Shown in pieces: positions 1 through 64,000 of a stretch of DNA of 64,000 nt (the stretch's first letter is position 1; each line of letters begins with the position of its first letter). Source of the stretch: Adineta vaga (lineage: Eukaryota > Animalia > Rotifera). A program made the translations under genes and the position numbers. The notes beneath the pieces were generated by a model, which saw only the letters and a list, made by a program, of their open reading frames with translations, ran no database searches and was not told where the DNA came from. The DNA lies in contig CP075497.1 in NCBI GenBank assembly GCA_021613535.1, positions 1,488,001 to 1,552,000 on the forward strand, in the 5' to 3' direction.

Positions 1-690
1 GATATTTACTGGATAAATAAATTGAGTCAATCACACATTATGTTATATTTATATGTCGGATATTTCTGCCATCTATTATGTACATATTCAATCGGAATAA
101 AGAAATCGTTACAATCACATGTTAATCATTCAGACTACTGCGAACAGTATTTATTAATTTCAATGAATGAAGTTCATAAGCTATTTGCATGCGATAGGTA
201 AACAAAAGATTTTGTATTATTGGTTCGAATAAAAGTCATAATAACGAGAAATAATATAATAACCATCACAATAGACGATTCCGATCGAACTTAAGCATAA
301 AATATACTATTGTGTTCAGCATTGTTGAATCGTTCTACGATATATTATTAACCTTATAATCATTCTTCACTATTTGACACATTTCTAATCTATCCTACAA
401 ACATATAATAAGTTATATTTAACCAAAGGTTGTTTTTTTAAAAAACTATTATTGTAAATCAACACAAAGACTTATTCTAAGACAACGTTGATTGAATGAA
501 AAGGATAAACAACAGATGTGACTACAAGGTCGCTCATCATTGTAAAAAAATAATACTTTTCAAACTATCGATAAACGATTGACAAGAAAAGGAAGAAGAA
601 AACGAAGAGAAATGCAACAGCTGCTTACGGATACTTCGTCTAAGCATTCATTTCTATTACTTATATTTTATATTTGCGGTAAGACGAACA

Positions 691-2465
691 ATGGATGGAG
701 AAAACGATGAACTATTTGATTCCGATTCCAATAACTATCAATACGATATTCAACAAGCAAACAATGAGGTAAATGATAAAAATAGATTCTTAAAAAAAAG
801 CAAACATTATCTAAACTAGACAACAAGAAGATCAGCAATGACTAGTTCAATTATGGATACAACTTCACCTAATCTAACACCTGATAGACATGGAGTACGT
901 GTTAATTTTCCTTCTTCATTTAATAATGATCGACTTTCACCAATCACACAAACAACTATTATTAAAGGTGAACCTTATTTTAAGGTAATGGCAACGGAAG
1001 ATGAAGTTACAAAACATTTTTATCATAATAAACTACGAACTAATTCGAAAGAAAGAATTCCAAGTGAAGTAGATAGCTTAGAAAATGATTATTCTTCAAA
1101 TTCATTTGTAAGTTATTCAATTAAAAAACGAAATTCTTTCTTAATTTAGTATTCATTTAGAAAGAGAAACAAACTATGTCTACTTCATCTTCACCAATAA
1201 AATCAATTCTAAAGAAACCTCAAAAGAAACGGGAAGAAAATTTTTCAATGCAAAGAACAGATCGTCCTTTGTCTCCATGTCTTTCTTCTTGTTCATCGTT
1301 ACAGAAGAAAGAAAACTCTTTAAAACGTCTTGATTCTAATGAAGTTCCACATCTTGCTGATATAACAGCGAAACAGAATTCTTCTTCCTTATCATCTATT
1401 TATCCTCATTCACTTTTCAGTCAAACAATGAATATATTCGATCCAGATAATTCTTATGCAATATCATCAAGAAATCAAGGACGTTCATCACGACTTCAAT
1501 ATTACATTAAACCATATCGAGGAGAACCTTATCTTCCAACAAAACAACGATCAAGATCACTTTCACGAAATCGATTAACTCAAACATCGACACCATTAAC
1601 TCTTTATTCATCTAATCAATCCATTCAACCATCAACACGACAATCAATAAGAAAACAACAAGTTTCTTGGTCACCCTCAAGACAATGTACTGCTCATCAT
1701 GAAATAAAGAATAACAAAATTCCCATACCTAAAAAAAGGTAATTCATATCTTCAACATTTAATTCATTAGAAATTTCAAATTAATTTAGAAAAAATCCTC
1801 AATCCAGTCCAACTGATAATCTATCTACTTTAAATAATTATTCATCAGTCGTATCAATTCCAATTCGTTTTCGAAAATCTCAATCAACTCAATTTCCATC
1901 TCCATCATCATCATATACAGATTCATATTCTTTTCCTCAACATTCATTAACAACATATCGACCGTTATTACAAATAAGTTATAGAAAGGAAGAGGAAGAA
2001 AAATATTCGAAAAAAACTTATTTTTATAATCAAGAAAAACGACATGATGAAACAATTGAACGATACAATCATTTATTAGAACGAATGCGCATAACAGATA
2101 CTGAACTTCAATCATTATCTCGATCATGGATAAATCCGATGAATAATAATATTCAAGAACGAAGATCTGTCAGTAATAACGATTTATTTTATCCTGAAGT
2201 TTTAGAAACTTACAAAATCGAATTTTTCAATGGTTAATTTCAGATTGAAAGAAAACCTGATCAATCCAATCAATTATTAAAGAAAACAAATGAAAAAAAG
2301 AACGAATTTTTTACACCTATGGTTCTTCAATTATGTCTCATTATTTTGATTATTTGTAATTTAATTGTTGTTTATTTCTTTAATGAAATAAACAATTGGT
2401 GGAATGAAAATATAGCACCAGCATTAACTTTTGAACAATCGAATGAAAATAATTTCAATTTTTAA
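691..2465 (+). CDS. Multi-exon gene, Ser/Arg-rich low-complexity protein with a C-terminal transmembrane helix (tail-anchored); function unknown
   Basis: ORFs 838-1149 and 1176-1742 and later segments are joined by short GT-AG introns; the last exon encodes MVLQLCLIILIICNLIVVYFF then TAA at 2463-2465. The start codon is uncertain. Confidence 0.6.
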
Positions 2466-2879
2466 ATTATTATTTCTATCATTTTTTAAAAGAAGTAGGT
2501 TGAAAAAGAAAATTCAGTGAGTTTATTTTCGATTTCTTCGTTGTTATTATTATTTTTATTTTAGTTGTTTTTAAATTCTCAAGAAGAAATCTGTTGTTCG
2601 ATTTTTCTTAATGATATCTACTTCTATTTATCTTATTATTTATTATTTAATTTAAAAAAAAACATTATTGAACATGAGCATTTTTTGTTAATTCCTTTTT
2701 CTTGTTAATCAATAATACATTTCTTTATTTTCTTTTCATTGAAACTCATTAATTTATATATTTCAAGCTAAATCTTGTTTTAGTGTTTTTCTATTTCATC
2801 AATGTCTTCGAAACTGACTATGAATTTCTATCCACTAAAATACGTTCTTCAATGTTTCAGAAATAGACGAAATCAAGAA

Positions 2880-3198
2880 TTATTCAGCATCTTGAGGGTG
2901 GGATGTGGGTGAGGGTGTTGGAAGGCAAAGAGCAATGTGAGGTTGACTTGGGCCCCTCTATCGCACTGGACACACGAAAAGCGTTCTCAGCGGGAAAGAC
3001 ACCGATTGATAACGATCTGCAAAGCATCTACACCATATAACTTAAATGCACATTTATAATAGTCGACGATACCTTATGTTAGGATATTTCTGGAATTCAA
3101 TACTTTAAAATTCGAGTACTCAAATTCTAAACTGAAACTTTAGAAGTTGAAGAAGTTTAATACTCGAATCGAATTAACGATTTCTACACTACTCCTCG
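2880..3198 (-). repeat. Copy of a dispersed repeat family carrying telomere-like GGGTGT/ACACCC motifs
   Basis: The reverse complement of 3139-3198 (gaggagtagtgtagaaatcgttaattcgattcgagtattaaacttcttcaacttctaaa) matches the copies at 6773 and 55447; a gagggtgggatgtgggtgagggtg tract lies at 2894-2917. Confidence 0.7.
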
Positions 3199-3399
3199 TG
3201 TAATACAGAATCGATTTAATCTACCAATTCTTCCTCAAATTTCGACGAAATCAAATGGTTTTATCTTGACTCATCAACTGTCAAATCTATTTTATGTCCA
3301 GCTGAATATCCCAGCTTATATGGACTCGATTTGTATAAGATGGGAGACAAATCAGCTAGAATTCTTTTTCATGGCAAGTAAATATCAATACAACTATTA

Positions 3400-4691
3400 T
3401 GATTATCATCATCACCACAAGAGTCTTAATTTAACTGAGATATTGTAAAACAAATAAAAGAATTTGAAGAAGTTCATAGTTTTGTCCTTTATTATATTTA
3501 GATACAAGATTCTCTGATATCTTTAAGAATCAGATTACACAATTGATTATTGAAATTGATCCGAGTAAAAATGAAATATGGATAATGGAAAGTATATGTA
3601 ATCTTATATTTTCGAAAGTAACTCATTTGACATTTTATAAAACATCGTATGAAGATCTTGTTCGATTATTTTTCGATCTTCCATCCGGGAAGTTATCTTC
3701 TTCAACTCTTACCGCGTTGAACATTCAAGTTCGTACATTCTATGTCGAATTGACTAGAATTTTTCAACTCAACGAACCAATTTCAGAACCAGTTAGTTCT
3801 ACAACATAAAGTTATTTAGATTTTTTAAAATTTTTTCTAGAAAAAAATACCGAATTTGAAGTTCTTTTCGTTGTCATGTCTTCTGGAAGTGTACAACTAC
3901 GATGAGTTAGTTTTACCACTTCTTTATCGAATGACAAATTTAGAAGAACATAGATTGTATCTTTCAATCGATGTTGTTCAAAGATTTATTGATGGAAATA
4001 ATTTAAAAGAAACGATTCTTCACAACATATCATCTTTAAATCAATTTTCATTTCATATTTGTTCTACTTTATTTATCAATAATCAAATGAATTTATCATC
4101 AAATCAAGATATTCAAGAGACATTCATAGATTTTCAGAAAAATCAAATTATATCGTATATTGATTATTTTCCTCAAAGAAATCAAGGACAATATCATATA
4201 CGTTCATATCCATTTCTAATGAAATTTTACCATGATATAACAAATCATTTTCTTGGTGGAATATATATCTATATGTTCGTATGATATCATTATATGATGA
4301 AAAACCGTTAGAACATGAATTTTTTATTCGAATTCTAAAATCTTTTCCATTGTTATAAAAATTAACTTAAAATAATCATTATGCACAAAATCAGAAAAAT
4401 TCCAATCAATTATCAATTGTTAAATACTGTCACCTTACGTATATTGATATGAATGGAGTTCATGATGATTATATCGAAGAATTTATCTGTGATACAAAAA
4501 CATTCTTAAAGAATAATATTACTCTTAGAATCGATTTTCGATCTTTATTTAGAGTAACAGAGAATTGTATAAGAAATGATATGCGAATTAATTGTTCGAA
4601 AATAAATAGAATAGCTTTGTTTGGAATAGAAAATTATTTTCCTTCTGCAAAAATTGTTGATATATCATCAATAGTTATTTTCGTAAAATAA
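3400..4691 (+). pseudogene. Degenerate member of a lineage-expanded F-box/LRR-like family
   Basis: Fragments YDELVLPLLYRMTNLEE.LYL, FIDGNNLK and HDDYIEEF are broken by frameshifts and stops; homologous to the fragment at 25152-25355. Confidence 0.55.
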
Positions 4692-4922
4692 TTTATTTGA
4701 TTTTTTTTACTCAATAAATTATTCTTTGAGAACGTGACGAATATTTTCTTTATTGAAATAAAAACTTACAGGAAACAATCTGATAAAAATTTCCGACTAA
4801 TGATTGATTCACTTTTTTTTTATTTGTAAATAATTGAAAATAATCAATAAATTATGTGAGTCATTTTATGAAAAAATATATTTGATCTTTTCTTGCGTAA
4901 TGAGAAAATATGAGGGAATCAT

Positions 4923-5200
4923 TTATCTTGCTGCTTTTGTCATTTGTGTCGTTTGAATTGGATCAACCCATCGTGTTATGTCCCACGGTGCTACGGAATG
5001 TGATGGAGGTTCTAGAAAAGTTTCTTTTGTATTCAAATTTACTAAAAACAAAATTTTACTTGCACGTATAACAGGTTGCGCTCGATGAGCGGGTGCAGCA
5101 TTTGCATGTCTTTGAGGATGACTATTGAAAATCAATATGAAAATATTAATGAAAAACGATAAAGAACTATTTACTGATTTGCACGTTGACCACGAACCAT
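4923..5200 (-). CDS. Small two-exon protein (~74 aa), unknown; LVNLNTKETFLEPP resembles half of a WW domain
   Basis: ATG at 5200 (MVRGQRAN), then a phase-2 intron of ~50 nt that joins in frame to ORF 4923-5135. Confidence 0.4.
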
Positions 5201-5804
5201 TGGTTTTCCAAAAAACATTCTATAATCCATTTTTTTCAATGAAGATTCTTTTCTCTATGAATTACGTCAATGATGTGTCTAAAATACGTAATAGAAGAAA
5301 AAGAAAAACATCGACAGACATATTTATATCACACCTGATCAATCATTCAAGCGGAACAATATTTCATGCTGATTTTTGTCTCCTGTCAAACCAATCAGAA
5401 AAAAGATTTCTTATTAAAATGATTCCTTTCAAATTAATTTCTTCAAATATTTTTTGTTTGATGAAAAATATTTATCAAATAATTATTGAAAAAGAAAAAT
5501 TCTCGAATCAATAACATTCTTTCATATCAATAGCGTCATAAAACGTGTTTATGATGTAATTAAATGACAGTACCTTTTTCTTCTGGTCATAATTGTGAAA
5601 ATACCAACTAATATGTAATTATACACAAATATTCATGGATTCTTTTCGATAAATATTGAATAGAAGGAAGTGCAATATATCATCATTTTCTTCGATTTAA
5701 AGTAATGATAATTATCTCAACTCGAGGAAGTTTCAAAGATGTATATAAAATCAAATCAATATAGTCTTTCTTTTATTTTTTAATCTTTAATAAAATAGAA
5801 TTTA

Positions 5805-6446
5805 TTAAACTCCTATACAACCAACTTTCATATTTGGTGAACAATTCATTCCATTTGTATTCGATTGTTTAATATAATGCATTGAAAAGAAATCATTTTG
5901 AATCCAAAAGAATTTACTCAAAGCAAGAGCAGCTAATTTTTTCGTTTCATTATTAATTTGTTGATTTGAAAGAACAACATCAAGAAGAATATGTTCAATA
6001 TAACCAAAGAGAATATTAATATGAATAAAATCAACATCAATTGAATGTGAACCAGCCATTTTCGTATGAATTTTACCAACATAGGATAAATATTCAAGAA
6101 ATGCATCATTCCAAACTTTTTGTCGAAGGATTCTTTTTAGATATTTCGCCAAACTTATTCGACGAAAACACATTTGTTCGGATTGTAATGTTAACTCAGA
6201 TTCATTGATTGTAACTGTGCCATTATATCCAAAATGACGCATAAGAAAGTATCGTTTTGTAATATCGAAATCTAACAGTCGTTGAAATATTTTATCAACA
6301 ATTGTTGGAACTAACTCAGCAGCCATTTTGCCAAGAACATTAAGTATTGCAATATCATCAGTTGTAAAGTTAATAAATTTTGATAAATATTCGAAACGAT
6401 AACGAAGATTTGTTTGAACACCTCTGTTATCAATATGTTGCGTCAT
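5805..6446 (-). CDS. Protoglobin / globin-sensor-domain protein, copy 1, intronless, ending in CaaX (CIGV)
   Basis: Motifs RFEYLSKFINFTTDD, YLSYVGKIHT and IDVDFIHIN..GYI, ALSKFFWIQND are typical of stand-alone protoglobins of bacterial/fungal type. Confidence 0.85.
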   Translation of the reverse strand: MTQHIDNRGVQTNLRYRFEYLSKFINFTTDDIAILNVLGKMAAELVPTIVDKIFQRLLDFDITKRYFLMRHFGYNGTVTINESELTLQSEQMCFRRISLAKYLKRILRQKVWNDAFLEYLSYVGKIHTKMAGSHSIDVDFIHINILFGYIEHILLDVVLSNQQINNETKKLAALALSKFFWIQNDFFSMHYIKQSNTNGMNCSPNMKVGCIGV

Positions 6447-6772
6447 ATTTATATGAATATTATTTTGATATTATCATTCTCTGATTATCTGAATGATTCT
6501 CTTGTTTATAACGACTTTGAAATCTTTCATTTCCTTTTCTTTTTCTTTTCATTTATTCGAGCGGAAAAAGATTCATTGACTCTTTTCTTTTAACAGCAAA
6601 ATGTGATTAACAGAAGTGGAAAATATATACTTAAACGAATTATTTTAAACTGAAAATAACCTTTGGAATACTTTTCCCATGGAATTAAATTTGCTTGAGA
6701 TTCCTTTCATAATGAACTCAATTTATTATTCTTATCTTTTTCATATATTCATGTCAAACATTTCGTTCAATC

Positions 6773-6905
6773 GGAGTAGTGTAGAAATCGTTAATTCGAT
6801 TCAAGTATTAAACTTCTTCTTCTACTTCTAAATTTTGATGGTTTCGGTGTGGGTGTAGATGATTAGCTAGTGTTCACCCACACCCACACCCACACCCACA
6901 CCCAG
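6773..6905 (+). repeat. Dispersed element with a (CCCACA)4 telomeric-type tract
   Basis: Similar to 55447-55590; contains ggtgtgggtgtagatgattagctagtgttca followed by cccacacccacacccacacccacaccca. Confidence 0.8.
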
Positions 6906-8061
6906 ATGTATTCATCTACATATTAGATAATTTATTCTTTGTATACGTATATATTACCGTCGAAATTACATGCTACGGTATAAATATGCCTTCGAGTGAT
7001 CCAGCAACAGCGTTTAGTTTGGTCTTTAGCATATTGGACGAGGATTTTAAAACGTTCGCACATGAAATTTGGATACTTTCATCATATGTGTACCGCAAGT
7101 GACCAACCTTTTGATGAAAATTTTAATGAAACTCGCAAAGATTTAAGATATTCTTTATCTTTATAAAAAAAAGATCTTTTCTAGTTTATTTGTTTTTGTT
7201 CTCGTTTATTTTCATTACAGCTCGATTTTTCTTGTGAAATAAATCATGATATTATAAAAATAAATTTTCAGAAGGTGATGATGTTGATCATGATCAACAA
7301 ATTAAAACTTATCATAACGATCGTCTTGAAGAATATTCACTTTTATCTAAACAAGACTTTTTTACTTTAGCTGAACGTAATAAAGCCGTTATTCATCATA
7401 CAATTAATAAATGTTTAAAAGAAATAATGAAAATCAAGATCATATACTGAGAAATCAAATCTTGATAAATTTAAAATAAATACGTTATCTGATGCTTTAG
7501 AAACTTTCTTTTCTTTCTTTTGTGTCATTAGAAATATAAACTATCTCTTATTTCTCTTCTTCTTCTTCTTGTTCACTTCTTCGTTTTTCGAGCGGAAGAA
7601 GATTCATTGACTTTTTCTTTAGCGGAGATGATCTTCGAAATACTTCTATTGTTGAAACAATCATTTTCTTTAAATTTCTTTCGTAATGAGAAGCTTTAAT
7701 CAAGTCAATTTATTGTTGTTATATTCGTGACAGACATTTCCTTTAACCATGAGATATATTTTAGTAATGAAGTTTTTTTTTGTCTAGAAGATTTTCGAAT
7801 GAAATTTTCCAATTTAAATAAAATCTAGCTGTTATTTTGAGAAATTATAATCTAATCTCTCATAGTATTTCACTTACACTTAATTTATTCTCCTTGATTC
7901 ATTTATGAATAATATATATATTTACGATCAAAAACAAGGATGTACATAAGAAAAACAATGAATAATACAAGTCTGTTGTTTTCTGATTTAATTCATCTCG
8001 ACATGAAATCATTTTCAAACTATATTTGACTTTTTCATCACAAACTTCTCCAAATATTGAT

Positions 8062-8706
8062 TTAAATTCCTAAACAACCAACTTTCCTATTTGGTAAGCA
8101 ACATTTCATTCCATTTGTATTTGATTGTTCTGTATAATGCATTGAAAAGAAATCATTTTGAATCCAAAAGAATTTGTTTAATGTAAGAACAGCCGATTTT
8201 TTTGTTTCATTATCGATTTGTTGATTTGAAAGAACAACATCAAGAAGAATATGTTCAATATAACTAAATGATATATTAATATGAATAAAATCAACATCAA
8301 TTGAATGTGAACCAGCCATTTTCGTATGAATTTTACCAACATAGGATAAATATTCAAGAAATGCATCATTCCAAACTTTTTGTCGAAGAATTCTTTTCAA
8401 GTATTTTGTCATGCTTGTTCGACGAAAGCACATTTGTTCGGATTGTAATGTTAACTCAGATTCATTGACTGTAACTGTGCCATTATATCCAAAATGACGC
8501 ATAAGAAAGTATCGTTTTGTAATATCGAAATCAAGAAATTTTTGAAAGATTTGATCAACTATATCTGGTAATATTGGAGCTGTAAGTTTACCAATAGTAT
8601 TTAGTATAGCAATATCATTCGTAGTAAAATTAATAAATTTTGATAAATACTCGAAACGATAGCGAAGATTATTTTCTACTAATTTATGATCAATGTGTTG
8701 AGCCAT
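8062..8706 (-). CDS. Protoglobin copy 2, intronless, ending in CaaX (CLGI)
   Basis: Paralog of 5805-6446; the likely start is the ATG at 8706 (MAQHID), aligning with MTQHID of copy 1. Confidence 0.85.
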   Translation of the reverse strand: MAQHIDHKLVENNLRYRFEYLSKFINFTTNDIAILNTIGKLTAPILPDIVDQIFQKFLDFDITKRYFLMRHFGYNGTVTVNESELTLQSEQMCFRRTSMTKYLKRILRQKVWNDAFLEYLSYVGKIHTKMAGSHSIDVDFIHINISFSYIEHILLDVVLSNQQIDNETKKSAVLTLNKFFWIQNDFFSMHYTEQSNTNGMKCCLPNRKVGCLGI

Positions 8707-9380
8707 TACATATAAGAAGGTTCTTCGTTTTTTTCTAGGCGTCAATAATTATATATGAAATGTAGAAAGAACAAAGTACCGGGTAGGAAGTAAATAAATC
8801 GTCCAGACTAAACAGAGTGAAGACGAACATGGGCATTATTTCCGGTTGATGGCGAGAGAAAATTTATACTATAGAAATAAAATCAAAGTTTCTTATTCTT
8901 TTTTTTGATTGATGTTAGTAAAAAGAAGAAAAAGATTCTAATTTAACATTCTTTTTCTTTCTTTGAAAAAGAGAAATAGATGGATGCTTTGATAATTTTG
9001 CCAGAAGAATCCAAAGATGAAATTTAACGATAACTAATAATTTATTCGAGATTTTATCTATGAAATTTTAATGAAAAGATCAAATGTACTTGTCATATAT
9101 TCTTTTGAAATGGTGTAACAATGCATGAGTAATAATTTACTCATGTTTATCTCTTTTTTTACTATTCTTTAATGATAATAATTTTCGTCTGATATTTATA
9201 CGGAGTTTTTTATTCATGTATCGATTGAGTTTGGTTATAAATGAGAAAATATAGATCGAAGATACAAGTTTTTCATTTTAATTTACTACTTTCATTGTTT
9301 ATTTCATATTGATCATGATATGATTGCCATAAATCATTTTATTTTAGCATATAAATAATCAAACAAGAAATAATAGTCCT

Positions 9381-9948
9381 TTAACCTTTTCGAAATTTGT
9401 ATTGAAGAGTATTTTTGTTAATACCAGCCTTCATATGAGCAGTCCATCCGTTTTCCAGTTTAAATGTTTTTTCGTGTACTTTATCGGAAAGTGCAGCCCA
9501 TTGATCAATACGCATTGAGAAAGCTGGTTTTCCTCGAAAACGAAATTTCATCGTACTCATTGCACTTCGACTCTTCGCATTAATTTCTTGTCGGCGCTTG
9601 ACTGATTTATAGCGTGGAATAACAACGCGTTGAAATGTATGATCTGGACGTGATTTACCATCCCAATCATAATTATCTACTTCAGAAACTTCAATTTGCA
9701 ATCCACCATTTGAATCGTTGATTAATTCAAGATATGTTGCATGTGATTTTCCCATATGTTTAATATTATCATGAATAGCTTTGAGTATAGGTGTAGCAAG
9801 AGAAGCGATTGCTGGAACAACAGCCCATGCTGCTTCAATATCTTAAATAGGAAAAATCAGATGTTGAATTTCTCTTAATAATAAATTACATACTTTGAAC
9901 AATAATGCTCGTAAATACAATGATAAAAATAATGTATATTGATTTCAT
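9381..9948 (-). CDS. Secreted two-exon protein: signal peptide, amphipathic helix, beta-rich domain with a VDNYDWDG.SRPDH motif
   Basis: ATG at 9948 (MKSIYIIFIIVFTSIIVQ), intron ~9844-9893, exon 2 in frame with ORF 9381-9755; TATA-like gtataaat ~45 nt upstream. Confidence 0.75.
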
Positions 9949-10722
9949 GTTTTGAGATTAAGAATGATAATTGGTCCTAGTTCTAATGCTATTTATACTG
10001 CTTATAAGAGATATCAACAGTGGGTGGCGAAGAGAAAAGAATTTTGTCTGCATTATGTTAACAGATATGAGAAGGCGAAATATTTATAGAAATCACGTAC
10101 TGAATAATCCTTGAAACGAATAGACAAAAAAAGAACAATCTCTCAATTGACGCTCTTGATGGTTGACCTAGTACAGACGAAAAATGTTTTCTATCTTTCT
10201 TTATATCATGATCTTATATCTTTTCTTGAATATATATAACTTATTCATACACGATAAATGTTCTTGCTAAATCTAATGAAGAATTACTCATTATTAGTAG
10301 GACTGTTTTAAACTGAAATGTATTTTTGTTGTTATCAAGATTATGAAACAAGAACAAACAATAGATAGACAATAACGATTTTTGCAATTAAATTAAACCT
10401 AACCCATGAAATTCTCAACACAATATATAATCAATCCAGGTTTCATGAGGAGGAACAGAAGTATATGTATTCATTTTTGCTGACGTAGTGCTCTATAACC
10501 TGTTGGCATACGATAGTAATAGGTCATCACCATCTTGAGGGTGGAGGTAAGTGTGAGAGTGAGGATAGTATTTTTATACATCAATCTCACTCTCAGTAAT
10601 ATCCTCACATTGACACTCTTGACTGTTTTTTTATTTCTTGATTTTCAGAATAAAGTCTAAATATAATTAAAAAACAAGTCATTTATCATCCGATTGCGAT
10701 TGTATTGTTTTCGTTTCTTGTT

Positions 10723-13700
10723 TTATACGATGTTCGCTATTTTGTGGATTATTTGTTTTTGTATTTTGATTTTTAAATTCGTACAAAATGGTACTTGACA
10801 ATTTTGAACTAAGCAACTTTTTGCATGATACCAACAAAGAAATATAACTTGTTTACATATATTACATTGACTATTTTTTCCTTTACATTCTCTCGTATGT
10901 TGTATAACACGTTTATAACGATAACAAGGACGAGTAACACATAGAACATCTCGACAGTTAACAGCATGTAACAAGCTTTGAATACATCGTTCCATTCGCT
11001 GTTGACTTTCCAATTGTGAACTAGTCATTGATTTCTCATTTGTATCTGAACAATTTTGATCATAATTTTCAACATTTAATGGACTTGAATGTTCCATTTC
11101 ATCTTCATGTTTTGATTCGATATGATAACATTTTTCATATTGTTGTTGACATGCATTACAATTATGTGAAGATCTTTCGATTGCTGATGTATGTAATTCA
11201 TACAATAAATTCATTGTAGAAAATTTTGCACGACGTAATGACGAAAATTCTAAATGTTTATTACGAGAAAAATTTAAAAATGTCTCTCGTGTCTTCATTA
11301 AATGACATTGAATTAGAGCATCAGTATCATTGAGAGTAGGATATAAAACCATTTGATTGTATAAACGAATGACAAGAAATTCCTGAAGAAGATTTTATAG
11401 ATAAGTATAACTTTCAAAATTTAAATAACCTGTTTATATTTCCCCATTGTAGAAAGTATTTTTGACATGAGATCAGTACAATTTGACGGTTGATTTTTCT
11501 CTATTCTTTGTTGACTTAAAGCTGTTTTCATTAATTTTTCTTCCTTATGTACGTTCGAAGATTTACGTTTACCCGAATTCTACAGAAAAAACAAAAGTTA
11601 TAAATTAATTTAAATGAACTAATTCTTTCAATTCACATTTGTTGAATCTTCTGTATCATCCATTTGGTGTTCTCTTTGATCTTCTTCTTCATCAAGTTCT
11701 ATAAATATCATTAAATTTAATAGAATTTTCTAATTACCAATACTACTACAAACCTTTAATAGCTTGTTCAATTATAATCGGCCAAAAATCACCTTCAAAA
11801 TATGGAATATTATATACATTATTGTCTTGATTCTCCAAAACATCTTCCATAATGTTCTATAAATAAATAATTCTATGTCATTTCTAAATTTGTCTTATTC
11901 TTTACCTTATAATCAATCACAACATGCTCTGCAATTGCTTTAATAAGCATATCTTTAAACCAATCTCGGAATTGTTTTGGTGATAATATACGTTGTAATG
12001 ATGGATGACGATAAAATATATAATCATTTTCTTTACTTGATGGATACGCCCATATATGTACAGAAATATAACCAAGTTGTTTGATATAATCTAAATATCC
12101 AATTAAGATTTCATGATAAATATCTGTACGATAAATTTCTGGTTGAAAATAATCTAAGAAATCTATAAATGATATATAAACACGTCGTGTATTTGGTGCT
12201 TGACAACAATCATTATATTCTTGAACGTGCATACCAAAGAAAACAACATCAACGCCATCAATTTCTTGAAAAGCAAATATAGTTTTTCTTCAATATGGAT
12301 AGTCATTTATTAATACTTGATTTGAAGAATATTTTTTTAAACATGGTTTTACTTGACATATTCCATCACTTGCAGATAATACTCGAATTGTAACATGACC
12401 CGTATGACAACTTTTACTAATTAAAAAATTCTTAACACGTTGTTCTAATGTTACTTCTAGATTATTTTTTGTTAATTTTGATGCTTTGTAACGATTATCT
12501 TTACGTTCTATTTTATATTCATGTACACATGTAGGACATATAAAACCTTCTGACGATATTTGATTTAAATGTAATGCACAAATTTCATGCCAACGGCGTG
12601 AACATACAATACAATGAACTATTGCCTCCGGTTCGTTTCCATCGTTTCTAGCTGATGAGAATAATGATTTTGATATTTCAATTAATGTTTGTGTTGAATC
12701 ATTACCAACGAATATTTTATCACCTTGAACGGAATCAAAACATTGCGAACAAAACGTGTATTTATCATTAGATAAATTGGAATGTAATGATTCTGGTTTT
12801 GGATGATAATAATAATAATAGTAATTTTCATCAGGTAAAATTTGACAAGATGATTGATTTCCGTAACATAACAGATTTTGAGGCAAATAAGTATATTGTT
12901 GACCACAACAATAGCCTAACCTTTGAATAATAGGCTTGATAGCTCTAGCAAATACTTCCGAAAGTTCCGTAGACATTCTATAAATACGTGTTGTTTTCTT
13001 ATTATAAAGCCAAGCATTATTAAACATTAACCACGCATCGTCACAAAACTCTACAGGATTTTTATATTCTCCTCGTTTTAATTTATTTTGCATTGTTAAT
13101 ATATCCATTGGATGTTTAATTATCGTTGAATAATCAAGAAAATTTAATTCGATTGGATCAATTGGTAATCGAAATGGAGATGAAGCTTTAAAAGCAATCA
13201 TTGTATGTATAACAGGCTCAAGATGTACGCGTAACGCTTCTGAAGTAAACTGTATTGGATGTGTTGATTGAGTATCATTATTTGTTGAATTATTGTTTGA
13301 TATCTAAAAGTGAGAAATATTAATTATTATTGAAAAACTCCGATAAATAAAATGTCTGATATGTTATATTGGAAAAAGAAACTCGGTCTATATTTATAAA
13401 TTATTCGTTTTATTTTTTTAAAAATGTTAACTTTTAAATTTGTAGTTGATATATGTTCTTGCACATGTTTCTGTTCAAGACGGTTTTCTAATTTTTTTTA
13501 TAACTTATAAATTTTTTCGGCTAGTCTTTCAAAATACTCTTCATGACTATTTGATATTTCGAATGTTTTATTTTCTATACGTCTTGCATAATTCATTAGA
13601 CTAATCAAACGTTGATCTTTCGTCATTTTCTCATTTCTATTGACTGGTACTAGTGCAAACAAAACCTTTTGTATCAAGTGATTTCGTACTTCCTGCGTAG

Positions 13701-13791
13701 CGCGTGTTTGCCATACATTATCGATTATTTTTGATGATTCACTCGTTATTGTTGTTGAAGTTGAATTCGTTGATTCTTTACTTTCATTCAT
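10723..13791 (-). pseudogene. CBP/p300-like acetyltransferase copy (KIX, bromodomain, RING/PHD, HAT, partial ZZ, TAZ2) with two in-frame nonsense codons
   Basis: KIX: RNHLIQK, YARRIE. Bromodomain: WLMFNNAWLYNKKT. HAT: FFGMHVQEY, YHEILIGYLDY, HLEFSSLRRAK. TAZ2: CNICKQ, CQVPFC. TAA at 13498-13500 (Gln position) and TGA at 12290-12292 (Arg position). Confidence 0.9.
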
Positions 13792-14744
13792 TGTAAATGA
13801 TGAAAACTAAATGAGAATATATGAATTAAAGTTTAGAAAATTTATTTTATAATGAATGAACGAGAATAAATAATAGTGTTAATAGAACAAAGTACTTATG
13901 CAGTGGATCTTTAAGGAAACGAATAGATGTGAGTAATAAATATCTATACCTTTTGTGTTATTAGAAAGTAAAATTAATGTTCTTTTACAGTTGATTATAA
14001 AATCGATACGAATACATTTGCTACTTATCATATGGTATTTAACTGATGATAATGCTTCTTTTTATAGTAGAAAGTGACTTAGTCGTTTCTTCCTATTTTG
14101 GAAATTTCCAACAGAAATAGAAAAAGAAAAGAACATTTGATTTGTTCTCTTTTCATGCACAAAACAACGTACAGGTAATATTTTAATATCAAATTAACGT
14201 AATAAATAAAAATATGTTTTAGTCAACAATTCAAGACCTACCAATATGTAAGAGTATATTTCGACTCTTTTTTCGATTTTCATTATCAAAAAATAGTTGT
14301 AATTACGTAATAGTACGATGATACCTCTCAAACACGTGGGTATGCGAGATAAAACGAATGAAAACTAAATGAAGCATGACACGACAATATACATATAATT
14401 TTCTTTTTTGATGGCAAAATTATTTCGCCATAAACCGCCATTCAATAAGAGGATGATTGAGGATAAAAGTTCTTTTTATTAATTCGCAAGCACAGAATCC
14501 GAACTCAAGCTCAGGCTTGGAACAGTACATATTTATCTCTGATCAAAGTAGAGTAGACATGTATTGTAGTGAAATCCCCAACATCATCATATGTTTGAAA
14601 CATACATTTTAGAACAGGAATTAAAAATTGAGGTGTGAGGTGAGGACGATGGCGAAAATCAAAAGCACATTGTATTCAGTTTTTGTGAGAATTTACAGTT
14701 CTTTCGTGTGTTTAATTATCTCATTATGAACTATACTAATAAGT

Positions 14745-15038
14745 TCATTCAAATAGTCTTCTGATGTATAATTCTCTTGCATGACGAACTATTGTTTGTA
14801 ATTGTTGAGCTTTTTCATTATGCGATGTGGTTGGATCGAGTATTTGTTGAATATATTGATTAATTTCATCAGCTAATACAAGACGTTGATGACCATTTGA
14901 CTTCGTATTTGGAATAACTCGACCTGTACCAAATTCATATTCTATTCGATGTCCATTGAAAAATTGATCACCAAACATCGGTAAGACTAGCATAGGCTTT
15001 CCAGCAGACATACTCACGAGCACACTATTCAATTTCAT
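14745..15038 (-). pseudogene. C-terminal fragment of a UDP-glycosyltransferase (GT1)
   Basis: NSVLVSMSAGKPMLVLPMFGDQFFNG is the second half of the UGT signature; the preceding HxG residues and the N-terminal domain are missing. Confidence 0.75.
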
Positions 15039-15172
15039 GTGTTCTCTTTTGCTTTTGAGAATATCTGATACACCAACAATTGTCCATACATAAAATTTAT
15101 CTCGTAGATCACAATAAAATGAACCAGCTTTATTTTCTTTAATTCGATTAATTTTCTTGTGAAGATCTTAAA

Positions 15173-16121
15173 CCCTTTGGTTACGGTTTTTTTTTGCAAA
15201 TGCATCTTTTATTTTTCGTTCAGAAATAGTTTATAATGAGTTCCAGTAGTATAAAAAAATACTCAAAAGTGTTTTAAAGTATGATAATCTCCAAAACAAT
15301 CTATCACACCAAGTCCAACATCACAGATATCACATTGATAACGTGTTTTTTTACGCTTCTTCTCACGTCTACTTGTACGACTGCAAACTATACAATCCGT
15401 TCGTGGACATTTCTGTGTTGTTGTTGCTGAGACAAGTGATGGGAAATGGCGTCCAGTAAGACGTACCGGATTATCACTAGTAATAGGACGACCGCCTATA
15501 GGTTTCAGTTGAGAATACCTTTCGATCATTTGTCGTATAAGTTCGCATCGAAAATCTCCAAAATGAATAGACTTTTTATGCTTCATTTTGAATAACATAT
15601 ATGCGTTGAATGTTGATAAGTCAAGCAGATGAAAGAAGAACTTTTTATACCATTTAATAGTTTTTCATAAGCATTCTACGAAACTAATTTGTATGTCAGT
15701 TTTATCAACTGACCCCATGTTTTTGTTGTAATGTACGATACATTCCGGTTTCTCAACTATTTTTTGTGTCTTCCAATCACTTTTTCGTGTTTCTATCATC
15801 CTCGGCTTGTGAATTGTACATAGCATAAAGACTTCTCGTTTATCTTGCCACTTCAAAACCATTAGATTATTGCTGTTAATATAGTCAAAATCACCTTTTG
15901 TGAGCTTGTCAAGTTTGACTGAACCAATACGGTTTCGGCGTACAGTACCATATGCACCGGTCTTGAGTTCATATAATTATTCAAATAAACGTGACGTGAT
16001 ACTTTTGTTAGAATAAGAGGAACAAATAGTAGTTCTTTTGATAAAGTCTAAATGACATTGTATTAAAGATAATACCTACAAAAGTTCAATGCCCATATAT
16101 GGGCCTCCCGTAACCAAAGGG
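15173..16121 (-). mobile_element. Internally deleted (non-autonomous) piggyBac transposon, 949 bp
   Basis: Perfect 14-bp TIRs CCCTTTGGTTACGG (15173-15186 and 16108-16121); TTAA on the right and TTAAA on the left; transposase 3' half (GTVRRNR, WQDKREV, YNKNMGSVDKTD, KWYKK, C-terminal Cys-rich domain) with an in-frame TGA at 15665-15667. Confidence 0.95.
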
Positions 16122-16600
16122 TTAAGGATAGATGTATTTGAAATAAAAATTGAATTACATCGAACTAATAGAATAAAATTAGTTTATGAGGATGTGGAGC
16201 GTGGTGGGTATGAAAAGAAGAGACTATCGATATCTACCACCAAAGATTTCATTTTATGATTGAACTTTTGTTAAATATCACGTGCCAATATATCCTTTAT
16301 TAAAATGAACTCATTTGTCAATCTCAAAAATTACTAATGAAAAATACGTATCTTGAGAGTATACTGACACTCATAGTCATACACAGCAGACGAAACTCTA
16401 TCTCGACACATACATTAACGCCATCTTTCTGCATATACTACCTATTCGCTTTTGTTGATATCGTCAGACTTCGTTATCTTTTTTTCAATAACAAAAATAC
16501 AATACTTTCAGTTTCAGTAAAGTAAATTTCTTTTCATAACAAACAAAATATATTCAATAGCTTGCATTCTCAACAAACTTTTGTGGAACTTGAAGCGAAT

Positions 16601-19600
16601 ATGTACACATTTTCAACATTACCGATCGAACTCGTCTATCGGATTTTGGATCATCTGACTGATTTTACACTATTTTGTTCAATGCAAAATATTTCCCAAC
16701 GTTTTAATCAAATTCTTAACGTTTATCATCGCTATCAAGTAAGTCTTCTAAGTGCTTTAACTATTTTCTTGTCTGTTCAAGCACACATGAGCCTCACAAT
16801 ATCTAACATGATGAGTTATCAGTGTGAAGCTAGCACCATGAAACTAAGACTTTTGTGAAAATGAATTCCCGTCGATAAAAATGAGTCTATTCGACGCAGA
16901 ATTTGATTCTACATCGAATGGCGCTACTTTCATTCACGGGAAAACGAATGGAAACATTTTATTCGAAATTTTCTTTTATATATACAAGTATGAGAGGAAA
17001 ATAAAAAATCGAGGTAAGCTTCGTCCTGATCGTTTTCCCGTGAATGAAAGTAGCGCCATTCGATGTAGAATCAAATTCTGCGTCGAATAGACTCATTTTT
17101 ATCGACGGGAATTCATTTTCACAAAAGTCTTAGTTTCATAGTGCTAGCTTCGCGGTGCTAGCTTCACACTGATTGATGAGTTTACTCAAAGAAAAAACAA
17201 ATTTCACAATTCTGAAGCAATACCCGCGAGTGACTCAACCACAACAATGACTCATGTCATTAAAAATAATCTTTCCTTCCATCTGTTCTTTTCTATCCAT
17301 GGATATACAATATACATCTTATTCAACCTGCACTCATGTCCCGAATAAGCATAAAACCGTATACTTATAAAACACCTTTCCCATTTCAAATACATGTCTC
17401 CATTGCAACTCCTAGAAAATGCAACAACTAACTGTGAAACCCATCGCATGAAATCAAGTGAACTTTTTTATGTTGTACCACGGCTGAATATTATCTTTCC
17501 CAAACCAACTGTAAAAATAACAATCCCAAACCATTCGAAATAACCGAGTATCATTACCTTCACTACAGTACTCACCCTACTCATCCTACGGTTCGAACAT
17601 CAACTCAGTAATAATCAGTCAAGCAATGACTTTATTTTTCACCTAATGACCCAAATCAAGCACTTACTGAACTCTCTCAAACATCACCAACAAAACCCTT
17701 CTATAATGCATTATCTAGTTGAAAAACGTTAATCTAAAGTTTCGACTGCTATTCGTACATTTTCGAAATAGATATTTTTACACATAGATACTTAACACAC
17801 TAGACCTCGCGAACAATCATATCGACGACCAAAGAGCACAACAAATTGGTGCTGCGTTGCGAACAAACATAGTAATATTCATTCCCACTTCACCTGATCC
17901 GAAGCCATCACTCTCTCTCGTCTATAGACACTGACCGCACTAAACCTCAACAATAATGAAATCGGTGATCAAGGAGGACACCATATTGCCGATGCCTTAC
18001 GAACAAACACAGTAATACACATTCGCCTTTTACCCAATTGACTAATCCATACTATCTCTCTCTCCTATACAGACACTCACCACACTAAATCTCGCGCGCA
18101 ATCAAATCGGGGAACAAGGAGCACAATATATAGGTAATGCTTTGCGTACAAACACGGTAATATTCATTCGCTCTTCACATAATTGATAGATTCATGCTCT
18201 CTTCTCTACAGACACTCACCACACTAGATCTCGCGCGCAATGAAATCGGGGAACAGGGAGCACAGCATATTAGGGATGTCTTGCGTACAAACACGGTAAT
18301 ATTCATTCGCTCATCACATGATTGAGAGATTCATGCTCTCTTCTCTACAGACACTCACCACACTAAATCTCGCGCGCAATGAAATCGGGGAACAAGGAGC
18401 ACAGCATATTAGGGATGCCTTGTGTACAAATACGGTAATACTCATTCGCTCATCACATACTTGATAGATTCATGCTCTCTTCTCTACAGACACTCACCAC
18501 ACTAGATCTCGGGTACAATGAAATCGGGGAACAGGGAGCACAGCATATTAGGGATGCCTTGTGTACAAATACGGTAATACTCATTCGCTCATCACATACT
18601 TGATAGATTCATGCTCTCTTCTCTACAGACACTCACCACACTAGATCTCGCGCGCAATGAAATCGGGGAACAAGGAGCACAGCATATTAGGGATGCCTTG
18701 TGTACAAATACGGTAATACTCATTCGCTCATCACATACTTGATAGATTCATGCTCTCTTCTCTACAGACACTCACGGCACTTAATCTCGCGTTCAATCGA
18801 ATCGGGGAACAGGGAGCACAACATATTAGGGATGTCTTGCGTACAAACACGGTAATATTCATTCGCTCATCACATGATTGAGAGATTCATGCTCTCTTCT
18901 CTACAGACACTCACCACACTAAATCTCGCGCGCAATCAAATCGGGGAACAAGGAGCACAGCATATTAGGGATGCCTTGTGTACAAATACGGTAATACTCA
19001 TTCGCTCATCACATACTTGATAGATTCATGCTCTCTTCTCTACAGACACTCACCACACTAGATCTCGCGCGCAATCAAATCGGGGAACAAGGAGCACAAT
19101 ATATAGGTAATGCTTTGCGTACAAACACGGTAATATTCATTCGCTCTTCACATAATTGATAGATTCATGCTCTCTTCTCTACAGACACTCACCACACTCA
19201 ATCTCGCGTACAATGAAATCGGTGAACAAGGAGCACAGCATATTAGGGATGTCTTGCGTACAAACACGGTAATATTCATTCGCTCATCACATGATTGAGA
19301 GATTCATGCTCTCTTCTCTACAGACACTCACCACACTAAATCTCGCGCGCAATGAAATCGGGGAACAAGGAGCACAGCATATTAGGGATGCCTTGTGTAC
19401 AAATACGGTAATACTCATTCGCTCATCACATACTTGATAGATTCATGCTCTCTTCTCTACAGACACTCACCACACTAGATCTCGGGTACAATGAAATCGG
19501 GGAACAGGGAGCACAGCATATTAGGGATGCCTTGTGTACAAATACGGTAATACTCATTCGCTCATCACATACTTGATAGATTCATGCTCTCTTCTCTACA

Positions 19601-20119
19601 GACACTCACCACACTAGATCTCGCGCGCAATGAAATCGGGGAACAAGGAGCACAGCATATTAGGGATGCCTTGTGTACAAATACGGTAATACTCATTCGC
19701 TCATCACATACTTGATAGATTCATGCTCTCTTCTCTACAGACACTCACGGCACTTAATCTCGCGTTCAATCGAATCGGGGAACAGGGAGCACAACATATG
19801 GGTGGTGTCTTGCGAACAAATACGGTAATTTTCATTCGCTCTTCATCTAACTGACACATTCATGCTTTCTCTTTCGTCTGTAGACGCTAACCACATTAGA
19901 TCTCCAGGGCAATCTAATCAAGGAACAGGGAGCCCAACATATCGGCGATGCTTTGCGTACAAACACGGTAATATTCATTCGCTCTTCACCTAACTCATAT
20001 ATTCATGCTCTCTCTTTCGTCTATAGACACTAACCACACTAGATCTCGCGTTCAATCGAATCGGGAAAGAAGGAACAGAATACCTGCGATATATTTTAGG
20101 AAACAGGTTGACTTTGTAG
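16601..20119 (+). CDS. F-box + 17 RNI/NLR-type 28-aa leucine-rich repeats (~524 aa, 18 exons), intact after splicing
   Basis: Exon 1 (16601-16738) encodes an F-box (TLPIELVYRILDHL). Sixteen 84-nt phase-0 exons start at 17788, 17928, 18073, 18212, 18351, 18490, 18629, 18768, 18907, 19046, 19185, 19324, 19463, 19602, 19741 and 19884. The terminal exon 20027-20119 ends in TAG. Consensus TLTTLxLxxNxIGEQGAQHIxDALxTNT. Confidence 0.9.
16818..17173. mobile_element. Mutator-like MITE/foldback (356 bp) in intron 1 of the F-box-LRR gene
   Basis: Near-perfect ~130-bp TIRs (ATCAGTGTGAAGCTAGCAC... at 16818-16947 and 17030-17173); 9-bp TSD TGATGAGTT at 16809-16817 and 17174-17182. Confidence 0.9.
18073..19824 (+). 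repeat. 139-bp tandem array (84-nt exon + 55-nt intron), 13 near-identical units with a 973-bp higher-order duplication
   Basis: Exon starts are spaced exactly 139 bp apart; LRR units 5-8 recur as units 12-15. Confidence 0.95.
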
Positions 20120-22547
20120 TTTTGGTGGAAGGAACATTGTTTTGTTGTATTTTTTTGGAGAATTTTTTTTAAAGCAAAGTAGTGGGTAGAAAAATGAATG
20201 CGCATTGTGATTTGAAGTCGTATTAATCGGATGATAGCGTGTTTTGTTTTAATCTCATGTGTTCGGTGTGTGAGAGATAGCTTTTCATCTAAGGTATTGA
20301 TTTGTGTATGTCTGAGAAAAGCGAACGCCCGTGCTGAAAATGTACTATAATTTATCAGTTATGCGAGAATTTTGATGGGGATCAGATCATATCTTCTGAA
20401 ACTGTCTACTCTCAGGAGAATGTCTTATCAAAATTTTGAACAATGCAAAAAGTATGACGAAGAAGGATAACCGTTGACGCATCATATAAGACTTTTAATG
20501 AGTCTGCTGCAATCATTCCCATCGCTGATCTTTGGGAAACGGCTGGAAAAGTGTTTATTAAACATTATGTTGTGATTGAAATCGTAACACAATATACTTT
20601 CGAGCTTTATTTTGAATATTTCTCGTAATAGAGTTGAGTTTAATATCTGAGTGCTTTGCAAATTTTTACTGTATTTGGAACGCTAGAGAGTTGGGGTTGA
20701 CGGCAAGATAAAGTGGATGACGAGTTTTACAACTTCATTTAGTTGCTTCTTGGATGTGACGTTGGATGTTTAATGATAGAAAGATGTTTTGTATTTGTAC
20801 ATCTTTCAACATAAAAGAAAAACTTTCTAGAGAAAAGTTTCCATCTCAGGCTCAACTAAGAAATGCAGCGAGATGCATCTGTAAACACAAAGAGTGTTTC
20901 ATGTTTACATAGTGACACGTACTTATATCCCATTTCTATTTTCTCATTGACATTCAGAGAATTACAAAAGTATCATTGATTTGTGAGTGGCGAAGTCGTT
21001 CTATCTCGAGTGCTTACCATATTTCTTTTTGAATATATTCATCATCGGTGTCGATGAAACCGACTATACTAGATCTATTGAAGTTTTTCATGCTGCGTGC
21101 ATTCAAACAACTACATACGATAATGAACATTTAGTTGTTGAATGTACATCCAAAATAGTTTCTTTATCTAATACGACGATTTTGTTTATTTGTGAAATTG
21201 ATGTGAACTGCCTTTCGAAATCCATCGATGGTCATGAACATTCATCTAAAATATACCATCGACGAATATATTATGACATTTTTTTCATTGAACCAATGAC
21301 ATATTTATCACTGACTTTTTGACTATGAATATATTGATGAAGTATATAATTGTATATTAAATGGAAATCTTCTGTCATATAATATTGGTATTTTGAGAAA
21401 GATAGGATTATATCTGACATGAATTAACAAATAATATTTAACATTAATCGAAAAGAGATGACAAAATTAATGATAAACTTTGTCTGGTTTGATGCAATCA
21501 ATTTTGATCGAAATGTTCGAAATATATTTGTAGAGAATATCGAATTCATATAATAGTCACCTATAACCTTTGAACAATTTCACAGCATCCAAACAATGAG
21601 AATTCAAATGAGTGTTGGATCATAACCAAGATAAAAATGAAGACATTTCCAAGCGTCATTCGAAAGACGATCTTGTAAATTTTAAAATAATTGATTGTAA
21701 ACGAATATTATCCATTATCATACTTAGATAAATAACTAATGAATCCATACAAAAAATTCAATGAATTCGTTTTTGTTTATTTTTTGATGCTTGATGTTTC
21801 CAGATAAAAACTTCCATATATAGACTTAAGAAAAGAGAACAAAATTAAAAACTAACGTTTCATACATCTCATCTATATTTCCACTCATTTGCTCTTATTC
21901 ATAGACATAAGCAGTAATTTATTAGAGTAACTCTATCTTCATTTAATTATCATAAATGTTCTAATCTTTTTTGATCATTGACTTTGAAGGTAATATTTGT
22001 TTAAAGCTTCATGTGATATATTCTTCTCATTGTCATCTTTCAATAGATTCCTATTATTTTATTATTCTATAGAACAATGTTGTCTATTCATTTATGTAAA
22101 TCAAGGTTTACAATTGAAGACCTTCAGGAAGATTTGACTGTTTCTTTTAGAAACCTACTTACTTTTTAGTTGATATCGTATTTTACGTTAATATTACGAG
22201 AAACTATGTTTTATTTTAGATTTTATCAACATTAGAAATTTATTGTGGAACACTTTCATATTGTTATTTCCCTTTTACACTATTTGAGATCAATTGCCTC
22301 TATTTTCTGAGATATACTTACTAAACTTACTTTAAAAAACTAGCTGTTCGCAAATGATCTTGATCATATTTTACCTTTAGAACAATTAAAAACTTTAATA
22401 ATCCAATTTCATGATTTTTCTTTTATAAATACGATTGAACTATTATCTATGTGTGATATACTATATAATTAAGAAATCTAAGTTTATTTCGATTTTCATA
22501 TGATATTATCGAAAACGATTGAATTTCAGTTTTACAATGTGAACATT

Positions 22548-24372
22548 TTATTTTTGAAGAATAAATTGATCAGCAACACTATCATCATCATTATGATAAT
22601 AATTAAAATGTAAATATGTTTGATTAGCAAATATCGTTGTATACCCAAATTGTTGATCGTGATATAAACTCCATTCAGCACCTGAATATCTTCCATCATC
22701 AAGATCTTGTCCAGCCATTCCAATTAAAACTTGAATTATTCCATCATCAATACATTTTGATTGAAACATAGGACATGATCTTTCGTATGAATGACGATGA
22801 GCATAAAGATTAATATCGACATGATATTGATAAAATAATGGTTCTAAATATAATCGAAGCATTAATTTAATTAAATCAGTTGGAGATTCGGATTCGGATG
22901 TGTAAAAGTGGCGATGTGAACCAACAATTAACCATGGTGTCCGAGAACGATTTACTGAACGAAGATCTTGTTCAATCCATTGATATTGATGTGATGTTCG
23001 ACGGAAATCATGTTCTGTTGAATAATAAATAATATGAATTGGACCAACATCAAAACTATACCAAAAGAGACCATTGCCATTCGATGGAGAATGAAAACGA
23101 TGAACCATTGGAACAGCACATTCACCACCTGAATCTTCTCCATAATTACCCCTAAAAATAAATACATTTTATTTCAATGAATCAATCAATAAATGAATGA
23201 AATACCATTTAGGTCGAAATCCTCCTGGACCAGATGCACCACTTGGATCTTTATCACCACCAGTTTCATGATCATATTCATGATTACCAATTCCAACCAT
23301 ATATGGCACATGTGCTGCTATGGGTTGTATTTGTGTCATAAATGCATCCCATAAAGCACCAATACCACGTGCATAACTAATATCACCAATATGAAGCAAA
23401 CAAGTAATATTTGTTGATTGAATTCGTGATGTAACTCGATCAATGGTTAATTTTACACCACGTTCAACTGGTGAGACACCCATATCACCATATGCAATCA
23501 AATAAACAGATTCATCTTTGTTTGCAGGACGATTTTGAAATGAATAAATTTGTGACCAACCATGTTGATCTGTTCCCACACGATAATAATATTTTGTTGA
23601 TGGGCGAAGATTATTTAAAAGAATTGTATGCATATATCCTGGATGAATAAATGTTTGTGGTCCCCAGATGTTAGCTTTTCCTTCACACATATCTGATGCA
23701 GTATATGTTGTTGTTGTTCCACTTTGTTGAAAATTTAATGATGAAGGATCTGATCCATATTGACATTGTGGAAGATATTCAGATGAATTTGTTAAATATG
23801 AAACATAAATTTGATCAATGTGATCACCATAAGCTAAATGAATATGTGTTGGTTCATTGTAATTCAATGGTTGAATCGTTGAAGATTTGGCAATCAATGA
23901 ATAATTACCGAAACAATTTCGATCACGAGAATAATAACGAAATTGAAGTGGACGACGTAAGTTGGTCATTTGCCATGAAGTTTGACTTTGACCAGATTTG
24001 ATAAATTCATAATCAAAATAACCACAAGCTAAAAATAACAATAGCTATTTATAATTGAAATTTATAAATCAATTTACCTTTTGAAAGATCAATTTCATTA
24101 AAATAAATTCCAATAAAATCATCAATACATGAACTTGTCAATGGTGTCCAGCTAATATTGATTACTTCATTACTGATATAACTTGTAGTTGATACATTTA
24201 TATTTGTTACGGCAATAGATTTTGAAGAAATGCCTGTGCCACGATTGCATGCATATGGACTTGGCTCATCACCTATAGCATGACGTTTACCAAAGGGTCC
24301 ATTCGCATTTAAATGTCGATCACCTACAACCAGAATAATAACCAACGAAAAAAGAACGATGAAGTATTTCAT
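22548..24372 (-). CDS. Secreted purple acid phosphatase (large type with an N-terminal Fn3-like domain), 3 exons
   Basis: Signal peptide; motifs YGDMG, GDISYARG, GNHE, GSHR, AHRHSYERSCP; introns at ~24030-24077 and ~23153-23207. Confidence 0.9.
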
Positions 24373-24699
24373 CTAGAAACAAAATGAATTGAAACTATAA
24401 CATAATATTTCAAACTTGTAATGATAACATATCTTTCTTTGTGTTATCTTTTCGAATAAAATATTGATAATGATACGAAGACGACGAAGCTATTATAGAG
24501 AATTAAAAATGAACGAACTTTTCAAAGTGCACGGGCACACACGCATCCTTCTTTAATCTATCTAAGATCGAATGAGAAATAAGATTTGCAATTTCTAATA
24601 CTTGGTAATACAGATTTCTATTCACATAACATTATAATAAAATGAATATGACAACAAGGAAAAATAATGAGAAATATCTTCGAAACAAACTGTGGAATG

Positions 24700-25950
24700 T
24701 TCAATAATTAATCTTTTCACTTTAGCACAGCTAAGTCGGGTTTCATATTTACAAAGACTATATCAAGTGAAATAAGATGAGGATATCCAACGATAAAGTA
24801 TCATTCTTCATCCTTTGAATAATATTCGTGATGTACAGAAAATGGCGAATGAATATTACAAATGCATAAGCTTTGAACAGATGAAAAAACTTGTGTGAGT
24901 CAACTAAAAAATTCATATTTGAATGATTTTCCATCGAATAATTTCAAAAGAATCACCGAGTCACATATCATAGTTGGAAGATTATCTGTAATGTTTTTTT
25001 TAAACGAGTAAATTGGAATGGAATTAAGAAAGCATGACATATCATCATTGAACCAATATAATGTAACATAGAAGTCATTTGTCGTTGTTCTCTATTTGTG
25101 AAAGTTCATTGAACATCTGTATTGGATAAACGAATGGAAGGATAAGGATTGTTAGTTTGAGAGGCAAAAAAAGAATTTAAATATATGAACGTGACACATA
25201 TAATTTAGAATTTCATTAGCGAGATATTGACCAGAAGTGAACAAAGATCTATTCAACATATAAATATATAGAGTTAATTTTTCCAGATATAACGTTCGAC
25301 GAAGAAGAGGTAGAACTAAATTGTCAAAGCTAATCGTATAATTATACAATATCAATGAAAAACTTTGTAAATTTAGTAGATCATCCTAGAAATAGAAAGA
25401 AATATTTTTTAGTATTGGAATCGTATTCAATATGTTCTTTATTAATTTGTCTAACATACAAACGATCTTGTGCATACTTCGTCAGAAATCTCGAATATGA
25501 TAACAAAATAAAATTTTCTCTCACACCTTTCAAATCATTCAATTAAATTCATCTTATAGATCTAAGAATTGACCCAAGAAAATATATTTCTAACTAACTA
25601 CATTCCATAAACAAGGTAAATATTAATTTAAAAAACGAATAAAGATACGAAATATAAACTCACCATGTTATAAGTAATTGATATTCTATCAGAAATATAA
25701 TTAACTTGAACATTCAAAGTAATTAATTGTTTGTTTATAAATATCTTACGAGTGAAGTATTTTAATAAATTTTTAGTAATATACAATGATAGAATCTATT
25801 CAAGATTGATGAAGTCTCATCTATTGACTGAGAATTCTAGTAAACATTTCTTTTTGTGTTATAAGTTTAAATCGATGGTTGTTAATATCAAGATTTTTTC
25901 GAGTGACAAATAATATTTCATTTGTTTTGTCTTTATCTAACCTGAACAGA
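24700..25950 (-). pseudogene. Degenerate F-box/LRR-like family member (same family as 3400-4691)
   Basis: FDNLVLPLLRRTLYLEKLTLYI fragment with many frame disruptions; boundaries approximate. Confidence 0.5.
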
Positions 25951-26533
25951 TTTAATACAATTCATTTTCGGAACTAAGCAATGAATATTCGAAAAGCAGT
26001 CTTCATTTTGCATACTAATTACTTTGAACACGTGAACGACATTATGAACTGAATCATCTAAAAATAAAAGAAAAATATTAATAGGATACAATCGAATTTG
26101 AAATCAATTTTAATCGTTCATTAATTATTGCAATCCTTTCTCTTAATTCATTTTTACGATCAGTACCTAGATAAGGTAGTTCACCAGTTTCTAATCGCAC
26201 ACGTTCGTCAACAAATACTTCATATTCTTAAATAGAATACTTTATAAAAAAAATGAATTGAAATTAACTTTTAATCTTTTAAATATTACTTATTTTCCAT
26301 TAATACCCTATCTCTTTTGATAACTCTCTTCGGAATAAAAGATATAGTAGAGTGTTGAAACTCAAGTAAAATTTTAGACTTCTATGTAGATTTAACATAC
26401 CCTATTAAATGAGAGATCAAATCATGAGGAATTATTACTAATTGTTTATTAGATTAGATATAGAAAATATACATAACATTAATATCTGATCTTTTATTTA
26501 TAAAAAGAAGATATAAAAAAAGGGAATTTGTTT

Positions 26534-28056
26534 TTAATTTGATTTCTTTTTCTGAGACATATATTTCGTGAGATTTGATTCTTTTAAGAATTTCAAAATT
26601 TCATTATGATTTCTTTTATATGTTACTAACAGACCATCTTGAATTAACATATCTTTATTCTGATGATCATAAGAAATAGTTTGATTCAATAAAGTTGTCA
26701 TTGTTCCATGATTTGCTCTTAGAACAGCATCTGGTGCACAAAGATCCCATTTTTTAATTGCTGTTATATGAAGATAATAATCAGCATATTCTTCTAATAC
26801 TTGTACTGTTTTATAACCTGAACCAGCAGATGGTAAAATTCGATATTGTTTATCATGATAAATTTTTTTCAAAATTTCATGTGCTTGACCTGCATGTGAA
26901 CGAGATATAGTAATTTCATCAACATTTGGTGTATGTTTTGGTAAAAGACTATTTTCATCTCGTTTTATCACTGAATGATTCACACCAACCCATCCCCATG
27001 CTAAAAAAAATTCTCAAATGAAATCAAAGATTGATTCAAAGAATTCTTTTACTTATTTTATCAGTAAATGGTGAATAAAGAATTCCAATGGTTGGTTGTT
27101 TTTCTATTGTAACACATAACATAACCATAATATATTGAGTAAGATCCTCTAAAAAAAGAAAGAAATCGATATTCCAAGAACATCTATTTTTATTCTGCCC
27201 GAGATGTTCGATTTGTCCTCTTTTTTTCTTATCAGCATATGTGATAATAGTGCATTTTCAATGATTAATCGATGGTTAGACAAAACAATATTTTGACTGA
27301 GATTTTCAATTAATCGGAGAGACTCTTCGATAAAAAGAAACAGAACAAAAGCAAAGTTCACATGTACCCAACTCTCTTGATTAAGTACGTGTTTTAAGGG
27401 CTTAATAAAAGAAATTATCTTTTGATATAAACAAAAAGCTTAACCTGTAAATTCTTTTGTTGCATCTAATGGATCAATCCAAACTGCAACTGATGATAGT
27501 GGAACAGTCATAAGATTATTTTCATTTTCAATTTTTGGAAGAAGATGTTGTATTTTTTCTTTAATTTGAAATTCCTTTTGAATTGATTGAAATTGTTCGT
27601 TACTAATTGAATCTTTTTCTTCCGAAACAATCTATTTACAATAAGACAACAAACGAATTGTTTTTAATTTTGAAAAACAAAAAAAAGTTTCTTTGTAGAT
27701 ACTTGAAGATTTTGAAATTTCTTTTTTAAACCATTTGTTAAAATTGTATGAGAAACGAGATCTGCAATTGTAACAGGTTCACTCGGTAGATTTATGAATG
27801 CTTTTTTTTTGAAATCTTCTTTTTTATTTTTCAATAATTTAATTGTTTGTCCAGCTTGTTGAACTAATTGAAATGAATGATGAAATAAATCAATTAAATT
27901 AATTTCTTCATCATTTTCAACTGAAATTTTTTTAATTGATGATTTTGATCGACGATTTGATAAGACAAAAAATAAAATAACCGAGCAAAAAATGATGAGA
28001 AAAAGTAAAAAAGAACGATGTGGTTGAATTTTAACTCCAAACATTCGATATGTCAT
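26534..28056 (-). CDS. IMPAD1: Golgi PAP 3'-phosphatase / inositol monophosphatase 3 (type II membrane), multi-exon
   Basis: N-terminal TM helix; PVTIADLVSH, AVWIDPLDATKEFT, ISRSHAG, AGSGYK, IKKWDLCAPDA. Confidence 0.9.
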
Positions 28057-28208
28057 TGATCATCTTTAAGAAGAAAAAGAAAGAAAAGAAGAAGAAATTG
28101 AAATAATCTACTCTGTGAATGTTGTTGAATATATTCTTTAAAGAAACAAACAAAAATGAACAAGAACAAAAGAAAGAAAGAAAAAAAAAGTATAATACAA
28201 ATGAAAAT

Positions 28209-28761
28209 TTAAGAAGATATTTGATGAAGTAAATTAATTCGATTAGGTGATGTTGAAATGAATTTTTCCAAAAATTTTATTTGTGATGGTTTGGAAATAG
28301 TTAATAAGGAATAAACATCTTTGATATGATACCAATTTCTTTGTCTTCCAATTAATCTTTTATCATCCCAATCATCATATTCTTCTTCAAAATAAACAAC
28401 AAAAACAGTTGTTCGATGTTTTCTTTCACGATTTTCAAAAACACCTAATTCACGAAGAATTTTTCCTTTAACACCAGCTTCTTCATATAATTCACGATGT
28501 GCTGCTTCATCTGAACGTTCATTAGGTTCGACACCACCACCAGGAAATATCCACGAAGTTTTATCACGATGAGATGTGATTAATAAAATCTATTCATAAA
28601 CAAATGTTAGAAGAAGAAAACAAAATAAGAACAAATAGTGATCTTACTTCATCTTCATATTGATTCTTCACACAAATACATGCTGCTCTTTGTCGATAAC
28701 CATCATCATCAAAAAATCGCATTTTGTTATTATCTTTTTCAAATGGATTATTACCTGTCAT
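28209..28761 (-). CDS. NUDT3: Diphosphoinositol polyphosphate phosphohydrolase (Nudix, DIPP), 2 exons
   Basis: DDGYRQRAACIC, Nudix box GGGVEPNERSDEAAHRELYEEAGV, FENRERKHRT; intron ~28592-28647. Confidence 0.9.
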
Positions 28762-28855
28762 TTCAATTTGATGAGACAAAAAAGAAAGAACACAAAAACA
28801 AACAAACAAACAAACAAAAAAATGAAAAGTTCTTAGAGAAATGAAAGACTCAATC

Positions 28856-28886
<31 letters not shown>

Positions 28887-29852
28887 GTAAAGAACAAATC
28901 ACCAAAATTAATAATAAATAACAGACTAGAGAATATTTCAATTAGAAATCAGTTCGAGAATTAAAACATATTTTCCAAAGAAATCTTTCTCGATGATAAT
29001 CAAGAGTTAAGAATTGAAAAGATTTTCTTAAATGACAAACAAATTTTTTCGTCATTGCTTCATTTTACCAAATATCTTATCTAAAAATCAAATCAATCAT
29101 TTCGGTTACATTTTTATTTTCATTTCAAATCAAATAACTATAAACAATCCAAATACAATCAATTTATTACTCTCTATGGTTATTTAAACAATTCAATCGG
29201 TTACTTTTTCCTATAGATGTCATTACTTACCCTTTGCATTTGTATTTATCGCTTTTCTTTTTTTGAAATATTTTACTATCAGATAACAAAGTCGGCAGTT
29301 TATTATTTACGCAATAAATAAAGAGATGATAAGAATAAGAAGTTTACTTTTTTTCTAAAAAAGAAACTAAGAAACGATTTCAATGATTATATTACTTTGA
29401 AATATATAGAGAGAAAATTCTTCGAGTCAAAGGTCGATTCTTGCACATACTTTCATGCCTTGTTTTTCCTCTTGACTTAGTGTTCTTTATAGCACACATT
29501 TTTTTTTCTTCTCCTATTTATTATGACGTCAATAGACGACGAGAAAATGATGAAAAACGATTGGTATTTCAGAGAAAGAAAGTGCAATGATGACGATCGT
29601 TATTTTTCGGCAGCAAACAATCATAACAAGTATTTTCTACGTTTGCAAATCCATGTCTCGAACGATTTCTTCTTGACATATAGTAGTTTGATTATCATTG
29701 AAGTAAAGATATTGATCTAATTAAATGAATATTTTGTCTATCACACATAAAAATCGATAGAAACAAAGAAAAAAAGGTCATAATATCACAAAAAAGAAAG
29801 AAAGAAAGAAAGAAAAAAAATTTGAAAATAAAAAAAGGAGATCACAAAAGTT

Positions 29853-32800
29853 CTAAGGCATACAATGAAGAATAACAATGAGGTAATGAATGTAAAGAAG
29901 ATGTTGAATCTTCTTTAAAAGATTTTTCAAGTAAAAATAGATGATGATTGATTTGTTGAATTTGTTGATGATATTTTCCAAGAATTTCTTCACGTTGATT
30001 TAATTTTGATTTTAATAAAGAAGTTTTTTCGGAAAAACTTTTGTCATTTTCATTATTTAAAACTAAATCAAATGAAGGAATGTATTAAGAAATCAACAAA
30101 AAGAAAAACTTACAACATGGTGTGGAAAAATTTTGATTCATCGAAGGTTTGCATTTGATTGAAAGAAAATCTTTTAAAATTCGACAACTTTTATCTGACA
30201 TCGAAGAAAGTGCTGAATCAGTTGATTTTGATCGACGATTTCCATCGATGTTTCTTGTTAACATATCAGATGAATAACAACGAGGAAAAGATCGTCTATT
30301 CGAAAAACAAAGGAAAATATTCGGTTTTTGGTTTGGTTCACTTCAATCAATCATGCTCATTCAAAACATCACAAGGAAGGAGAACTTCTCTTACAGATTT
30401 ATATTTAATAATTAAAAAATGTAACAAATTTAATTTGGACGAACAACACTGGAATAGTTTTATGAAAAAAACAAATATTTTACAAAATGATAAAAATACC
30501 TTTTAACAGATATATTTATTGGTTTCGATGTTTGTTGATCATTTGTTGTTGATGAAGTGGAATTTGTTGGATTTAATGACGATAAATTTTCAAGTAAAAT
30601 TGGAGATGACCAACGTCGCTTTGCTGCACGAACAATATGTTGAATTATTTCACTTGGTTTCGTTTCCGTTGTTATTAAACTTTCCGGATCAACTAAAGTT
30701 GCAGTTTTTATTGGAGGTAAACGTGGCATTTGAGGATTGATTTCCACAGGAATTTTATCATATGAATTTTCATCAAAAAACCATTCATACTAAACAATTT
30801 GGAAAAGAAAAATTAAAGAATCCAAATGGAAAGAAAAAAACAATTTACATATAAAATAAACGATTCAACAATTCGAATTTTTTCGGGATTATCAACAAGA
30901 TTTGATTGTAATGATGCTTTAGAATCCCAAATTAATGTTGGTCCAAATATAATTGCTAAATTTCTTGCATCAATCTAAAGAAAGAAAGAACGAAGAAATG
31001 AAACGAACAATTCATTTGAATTTACTTTATTAATATCACATTTGGATGAAATTCTACGAAAATGTGCGCATAAATATTTTAATGTTTCAAATCGATAATC
31101 ATCTAATTGAATAACAAGTCTTTTTAATTCTACTAAACGATCACAATGACTTTCAATTCGACTTGATTCTACACATAAACTACTCATCTCTAAAGGAGAA
31201 AAAATTTCAATTAATAATTGATTTTTCTATTCGACAAAAATAACGAACTTGATGATAAAAGTGAATCAGGTAATTTGGCAAAGAATGTTTTTAATGTTGA
31301 TGCAACAGCTTTAATATCATACCATTTTTCTGAATTAAAATCAATTTTTTCTGATCCTTTATCTAATTCATTCACAAGCCAATTTACTGCTGTTAAACCT
31401 CCTGCATGTCGATAAATGCCCTGATAATTCATTCCACGTAATTCAACAAGACGTGTTAAAATTTCGACAACAATTGGAATATAACGAGATATTGATGATG
31501 TTTCACATTCTTCTAATTCAATACCAAAATTAACTCCTTGTGTTATTGTTCCAATACCAGATGGAGATGTTAATGTTTCTCCACTACTTTCATCATAAAC
31601 TTGTCCACTCATTTGACTTGTTAATAATGATGAAGAAGATTTTAATGTACGAAGACCTTTTTTTACAATTGATTTCACAAATGAACGACGTGGTGATGCC
31701 ACAACATTCATTTCATTTGGAGGAGAATTCGTTCCACTCATGGATGAAATTGATTGAGTAGGTTGACTTATGGAAGCTTTTTGAGATTTACGAAAACGAA
31801 GACTTGGAGAACGTTTTAATGATGGACTTCGAAGAGAGATTTTCGATTTTGTATTTGATTTACGTTGTTCAACATTTCTAAATTTTGGAAAAAACGAAAA
31901 GAAATGACTTAATATTTCAAATGATCTAATAGAACTTACTCGTGTTCATGATGTGTTATTGGTGCAATTGGTGGTAGTAATGCTGAAGTATTTTTTCTTT
32001 GATCTTTCATTTCATTATTATTATCTTGTAATAAATCTGATTGTAAACAATTATCATTAATAACATCTAACCATTCATTTAAGGATTGAATATCTGGTGC
32101 TTGAAATAAAAATTCACTTTGATTTGATGTTGTTACTTTGAAAACACGTGGTTTTTTAATATAATCACTTGCTAATTCCACATCAGCATTTTGAAGATTT
32201 ATTGGAAATGAATCACATGAAAGTGGAATTAATAATCCATGTTTTTTCTCTTTTCCAAGAAATAAAGCACCACGTCGAAGAACAGCCCATGCTCCACGCC
32301 ATGATCGATCCGTTGCACGTCGTCCATCTTTTAAAACAGTTTTACAATAAAGAATACCTTCTTTTGTTGCTTCTAAATTATCCGTTAATGTTGTTAATGG
32401 AATTGATTCACGTGGATTTGTTGCTCCTTCAAGTGTTGAACCATCAAATATCGAATCAGATTTTGATCTTCCACCTGATGATGATTGAGGAGAAAGAGGA
32501 GATTGAGATAATGATGGACGATGATCGATTTCATTAGTTAATGAAGAAGTCTAAAAATAATTTCAAATCTGTTTTTTTTTATTCAAAACAAAATGAATAT
32601 TTACATTTTCACCAAAAAAATGTTTTAATTTTTTAATTGCTTGAGCTTGATGATGAGAAGAATTTCTTAAAAAAAGAAACGAATTCTTAATTCTTAAAAG
32701 AAATTCAACAAACCTGATTTTTTGATCGTGTAATATATCATAGGTGTTATTTGATCTTGGTATTGGTATTGGTTGATTATTAAAATTAGCTGGAAGATAT

Positions 32801-35800
32801 CCTCCACCTCGTGTTGAAGATAAGCGTTGATCGTTGGTTATTAAATATGAACTTTGACGTTGTTGTTTCATTTCTTGTTCAGATGTTGGTGGACTTCCAA
32901 ATTGTGTTACTAATTTAATAAACAAAAAAAAAGAAGATTTTCTTTCAAGAGAGAAAACTTTGTTTTTTTTACCAAAATCAGGTTGTTCACTTTGATTTGT
33001 TGATCTTACTGCAGTTATATAAGATGGTTGACGAATAAGATTAACTCCTGTTCGAGATGAAGATGGATAATTATCCAACGAATATCTTGAACTAAATCAT
33101 ATTGAAAATGATGAAATGAAAGATTCTTATTGAAATAAAAGAAAAAAACCTTTCAGTTGATGTTAATGGATTGTAATGTGAAGATGGTGTTGATTGAGAT
33201 TGATTTGATCGAAGATGTTGAATCATAAAACGAGGATCAAAATTGAATTCAATACTATTTAATTCACCGACTATAAGAAAATAAATGAGAAAAAATGTGC
33301 GTATTTATACGATTGATTTTCCGAACAGATGGAAATTTTATAAATAGAAAGGCGATTGAGTAAAAATAAGTAAAGCTTCTATCCAAATCAAAAGTCACGA
33401 AGTTTAGCAATGAAAGAAAACAGATGAAAGTTATTTAAAGTAAAAAAAGTAACTAAAAATAAAATTCGTACCTCTTGGAATAGGTAATGAAGAAGATAAA
33501 TCAATAGATGATTGTCTTGTTGTTGGTTTAAGCATTTTAAATTGAGATTGAGTATCATAAAAACAATTGGGATTAAAATCATAACTAAAATTTTCTTGTA
33601 AATTAAGATTATCATGTGCAGGTGGTGATGTTGGAAGTTTGGATTTTAATCGTGCAAATTTATCTGGATCAATATCTTCAAAATGGGATGCACGTTCCAT
33701 AACAGATTCAACATCTGCAACAGCTGTTAAACGATTCCATTCATTTTCATATTTTTTCTTTTCAGAATATTTCTTTGTTTTCGATTCACGTTGAGGATCA
33801 CGAACAATATTTTCTACATGACCCGTTTCAAATTGTTTCTTACGAAAATTAACAAATTCTGTTTTCATATCATTTTCATTTAATGGAGATTTTTCATTTG
33901 AAGCGATTTGAGAACGTGTTTCAGTTGTTGCGGAATCTGTTGAAGGAGATTTTAATTCTTCATGTGATTCAATTAATGAAGTTGAAACAGGTGATGAATA
34001 AAGTGTTGGACGTGACCATTCATCATTGACTAATGAATAACGATTGGATGGAGTATTTACATATGTATTTAATGAAGGATTTAATAATGGAATACCTTGA
34101 AAGAGATAGGAGAAAAACAAAAATTTTCTTCTTCAACAATATTTTTATTTCTATTCATGCGAAATATTGTCTTTTAGTAGATAGAACTATTTCTATATCT
34201 AATCTTTGGAATATGCCGAGCATTCGAAAGAATTTTCTCAATGAAAATAATCTGTTCTTTTATCCTCTGTCAATCAAAGATAGGAATGAAACATACTTTG
34301 TCGTGGAGGAACGGGTGGTCGAATAAGATTTGGTAAATAATTTCTTTGTTCATTTGGTTGATTAAAATTTAATTGAAATGTTGGTTGTCTTTTATAATCA
34401 TGTGGAATATATTCATTATGATATGGAGATTCATAATAAAGATTCGATGAATCGACTTTTGGTTGTAATGATTGTTGTTGCGGCTGCTGCTGCTGCTGCT
34501 GCTGCTGCGGCGACGGTTGTTGTTGTTGTTGCTTTGAGGAATCTAAAGCTTTATGAACTGAATCGATATAATTAGAAAAAGCATTTTGTTGTGGTGGTGG
34601 CGGTAGTGATTGTTGTTGTGATGAAGAAGATGATGATGAAGTTGGCGGAGGAAAATAAATTCCAGCTTGAGCAAGTTCTTCTGGTGTTCGACCTTGGGCT
34701 AAATTGATTTGTAAATTTCGTAATTTTTGTTCAATTGTATTATTTGATGACATTGTTGGTGTTAATTGATATGTTGGTAATGGACGAGAATATTGAATTG
34801 ATTTAATTCGTAATGAATTTAAATTTTGATAAATATTTTCCGAAGAATTCTTTGAAAAAATTAGAAAAATAAAAAAAGATCAATGAAGGAAAAACGAATA
34901 AAGATACATACAATTGTACGAGTATCATCTTCTTTTGGTATTATATTAAGAATAAGTTCTGTAGGACTAAAAAAACGAGCAGAAAGAAAGGGTTAACCTT
35001 TTCCTCGAAGAAAATATCTCGAGAAAAAAAAAGGAAAAGAAGAAGGAAAACTAACGTATTCTGAATCAAGGCAATAACTTGTGAATAAGTTTTTCCATTA
35101 ATTGATTGATCATTGACAGTTAAAATCTGATCACCTTGTCTTAAACCAGCGGCATATGCAGGACCATCTTGTCGAACTTCTTTAACAAATATTGTATCCA
35201 TTGATTGAAGGTTTTGATTGGGATTCGTTGACATTGTTGTTCCATCATCTTGGATATTATCTGGAACAAAAACAGATTTCTTCTTCGTGATATAGAATAT
35301 CCCCATCAATCAATACAGAAAAGAAAGAAAAAATCTATTTATCCACACAAATCTTTTCTTTTCTTTCGTTCTTTCATTCTTTTTCTTCTTCTCTTCTCGT
35401 ATGATTTGTTTCTTACCGTTTCCGACAGTTTTCATAGGAGAAGAAGAAGATGATAATGATGAAGATCCTTGTTGTTCTCCTTGATGATGGATACGACTAC
35501 CCGATGATGATGATGATGATAAAATACTTGGAGAAGCTATTGACGATGTTGTACCAGTACTTCCTCCTCCTCCTCCTCCTTCCAATTGCTTTTGTTGATG
35601 TTCATCGATCACCACACTGTACGAAGCCTATCACATTACATAAAACATGTTTAGTCTAACCTTGTAATACTTCTGAAATGACGTCATTCGTCTTTCTTTT
35701 TATTTCAAGGACAATGATTAATTCTATTCAAAGATATATTTTTTGTTAGTCTCTACTTCTGTTAAGATATAAAACAAGAAAAAATAACTCGCTATCTCTT

Positions 35801-36121
35801 TTCTTCTTTGTTTTCTAAGAATTTAAATAGCAGTTATAATTTCTTTTTGATTAAATAATGAAAAAAACAAACTTTACTCGTTTATTGGTTTTCTTAGATC
35901 TAAAAAAGGATTTTTGTTTTTTTATTGATTTTTAAAAGAAATTTCAATTAATTGATTTCTTTTCTTTAAAATTCAAATAAAATTAGTACAATTTTTACCC
36001 GTAATATATCATTGACAGAAACTGATGGAGGATAAATAACAAAATGACGAATTGTAAAACCAAAACCACCACCAGAAAAGTCACTTGAACGACGAACTAT
36101 TAATTTTTGACTTTTTTTCAT
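29853..36121 (-). CDS. ARHGAP21: Rho GTPase-activating protein 21/23 (PDZ, PH, RhoGAP), multi-exon
   Basis: PDZ: [35 protein letters not shown]: [21 protein letters not shown]. RhoGAP with arginine finger GIYRHAG, and [11 protein letters not shown]. PolyQ at ~34470-34530. Confidence 0.9.
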
Positions 36122-39100
36122 TTCGTTCTATTTCTATCGATTTATATATTTCTAAACAAAACTAAAAAGAAAATCGTTTTCTTTCAGAAATTATCGCATT
36201 TACCTGTAAAGAGAAAGATCGTCATAGAACATTGTTATTGTGATCAGTGATGATATTCTTCTGAAACAAAGAGAGAAAAAGAACATTATTCTTTTCTCGA
36301 TATTATTATCAGACAAACACCAACAACAACCAAAAAGAGGCACAGAGCGAGAGAGACAGAGACGAAGAAAGTGTCAAAATAGAGAGAACAACAATGTACA
36401 AATACTAATTAATTCTCTTCCATGAAGAAAGATAAAATTTTCTTTTAAATAAAATAAATAATTCGTTAAATAGAATCGATTTCTTTCTAATAATAAAAAA
36501 ACAAGTACATATCTAAAAAAAGAAAAATTAACCTTGAATACACATGTCAATACCGAATCATGTTATTCTCTATAGTAAACGAGTGTATCATCTACATAGA
36601 GATGATTACAAGACATAATTGAATGCAGATACATAGATCCTAAAAGAATGCAACAAATTATTAGTTGCTTGATATCTATCCATCCATATGCTTCTTTGTT
36701 TATCTAACTCTACTGAATTTAAAATAGGAAAAGAGAGAGAGAGAGAAGTCAATTATAAATAATAATGATGAAGGACAAAAGAAAATCGATTTTTGTTTTA
36801 TATCAAAATGTATGTATTACTCTGAATATGAATATGAACGTAAGAATTACCATAAAATGACATTCGATGTCGTCGAGTCTTATTTCTTTTACTATTTATA
36901 AAATGAGAATAGACAGACATAAATAGTAACATACCTTTAGGAAAAGAAATATGAAAAGAAAAGTAAAACTGATCGAATTATGTCTGATTTCAATTCAACT
37001 GGTCAAAAGGTTATGTCGTTTATTCTATTTAGATGAAAAGACTTACTTTTCTTTGTTTTAGAGTTTAATATGAATAAAGAAATAGAAAAAAAAGGAGAAT
37101 TTCTTTGACAAGGACATTGAAAAAGAAAAATCGATTGAGACATTTGGATTTTAATCAGACATCTAATCAAACGAGAATTGTAAAGAACAAGAAAAAATTC
37201 TATTTAACCTTGAACGATTTAATAGAAATGCAATACTGTAAAAAAATACATTATCAAATTGTATGAAGAAGAATAAGTGAAGTTTTTGTCAATTAACTAA
37301 AATAGCAAATGAAAAACTATTTTTATATTTATAAATTTAACGAGAAAATCTTCAGATATTAAAGAAAGAAAACATATGATGATCATTGTTTGATAATTAA
37401 TATCAATGAATACGTTTCAAGTTGTTCTATATATATATATATATGAAATGTCTTAATTATCTTGATATTTTGTCAGATAAATCGAATTTAATAATTCAAT
37501 GATCTTTAATTAGATAGATTCTTTATTATATCTTATTAATTAAACAGACAATTAACTAAGAGAAGTCTCTATTTGTTGATCTTATAGTTATACTCACTAG
37601 ATTTCTATTTGGATGGATAAATAAAACGACAATCAGTTATGACGTTTTGTTTATAGATAAATAAAGAATTGGTTTTGCTTGGTGTTTCGACGTAGTTTAA
37701 GAAGGACGTGTCAATAATAATGTCTTCGTTCCTACTGTCTCTTATCCTTTTCTTTTCTTAAGATATTATTGGCATCTTCCTTTTTTTGGACAGACACCAT
37801 CAACATTATTACCGTGTTTAGATATGTCTTTTGCTCTTGTTCTTCTTCGTACTGTTCTTGTTGTTGTTCTTCGTCGTCGTTGTCGTCTTCTGCTTCTTTT
37901 TCTTCTTTTAGAGAACAACTTTTCTGTCTTAGAAGATCAATAAAGAAAGAGTGTCATCTATTAGATGCATAATTAAAGAAAACTATTAAATCGTCCTTGT
38001 ACTTAACTTTTCTATCAAGAATAGTTCTGAAAGAATTCAATTTCGATAAGCAATTGTCTATTTACATCCACTTGGCTATGCCACTACGCACAAAATTATC
38101 TGTATATTAATTGATATGTTTGCTTTTTTTTGTCGATAATTTCACTACATATAAATATCTTTCTTTTGAAGAAGTTTTTTCGTTAATTTAAATCGGAATG
38201 ATTTATTTCTCTATTCTTCTATTCAGTCAAATATTTACTTATCTCTTCAAAGAAAAGCCTGGACTTAATTGAAACTAATCGGTCAAGTAAAGAAAAGAGA
38301 AAATGCCACTCAGAGACAATTCTTCGTTTAACAACAGTAATAATGAAGAAGATGGAAAGATTTATATACAAAACGAGGATTCAGTCTTCTCGCTGTCAGC
38401 ACCTCTCAATCCATTTCATCGTTATTCGAAGTTTCAACATAATTACCAACAAACAGGAATATCATTTTAACATCAGCAGCAACTAGTGGGCTCATAATTT
38501 CGTTTTTTGTGCGGAAACAATAATTTGTCAAAATTTTTATTCAGTTTTTGTTAGAATTATTATTATTAAATAGAAAAGAGAAAAACTATAAGTTGTGTAA
38601 AAAGGGGTTAAAATAATCGAAATTTGTTTTATTTTAATTTCAAACGTCGTCGTTCATCTTATATTTTATTTACACTTGAAAAATGAAAACCATATTATCA
38701 AAAATTAGTTGATACAAAAGAAGAAAATATTAATCAATCAATGGAAGTTAATTTTTCACTTCTTTCTCTTTTCTGGACATTATTTCATTTATTTGTATAT
38801 TTGCCAAAGAAACAACTTTTTCTTCTTACAAATTCTTTGTTTGATTATCAAAATTGTAAATGAATAACAAATCTCATTTAGATTTCTTGTAAAGATGATT
38901 CATATACTTTATGTAAACGTAGAGAAAACATTCTTTTAATAGATTAATCTACAGCTCGATGCGGTCAATTTTTACAAGTGCTGTGAATTAACACACTCTG
39001 ATTAGAATTCAGCGGGATTATCCCGAACCCATTGGGACGGATATAACTATGTTTTTTAATGTCTTCTAAACAAGAATTCTAAAGACAAGATTGCCGAAAT

Positions 39101-40875
39101 TCTTCATCCGATCTTTTCATATCTATGACATTAAGATTCATATGAATCGTTAATTTGCAAAGGAATATCTTCAATTTACAACATCGAAAGATATTCTTTC
39201 CCTATGTTTTTGTAGAAAAGCATACAGATTATCTTTCAGAAAAATATTTATTTAACAATTCTATTCGATCTAATTAATGAAATCTATCTCTAATAAACAT
39301 CATGTTTACTAAAAAGAAAGTGTAATTCATTCTAATTTGAAAATATTCAAAGAATATTATTTTACTGTAACTTGATTTTTATTTACAAAAACACAATGAA
39401 TTGTTATGAAAATAGAAATGTTTTAAGTAAAATTCATATTAGTTATAGAAGATTGTTAAATGAGAAAGTAACAATATTAGTTTAATGAATGAAATTGTAA
39501 ACTGAGATGATATTGTTAATATGTAAATAGCAAAGAAATATCGAATGAAAATTGATCTTCTATCAACTAATCGAAAAGTTTTATTTTCAATGTTCAAAGA
39601 ATTTCTTTAATAAAAGAAGAGAAATAGTTCAATTAAAATGCAACTGATTGTCGTCATTCTCATTCAATATTGATTTAATAGGAAAAAAAACATTGTTCAT
39701 ACACGTATTTCCATTAGTTACGGAAATTAATCAAGTTTCCGTCGATTGTCGAGAAAATAAAATTGTTTTTCTAACTAATATGTGTTTATTTAAGAAACTC
39801 GTGCATTTTTAAAATCAAAATTTTATTGATTGTTCCATCAACTTTGTCTTTCCTTTAGGTCAAGTTTGAAAAGAAAAACAAAATGATATCTATGAAAAAG
39901 ATCATTCGTTATCGATGATCACTGATCTGTTTTATAGTAATAGGGCGTTGTTTTTAATGATTGTCGCGCGTTCAGTTCATTGGTATGTCATTATAATGAT
40001 GCACTTAGAGCTTTTCGTGTTTATTGGTTGGAGTTGATTCGATTAGAAATTGAAGAGAAAAGAAATATTCAATGATTAAATGAGTAAAAACAAAGATGAA
40101 AAGTTATTTGTCCTTAAGGCATAGATGAAAAATTATCTCATTTTAATAGAATGATATTTTATCATATTTCATTGCAAACAATATCGAGATGTCAATAATC
40201 GCTTTTTTTTTTCCTCTCTCTCTTTTGTTAAAATATTATGTATGAAAGTATCGTATATCTATTCGATTTATTACTTATATCCTTTTGTATGATATGTATA
40301 AAAAAAGAAAATGATCAATCGAATCGTTTTGATTATGATTGTTATATGTGATATATATAAAGGTGATCGATTATCATCTGTAATATTGGTGTAGAACATG
40401 TCGTCGTTGTTGTGTGTGTGTCTCACCTGTAGAAGTGTTTATTTTCAATCGTTTCGATGATGACAGGCTCTTTTCTTTTTCTTTTACAAAGATAGAAATG
40501 ATTGATCCGTTGAGTAAATCATTTCGAACGATCATCGAGGAGAAGTAAAAAAAAGAAAGAAAATTTGTTTGAGTTATTATTATCATTGAAAAAAAGAAAG
40601 ATGACCGATATGACGAAGAATTGTTCATTGACTTCGTACAAATGAATAGTTAATGTGGGAAAAGAAATGTATTTTATTTATCTGTTTGAATAATACAATA
40701 AGAAAGAAACGAGAAAAGAAAAAAACACGAGAATATATTCTTTATACAACAAAATGAATTTAGATTAACTTCAAGAAGAAAAAGAAATGAAGAAAACCGG
40801 GTTTCATGGAAGAAGAGATGATGAAAAAAAAGAAGAAAAAATGTTTCTGTATATAAATTGAATCTTTTCTTTTTT

Positions 40876-41564
40876 CTATGATAATTGTGGAACTTTTCCA
40901 TCATCAATTCGATTGATTTTATTTGGTGAAGAATTATTATTTAATTTTCTTTTTAAATTATTATTTGATGATAAAGTTTGACATAGAATTCTTTCAATTG
41001 AATAAGAACATTTATTTGTTGGAGGAGATATCGAAGAAAATTCGGATGTTGATGATATGGATGAAAAAAAAAGATTTATCTCTGAAACTAAAAAATCAAA
41101 TGAGAACAAACCATCTTGAAATGCTCTTTCTAATTCATCAATTTGTATACTTGTAAAATTTGTTCGTGTTCGTCTTCGTTTACTATCTCGATCATCACTA
41201 CTTCCGTCTTCACTTAAATTCGATCCTATAGGAAAAGATTTCGAAATAAAGATAAAGATTTCATTAATGGAAATAAACCTTGATCATGATCATCAATTGA
41301 ATGATTCTTTTGTATTGTTGTTGTTGTTGTTGATCGGGGTGAGGAGATCATAATTGGTGATGAAGATTCATGTGGAATTGATAAACAAAGTGAATTTGGT
41401 TTCGAAGGAGGAATTAAGGGTTGAAGAAGAAATGGAGATAAGAAATGATTTCGTATTGCATTAGTAAAATATGGTGAATTATAAAAATTCGTTGATGAAG
41501 GATTTGATGGAAGATTTAGAAACATTGATGAAGAATTTGATCGATTAAATGGACTTGTCGACAT
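40876..41564 (-). CDS. UNCX: UNC-4/Uncx-type homeobox gene with the homeodomain truncated after helix 1
   Basis: Exon 41225-41112 encodes DSKRRRTRTNFTSIQIDELERAFQDG; no HYPD/WFQNRR segment is visible; an eh1-like YSIERIL follows downstream. Confidence 0.7.
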
Positions 41565-42280
41565 AGAGCAAGTTTTCAATTATTTCTTTATAGAAATTGC
41601 TTATTAACTATTAGAGAGAGAGAAGAGAGGGAGAGAGAGAAATAACAAACCTCTCTATATTGTTGAATAGAAAGACGATTAATAAAATACATTGATGTTA
41701 TTTTCTATAATTTACATCGAAAGAGAAAGAGAAAGAGAGAGAGAGAATGGGAAAAAAAGAATTGATTCATATGAACCAATCAGATTTGATTTGATTTTCA
41801 TATTCATTGGTTTATTTTTATATTAAGAAGAAAGAGAAGAAAAAGAAAAAGGAAATTTTTTTGCCTTGAAAAGCGATACACGACAACGAATAAAGACAAT
41901 CGACTATGACAACATTCGAAAAATACATCATGACTTTTTCATTTAACTTCTGTTCATTCATTTCATGGATCATTTTTCTATTTATTGTAATTTGATTATC
42001 CTAAACGTTCATTTTATTGACAAAAACGAATCCTTATTTGCTACTATTTCTTTTCCACATATTGTCCTCAATTAAAACTTTGTTTATTTTAATTCCATAT
42101 CGATGTAATCAGTTCATTAACAAAAGTCAATATTACGATTGATAAATCAATACTGTAACATATCCATGATTTAAGAAACAATGTCAAGCATTTTTCTTAA
42201 GTGTGAATTTGTCACGTGTAGATTTGAAGAAAAAAAAACGAAATCAGATTGTTTGTTTCAATTCGTCAGACAATCACGAA

Positions 42281-42410
42281 TGTCTCGGCGGGGGATGATT
42301 GGAACCACAATGCTCTGGCTTAGAATCCATGGAGAACATTCAGACTAGTCGGGTCCGAATCAAATCCGTTTTATCGGAATGGTTCCAAACTTTTTCGAAC
42401 CTCGCGACAC
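42281..42410. repeat. Short GC-richer imperfect inverted repeat, probable MITE relic
   Basis: tgtctcggcgg..ttggaacca pairs with tggttccaa..cctcgcgaca; no clear TSD. Confidence 0.35.
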
Positions 42411-44419
42411 TTCTATCCTGAAAATATTGTTCTATGATGTGATAAATGAATGTATGAAAAGCGAATATAAGTCATACTTCAATCTATTGTATTAATAAAA
42501 GATTGGTTTTTTCTCCCTTTGATTCGATAAATATATGAAAGGAAAATACAAATATCTATATAATTTGATTTACGCAAACTACCAATAAACAATTGAAGAG
42601 ATTTTTTATAGAAAAAAAACAACGCAAAACATATTTATTTCGTTAATGTCTATTAATCATGATTCACTAATCGAAAGGAAGTTGTTTTATATTTGATAAA
42701 AATCAATTGAATTATCGAGATGATAATGATTATGAAGAGGGAGAAGAAGGAGGAGGAGAAGAAAAAACAAGAGATTCGTTAAATGTGTCAATTAGTTGAG
42801 AATGTTGATGAATAGAAAAGAAGTTATTTTGTGATCGGAGCAATTAATTCTCTCGATTCTTTTACCAGAGATATTAAAACATGCAAACGTTTTCTTTCAT
42901 TTGAAGAAAAAGGAAAATTGAGTAAATATAATTAAGACAATCTGTCAAAGATGTGAATGATGTGTACATACAATTTAATCGTTTGTCGAATAACATCAAA
43001 AATGATTATTTACATACAGATTTCAAATTTCGATATTGACTCAAGACGAGAAAGAATAATTGATCCTACGAATCATTTCAAATGCTTTTCACCTATTCAA
43101 AAATCATGTCAAAATTTTCCAACTATCTCTCATATTCTCTTTTACATATTCACATCAACTTGTTTTCTCCTTCAGATCAATTCTTTTCCAACGTGAAATC
43201 TATTGACAAGAATTTTTCAACAATCGTTCTTCTCACCTAGTTATTCTTTTTCAAAAGACAAACTTCTGTTCAATATTGATTCATTCATGACGATATAAAT
43301 GAATAAATTTCTTTTTCGTTATTAATACGAAACAAATTTCAATCTTGAAAACAAAGTCATTGATGTTTATAGGCTACCCAATTATTAACTTGAATAAAAA
43401 AAAGAAAAAGAAAGAAAGAAAAACTTCTCGTGTTGTGTTTTTTTCTCTCTCTCTCCTCATTTATTAACAATCGATCACTTAAAAAAACACACATACATTT
43501 ATAATTGATCATCGTTTAATGATGTGATTCAATTTCTATGTACGTGTGTTTCTAGGATTATTAAATGGTCATCATTACAGTTCGTGCTTTTTTCTCTCTT
43601 CTTCAGTCATTCTCGGCTCTTTTTTGATTTTCAATCTGTCATTGGGGATTTCTTTCTATTACACACAAAGGAGCAATAGATAATCAAAAAAGCGAGAGCA
43701 AAGCTCATTATTTATTTACATACAAAGTGCCAAATTAATAATGAATTAACTGTCATTTCAACGCGCCTTCCGATAGATAACACAAGAAAGACTAACTCGA
43801 GAAAAAAAAGAAGCCCGTCCATACATATCAAATAGATAATAGATTCTAAATGTGTTTGTTCCGATGATAATCATCATTGACAGAAGCTGATTTTAGTATC
43901 GTCTTTATGTATTCAACATACAAGAAATTTGCAAGTCAATTGATTATTAAACAAAATGTCTGCATTGGAAAGAAGAAGCGTTATCATTTTATGTTGAAAA
44001 AAGAAAAAAAAAGACAAATTCATATAATTGATGTGTAACATCAACATCTGGTCATACATGTTAATAATGAATCAAATATTTCTATTGTTCTTTTAAAATA
44101 TAATTGACATCTTTCATGACAAGTTGTTTAGTCAAGACAAAGAAATTGACAATTTGATAATAAAATTAATAAAGAAAAAGCTTCGAATATTTCATCGATA
44201 GATGGCACTTTTATACGATGAATTTGAGAAAGAATTTTCGAGAGAATTATTGGAATTACAAATGAATATTTCAATGAAAAAACAAATTATTTGATTTATT
44301 GAAAAGCAAAAAAAAAGTTTCAAATGATTAATATGATTGGTAAATGATAATCGAATGAGTGATTTCCATAAGATTTGATTGTTTCTAAATGAAAGGAAAA
44401 GAAGAAATCAATTGAAACT

Positions 44420-45825
44420 ATGACTGAATTAGCAAGACAACGATGGCGAATGCTTGGAGAAGTAAAAGAAAAATGAAATACAAAATAAATACGATAATCA
44501 AAGAAAATTTCTTTAGATTCTTTTAAGTAAAAATCTTGAAACATCCAATGAACATGAAGATATATCTGTGATGCGTTTTAAAACTTATGGATTATATTTA
44601 AGAAGTTTTCTATCAAAGAATGATCATATGGATGGAACATGGTGTAAAATTGAATTTCCTTCATTTGAAGATAATCAATCAAATATTCTCTCGTTGGACA
44701 TTCGGTTGAATTTCATTTTCTCTTTTCTGATTTTAGTCATAGTTTTCATTTGATTAGATTATGTTCAACGAAAATTGAATATGCTGACCTGATTGGATTT
44801 AATAATACTGGAAATACTTGTAAGTTTTATCTTCTAAATTTCTTTTAGTTTAATTTCATTTTCATTCTCAAGGTATTTGGCCATCGGAAGAAGTTCTTGC
44901 ATTTTATTGTTTAAAAGAAAAAGAAAATTTCGAGTAAAATTTCTGATAAATAATATGAAATGAAAGAAACGAATTATTTAGAAATAAAAGTGTTTGTGAA
45001 TTGGGCGGTGGAATGACATGTTTAGCTGGTCTTGCTGTAAGGAAAAAGAGATCTGAGAAATTGCATGAATTTATTTTTATTTTATCTTTTTGCATGTTTA
45101 TTTAATCACAGTTGGCTCGATCGATTTCGCTCAAAGAGTTTGTTGCTACCGATGGAAATGAGAGAAGCATTGCCAGTATTGTTTTTACTCTTTCATTTTG
45201 TATTGTGTTTTGTTTTAATTTGATTTATTTTTGTATTAAGATTTAAATGAAATATTAAAATGGAAAGATAATGAAAAGAATTGGTTATGTTCAATTGAAC
45301 CGAAAGTTTTAATATGGAGTCGAACATTCAATGAAATTAATTTCAAAGAACGTTTTGATTTTATTATTTCAGCTGATTGGTAAAAAAAAATAAAAATCTT
45401 TTTCTTCAATTTTCTTTTTTTCTTTAGTTTTTTCTTTGAAGATCTTCATCATGATCTTTGTCATACAATTTATTATATGTTAAAAGATTCAGTAAATATT
45501 CATAAACGTTTCTCTTATTTTATGAAAATCTTTACTTTGTTTTCTTCTACTAAAGGGTGTTGCAATTAATTTTGCTCCATATCGTTCAAAAACTTTGAAT
45601 AAATTCGTATCAATTGCTGAAACATATCCATTCGATTGTCGTGTATTTGAACATTATGATCAAGAAGTTTTCGATAAGCATTTACAAGTAAATATCTATG
45701 AAAAAGATTGAAACAAAAATCGAATGTATTTTCTTAAATTTTAGTGTCAACAAATCAATAAAAATTATTCAAGTGATCTTCATTATCCAATTCTCGTTAT
45801 TTTACGTAAACGTTCTCACAACTGA
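44420..45825 (+). CDS. CAMKMT: Calmodulin-lysine N-methyltransferase, multi-exon (mostly missed by the ORF track)
   Basis: [62 protein letters not shown], DLHYP across short exons. Confidence 0.9.
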
Positions 45826-45950
45826 TCTTAATTTGATTCCAATTAAATCAATCATTCCATTTATTGAAAAAATCTCTTTTTTTTTCCTTCATAGAAATTT
45901 TCCTTGATGTTTTAGAAAGAATAAATTTATTTTCATTGTAAATCTTTTAG

Positions 45951-46813
45951 ATGAAATTATCACGTCATAAATTTATTCGTCGATTATTGAATTATTATCG
46001 TACACATTTTCATATTGATATTCCATTTGTTATTTTAATTGATGGAACATTTGCATTCGAAGCACTTCAATGCAAAATTCAAATTGATGAACAATTAAAA
46101 TCTTATTTAGAAACTGATCAAATCAAATGTTCAACAACATTATGTGCAATTAAAGAAACAGAATTATTAGGTAAAATTGCATTTGGTCCAATGTTGATCT
46201 TAAAACAATATGAAATAATTAAATGTAATCATTATCCATCCATATCCGCTGAAAAATGTTTTCAACAAGTTTTAATAAACGATAAAAGCAAACAATATTT
46301 TCTTGCTTCACAAGTTTGTCTGATTAAAATTTCTTTGAAAATCAAACATTTCTTTCTTTCTTTCTTTCTTTTTTTTAGTCGTTATCATTACGTGAATATT
46401 GTCATGAATATCGTCCAGATTTACCAACAATGTTAATAACACATAATTCAATAAATTTAGAACGTCCATCATTGTTAAGTCGTTCGATTGTTGAAGAAAC
46501 GAAAAAGGAACGATTAAAAATCACTAAACATGAATCAACTGTATTGAAAAAGATCAAGAAAGAATTGAATCTTAATGAAGAGGAAAATTTAGTGAAAAAA
46601 AAGAAAAAGAAAAAACCTGGAATAAATCCTTTATCAATGAAGAAAAAGAAACAAAAAATTGTAACCAATGAATTAATCAATGGAAAATCAATGCGAAGAA
46701 AAAGACGTCGTACAAGACAAATGAGAATGTCATCACATTTAAAAGAACATTTAAAAGAATTAGAAAAAACGTTTTCAATAAAGAAATTTGTTGAAGAAAA
46801 AACTTTGTTTTAG
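45951..46813 (+). CDS. UTP23: rRNA-processing protein UTP23 (PIN domain), 2 exons
   Basis: MKLSRHKF, ILIDGTF, C.H...SAEKC, YFLASQ, PGINPLSMKKKK. Confidence 0.9.
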
Positions 46814-46827
46814 ATAAAAAAAAAAGA

Positions 46828-48464
46828 ATGTTATCTTTATTTCTTTTTGCTATTCATTCAATGAAACTATCAATACCAATTCTTTGTTTATATGGTTCAG
46901 CACCGACTTTCTTTACATTTTGGTCGTTTGTACGATTATTGACTTTACCTTTACCAAAACATATTTATCGACAATGTGATGATCATTTATATTCAATTTA
47001 TCAAAGATTTGCTTTGTTTTTCTTTCAAAATTGTCTTCAAGTTAAAGTATGCTCTAATTTTACTTCAGTTCCAACAAAAACAGAAGATAATTAAGATATC
47101 TGGATATGTTCTATCAAATCTTTCATAAGGGGACATCTCACATCTGGTTCATAGTAAAGATAAAACACATGAAATCTGTCGCTATTGTGGAGAATTGAAA
47201 AGAACTGTTTGAGAAACTAAGCAATTTCTGTTTGTGAAAATGTAGAATGTAAAGATTAATCTTGATTTAGATTTATGTTCATGGTGATTACAAAGAAATC
47301 TTTGAAAAAAAAGAGAATATTTTATATTTATCGAATCATCAAAGTTCAGGTAAAATTGATAAATTTCATATAAAAAAAAAGTAAATAAAATCCAATAAAC
47401 TCAAGTTGATTGGATCGTAACAAATATGTTAGCCATTCATCAAGGAAGTCTTGGACATATTCGTTATGTTCTCAAAAATGATTTAAAATATATTCCATTT
47501 TATGGATTTTATTTTCAACAAGTAAAATAAGAGAAGAAATTGATTTTCAATGATACATTTTGATTTTTGTTTAGCATGGTTGTATTTATGTTCATCGAAA
47601 TGATAAAGGAGATTTAAATCGTCTAGAAAAAGGAATGAAACAAGTGATTCATAATGGTTTACCTATTTGGCTTGTAATATTTCCTGAAGGAACAAGATAT
47701 AATCCAATTAATAATCAAAATGCAATTCAAAAATCAAAAATATTTGCAGAAGAAAAAGGTTTTTCATCGAATGAAAAACTAATTTGATTGATAATTATCT
47801 TTTTCAAAGGAAATTCACCATTAGAATATGTTCTTTATCCTCGATCAGGTGCAACAATAGCTGCAATTAAAACTCTTAAAGAACATTTAGATGCTGTTTA
47901 TGATATAACATTGATGTATAATCAAACTTATGATGAACAAAAACAAATTCGTTTAGCTGCACCATCAATGTCTGGTAAAAATGAAGAACTGATTTAAAAA
48001 AAGAATCTTTTCGTTGTTTTCAGAATATTTACAAGGTCAAACAAATGAATTACATATTGATATTAGACGAATTGAAATGAAACAAATTCCAAATGAAACA
48101 AATGAAGAAATCTCTCAATGGCTTTATCAAAGATTTCAATTAAAAGATCAGTAAATATTTTTTAAAACAAAAACATTTTTCAAATATAATTCGTTTTTAT
48201 CTTTTCGATTTTTAGATTATTAAAACGATTTTATAGTTTTAAAAGAAATGAAATATTTCATTCCGATGAAAATGATCAACCAATTGAACTTCATTTACCC
48301 TAATAGAAACACTTCCATCATGTTTATTTCTAACATTAACTACACTTCCACTCCTATTAAATGATCGTGAACGTTCAATTTATTGCAAACTTTGTTTAAT
48401 TCTTCCACCAATCACACTTCTATGGATGAATTTATCTTCTTTTCTACAAAAAACATCGAGATAA
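46828..48464 (+). CDS. AGPAT5: 1-acyl-sn-glycerol-3-phosphate acyltransferase epsilon; 1-nt frameshift at ~48301
   Basis: GSAPT..W, DDHLYSIYQ, NHQSSVDW, FPEGTRYNP, LYPRSGA; the conserved tail TLPSCLFL..IY lies in a shifted frame after TAA at 48301-48303. Confidence 0.88.
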
Positions 48465-48559
48465 TTTTCTCAACTAAATTCTATTTGATTTGTTTTTCTA
48501 GATAAAATTTTGTGATTAGAAATCTTTTGAAATAAAAATGATCAATGAATTTATTTTAG

Positions 48560-49201
48560 ATGATGGGTTCACCGCATAACGGTGGGAGCGGTGAAGAAGA
48601 TGATAAATGTGTACCAAGAGCTGCTGTATATAAAATGATTAAAGATTGTACACCACAAATTCGTGTTTCCGGCGAAGCAAAAGAATTTTTTGTTCAATGT
48701 TGTAATGAATTTATTCATACATTAGCTTTACAAGCCAATGCTGTTTGTGAACGACAAGCCAAAAAACTCATTCATCCAGATCATATTGTTACAGGTTGAT
48801 ATTAATAAAATTCAATGTGTGTGATTTGTTTTTTACTTTTGAAAAATTCATTTAGCTTTGGATAATTTGGGTTTTAATTCATATAAAACGAATTGTTTAA
48901 ATGCAATGGAAACAGCGCAAGAAGAAATGGCACAAAAACGTAAGAAACTTCATGGAAAACCAACATCAATCTATTCACAAGAAGAATTACGAAGACAACA
49001 AGAACTTCTTTTTGAACAAGTATTTTATTCTTTTTTAAATTCTGTGTTTTTTTTTCTTCTTCTATTGAAATTCTTTAGGCACGTGAAGAATTACAACAAT
49101 TAGAAGAAGATGATTGGGCAAAAACACAAGAATTATCCAAAGAAGTTTTAAGAAAAAAATTAGAAGCCACACGAACTGATGATGATAATTATGATGATTA
49201 A
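48560..49201 (+). CDS. DR1: Negative cofactor 2 beta (Dr1), histone fold, 3 exons
   Basis: VPRAAVYKMIKD..PQIRV, CCNEFIH, KKLIHPDH, EELRRQQELLFEQAR. Confidence 0.92.
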
Positions 49202-49655
49202 TTCATTTTCTTTTCTCAAAAATAAATTCTTTCTTTTTTCGTTATTCTTATTCAAGGTCAAAAGAAAAATATATGTATCATTTAACCGAAGACGAAAAAA
49301 ACACATTTCCTTATTAATCGCCGTTTTGGGTACATAGATGTTCAAATGCCGATTTCTTGATAAATGAATTAATCGTTAAGAAATCGAGTAGAGATAAACA
49401 AACAAATTTGATCTAATGTTTATTTTATTTTTCAATCAATAATAAATAGAAAGACGATTCTCTCATGACGTGACTAAATCAAGAAGAAAGTCGCGTCATG
49501 TTGTTATACGTGATATTTATTAATGAAGAAATTCAATTATCAATCATTCTATTAATATTATCATTTAGAATTCAATGAAAATCGAAGAGAAACTAGTCGG
49601 ATTTATTCTTTTATCACTATTTTAAGAATAGAATTCACATGATTTGTTTTTTTTT

Positions 49656-51234
49656 CTATAGAAAAAGTAATTTTTTAACCGAAAGAAAAATATTTTTAAA
49701 AGCTAAACGAAAATTTTTGTTTAATATCGCATAAAGTACAGGATTAATTGATGAATTGGAATAACCCAACCAAACAAAGAATTCAATAGCATTAAAACTT
49801 AAACAAAGACAAACAGCTCGGATAATATATAATGTAAAGAATGGTAACCAACAGCAAATAAAACAACCGATAACAATAGCCAATGAACGAGTAACACGCG
49901 CTTCAGCTGTCATTTCACGACGTCTTAATTGTTGTTGATCAATATGTTGAATATCATCGTTTATAAAAGAACTTTGAGAGAAACTTGTTGATCCACTTTG
50001 ATGACGGAATAATTTTGATTTTCGTTGATTTTCATTTGTTGAAGAATGGAAACAACATGGAAGAACTGAAGTTCTTTTGGACGGATCACGAATCGATGAT
50101 GATGAATCACGAGATTTTTCTATTCAATCGAAAAAAAAATAATAAAAATTTAGTCAATGATAAGAATGAGTGTACCCGATGTTATTGTTCGATTACTTCT
50201 CTTTGTTGATCTTTTCTTCATTTTCAATGATTGTTGTCGAATAGCATAGAACACTTTGATATATAGAAAAATCATAATAATTAAGGGAAAATAAAATGAA
50301 AGTAAAGAACTAATGACAACAAAATTTAAATCTTTATATAATTCACATTGACGATTTGTTGACGTATATTTTGTCGGTGTCATATAAATTGTTTCATTTC
50401 TTATTTCCGAATAAATTGCAACTTTTTTTTCAAAAAATAGTGTCGGTAATAGACATATAGCAATTGATACAAACCATGCAACACAAATATAAATTAATGC
50501 TAAACGAATTGAATGACGATGATGTCGATAACGTATCGGATAATTTGTTGCAATATATCGATCGAATGCAATCATTAATAAACCCTTGAATAAGATAAAA
50601 ATAAATGATTTTGAAAAAAAGAAAAGATATTCTAATTTACCCAAATTGATGCAGTAGAACAAAGAACATCAATAACTAACCAAATTTCACAAAGATATTT
50701 TCCAAAATACCAAAATCCAAATGTTGAATAAGATGCTGAAAATGGTAAAACTGCAATACCCAGAAGAAGATCACTGATAGCTAAATTAATAATTAAATAA
50801 TTGGACATTCCACCTTGTCGAATTTGTTTATCAGTAACAAAGGCGAGAATAACTAAAATATTTCCCAAAATTGTCCAAACTGTTATTGTAAAAAGAATAA
50901 TTCCAAGAACGATAGGAATAAACATGGCCGATGATGATGATGATGATGATGATGATGAAAGTACTAATTGAGATGAATTTGAAAATGAATTCTCGAAAAG
51001 AGATGAAAAAAACATTGTCTGATTTGTTCCGAAGAGAAAGAAATCGTTGTTCTCGTAATGATCCTTAGTCGGAAGAGAATAAATATAAGAAGAACTATTT
51101 GTATTCGCGTTATTCTTTTCATCATTTTGTTTGTTCCAATATAAAGAATGATTAGACGGACCAGGAAGAAAATTACTTTTGAGAGAAAGCACCATTTTCA
51201 CTGTTGTTGTTGATGATAATATCTCTTCAAACAT
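49656..51234 (-). CDS. Aminergic class A GPCR (octopamine/tyramine/alpha-adrenergic-like), 3 exons
   Basis: GNILV, LAISD, D3.32 in DVLCSTASI, DRY, SFYFP, CWLPFF, NPVLY. Confidence 0.9.
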
Positions 51235-53891
51235 TACTTCTTCAAATAATAATTATCAATTATCATGTCTTAATAAACAAAACAAAACTCTTCTTTTGAG
51301 TATCAAATTAACTTATTAATCTAAATATCATTCTCTTCTTTCATGTAATTAATCTCTCTAGTTTTGGTTTTCTCTTTATCATAGGACTTTGATCAATTGA
51401 TCTTTTTCTTCATTCGATAAATCATATAACTTACTATCGATCTAAAAATGATTGATGTTAAAATCCTGTTTTTTTTTGTTCTTTAAGTCAATATTTGAAA
51501 TGTGTTTTCTGAATAATAAATCGATTTCTTACTTTTTCTATATCTTAATATTGTCTTTGCGACATATTTGCTTGTCTGTTCAACTGTAAATAAGAGAATC
51601 GACATTGACATTGCGATGAGAAAGAAAAAGAAAGTTTTTCCGGAACGGATAACAATATTAATCTAGATAAGAAACGACAAACAAGACCATCCTTCTTCCT
51701 CGACGATTAAACTCCAGTAAGAGAAGAAGAAAAATCTATATGATAATTAATGAGCTTATTCAAGAAATATAGTTTTCTATTAAACTTAAAATAACTCTGA
51801 GAGAAAATACGATCAGATAAACATATTTCTTTTTTTTTTGACTCGTTTCAATTAACATTCTCATAACTGATCTAATAAGAAGGAAAAAAAAATTTATTCG
51901 ATTTAATCGTTTCGAACGGAAAGAAATGTCAAAATTTGTTCATTTATTTTCTCTCGGGTCTTTTCGAACGAACATCAATTAGATATTCATTAACTTACAA
52001 ATAACGAACTGTTTTGATCTAAATTTGTTATATATTCGCATGTATCTCAAGAGAAATTCTCTTGAGTTCACACATTTAATTATTCTAGCGTTTACATACG
52101 ACAACAAGAAGGAGAAGTTTTTAAGTAAAAAACAATTATCATTAGAAATTATTGTCTATTTGGTTCGAATAGGAAAGAGGTTAATGGAAAAGTCAGATTT
52201 ACATATTTTCTATGAAGAAAGATCACATCACTTTTAATGTTTTATTTATTATTCGTCAGATTATTTCCAAGATTTACTCTGAGATTCTTTTTTGAATTCA
52301 TTTAAAAGTCGATTTACTTACTTAGAAAGAAGATGAAGAAGTAATTCTTAGTGATATTTGACGTCAATTGTGCTTGAGCTAGACCTCGATAATTGCATGT
52401 CAAAGAACATTTTTATTTAGAATTTTTTCCGATAAAATAATATTATTTGAAAAAAAAACAAGAAAGAAAAACCAAACTTTTCTTCGTTTAGAATATGATA
52501 AACATCTCGTTTCCTATTTGAAATTCTTTACACAAATTTTACAAGAAATAACGAATGTTATGTCAGATTAATTCAATTATCTATTGAGATTATTAATTTT
52601 GAAATAAGTTCTATTTTGATTATTGTCAAATGTAGAAATCGAATCATTTCTTTATCTCTTACCCAAATACTGGAAAACATAACTTTATTGATGGTAAAGT
52701 ATAAGACAATACATCATCTCAACTAAAACATAAACAGATAATATTATCATAGGAAAGTTGAAGAAAAGAAGTAGAACTGAACACATGACGTCTGTCTTTT
52801 ATTCACAAGAAGTAGTAATGATTTGTTTCATTATAAGATCTCTTAACAGTGTTGTATCAGATAATCAGATGAAACGTTGGTGATTATCGGATGGTGTTGG
52901 TGTATGATAAACATTTTCACCATGGTTTTGTCTCGCGTTGTATATAATATATTATTGGTCTGATGTTTGTTTTCACATTTTATCAAGGATATATCGTAGG
53001 TGATTGTGTAGATTAGCGTCATTAGTTGTTGATACTGTTTGGATTGATCTTTTCAGCAGTTCTGTTGTACAAATACTATACCGAGTATTGCTATTATAGA
53101 CTATTTCAACGTTTGCCAATGAAAATGTTGTGATATAGGAAAGAAATTGTTCAACATATCATTTTGAAATAGTAATCACTTTTTGTCGGTCTTATTATTT
53201 CAGAATCGACACATGAGAATAAAATGAATGACATAGAATGGTACTCAATAATTACGATGAAAAATCTTTGACAATAGATAGAGGTGTCAAAGCAATCATT
53301 AAACTGGTGTATTCTAGAAATAAAATGTATTGTGTCAATGGCATCGAAATAAACAATATCGACTAAAAGTAAAAGATACTTTGAGGATGAGAGTATAGGT
53401 TTTACTTATGACATCGGTTTACATTAGAATGATGTCTTGCCTGTGCGTGATGAGGGTAGTACCGGTCGATTAGTCGAAGACATTAAGTTTGACATGATCG
53501 GAAAAACATAGAAATTATATTTTATTAAATAATTTCTCATAGCATCATATGCGTTCTCTATATCAACATAATTAGTTGTTTTAATAAGTACACGTATACA
53601 AATAATGCTGTACCTAGATGTCAACATAGATTGTTGTTGTTGTTGTTGTTGTTTGCATTTATTTCGAAGATTTTCAAAAAAGGGAACAATCTGGATAAGT
53701 TGATCATCGAACATAATACCTTTCGCATGCTAAACGAACGCTCTACCTTGTGAACTACATCTCCATGTTAACATGTTCTCATGAAATATTTCTGATTGAT
53801 AATTTCAAAATCATAACGGTTGTTATGCAATTTATTTTTCTTTTATTCGAAAAATTTTCTGTTTGTTTTTATTGAATTCAATCGAATATTC

Positions 53892-54356
53892 ATGTCAAGA
53901 AAATCTGATCCATTTACTGAAGTTTTTAATTTAATTAAAGGTAAAACTAATACAATTGACGGAGATTTTTCGATAGAAAATATTCAAAATCTTCTCAATA
54001 ATGAAACAACTATGAATCTCATGTTAAATATTGCACCTCAAATGGCTTCACATCTATTGACTTCAGAGATTCTTCAAAAGATTCTTGATACAAATCCCGA
54101 ACTAACAAATGAATTAATGACAGAACAAATTAATTTATTTGAAAAAGATCATCCAGAATCTAAAGAGATTATTAATAAATATCTACGATTATACGAAGAA
54201 AATTATTCGAATAAACGAATTTATAATATTCGAATGTTTGTTAAATCAGATCAATGTAAAAAGGCTTTGGAAGATCCACAAATTAAACTTTATTTAAAAG
54301 AAATTCTCAATTCATCCGATTTCAAAGAAAAGATCAAACAATTCAAAAAAAAATAA
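53892..54356 (+). CDS. Intronless helical protein of unknown function (~154 aa)
   Basis: Clean ORF with a probable ATG at 53892 (MSRKSDPF); no recognised motif. Confidence 0.55.
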   Translation: MSRKSDPFTEVFNLIKGKTNTIDGDFSIENIQNLLNNETTMNLMLNIAPQMASHLLTSEILQKILDTNPELTNELMTEQINLFEKDHPESKEIINKYLRLYEENYSNKRIYNIRMFVKSDQCKKALEDPQIKLYLKEILNSSDFKEKIKQFKKK

Positions 54357-54418
54357 TTTCATATTATTTACAATGACTTTCAAAAGATTTTAATATTATT
54401 CCAAGAAATATATTGATA

Positions 54419-54831
54419 TCTGGTTAACCCTCATCGCCGAAAAGTGCCATGGTCGAAACATACATCACCGAAATCGCAGATTGTTGAAAAGAATATCGCC
54501 GAAATAGAAATAGTCGACATATATGTCATCGAAGTAAACATCGCCGAACTTCCCTTAAGTATTGATAATCTGTATATCATTCTTAATAACCATTCACTTC
54601 GGCAATCATCATGATTGCTCTCATTTGTATCCACACATAAATACATAAACAGATGTATGAGGAAGTATTTTATTAAAGATCTGCATTGAGAGTTTGTTCT
54701 GCTAAAATTCAAACCAATGATAATAGATGTCATCGATGATTATAATTGATCGAAAGTCGTATCCTCGAAATGTATATTGGCGAAAGTGACTTGACCGAAA
54801 GCGTGTATGATCGAAATGGATTCACACCAGA
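54419..54831. mobile_element. MITE-like element with short TIRs (TCTGGT/ACCAGA), TA flanks and two blocks of ~15-bp CGAA-phased repeats
   Basis: TA at 54417-54418 and 54832-54833; CGA recurs every 15-17 nt at 54438-54545 and 54734-54812. Confidence 0.6.
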
Positions 54832-54983
54832 TAAACATAGAAACATCCTTTCATATTTCATTTGGATTATATTTTCAATATGAAAAAGATAAGTTAATCT
54901 TGAAGGGAATGATATGCATATATTTTGATAAAGAAGTCATATATAATAACAAGAAGAGAAAAAACTAATAAAAATTCGAAATG

Positions 54984-55445
54984 TTACTGTTTGTTAAAAT
55001 ATGCAATAGCTGAAGCAATAACTTGAACAGCAGATTTATCTGTTGAACGAATAGATGATTGTATTGTTGTTGTTGTACTGGAACAATCTTCAGATGTTCC
55101 TTCTAAAACCATTCTAAGTCGAACGAGTACATCATGTCCACCTCGATAAATTCCAGCTAAATAAAGTGTATGTGATGTTTTGTTTTCAGCTACTTTATCC
55201 GATTGTTCACATGGTTGCATTCCAATAAAACTAATGATTTTCTTGACATATTCTAGAAAAAAACCCTAAAGATAACAGAATAAAATAAGAATAATTAAAA
55301 GAATTAACCTTCAAGTGTTGATATTGATGATGATTTATAAGTATGTTCAACTTCATTTTCTTCTCCAACGTCTTTCCATGAAACTGATCAATTTGATTTC
55401 AAAACCTTTTCTAAATGATCACTAATTGTTATTTCAACATTTCCA
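54984..55445 (-). pseudogene. COPG: 3' fragment of coatomer gamma (appendage domain), 5'-truncated
   Basis: IISFIGMQPCEQSDKVAENKTSHTLYLAGIYRGGHDVLVR; two exons; the upstream gene body is replaced by a repeat. Confidence 0.85.
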
Positions 55446-55446
55446 G

Positions 55447-55590
55447 AGTAGTGTAGAATTCTTTAATTCGATCCGAGTATTAAACTTCTTCAACTTTTAA
55501 TTTTTGACGGTGTAGGTGAAGGTGTAGGTATAGATGATTAGCTAGTGTTCACCCCACACCCATATCCAGATCTACACCCACACCCTCAAA
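55447..55590 (+). repeat. Telomere-motif dispersed element at the COPG / PPR-DYW junction
   Basis: Aligns with 6773-6905; ends in ctacacccacaccctc. Confidence 0.85.
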
Positions 55591-57821
55591 TACGAAGATT
55601 CTTCACGATTTGAATTCGTGATGGAATTGGTCGTTGAATAAAGTTATGCAAGTGCCAATCTTTCACTATGACTATTGAGAACCGATTCAACAGTTTCATT
55701 CGGCATCAGAGCCCAGGTCGACTCGTACGCCTCGGAATCGCCGAGTTCCGTACAATTCCGAAAATTCTATAGAAGCAGCATTCTGGTCGGGACGTTTTTG
55801 AGTTTGTTCCTGCAGAATGCAGTGATTTTCCTGCGTCTTTCCTAACGGATCCTGCGGGATCCGGAGACCGGAACGTCCATCATGGGAGAACGTGTTATCC
55901 AATTTTCATCAAACTTATGACCATGTTCAAGTTCCTTTTTCTAGTCGATCAAGTTCATCATATATTTCAGATGTTCGTGGATGAGATTGATCTTGAACAC
56001 GAAATTGCTGAAAAACTCAATCACACATTCAAAGAAAATAAACAGCAGAATCATCATTACTCACCATAATTTCACCATTGATTTCTGTCCAAGACACAGC
56101 AGATCGTATTTTTGCACCTGATTGAGTCATATTCTATCTAACTTGTGATGCTTCTTCTAGTTCTCCTGCTGATACCAAAGATTTGTCAGCATTATGAAAT
56201 AATTCTCGCATTCATTGAACTGTTCGTCTTGCTAGAAATACATCGTTTCGATTATGAGAACCTGATAACAATGACACTAAAATAGAACAAAGGTTTACTA
56301 TCTCTGCTATGCGAAGCCGGATTAACTCTTTCTGCTCCGATGAGGTTGACATTGAAAGATTGGTGAATATACTTTCGAATGGATTTAACGAAGATCAACG
56401 GCAAAACCTACTGTACATAGGAAGATAAGAAGATTGGTCACATTCAAAGTCTTCAATCAGTTGTTTTGCTTCATCGAACAAAACTGATCGACTTAAACAA
56501 TCGATCTAAGTAAACCAATTCATAGCTAATTGTTTGCCAATGAGATCCATATAAAAATCATGGCAGTATAAAGCTAGTCATTTTTCATTCGAATTGTGGA
56601 GAAAATTGCACGAGCTTCATCAGCAAGTCCTGAATGTGAACATGCATTTAAAATACAAGTATAAGTTTTGTCAACAATCATTTTTGATGGCATTCGATGA
56701 TAAAGTTCAATTGTATCATGTCCCATATCCATTCCAACCATACGAATTAACTATTCTCATCAGTTAACAAAAGATAGAACATAGAAGAAAATACAAACTT
56801 ACTCATAGCAGTGTATGTTACATGATTTGGTTGATCCGTTTGTTCAAAGATCTGTCTCGCTTCATATATACATCCTACTTTGCCCTTTGTTTGGTAAAAA
56901 TAAATCAATCAATAAATAACATTACCTTAGATTTTTGAATATTTGCTCACCCACATATGAATGAGAGCACTTTGAAATATAAAATTATTTAACATTGCAG
57001 TTGGAATTTGTTTTACAATCAATCTACAACGTGATTCGATTTCAAGCTGGGCACAAGTATCGATAAGAAGAACAAAAAGAATTGAATTGACTCGAATACC
57101 TTCATCTTTCATTTTGCCATACAGATCTATAGTTTTGATAGGCATAACATGTTTATTATAACATTTCATCATTTGTCCATAATCAATTACAGCGCGTTTA
57201 ATTTTAGTAAATACATTCTAAGCATTTGCCAAATCACCATATTTGACAGACATATCGAAGGCAGAACTGAGAATGTATTCATTTTTATGATGAATTAATG
57301 ACATTTTAGACCAAACTTTCTTACCAAAATCTAATGCTTGTTTTGTTCGAAGATGAGCACAACTATTGAATAAGAGACATAGGTGGATTTCACCTGGATT
57401 GGTTATTTTTGAAAAGAGTTCGATTGCTTTTTCAGATATATTATTTTTTATCGAACCTAAATAAGAAGAAATTCCAAATATAATCGAACACTTCATTCAG
57501 TTTACCTTTGATCATTGAACCATAGTGGATTGATGTTTTATTGATAGATGAATCAAAAACACGTTGAGCATCATTTATTCGACCATATTGAATGTAACTG
57601 CTGTTCAATAAATTATCTGAGAGATTTGTATGAATGATTTGACCACGTTCGAAATATCCTGAATGAGTACAAGCTTTGAATGCTTGAATAAATTCTTTTC
57701 TATCATTTGTTTTCTTCATTTCAATGTGAACATTTATTTGTTTTGTACTGGTTATTGTACGTAGAAGATTGATATATTTTGATTTTGTATGATGAGGGAT
57801 AGCTCGAAAGGCGGTGAACAT
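55591..57821 (-). pseudogene. PLS-class pentatricopeptide repeat gene with E/E+ and partial DYW deaminase domain, disrupted
   Basis: PPR motifs (FKACTHSG, YGRINDAQRVFD, LNACSHSGLADEA); E domain SWTEING..F...DQSHP; DYW HSERLALA and IVKNLRI; introns present; several frameshifts and stops. Confidence 0.85.
55712..55886. mobile_element. 175-bp CACTA/EnSpm(CMC)-like MITE inserted in the DYW coding region
   Basis: Termini CCCA...TGGG; 2-bp TSD AG (55710-55711 and 55887-55888); removing it restores WITRSLMPNETVESVLNSHSERLA. Confidence 0.8.
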
Positions 57822-60645
57822 CTAAAATAATAAATCAAATAATCTTCCTATCGATTTTATCTGATCAATCATTTTCGAATTTTTTTCTTCGTTTCGTTTT
57901 TATTCCTAGACAAAATGAGAATGATTATTCAAAGAAACTAATAATGTTAAATTTCAATTTGAAAACAATTTTCAGTTTTAATGATAACATATGTATTTCA
58001 GAAACTAAATAGAAAAAATTTGATTCGAGTTTATTTTATATTTCTGTTTCGTCTTAAACTTCATTTGTTCTTCACAGTTCGATACAAATCATTCATATTT
58101 ATTTGTGTATAATAATTCTCATATTAATAGATGTCGTTATAGTAAAAGACGAAATGATAAGCAGCATATAGTGAGATAGTCCTTCTCGTTGTTATGTTGT
58201 GTCATGTATTTATCTTTATTTTCACTTTGTCCAATCATTTCCATTGATATGAAAACGTAATTTAACATAATTGAAAAGTATATAAACGCGAAAAACTATC
58301 TTTTTTATGGTAAAAACGTTGGATTACTGTTAATAAAATTAAGCATTGTAACAGAAGTGAGAAAATACAATTGAATTGTCATCGTCTATCTTGTCTTCAT
58401 ACGATGGCGGTAGTTGTTTCATACATGAAAAGGAATAATTATCGAATTGGTTACTACGATGTAATGTTCGGTGTGCACATCTCGTCATCGAATACATAGA
58501 ACAGAGCAGAGCAAACAGCAAATATAGAACTAATTAAAATTAGAATTACGAAACTCGTAAGTACAGATCGATTGGACAAAACAGTAAATTTTTATTAGTC
58601 TTTCTACATATGCCATTTTCTATGAATGAAAAAAAACCTACAACATGATGTTATAGTTCTGTTAACTTGAAAAAGATTTGCTTTGAACAAATTCTTCATT
58701 CAATAGTGAAAATAAACTCATGTTACCAGATTCATTTCGTTTCAGATTTATACATATATGTAATGATTCATGTCAAGTCAAATGTGGATTACACGTTTCA
58801 TTAATACAGAAGAAAGAACACGATAGGAGTTCAGCGGATAAGGAATGATGAATATTGTGACCTGAATTATAATAATGAACTTCCACCTCGAGACCTTATT
58901 TTATCAGCTTATAAATGTGTCTTTCTGTAACTTATCGAGTGAAAGCATTTGAATACGATTATGATCGATATCAGTTACATACAATGTATTTATTTGTTTG
59001 TGAATAAAAATTCACTCTGTCGCAAGTGACTAATCAGACTTGTTACGTCTTTGTCCGACACCCGCTTCAATAATACCTATTATGTTCCATTTTGCACAAG
59101 GACTCATTATGATCTATCTTATAGATGCAACCAACACACAATGATAACTTAGACCTAAAAAAAGTATTACTAAAGTTAGTCTTTTCTAATGATAATTGAA
59201 TCTACAAATCGAAACCGCGTAAATCTGAATCGAAGAAGACGAAACCATGGCGAAAGAAAACAAAATGACATAGGTTTAGTAATTACAAGAGAATGAAAGT
59301 ATACTTTTGAGTCGTGTGCTACTCATGCAGATAAGATTTATACATGAACCATAGATAAACACAAATCGAATTTTTTCATTCTATCCTATGCCCACCTCTG
59401 GTTCTTTTCGATTCATTATGCTGGGTCCTTTTTATCCTTCTCTTCAGAAAAGAAACGTTTGCGTATTTCTTTCTTTCAAATCTCAATCAAAGATAATGAC
59501 TGGACGACAACTCTCGTACAAGTACTCAAAAGAACAGGTACGAATCTGATATCAGTTTTGATTAAACATGTCTGCACCGTTAACTACTACAAGTCAAATC
59601 GTTCGATAGAATTTTCACAGAAATATATGAGGAAAAACGAGGTACCTAGTTACTATCCTACTGTTAGATGTTCATAGACATTACCCATATAAATAACTTT
59701 CTGAATATGTTAGGAATTATACTACGCGAATCTGCGTTATTCATAGCAACTCATAAAATAGTGCTTCATCTTCTTAGTTTCTTTTTAGAAATCGTATTCA
59801 AACAAGCTAATGGCTGTTTACAATGAGAATGAAAGAAAACCCATCTTTTCCTTTCGAAAGTGAATCAGAAGTGAACGACATTATGGAGGAACTTAACTGA
59901 TGTCTGTTCAAAAACGAATCCAACAGGCTGATATTTCCCTGAAAATAAAGGAAAGATTGAAGTCTGTACTGAGAACCACATATCAGAAGGTTAATTTTGG
60001 AAGTCTTCGATTACGAATTGATCCATTAAGAACGAGTCAGTTTCTATATATGTGAAAATCCCTTATCTGATTGATGAAAAAATAGAAAAATAGACTATGC
60101 ATGTCAACGACTATAGGTGTTATAGTTTGAGAGGTTTGTAGTAAGATCAACGAATAAGAGTAAAAGACTTTTCAGAAGTGATCAAATGATTCGTTTCATA
60201 AATTAAAATAGATTTTATCTTAACTTGAGTGTGCTGACTGATCTGATCACGTCCTCTCAGTAGAAAGTCAGCGGGAATTGTGCTGCTTTACTTGTCTTTC
60301 AGCTAGAAGTGTAGCTATAATGTGGAACGTGTAGAAATGTGCAGTTTCAGTAAATTGAGGGTGTGAGTGAGAGTTTAAAGTATAGCTTGACCCACACCCA
60401 TACCCTCCCAAAATTAGAAAAGCTACTTATTGATTGTGCTGTGTGGTGGAACATTTTGAGAACAATGTTGATATTCGTAGATAATCGAACAATAAACGAT
60501 GTAGAAGATCTTTTATTCAAATTAAAATTAGGGAAATAAGAGAAGAAATCTAACTATAAGAAATAATCGAGAATAAAAGGAAAATAAACTGATTAATAAT
60601 AATGGATGTTGAATTTTTCAAGGACGTTTCTTGAATTTGTGCTTA

Positions 60646-60870
60646 TTAACAAGCACAACTAGCAACACAATATTTGCAGCTCGTACCACTGCAAAAGCTA
60701 AAGCAATTACTAACACAACTAGCAACATAACTATCAGTACAATAAGCACGTTTGTTGATTAAATGATCAAGATTCGATCGAGTTTCAATAGTCCATGCCA
60801 TACTACTTGTAGTCATTAATACCAAAACGACAATAACAACCAAACAAATCAATTGACTGGTTTTTTGCAT
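60646..60870 (-). CDS. Secreted Cys-rich prepropeptide (8 Cys in a 33-aa mature peptide)
   Basis: Hydrophobic signal peptide, propiece, KR site, then AYCTDSYVASCVSNCFSFCSGTSCKYCVASCAC. Confidence 0.85.
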   Translation of the reverse strand: MQKTSQLICLVVIVVLVLMTTSSMAWTIETRSNLDHLINKRAYCTDSYVASCVSNCFSFCSGTSCKYCVASCAC

Positions 60871-61228
60871 TGTTTATTATTAATATTCGATGTTGAAGAA
60901 GAAAGAATAGTAGAATTATATGTAAATGATTTTTTTCGATCGTTATGATTTGCTTTTATATATGGATTAATGATCGAGGAAAAAAATTATATTTTTCCAT
61001 GAATGATCATAAACAGATGTCTATTTTTCTCTCGAAATAACGTCATAGATATTCAATAGGACGAAATTTTAGATAAAAAAGAGGATTTTCAAGGAAATTA
61101 TCCTTAACGATCATTATGAGATTTTTGTCACATTGTTCAAATAAGAAGTAAATTGATAAATATTTTATTTAATAGAAATGAAACAAAATAAAGAATAAAT
61201 ATAGTTCTTCAGTTTGATGTATTGATTA

Positions 61229-62648
61229 TCAATATGCAATCATTGTTTGAATAATCATAGTTAGAAAAAAGATGAAATATATGGAAATAAGAGAATATTG
61301 TTGAGCGGCACTACTCTTCTTTGTATTAGCCACTTGTATAACTACCTCAGCAATCTTACACATATTCTTACCACGTGCAATTCGAAAATATCCTTTCTCG
61401 CCCCATTGTTCACCTATATTTACAACAGAACAATAATGATAGAAAATCTTCCATAAATGAGTGCTCACCCCAATTGTTTCTACATAACCAATAAGGTTTT
61501 CCTTCTTCACTACCATATCCAACAATTTGTACCTAGAAGAAATGAATTATATTAAACACATATAGAATCTAACAGTATCTTCTGTTCCTTACCACTTCAT
61601 CTATAGGATCTTTTGAACATGACGGTTCATCATAAATACCTGGAAAAAAAAAGAAATGCTTTTCTAATATTAGACGAACTCGCATACCTCCTTTGTATGA
61701 ATTAAAGCCCTTGCCAGCAGCATTCATCTCTGCCCAAAGAGTAGATTCTTGAATCCACTCTAACATCTTATTCTCATCAGGTTCTGTCAATCTATTGATT
61801 TTATCGAACTAAAATTTGAATAAATCAATCTCTTTTTCTAATATCAATGCAAATGAACATACTGTAGCGAATGGTTTACATATATTTGGTTCACATCGAC
61901 CAAGTGCTTTCGGATAATCCGTCTTTCGACAAATACCACTCATATTCTTTATACAATTAAAAGCATCAATTGGTTGTCGACAACAGTCGTACACTTGTGA
62001 TATGCTACCATCGATAAGTTGACGAGTTTCAATAGCATGAAGACTTTCGACAAGTTCTATAAAAATAATAATAACTATGGTTATCTCTTATAGTTCACTG
62101 TTGTTCGTCAATATACTTACGAGTACTAACAATAGCGGTGACAATTTCTCCAACTTCACCTTGATATAATTCTGTAATGACACCTTTCGTACGCCAATCG
62201 AGTGATTCAGGTAAATCTTTTACTTCAACAGAGCTTTTAAATGACGATGATCATGATGGATGAGATTTGATACGATTTTGTCGTGCAGGTACAAGTTCCT
62301 ATAGAAGATTTATTCGTTCATTGCTTAACATGTATGACTAAGAATTACTTCAATACGTCGATCCGATAAATGATTAATTGCTACTGTAAATGTTGGATTC
62401 AGATTCGTTTGTTGAAAAGAGTGTATTTCATTAACATTCTCCATAAATATTTGTTTACGTTTAATTTCTTCTTCCACAGTTTCATACTGTTTATTATAGT
62501 CACGTTTAAATTTATCCCATTCAAGTGATAAATCAGCTATGACTGCACCAAATAGTAAGAAAATAAGAATGAACTATAACAAAATATAATCAATGGATGT
62601 AAAATGTATGCTGAGATATGACTCGAAAAAATAACATCTTACCTTCAT
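61229..62648 (-). pseudogene. Cathepsin L-like (papain C1A) non-catalytic homolog with a hydrophobic C-terminal tail; in-frame TGA at 62251-62253
   Basis: Signal peptide, ERFNIN-type propeptide, [34 protein letters not shown]; the catalytic Cys and His positions are substituted. Confidence 0.85.
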
Positions 62649-63432
62649 CAACACAGTTTATACTCTATGTGAAAATGACTTTTTTAGAAATTCTGTAGAT
62701 AGTAATGTTCTATAAGAACATTTTGATAAAGAACGAATCTAAATATTTCATATTATAAGATAGTCATTGTCAACGTCACGCTGACAAAATGTTGTTATCA
62801 TCAATGAAAAAAGTAAAGGATTACAAGGCATATCATGTTCACACTCAAAATTTAATCATGATTTCAAAAACTTAGAATATCTTAAGAATATATTTTTTTT
62901 AAAGTATTCGTCTTTAGATTAGACCAAGAGACAACTCGATGAACTCTAATAAGTGAACATCTTGGTCACTATATTCGAGTGAATTATAATAGCAAAATGA
63001 AATCTGAATTTTAGGGTGTGGGTGTGAGTGTAGATGATACTTCCGTGATTATATTATCCATTGTTTTGCTCATTCATGAGCACCAGACAAAGCACAATGA
63101 AAATGTGAAAAAACTAATATCGAATTATATATTATAAACTACTGATTTCCTTGAATTCCATCATACTTTCAGATAGTGTGAGTCTAACCTATTGGTACCC
63201 TTTGAACTCCTTAAATTCCTATAATTTCTTGGATTGCCAATTTCGGGATCATGGGTGCTGCTGCCGTTTCTAGCAGTGTGAAGCCATTTTAGTTTATAAC
63301 AGTAATACATAAATAAATTACTTTTCTTGGTTTCTTTCTTTGTTCTGAAACTTTGGCATTATACAATCAAATTTTTCAATAATATAAAAACATAATTCAT
63401 TTTGAAGACATTTCATAAAGAAATCAGTAACA

Positions 63433-63800
63433 ATGATGATGGATTTTAGTGAAGAAAAGTCCAGAAGTAAGTGAGATTTATTTAGTTTCATATGATTGAA
63501 TATTTATAAACGAAATATTGAAGATGATGTACCACCAAGATCAAATCGTGTTATCAAAATTTCCCTTCGCAATCGTGCTCATCAACCACAAACATTCGTA
63601 GAAATTGTTTTTTTATTTTTGAATTTTATCCTTGATGAATATTCAATTTAGTCTCATCATACATTGCGCAAAAGCAGACGATCTGATAATATCATTCACA
63701 GAAGTATTCGATCCAATATTAGTATTCGATCCATCGACAATAAATTGATTGATTTAAAAACTAGTACACACTCTACACATGTTTGTATTATAATGATTTC
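63433..63800 (+). CDS. Probable 5' exons of an unknown gene
   Basis: MMMDFSEEKSR|gtaagt, then DVPPRSNRVIKISLRNRAHQPQTF|gt; downstream structure unclear. Confidence 0.3.
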
Positions 63801-64000
63801 ACAAAATCTATATTTAAAAAAGAGTATACTTTTTTTCTCAATAGTCAGCTACAATGAAAGTACTTACTAATAATATGATCAATAAAAATTCTACCAAAAC
63901 AATCGATAGAAATGATCAGAAACATGATAAAGAACATATGTTAAACGCCATGAGATTTACATCACTTCGAGTAATTATGATAATCTAGTTAATTGCTTGA

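What the first reader, a model, noticed from the sequence alone, without database searches (positions are those of the whole stretch)
16601..20119. Hidden F-box/LRR receptor built as a one-exon-per-repeat cassette array, variable on the binding face
Seen: an F-box exon followed by 17 LRR exons, the first 16 exactly 84 nt and all phase 0, so any exon can be skipped, duplicated or swapped without breaking frame. Introns and scaffold codons are almost identical between units. The most diverse positions are LxLxxNx: N/D, A/G/N/Q, R/Y/F/N/G and Q/E/R/H/L, often by multi-base codon swaps (CGC/TAC/TTC). Known: these positions form the concave ligand-binding face of LRRs, and F-box proteins are SCF ubiquitin-ligase substrate receptors. 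Inference: a modular, rapidly re-assorting intracellular recognition and degradation receptor system, conceptually like VLR or NLR LRR diversification, in a probably asexual animal. No LRR exon appears in the ORF track.
Basis: partly seen in the sequence, partly recalled or inferred. Interest (0 to 1): 0.88.

Follow-up and report, generated by a model that had tools for sequence, protein, structure and literature searches.

The report
Rotifer F-box gene with one-exon LRRs
This is an intact copy of a fast-evolving Adineta vaga gene family that joins a ubiquitin-ligase docking motif (F-box) to 17 leucine-rich repeats, one per 84-base exon. The repeats vary most at predicted binding positions, but nothing shows cassette-style re-assortment, and the F-box was not seen joined to the repeats in RNA at this copy.

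Summary
An F-box-like exon (16601-16738) is followed by sixteen 84-nt phase-0 exons and a terminal exon (17788-20119). Each exon encodes one 28-aa ribonuclease-inhibitor-type LRR, in a 139-bp exon-plus-intron tandem array.

RNA-run contigs show GT..AG joints at six predicted LRR introns, and a DNA run shows none. No RNA covers the F-box exon. RNA contigs run unspliced from 17320 through the predicted acceptor at 17788, so the F-box-to-LRR junction is unproven for this copy.

The organism is Adineta vaga. Two paralogues have the same architecture with 20 and 18 LRRs. Relatives in Adineta and Rotaria are annotated only as "F-box domain-containing protein".

Codons 6, 8, 9 and 11 carry 39 nonsynonymous against 4 synonymous minimal changes. 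The other 24 codons carry 54 against 46 (p=1.7e-5).

The arrays evolve in concert and are mosaic. One 754-bp intra-array duplication is 99% identical apart from a 31-nt patch.

The best reading is a germline, birth-and-death and gene-conversion family of candidate SCF substrate receptors, not a somatic or splicing cassette system. One-exon 28-aa LRRs are already known in NOD/NLRC genes, and exon-per-LRR shuffling in Ectocarpus ROCO genes. This scan found the same family before at eight or more other loci.

The parts
16601..16738 (+). Exon 1: 46-codon F-box-like motif, followed by a GTAAGT donor in phase 0
   Evidence: PF12937 E 0.0028, PF00646 E 0.004, below cut-off. Of 26 aligned family exon-1 peptides, 23 hit PF12937, best E 1.7e-8. 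No RNA-contig depth here.
16739..17787 (+). Predicted intron 1 (1049 nt). Its 3' part from 17320 is present in RNA contigs, and TAG at 17785-17787 closes the LRR frame upstream.
   Evidence: There is no convincing ORF in any frame. The homologous introns are 669 nt in L002 and 1781 nt in L003.
16818..17173 (.). Foldback MITE-like insertion: 134-nt inverted arms 96% complementary, with a 9-bp target duplication TGATGAGTT at 16809-16817 and 17174-17182. It is absent from L001 and L002.
   Evidence: DNA-run word depth of about 312 over the element suggests a high-copy repeat.
17788..17871 (+). LRR exon 1 (divergent edge unit)
   Evidence: RNA joint 17871>17928 is GT..AG in X12 and X13.
17928..18011 (+). 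LRR exon 2 (divergent edge unit)
   Evidence: LRR_6 E 6.6e-5.
18073..19824 (+). Core array: LRR exons 3-15, each 84 nt, starting at 18073, 18212, 18351, 18490, 18629, 18768, 18907, 19046, 19185, 19324, 19463, 19602 and 19741. The intervening introns are 55 nt.
   Evidence: RNA joints lie at introns 19129-19184, 19268-19323 and 19685-19740. The 55-nt introns fall into 3 haplotypes, 93-100% identical.
18073..18826 (+). First copy of a 754-bp (about 5.4-unit) intra-array duplication. The second copy is at 19046-19799.
   Evidence: 7 differences in 754 nt. Six lie in a 31-nt tract (unit positions 15-45, codons 5-15) of unit 4 against unit 11. That clustering arose in 0 of 200,000 random placements.
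19046..19799 (+). Second copy of the intra-array duplication
19884..19967 (+). LRR exon 16 (divergent edge unit)
   Evidence: RNA joints 19823>19883 and 19966>20026.
20027..20119 (+). Terminal LRR exon: 30 codons plus TAG at 20117-20119
   Evidence: An RNA contig continues to 20187, giving a 3' UTR of at least 68 nt.
15172..16121 (-). Internally deleted piggyBac remnant about 480 bp upstream of the ATG. It has TTAA duplications at 15168-15171 and 16122-16125 and terminal inverted repeats. The site is empty in L001 and L002.
   Evidence: PF13843 E 5.7e-6 for ORF 15665-15862.
15033..22317 (.). Extent of the block shared with paralogue L002. Excluding the two insertions it is about 6.5 kb. Flanks are 87-89% identical and the array about 78%.

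Best explanation
The locus is an intact member of a bdelloid-rotifer gene family.

Architecture. One exon encodes an F-box. A tandem array of single-repeat exons then encodes a ribonuclease-inhibitor/NLR-type LRR solenoid. Summing exon lengths gives 46 + 16x28 + 30 = 524 codons.

How it evolves in the germline:
- Unequal crossing-over duplicates blocks of 139-bp units. The clearest case is a 754-bp duplication that is still 99% identical.
- Short-tract gene conversion homogenises introns and scaffold codons within each array and shuffles short patches between units.
- Selection favours amino-acid change at repeat positions 6, 8, 9 and 11. These lie on the beta-strand and the following loop, on the ligand-facing side.

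Inferred function. The LRR surface binds a protein target, and the F-box docks it to Skp1-Cul1 for ubiquitination. The family would then be a germline repertoire of degradation receptors, analogous to the expanded F-box families of nematodes and plants.

What is shown: the gene structure, LRR splicing, the family, the variability pattern, concerted evolution and the mosaic units.

What is inferred: Skp1 binding, ligand binding and any defence role.

At this copy the F-box-to-LRR splice is not shown. The RNA seen starts in, or retains, the last 470 nt or so of intron 1.
For: - Structure and repeat statistics.
- Splicing: GT..AG joints at six predicted introns in three RNA-run contig sets and none in the DNA run.
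- Organism and paralogues. L002 has an F-box plus 20 LRR exons, and L003 an F-box plus 18.
- Junction conservation: in all three loci the exon-1 donor GTAAGT follows codon 46 in phase 0, and an AG acceptor precedes the first LRR exon.
- Models of Adineta ricciae, A. steineri and Rotaria join '...RYQ' directly to 'TLT..L.L'.
- F-box identity at family level: 23 of 26 peptides hit PF12937.
- Selection pattern. The same positions 8, 9 and 11 have the highest entropy in 40 repeats from other species.
- Concerted evolution: 48 of 51 units have their nearest neighbour in their own array.
- Mosaicism.
- AlphaFold model of an A. ricciae relative: the LRR part has pLDDT above 90 with strands at repeat positions 4-6. 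The nearest solved folds are NOD2, NLRP, RI and axonemal RI-type LRRs.
Against: - No RNA contig covers exon 1 or shows the 16738>17788 joint.
- Three RNA runs carry contigs that run unspliced from 17320-17591 into LRR exon 1 while splicing intron 2. In that RNA the LRR frame has TAG just upstream and no in-frame ATG until unit 15.
- The window's F-box exon scores below Pfam's cut-off. A family profile finds no solved F-box structure, and the F-box part of the model is low-confidence.
- This copy alone carries a piggyBac remnant in its upstream region and a MITE in intron 1.
- The dN/dS tests use non-independent, recombining repeat units and only four codons.
- No binding, Skp1 or expression-response data exist.
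Confidence: 0.65

Rival explanations
1. This copy is disabled or re-wired. After the piggyBac and MITE insertions, transcription starts inside former intron 1 at about 17.3 kb. The RNA would then be F-box-less, essentially non-coding or decaying, even though the exons still look intact.
For: - RNA depth is zero over 16301-17280, including exon 1, but 3-6 over the apparently single-copy stretch 17320-17787.
- Contigs continue through the acceptor at 17788 yet splice intron 2.
- Both insertions are absent from L001 and L002.
- The acceptor at 17788 has a weak pyrimidine tract.
Against: - All 18 exons are open with intact splice sites.
- Contigs are not reads, and the tool warns that a hole proves nothing.
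- A DNA contig also breaks at exactly 17320, so that end may be an assembly-graph branch and not a transcript start.
- A long intron 1 is shared by the paralogues: 669 nt in L002 and 1781 nt in L003.
Confidence: 0.22
2. This is a combinatorial cassette system. Exon skipping, duplication or somatic rearrangement would generate many receptor isoforms from one locus, as in VLRs.
For: - All internal exons are 84 nt and phase 0, so skipping would preserve the frame.
- One contig joint skips 333 nt with GT..AG ends.
- Human NLRP3 uses LRR-exon skipping (PMC6642158).
Against: - The 333-nt joint has only a 21-nt anchor. It fits the ordinary exon 7 to exon 8 junction equally well, because exons 5 and 7 share their 3' ends.
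- No rearranged form appears in the DNA run.
- The germline gene is complete.
- No orphan or inverted LRR cassettes exist in the window. All 10 pattern matches are in-array on the + strand.
- Diversity is fully explained by differences between germline units and paralogues.
Confidence: 0.05
3. The protein is an RI/NLRC-like binding protein without an SCF role. The N-terminal motif would be a degenerate F-box used for another interaction, or for none.
For: - Exon 1 scores below the Pfam cut-off.
- The profile search finds no solved F-box structure.
- The repeats are RI-type of 28 aa, not the cysteine-containing type of classical FBXL proteins. The nearest folds are NOD2, NLRP, RI and axonemal LRR proteins.
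Against: - The canonical LPxE(L/I)xxxI(L/F)xxL core is invariant or nearly so across 26 family members.
- Of those 26, 23 hit F-box-like and 15 hit F-box.
- Exon 1 is more conserved than the LRR binding positions, as expected for a docking module.
Confidence: 0.08

Closest known systems
FBXL-class F-box proteins (Skp2, FBXL3, TIR1): SCF substrate receptors
   Same: Both have an N-terminal F-box followed directly by an LRR solenoid presumed to bind the substrate.
   Different: The repeats here are 28-aa RI/NLR-type (LxxLxLxxNxIGxxGA...), not the 26-aa cysteine-containing type. Each repeat is its own exon in a tandem array. The family is lineage-expanded and hypervariable. No Skp1 or substrate data exist.
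Expanded F-box families of Caenorhabditis and plants under positive selection (Thomas 2006, as cited in PMC8120010; Ma et al. 2021, PMC8120010)
   Same: In both, the F-box is conserved, the substrate-binding domain is fast-evolving, the family is large and lineage-specific, and a role in defence or adaptation is suspected.
   Different: The binding domain there is FTH or FBA, not LRR, and diversity there arises by gene duplication. Here it arises by duplication and conversion of repeat exons inside each gene.
NOD/NLRC genes: one 28-aa RI-type LRR per frame-preserving exon (Hoss et al. 2019, PMC6642158)
   Same: The repeat class and repeat length are the same, and one LRR per exon preserves the frame. 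The nearest solved folds include NOD2 and NLRP.
   Different: There is no NACHT domain, and the N-terminus is an F-box. The introns are about 55 nt and are homogenised together with the exons. Exon-boundary homology with NLRC genes was not tested.
[quoted passage not shown] 2012, PMC3341825)
   Same: One LRR per exon, LRR number differing between recent duplicates, recombination within the LRR region, and diversifying selection on LRR residues.
   Different: Those exons are 72 nt (24 aa) in a ROCO GTPase context, and that paper reports orphan and inverted LRR exons in introns. No such orphan exons are seen here.
Lamprey VLR somatic assembly
   Same: Only the idea of LRR modules as units of diversity.
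   Different: The VLR germline gene is incomplete and is assembled somatically from flanking cassettes. This gene is complete, is spliced conventionally, and shows no DNA-level joined forms.

Membership tests
F-box protein / SCF substrate receptor | N-terminal F-box motif recognisable by Pfam PF00646 or PF12937 | tested here: met
   The window exon alone scores 17.8 and 17.5 bits, below the cut-offs of 24.3 and 20.5. Of 26 aligned family exon-1 peptides (48-87% identical to it), 23 hit PF12937 with best E 1.7e-8, and 15 hit PF00646. The feature is therefore met at family level and borderline for this exon alone.
F-box protein / SCF substrate receptor | F-box and substrate-binding domain on one mRNA and protein | tested here: inconclusive
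   No RNA contig shows the 16738>17788 joint or covers exon 1, and contigs read through the acceptor. The splice sites and phase are conserved in paralogues L002 and L003. Models from other species join the two parts directly.
F-box protein / SCF substrate receptor | Binds Skp1 and assembles with Cul1 | not testable with these tools
   This needs co-IP or yeast two-hybrid. The F-box part of the AlphaFold model has pLDDT below 50, and the family profile finds no solved F-box structure.
Classical FBXL subfamily | Cysteine-containing LRRs of about 26 aa | tested here: not met
   The repeats are exactly 28 aa with N at position 10 and an IGxxGA motif, which is RI-type. Foldseek's top matches are RI, NOD2, NLRP and axonemal LRR proteins. 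The list also includes the bacterial F-box/LRR effector RipG4 at rank 15.
RI-type (RNI-like) LRR proteins | 28-29-aa repeat with LxxLxLxxN/C consensus forming a beta-strand/helix solenoid | tested here: met
   Each exon hits Pfam LRR_6. A relative's model shows alternating strand and helix with pLDDT above 90. Matches to NOD2, NLRP3, NLRP1 and RI have E from about 7e-10 to 1.5e-8 and TM-scores by the model of 0.67-0.77.
NLR (NACHT-LRR) receptors | Central NACHT/NB-ARC NTPase domain | tested here: not met
   Exon 1 is F-box-like. Intron 1 has no open frame or domain. Relatives have an F-box directly followed by LRRs.
VLR-like somatic LRR assembly | Incomplete germline gene completed by copying flanking cassettes at DNA level | tested here: not met
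   The germline gene is complete with canonical GT..AG introns. Joined forms occur only in RNA runs, not in the DNA run. There are no stray cassettes in the 64-kb window.
Ectocarpus-type exon-shuffled LRR genes | One LRR per exon with LRR number varying between close paralogues | tested here: met
   The three A. vaga loci have 17, 20 and 18 LRR exons. An intra-array 754-bp duplication is present.
Ectocarpus-type exon-shuffled LRR genes | Orphan or inverted LRR exons inside introns | tested here: not met
   All unit matches are on the + strand and in register. The inverted-repeat search of 16000-18000 found only the MITE.

The most novel reading that the evidence does not exclude
The family may be a germline-encoded intracellular recognition repertoire of bdelloid rotifers. 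Dozens of F-box proteins would have NLR-type LRR surfaces that are continually re-patterned by duplication and short-tract gene conversion of single-repeat exons, within and between loci. They would mark foreign proteins (from pathogens, transposons or horizontally acquired genes) for SCF-dependent degradation. That would be a 'restriction by degradation' arm of immunity in an animal lineage without conventional sex.
Probability: 0.2. Interest if true: 0.75.

Novelty: new variant of a known kind. Interest (0 to 1): 0.5.

Why it matters
Bdelloid rotifers are ancient asexuals with large expansions of repeat-containing gene families whose roles are unknown; LRR families are named among them in PMC3846280. 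This family combines three ideas that are each known elsewhere:
- F-box adaptor families under positive selection.
- NLR-type LRRs encoded one per exon.
- Exon-level recombination as a source of diversity.

If the proteins really are SCF receptors with fast-changing specificities, they would be a tractable candidate for intracellular non-self recognition in bdelloids. They would also illustrate how gene conversion, prominent in these genomes, can create diversity as well as erase it.

There is a practical point too. Public A. vaga gene models badly under-call these genes. One 18-LRR locus is annotated as a 138-aa protein, so family size and diversity are underestimated in current annotations.

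Tried and rejected
- A profile of 26 family F-box peptides found nothing among solved structures at E up to 1.
- I searched for the public annotation of this locus through the neighbouring purple acid phosphatase. No A. vaga protein was returned, so I could not see how the record annotates this gene.
- I looked up further F-box hits to find more A. vaga paralogues. They were A. ricciae or metagenome contigs.
- I tested Penelope-mediated mobilisation, an idea from PMC3846280, by scanning for hammerhead ribozymes. Rfam scans of window 14000-23000 and L002 12000-21000 found no hammerhead. The only matches were sub-threshold miRNA-like hits on the MITE hairpin. The ends of the 6.5-kb block shared with L002 show no terminal repeats.
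- I looked for a hidden coding exon in intron 1. There is no convincing ORF in any frame.
- Exon-skipping evidence was rejected. The 'skips 333' and 'skips 395' joints have anchors of 21-22 nt. One has non-canonical GC..CA ends, and both are explained by identical repeat ends.
- An assembly artefact was considered. Independent DNA runs from 8 studies hold 26-68% of the stretch's words, but short-read contigs cannot confirm the unit count.
Exons were searched one by one by reference, the protein length is a sum of exon lengths, and the structure model is of a natural A. ricciae relative.
Full report
**Observation**

- An ATG at 16601 opens a 46-codon exon that ends in phase 0 at a GTAAGT donor (16738|16739).
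- From 17788 there are sixteen exons of exactly 84 nt. Each is preceded by AG, followed by GTAAT and free of stops.
- The terminal exon (20027-20119) has 30 codons and ends in TAG.
- Introns are 55 nt for units 3-14 and 56-61 nt at the edges.
- Tandem Repeats Finder reports a 139-bp period, 15.2 copies and 88% matches. It is the only large array in the window.
- A 44-nt unit pattern matches 10 times, all on the + strand and in register, against 0 expected by chance.
- Summing exon lengths, the model encodes 46 + 16x28 + 30 = 524 residues.

Exons were searched singly by reference.

**What the exons encode**

Each LRR exon hits Pfam LRR_6 with E from 6e-5 to 0.08. The repeat is 28 aa with L at positions 2, 5 and 7, N at 10 and an IGxxGA motif, which is the ribonuclease-inhibitor (RI) class.

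Exon 1 hits F-box-like and F-box at E 0.003-0.004, below the curated cut-offs. I searched 1.84 billion proteins with exon 1.
- 402 representatives scored E of 0.001 or better.
- Among 26 aligned family peptides the LPxELVYRI(L/M)D core is nearly invariant.
- 23 of the 26 hit F-box-like, with best E 1.7e-8.

The F-box assignment is therefore sound at family level and borderline for this exon alone. A profile of these peptides found no solved structure.

**Organism and relatives**

- Cluster look-ups name Adineta vaga.
- Paralogues lie on chromosome CP075496.1 of assembly GCA_021613535.1.
- P0151 is GenBank ADD91459.1, 'leucine rich repeat containing protein [Adineta vaga]'. It is a third paralogue with spliced 28-aa LRR exons.
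- Relatives in A. ricciae, A. steineri and Rotaria are annotated as 'F-box domain-containing protein'. Several join '...RYQ' directly to 'TLT.L.L..N' repeats.
- An AlphaFold model of an A. ricciae relative gives a confident LRR solenoid, with pLDDT above 90 and strands at repeat positions 4-6. Its F-box part has low confidence.
- Foldseek's best solved matches are RI-type LRRs: axonemal LRR proteins, NOD2, NLRP3, NLRP1 and RI.

**Expression at this locus**

I laid contigs from three runs guessed to be RNA, and from one DNA run, at 97% or higher likeness.
- The RNA runs show GT..AG joints at six predicted introns: 17872-17927, 19129-19184, 19268-19323, 19685-19740, 19824-19883 and 19967-20026.
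- The DNA run shows none of these joints, so the LRR exons are spliced as predicted.
- The 3' end reaches at least 20187.

Two results cut against the full model.
- No RNA contig lies anywhere in 16301-17280, which includes exon 1.
- In all three RNA runs, contigs run uninterrupted from 17320-17591 through the predicted acceptor at 17788 into LRR exon 1. Two of them then splice intron 2 correctly.

In such an RNA the LRR frame is closed by TAG at 17785-17787. The only in-frame ATG in the LRR exons is in unit 15. The F-box-to-LRR junction is therefore unproven here. The RNA seen either starts inside intron 1 or retains its 3' part.

Three caveats apply.
- These are contigs, not reads.
- A DNA contig also breaks at exactly 17320.
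- The tool warns that holes prove nothing.

The 'skips 333' joint (18433>18767) has a 21-nt anchor. It fits the normal exon 7 to exon 8 junction equally well, because exons 5 and 7 have identical 3' ends. It is not evidence of exon skipping.

**Copy-specific insertions**

Compared with a metagenomic rotifer contig (L001) and paralogue L002, this copy carries two insertions.
- A 356-bp foldback MITE lies in intron 1 at 16818-17173, with 134-nt arms and a 9-bp target duplication.
- A roughly 950-bp internally deleted piggyBac lies about 480 bp upstream of the ATG at 15172-16121. It has TTAA duplications, and PF13843 scores E 5.7e-6.

Either insertion could affect use of exon 1. This is a testable link to the RNA pattern, not a shown one.

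**Paralogues and array dynamics**

- L002 shares a block of about 6.5 kb with the window (15033-15169 plus 16122-22317). Flanks are 87-89% identical and the array only about 78%. It has an F-box exon, nineteen 84-nt exons with 57-nt introns, and a terminal exon.
- L003 shares only the gene. It sits among ordinary genes and has seventeen 84-nt exons plus a terminal exon. The public annotation gives it only 138 aa.
- In all three loci the exon-1 donor and the first LRR acceptor keep phase 0.
- Units resemble their own array more than other arrays. Mean exon identity is 84-87% within arrays and 77-81% between them, and 48 of 51 units have their nearest neighbour in their own array. This is concerted evolution.

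Within this array, 18073-18826 is duplicated at 19046-19799 with 7 differences in 754 nt.
- Six of the seven lie in a 31-nt tract covering codons 5-15 of unit 4 against unit 11. They include three synonymous changes.
- Such clustering arose in 0 of 200,000 random placements.
- A short conversion tract explains this better than independent mutations do.
- No unit in this array carries the tract, so the donor is probably a paralogue.

Among the nine distinct core units there are 47 four-gamete incompatibilities, with a minimum of 5 recombination or recurrent-mutation events inside 139 nt. The 3' half of the exon and the following intron form three tightly linked haplotypes.

**Variability pattern**

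The table gives minimal change counts, nonsynonymous:synonymous.

| Locus | Codons 6, 8, 9, 11 | Other 24 codons | Fisher p |
|---|---|---|---|
| Window | 12:3 | 20:22 | 0.037 |
| L002 | 13:0 | 14:13 | 0.003 |
| L003 | 14:1 | 20:11 | 0.07 |
| All three | 39:4 | 54:46 | 1.7e-5 |

- Nei-Gojobori dN/dS is 1.3-2.3 at the four codons and 0.25-0.39 elsewhere. Among the core units the four codons show no synonymous difference at all.
- Introns differ by only 4-8%.
- In 40 distinct repeats from other species, entropy peaks at positions 8, 9 and 11, then 14 and 6.
- From established knowledge of RI-ligand complexes, these positions lie on the beta-strand and the following loop, on the concave side.
- Repeat units are not independent samples and they recombine. 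The tests are indicative, not formal proof.
- In this array positions 19, 21-23 and 25 also vary, linked to the intron haplotypes.

**Interpretation**

The best reading is a germline family of candidate SCF substrate receptors. Their LRR surfaces diversify by unit duplication, short-tract conversion and selection.

Nothing supports somatic or splicing-based cassette use.
- The germline gene is complete.
- No stray or inverted cassettes occur.
- Joined forms are seen only in RNA.

**Comparison with the literature**

- One 28-aa LRR per frame-preserving exon is the known organisation of NOD/NLRC genes (PMC6642158).
- Exon-per-LRR recombination with diversifying selection is described for Ectocarpus ROCO genes (PMC3341825).
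- F-box families with conserved F-boxes and positively selected substrate domains are known in Caenorhabditis and plants (PMC8120010, citing Thomas 2006).
- For A. vaga, expansion of LRR-containing multigene families and a possible Penelope-mediated transposition of one LRR gene are mentioned (PMC3846280).
- Four full-text searches found no paper describing this F-box/LRR family in rotifers (PMC12062965 was also checked).
- I found no hammerhead or other Penelope hallmark in the shared block.

**Earlier notes of this scan**

Eight or more other loci of the same genome were already reported as this family. Those notes mention 40 to more than 100 copies, often on a 9-11-kb dispersed unit. I confirmed the organism, the family and the selection pattern independently. 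I fetched only three further A. vaga members, so I did not verify the copy number. The block shared here is about 6.5 kb and has no transposon hallmarks.

**Verdict**

The claimed re-assortment is ordinary germline array evolution. The F-box linkage at this copy and the function remain open.

Noticed in passing
window 15172-16121: An internally deleted piggyBac element with TTAA target duplications and CCCTTTGG.../...CCAAAGGG ends. A 65-aa ORF hits DDE_Tnp_1_7 (E 5.7e-6). The site is empty in L001 and L002.
   Followed up: yes
window 16818-17173: A foldback MITE with a 9-bp target duplication. DNA-run word depth of about 312 suggests a high-copy family. Rfam gives only sub-threshold miRNA-like hairpin matches (MIR161, 34 bits against a gathering score of 90).
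   Followed up: partly
window 8062-8745 (-): A single ORF with a strong Protoglobin domain (E 2.6e-30). This family is mainly prokaryotic, so it may be a horizontally acquired gene.
   Followed up: no
window 10723-13201 (-): CBP/p300-like histone acetyltransferase exons carrying bromodomain, RING_CBP-p300, PHD_P300, HAT_KAT11 and zf-TAZ domains.
   Followed up: no
window 14745-15038 (-): A UDP-glycosyltransferase-like C-terminal ORF (PF00201 at 19.4 bits, just under the 19.5 cut-off). It ends at the left edge (about 15033) of the block shared with L002.
   Followed up: no
window 22548-24041 (-) and 26534-26983 (-): Purple acid phosphatase exons and an inositol monophosphatase exon lie downstream. 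This F-box/LRR copy therefore sits among ordinary genes.
   Followed up: no
L003 10001-14426: Public model I4U23_017691 (138 aa) keeps only the F-box, two LRR exons and the terminal exon, while the locus has 18 intact LRR exons. The P0002 model at L002 ends at the F-box exon and is marked partial. The family is systematically under-annotated in A. vaga.
   Followed up: partly
P0270 (Adineta ricciae CAF1510445.1): This gene model, named 'Transposase Tc1-like domain-containing protein', clusters at 90% identity with P0011, whose last 46 residues match this family's F-box exon. It recalls the Tc1/Mariner HTH capture by F-box genes reported in Caenorhabditis (PMC12062965), or it may be a model merging neighbouring genes.
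   Followed up: no
P0155, P0163: RI-type LRR proteins 51-53% identical to the rotifer repeats are annotated in Legionellaceae and Rickettsiales metagenome-assembled genomes. They could be eukaryote-like effectors or host contamination.
   Followed up: no
window 17908-17910: A DNA-run contig (X1, record 4) matches 17733-18097 but carries small insertions (A and CT) in intron 2. This suggests an allelic or near-identical second copy.
   Followed up: no
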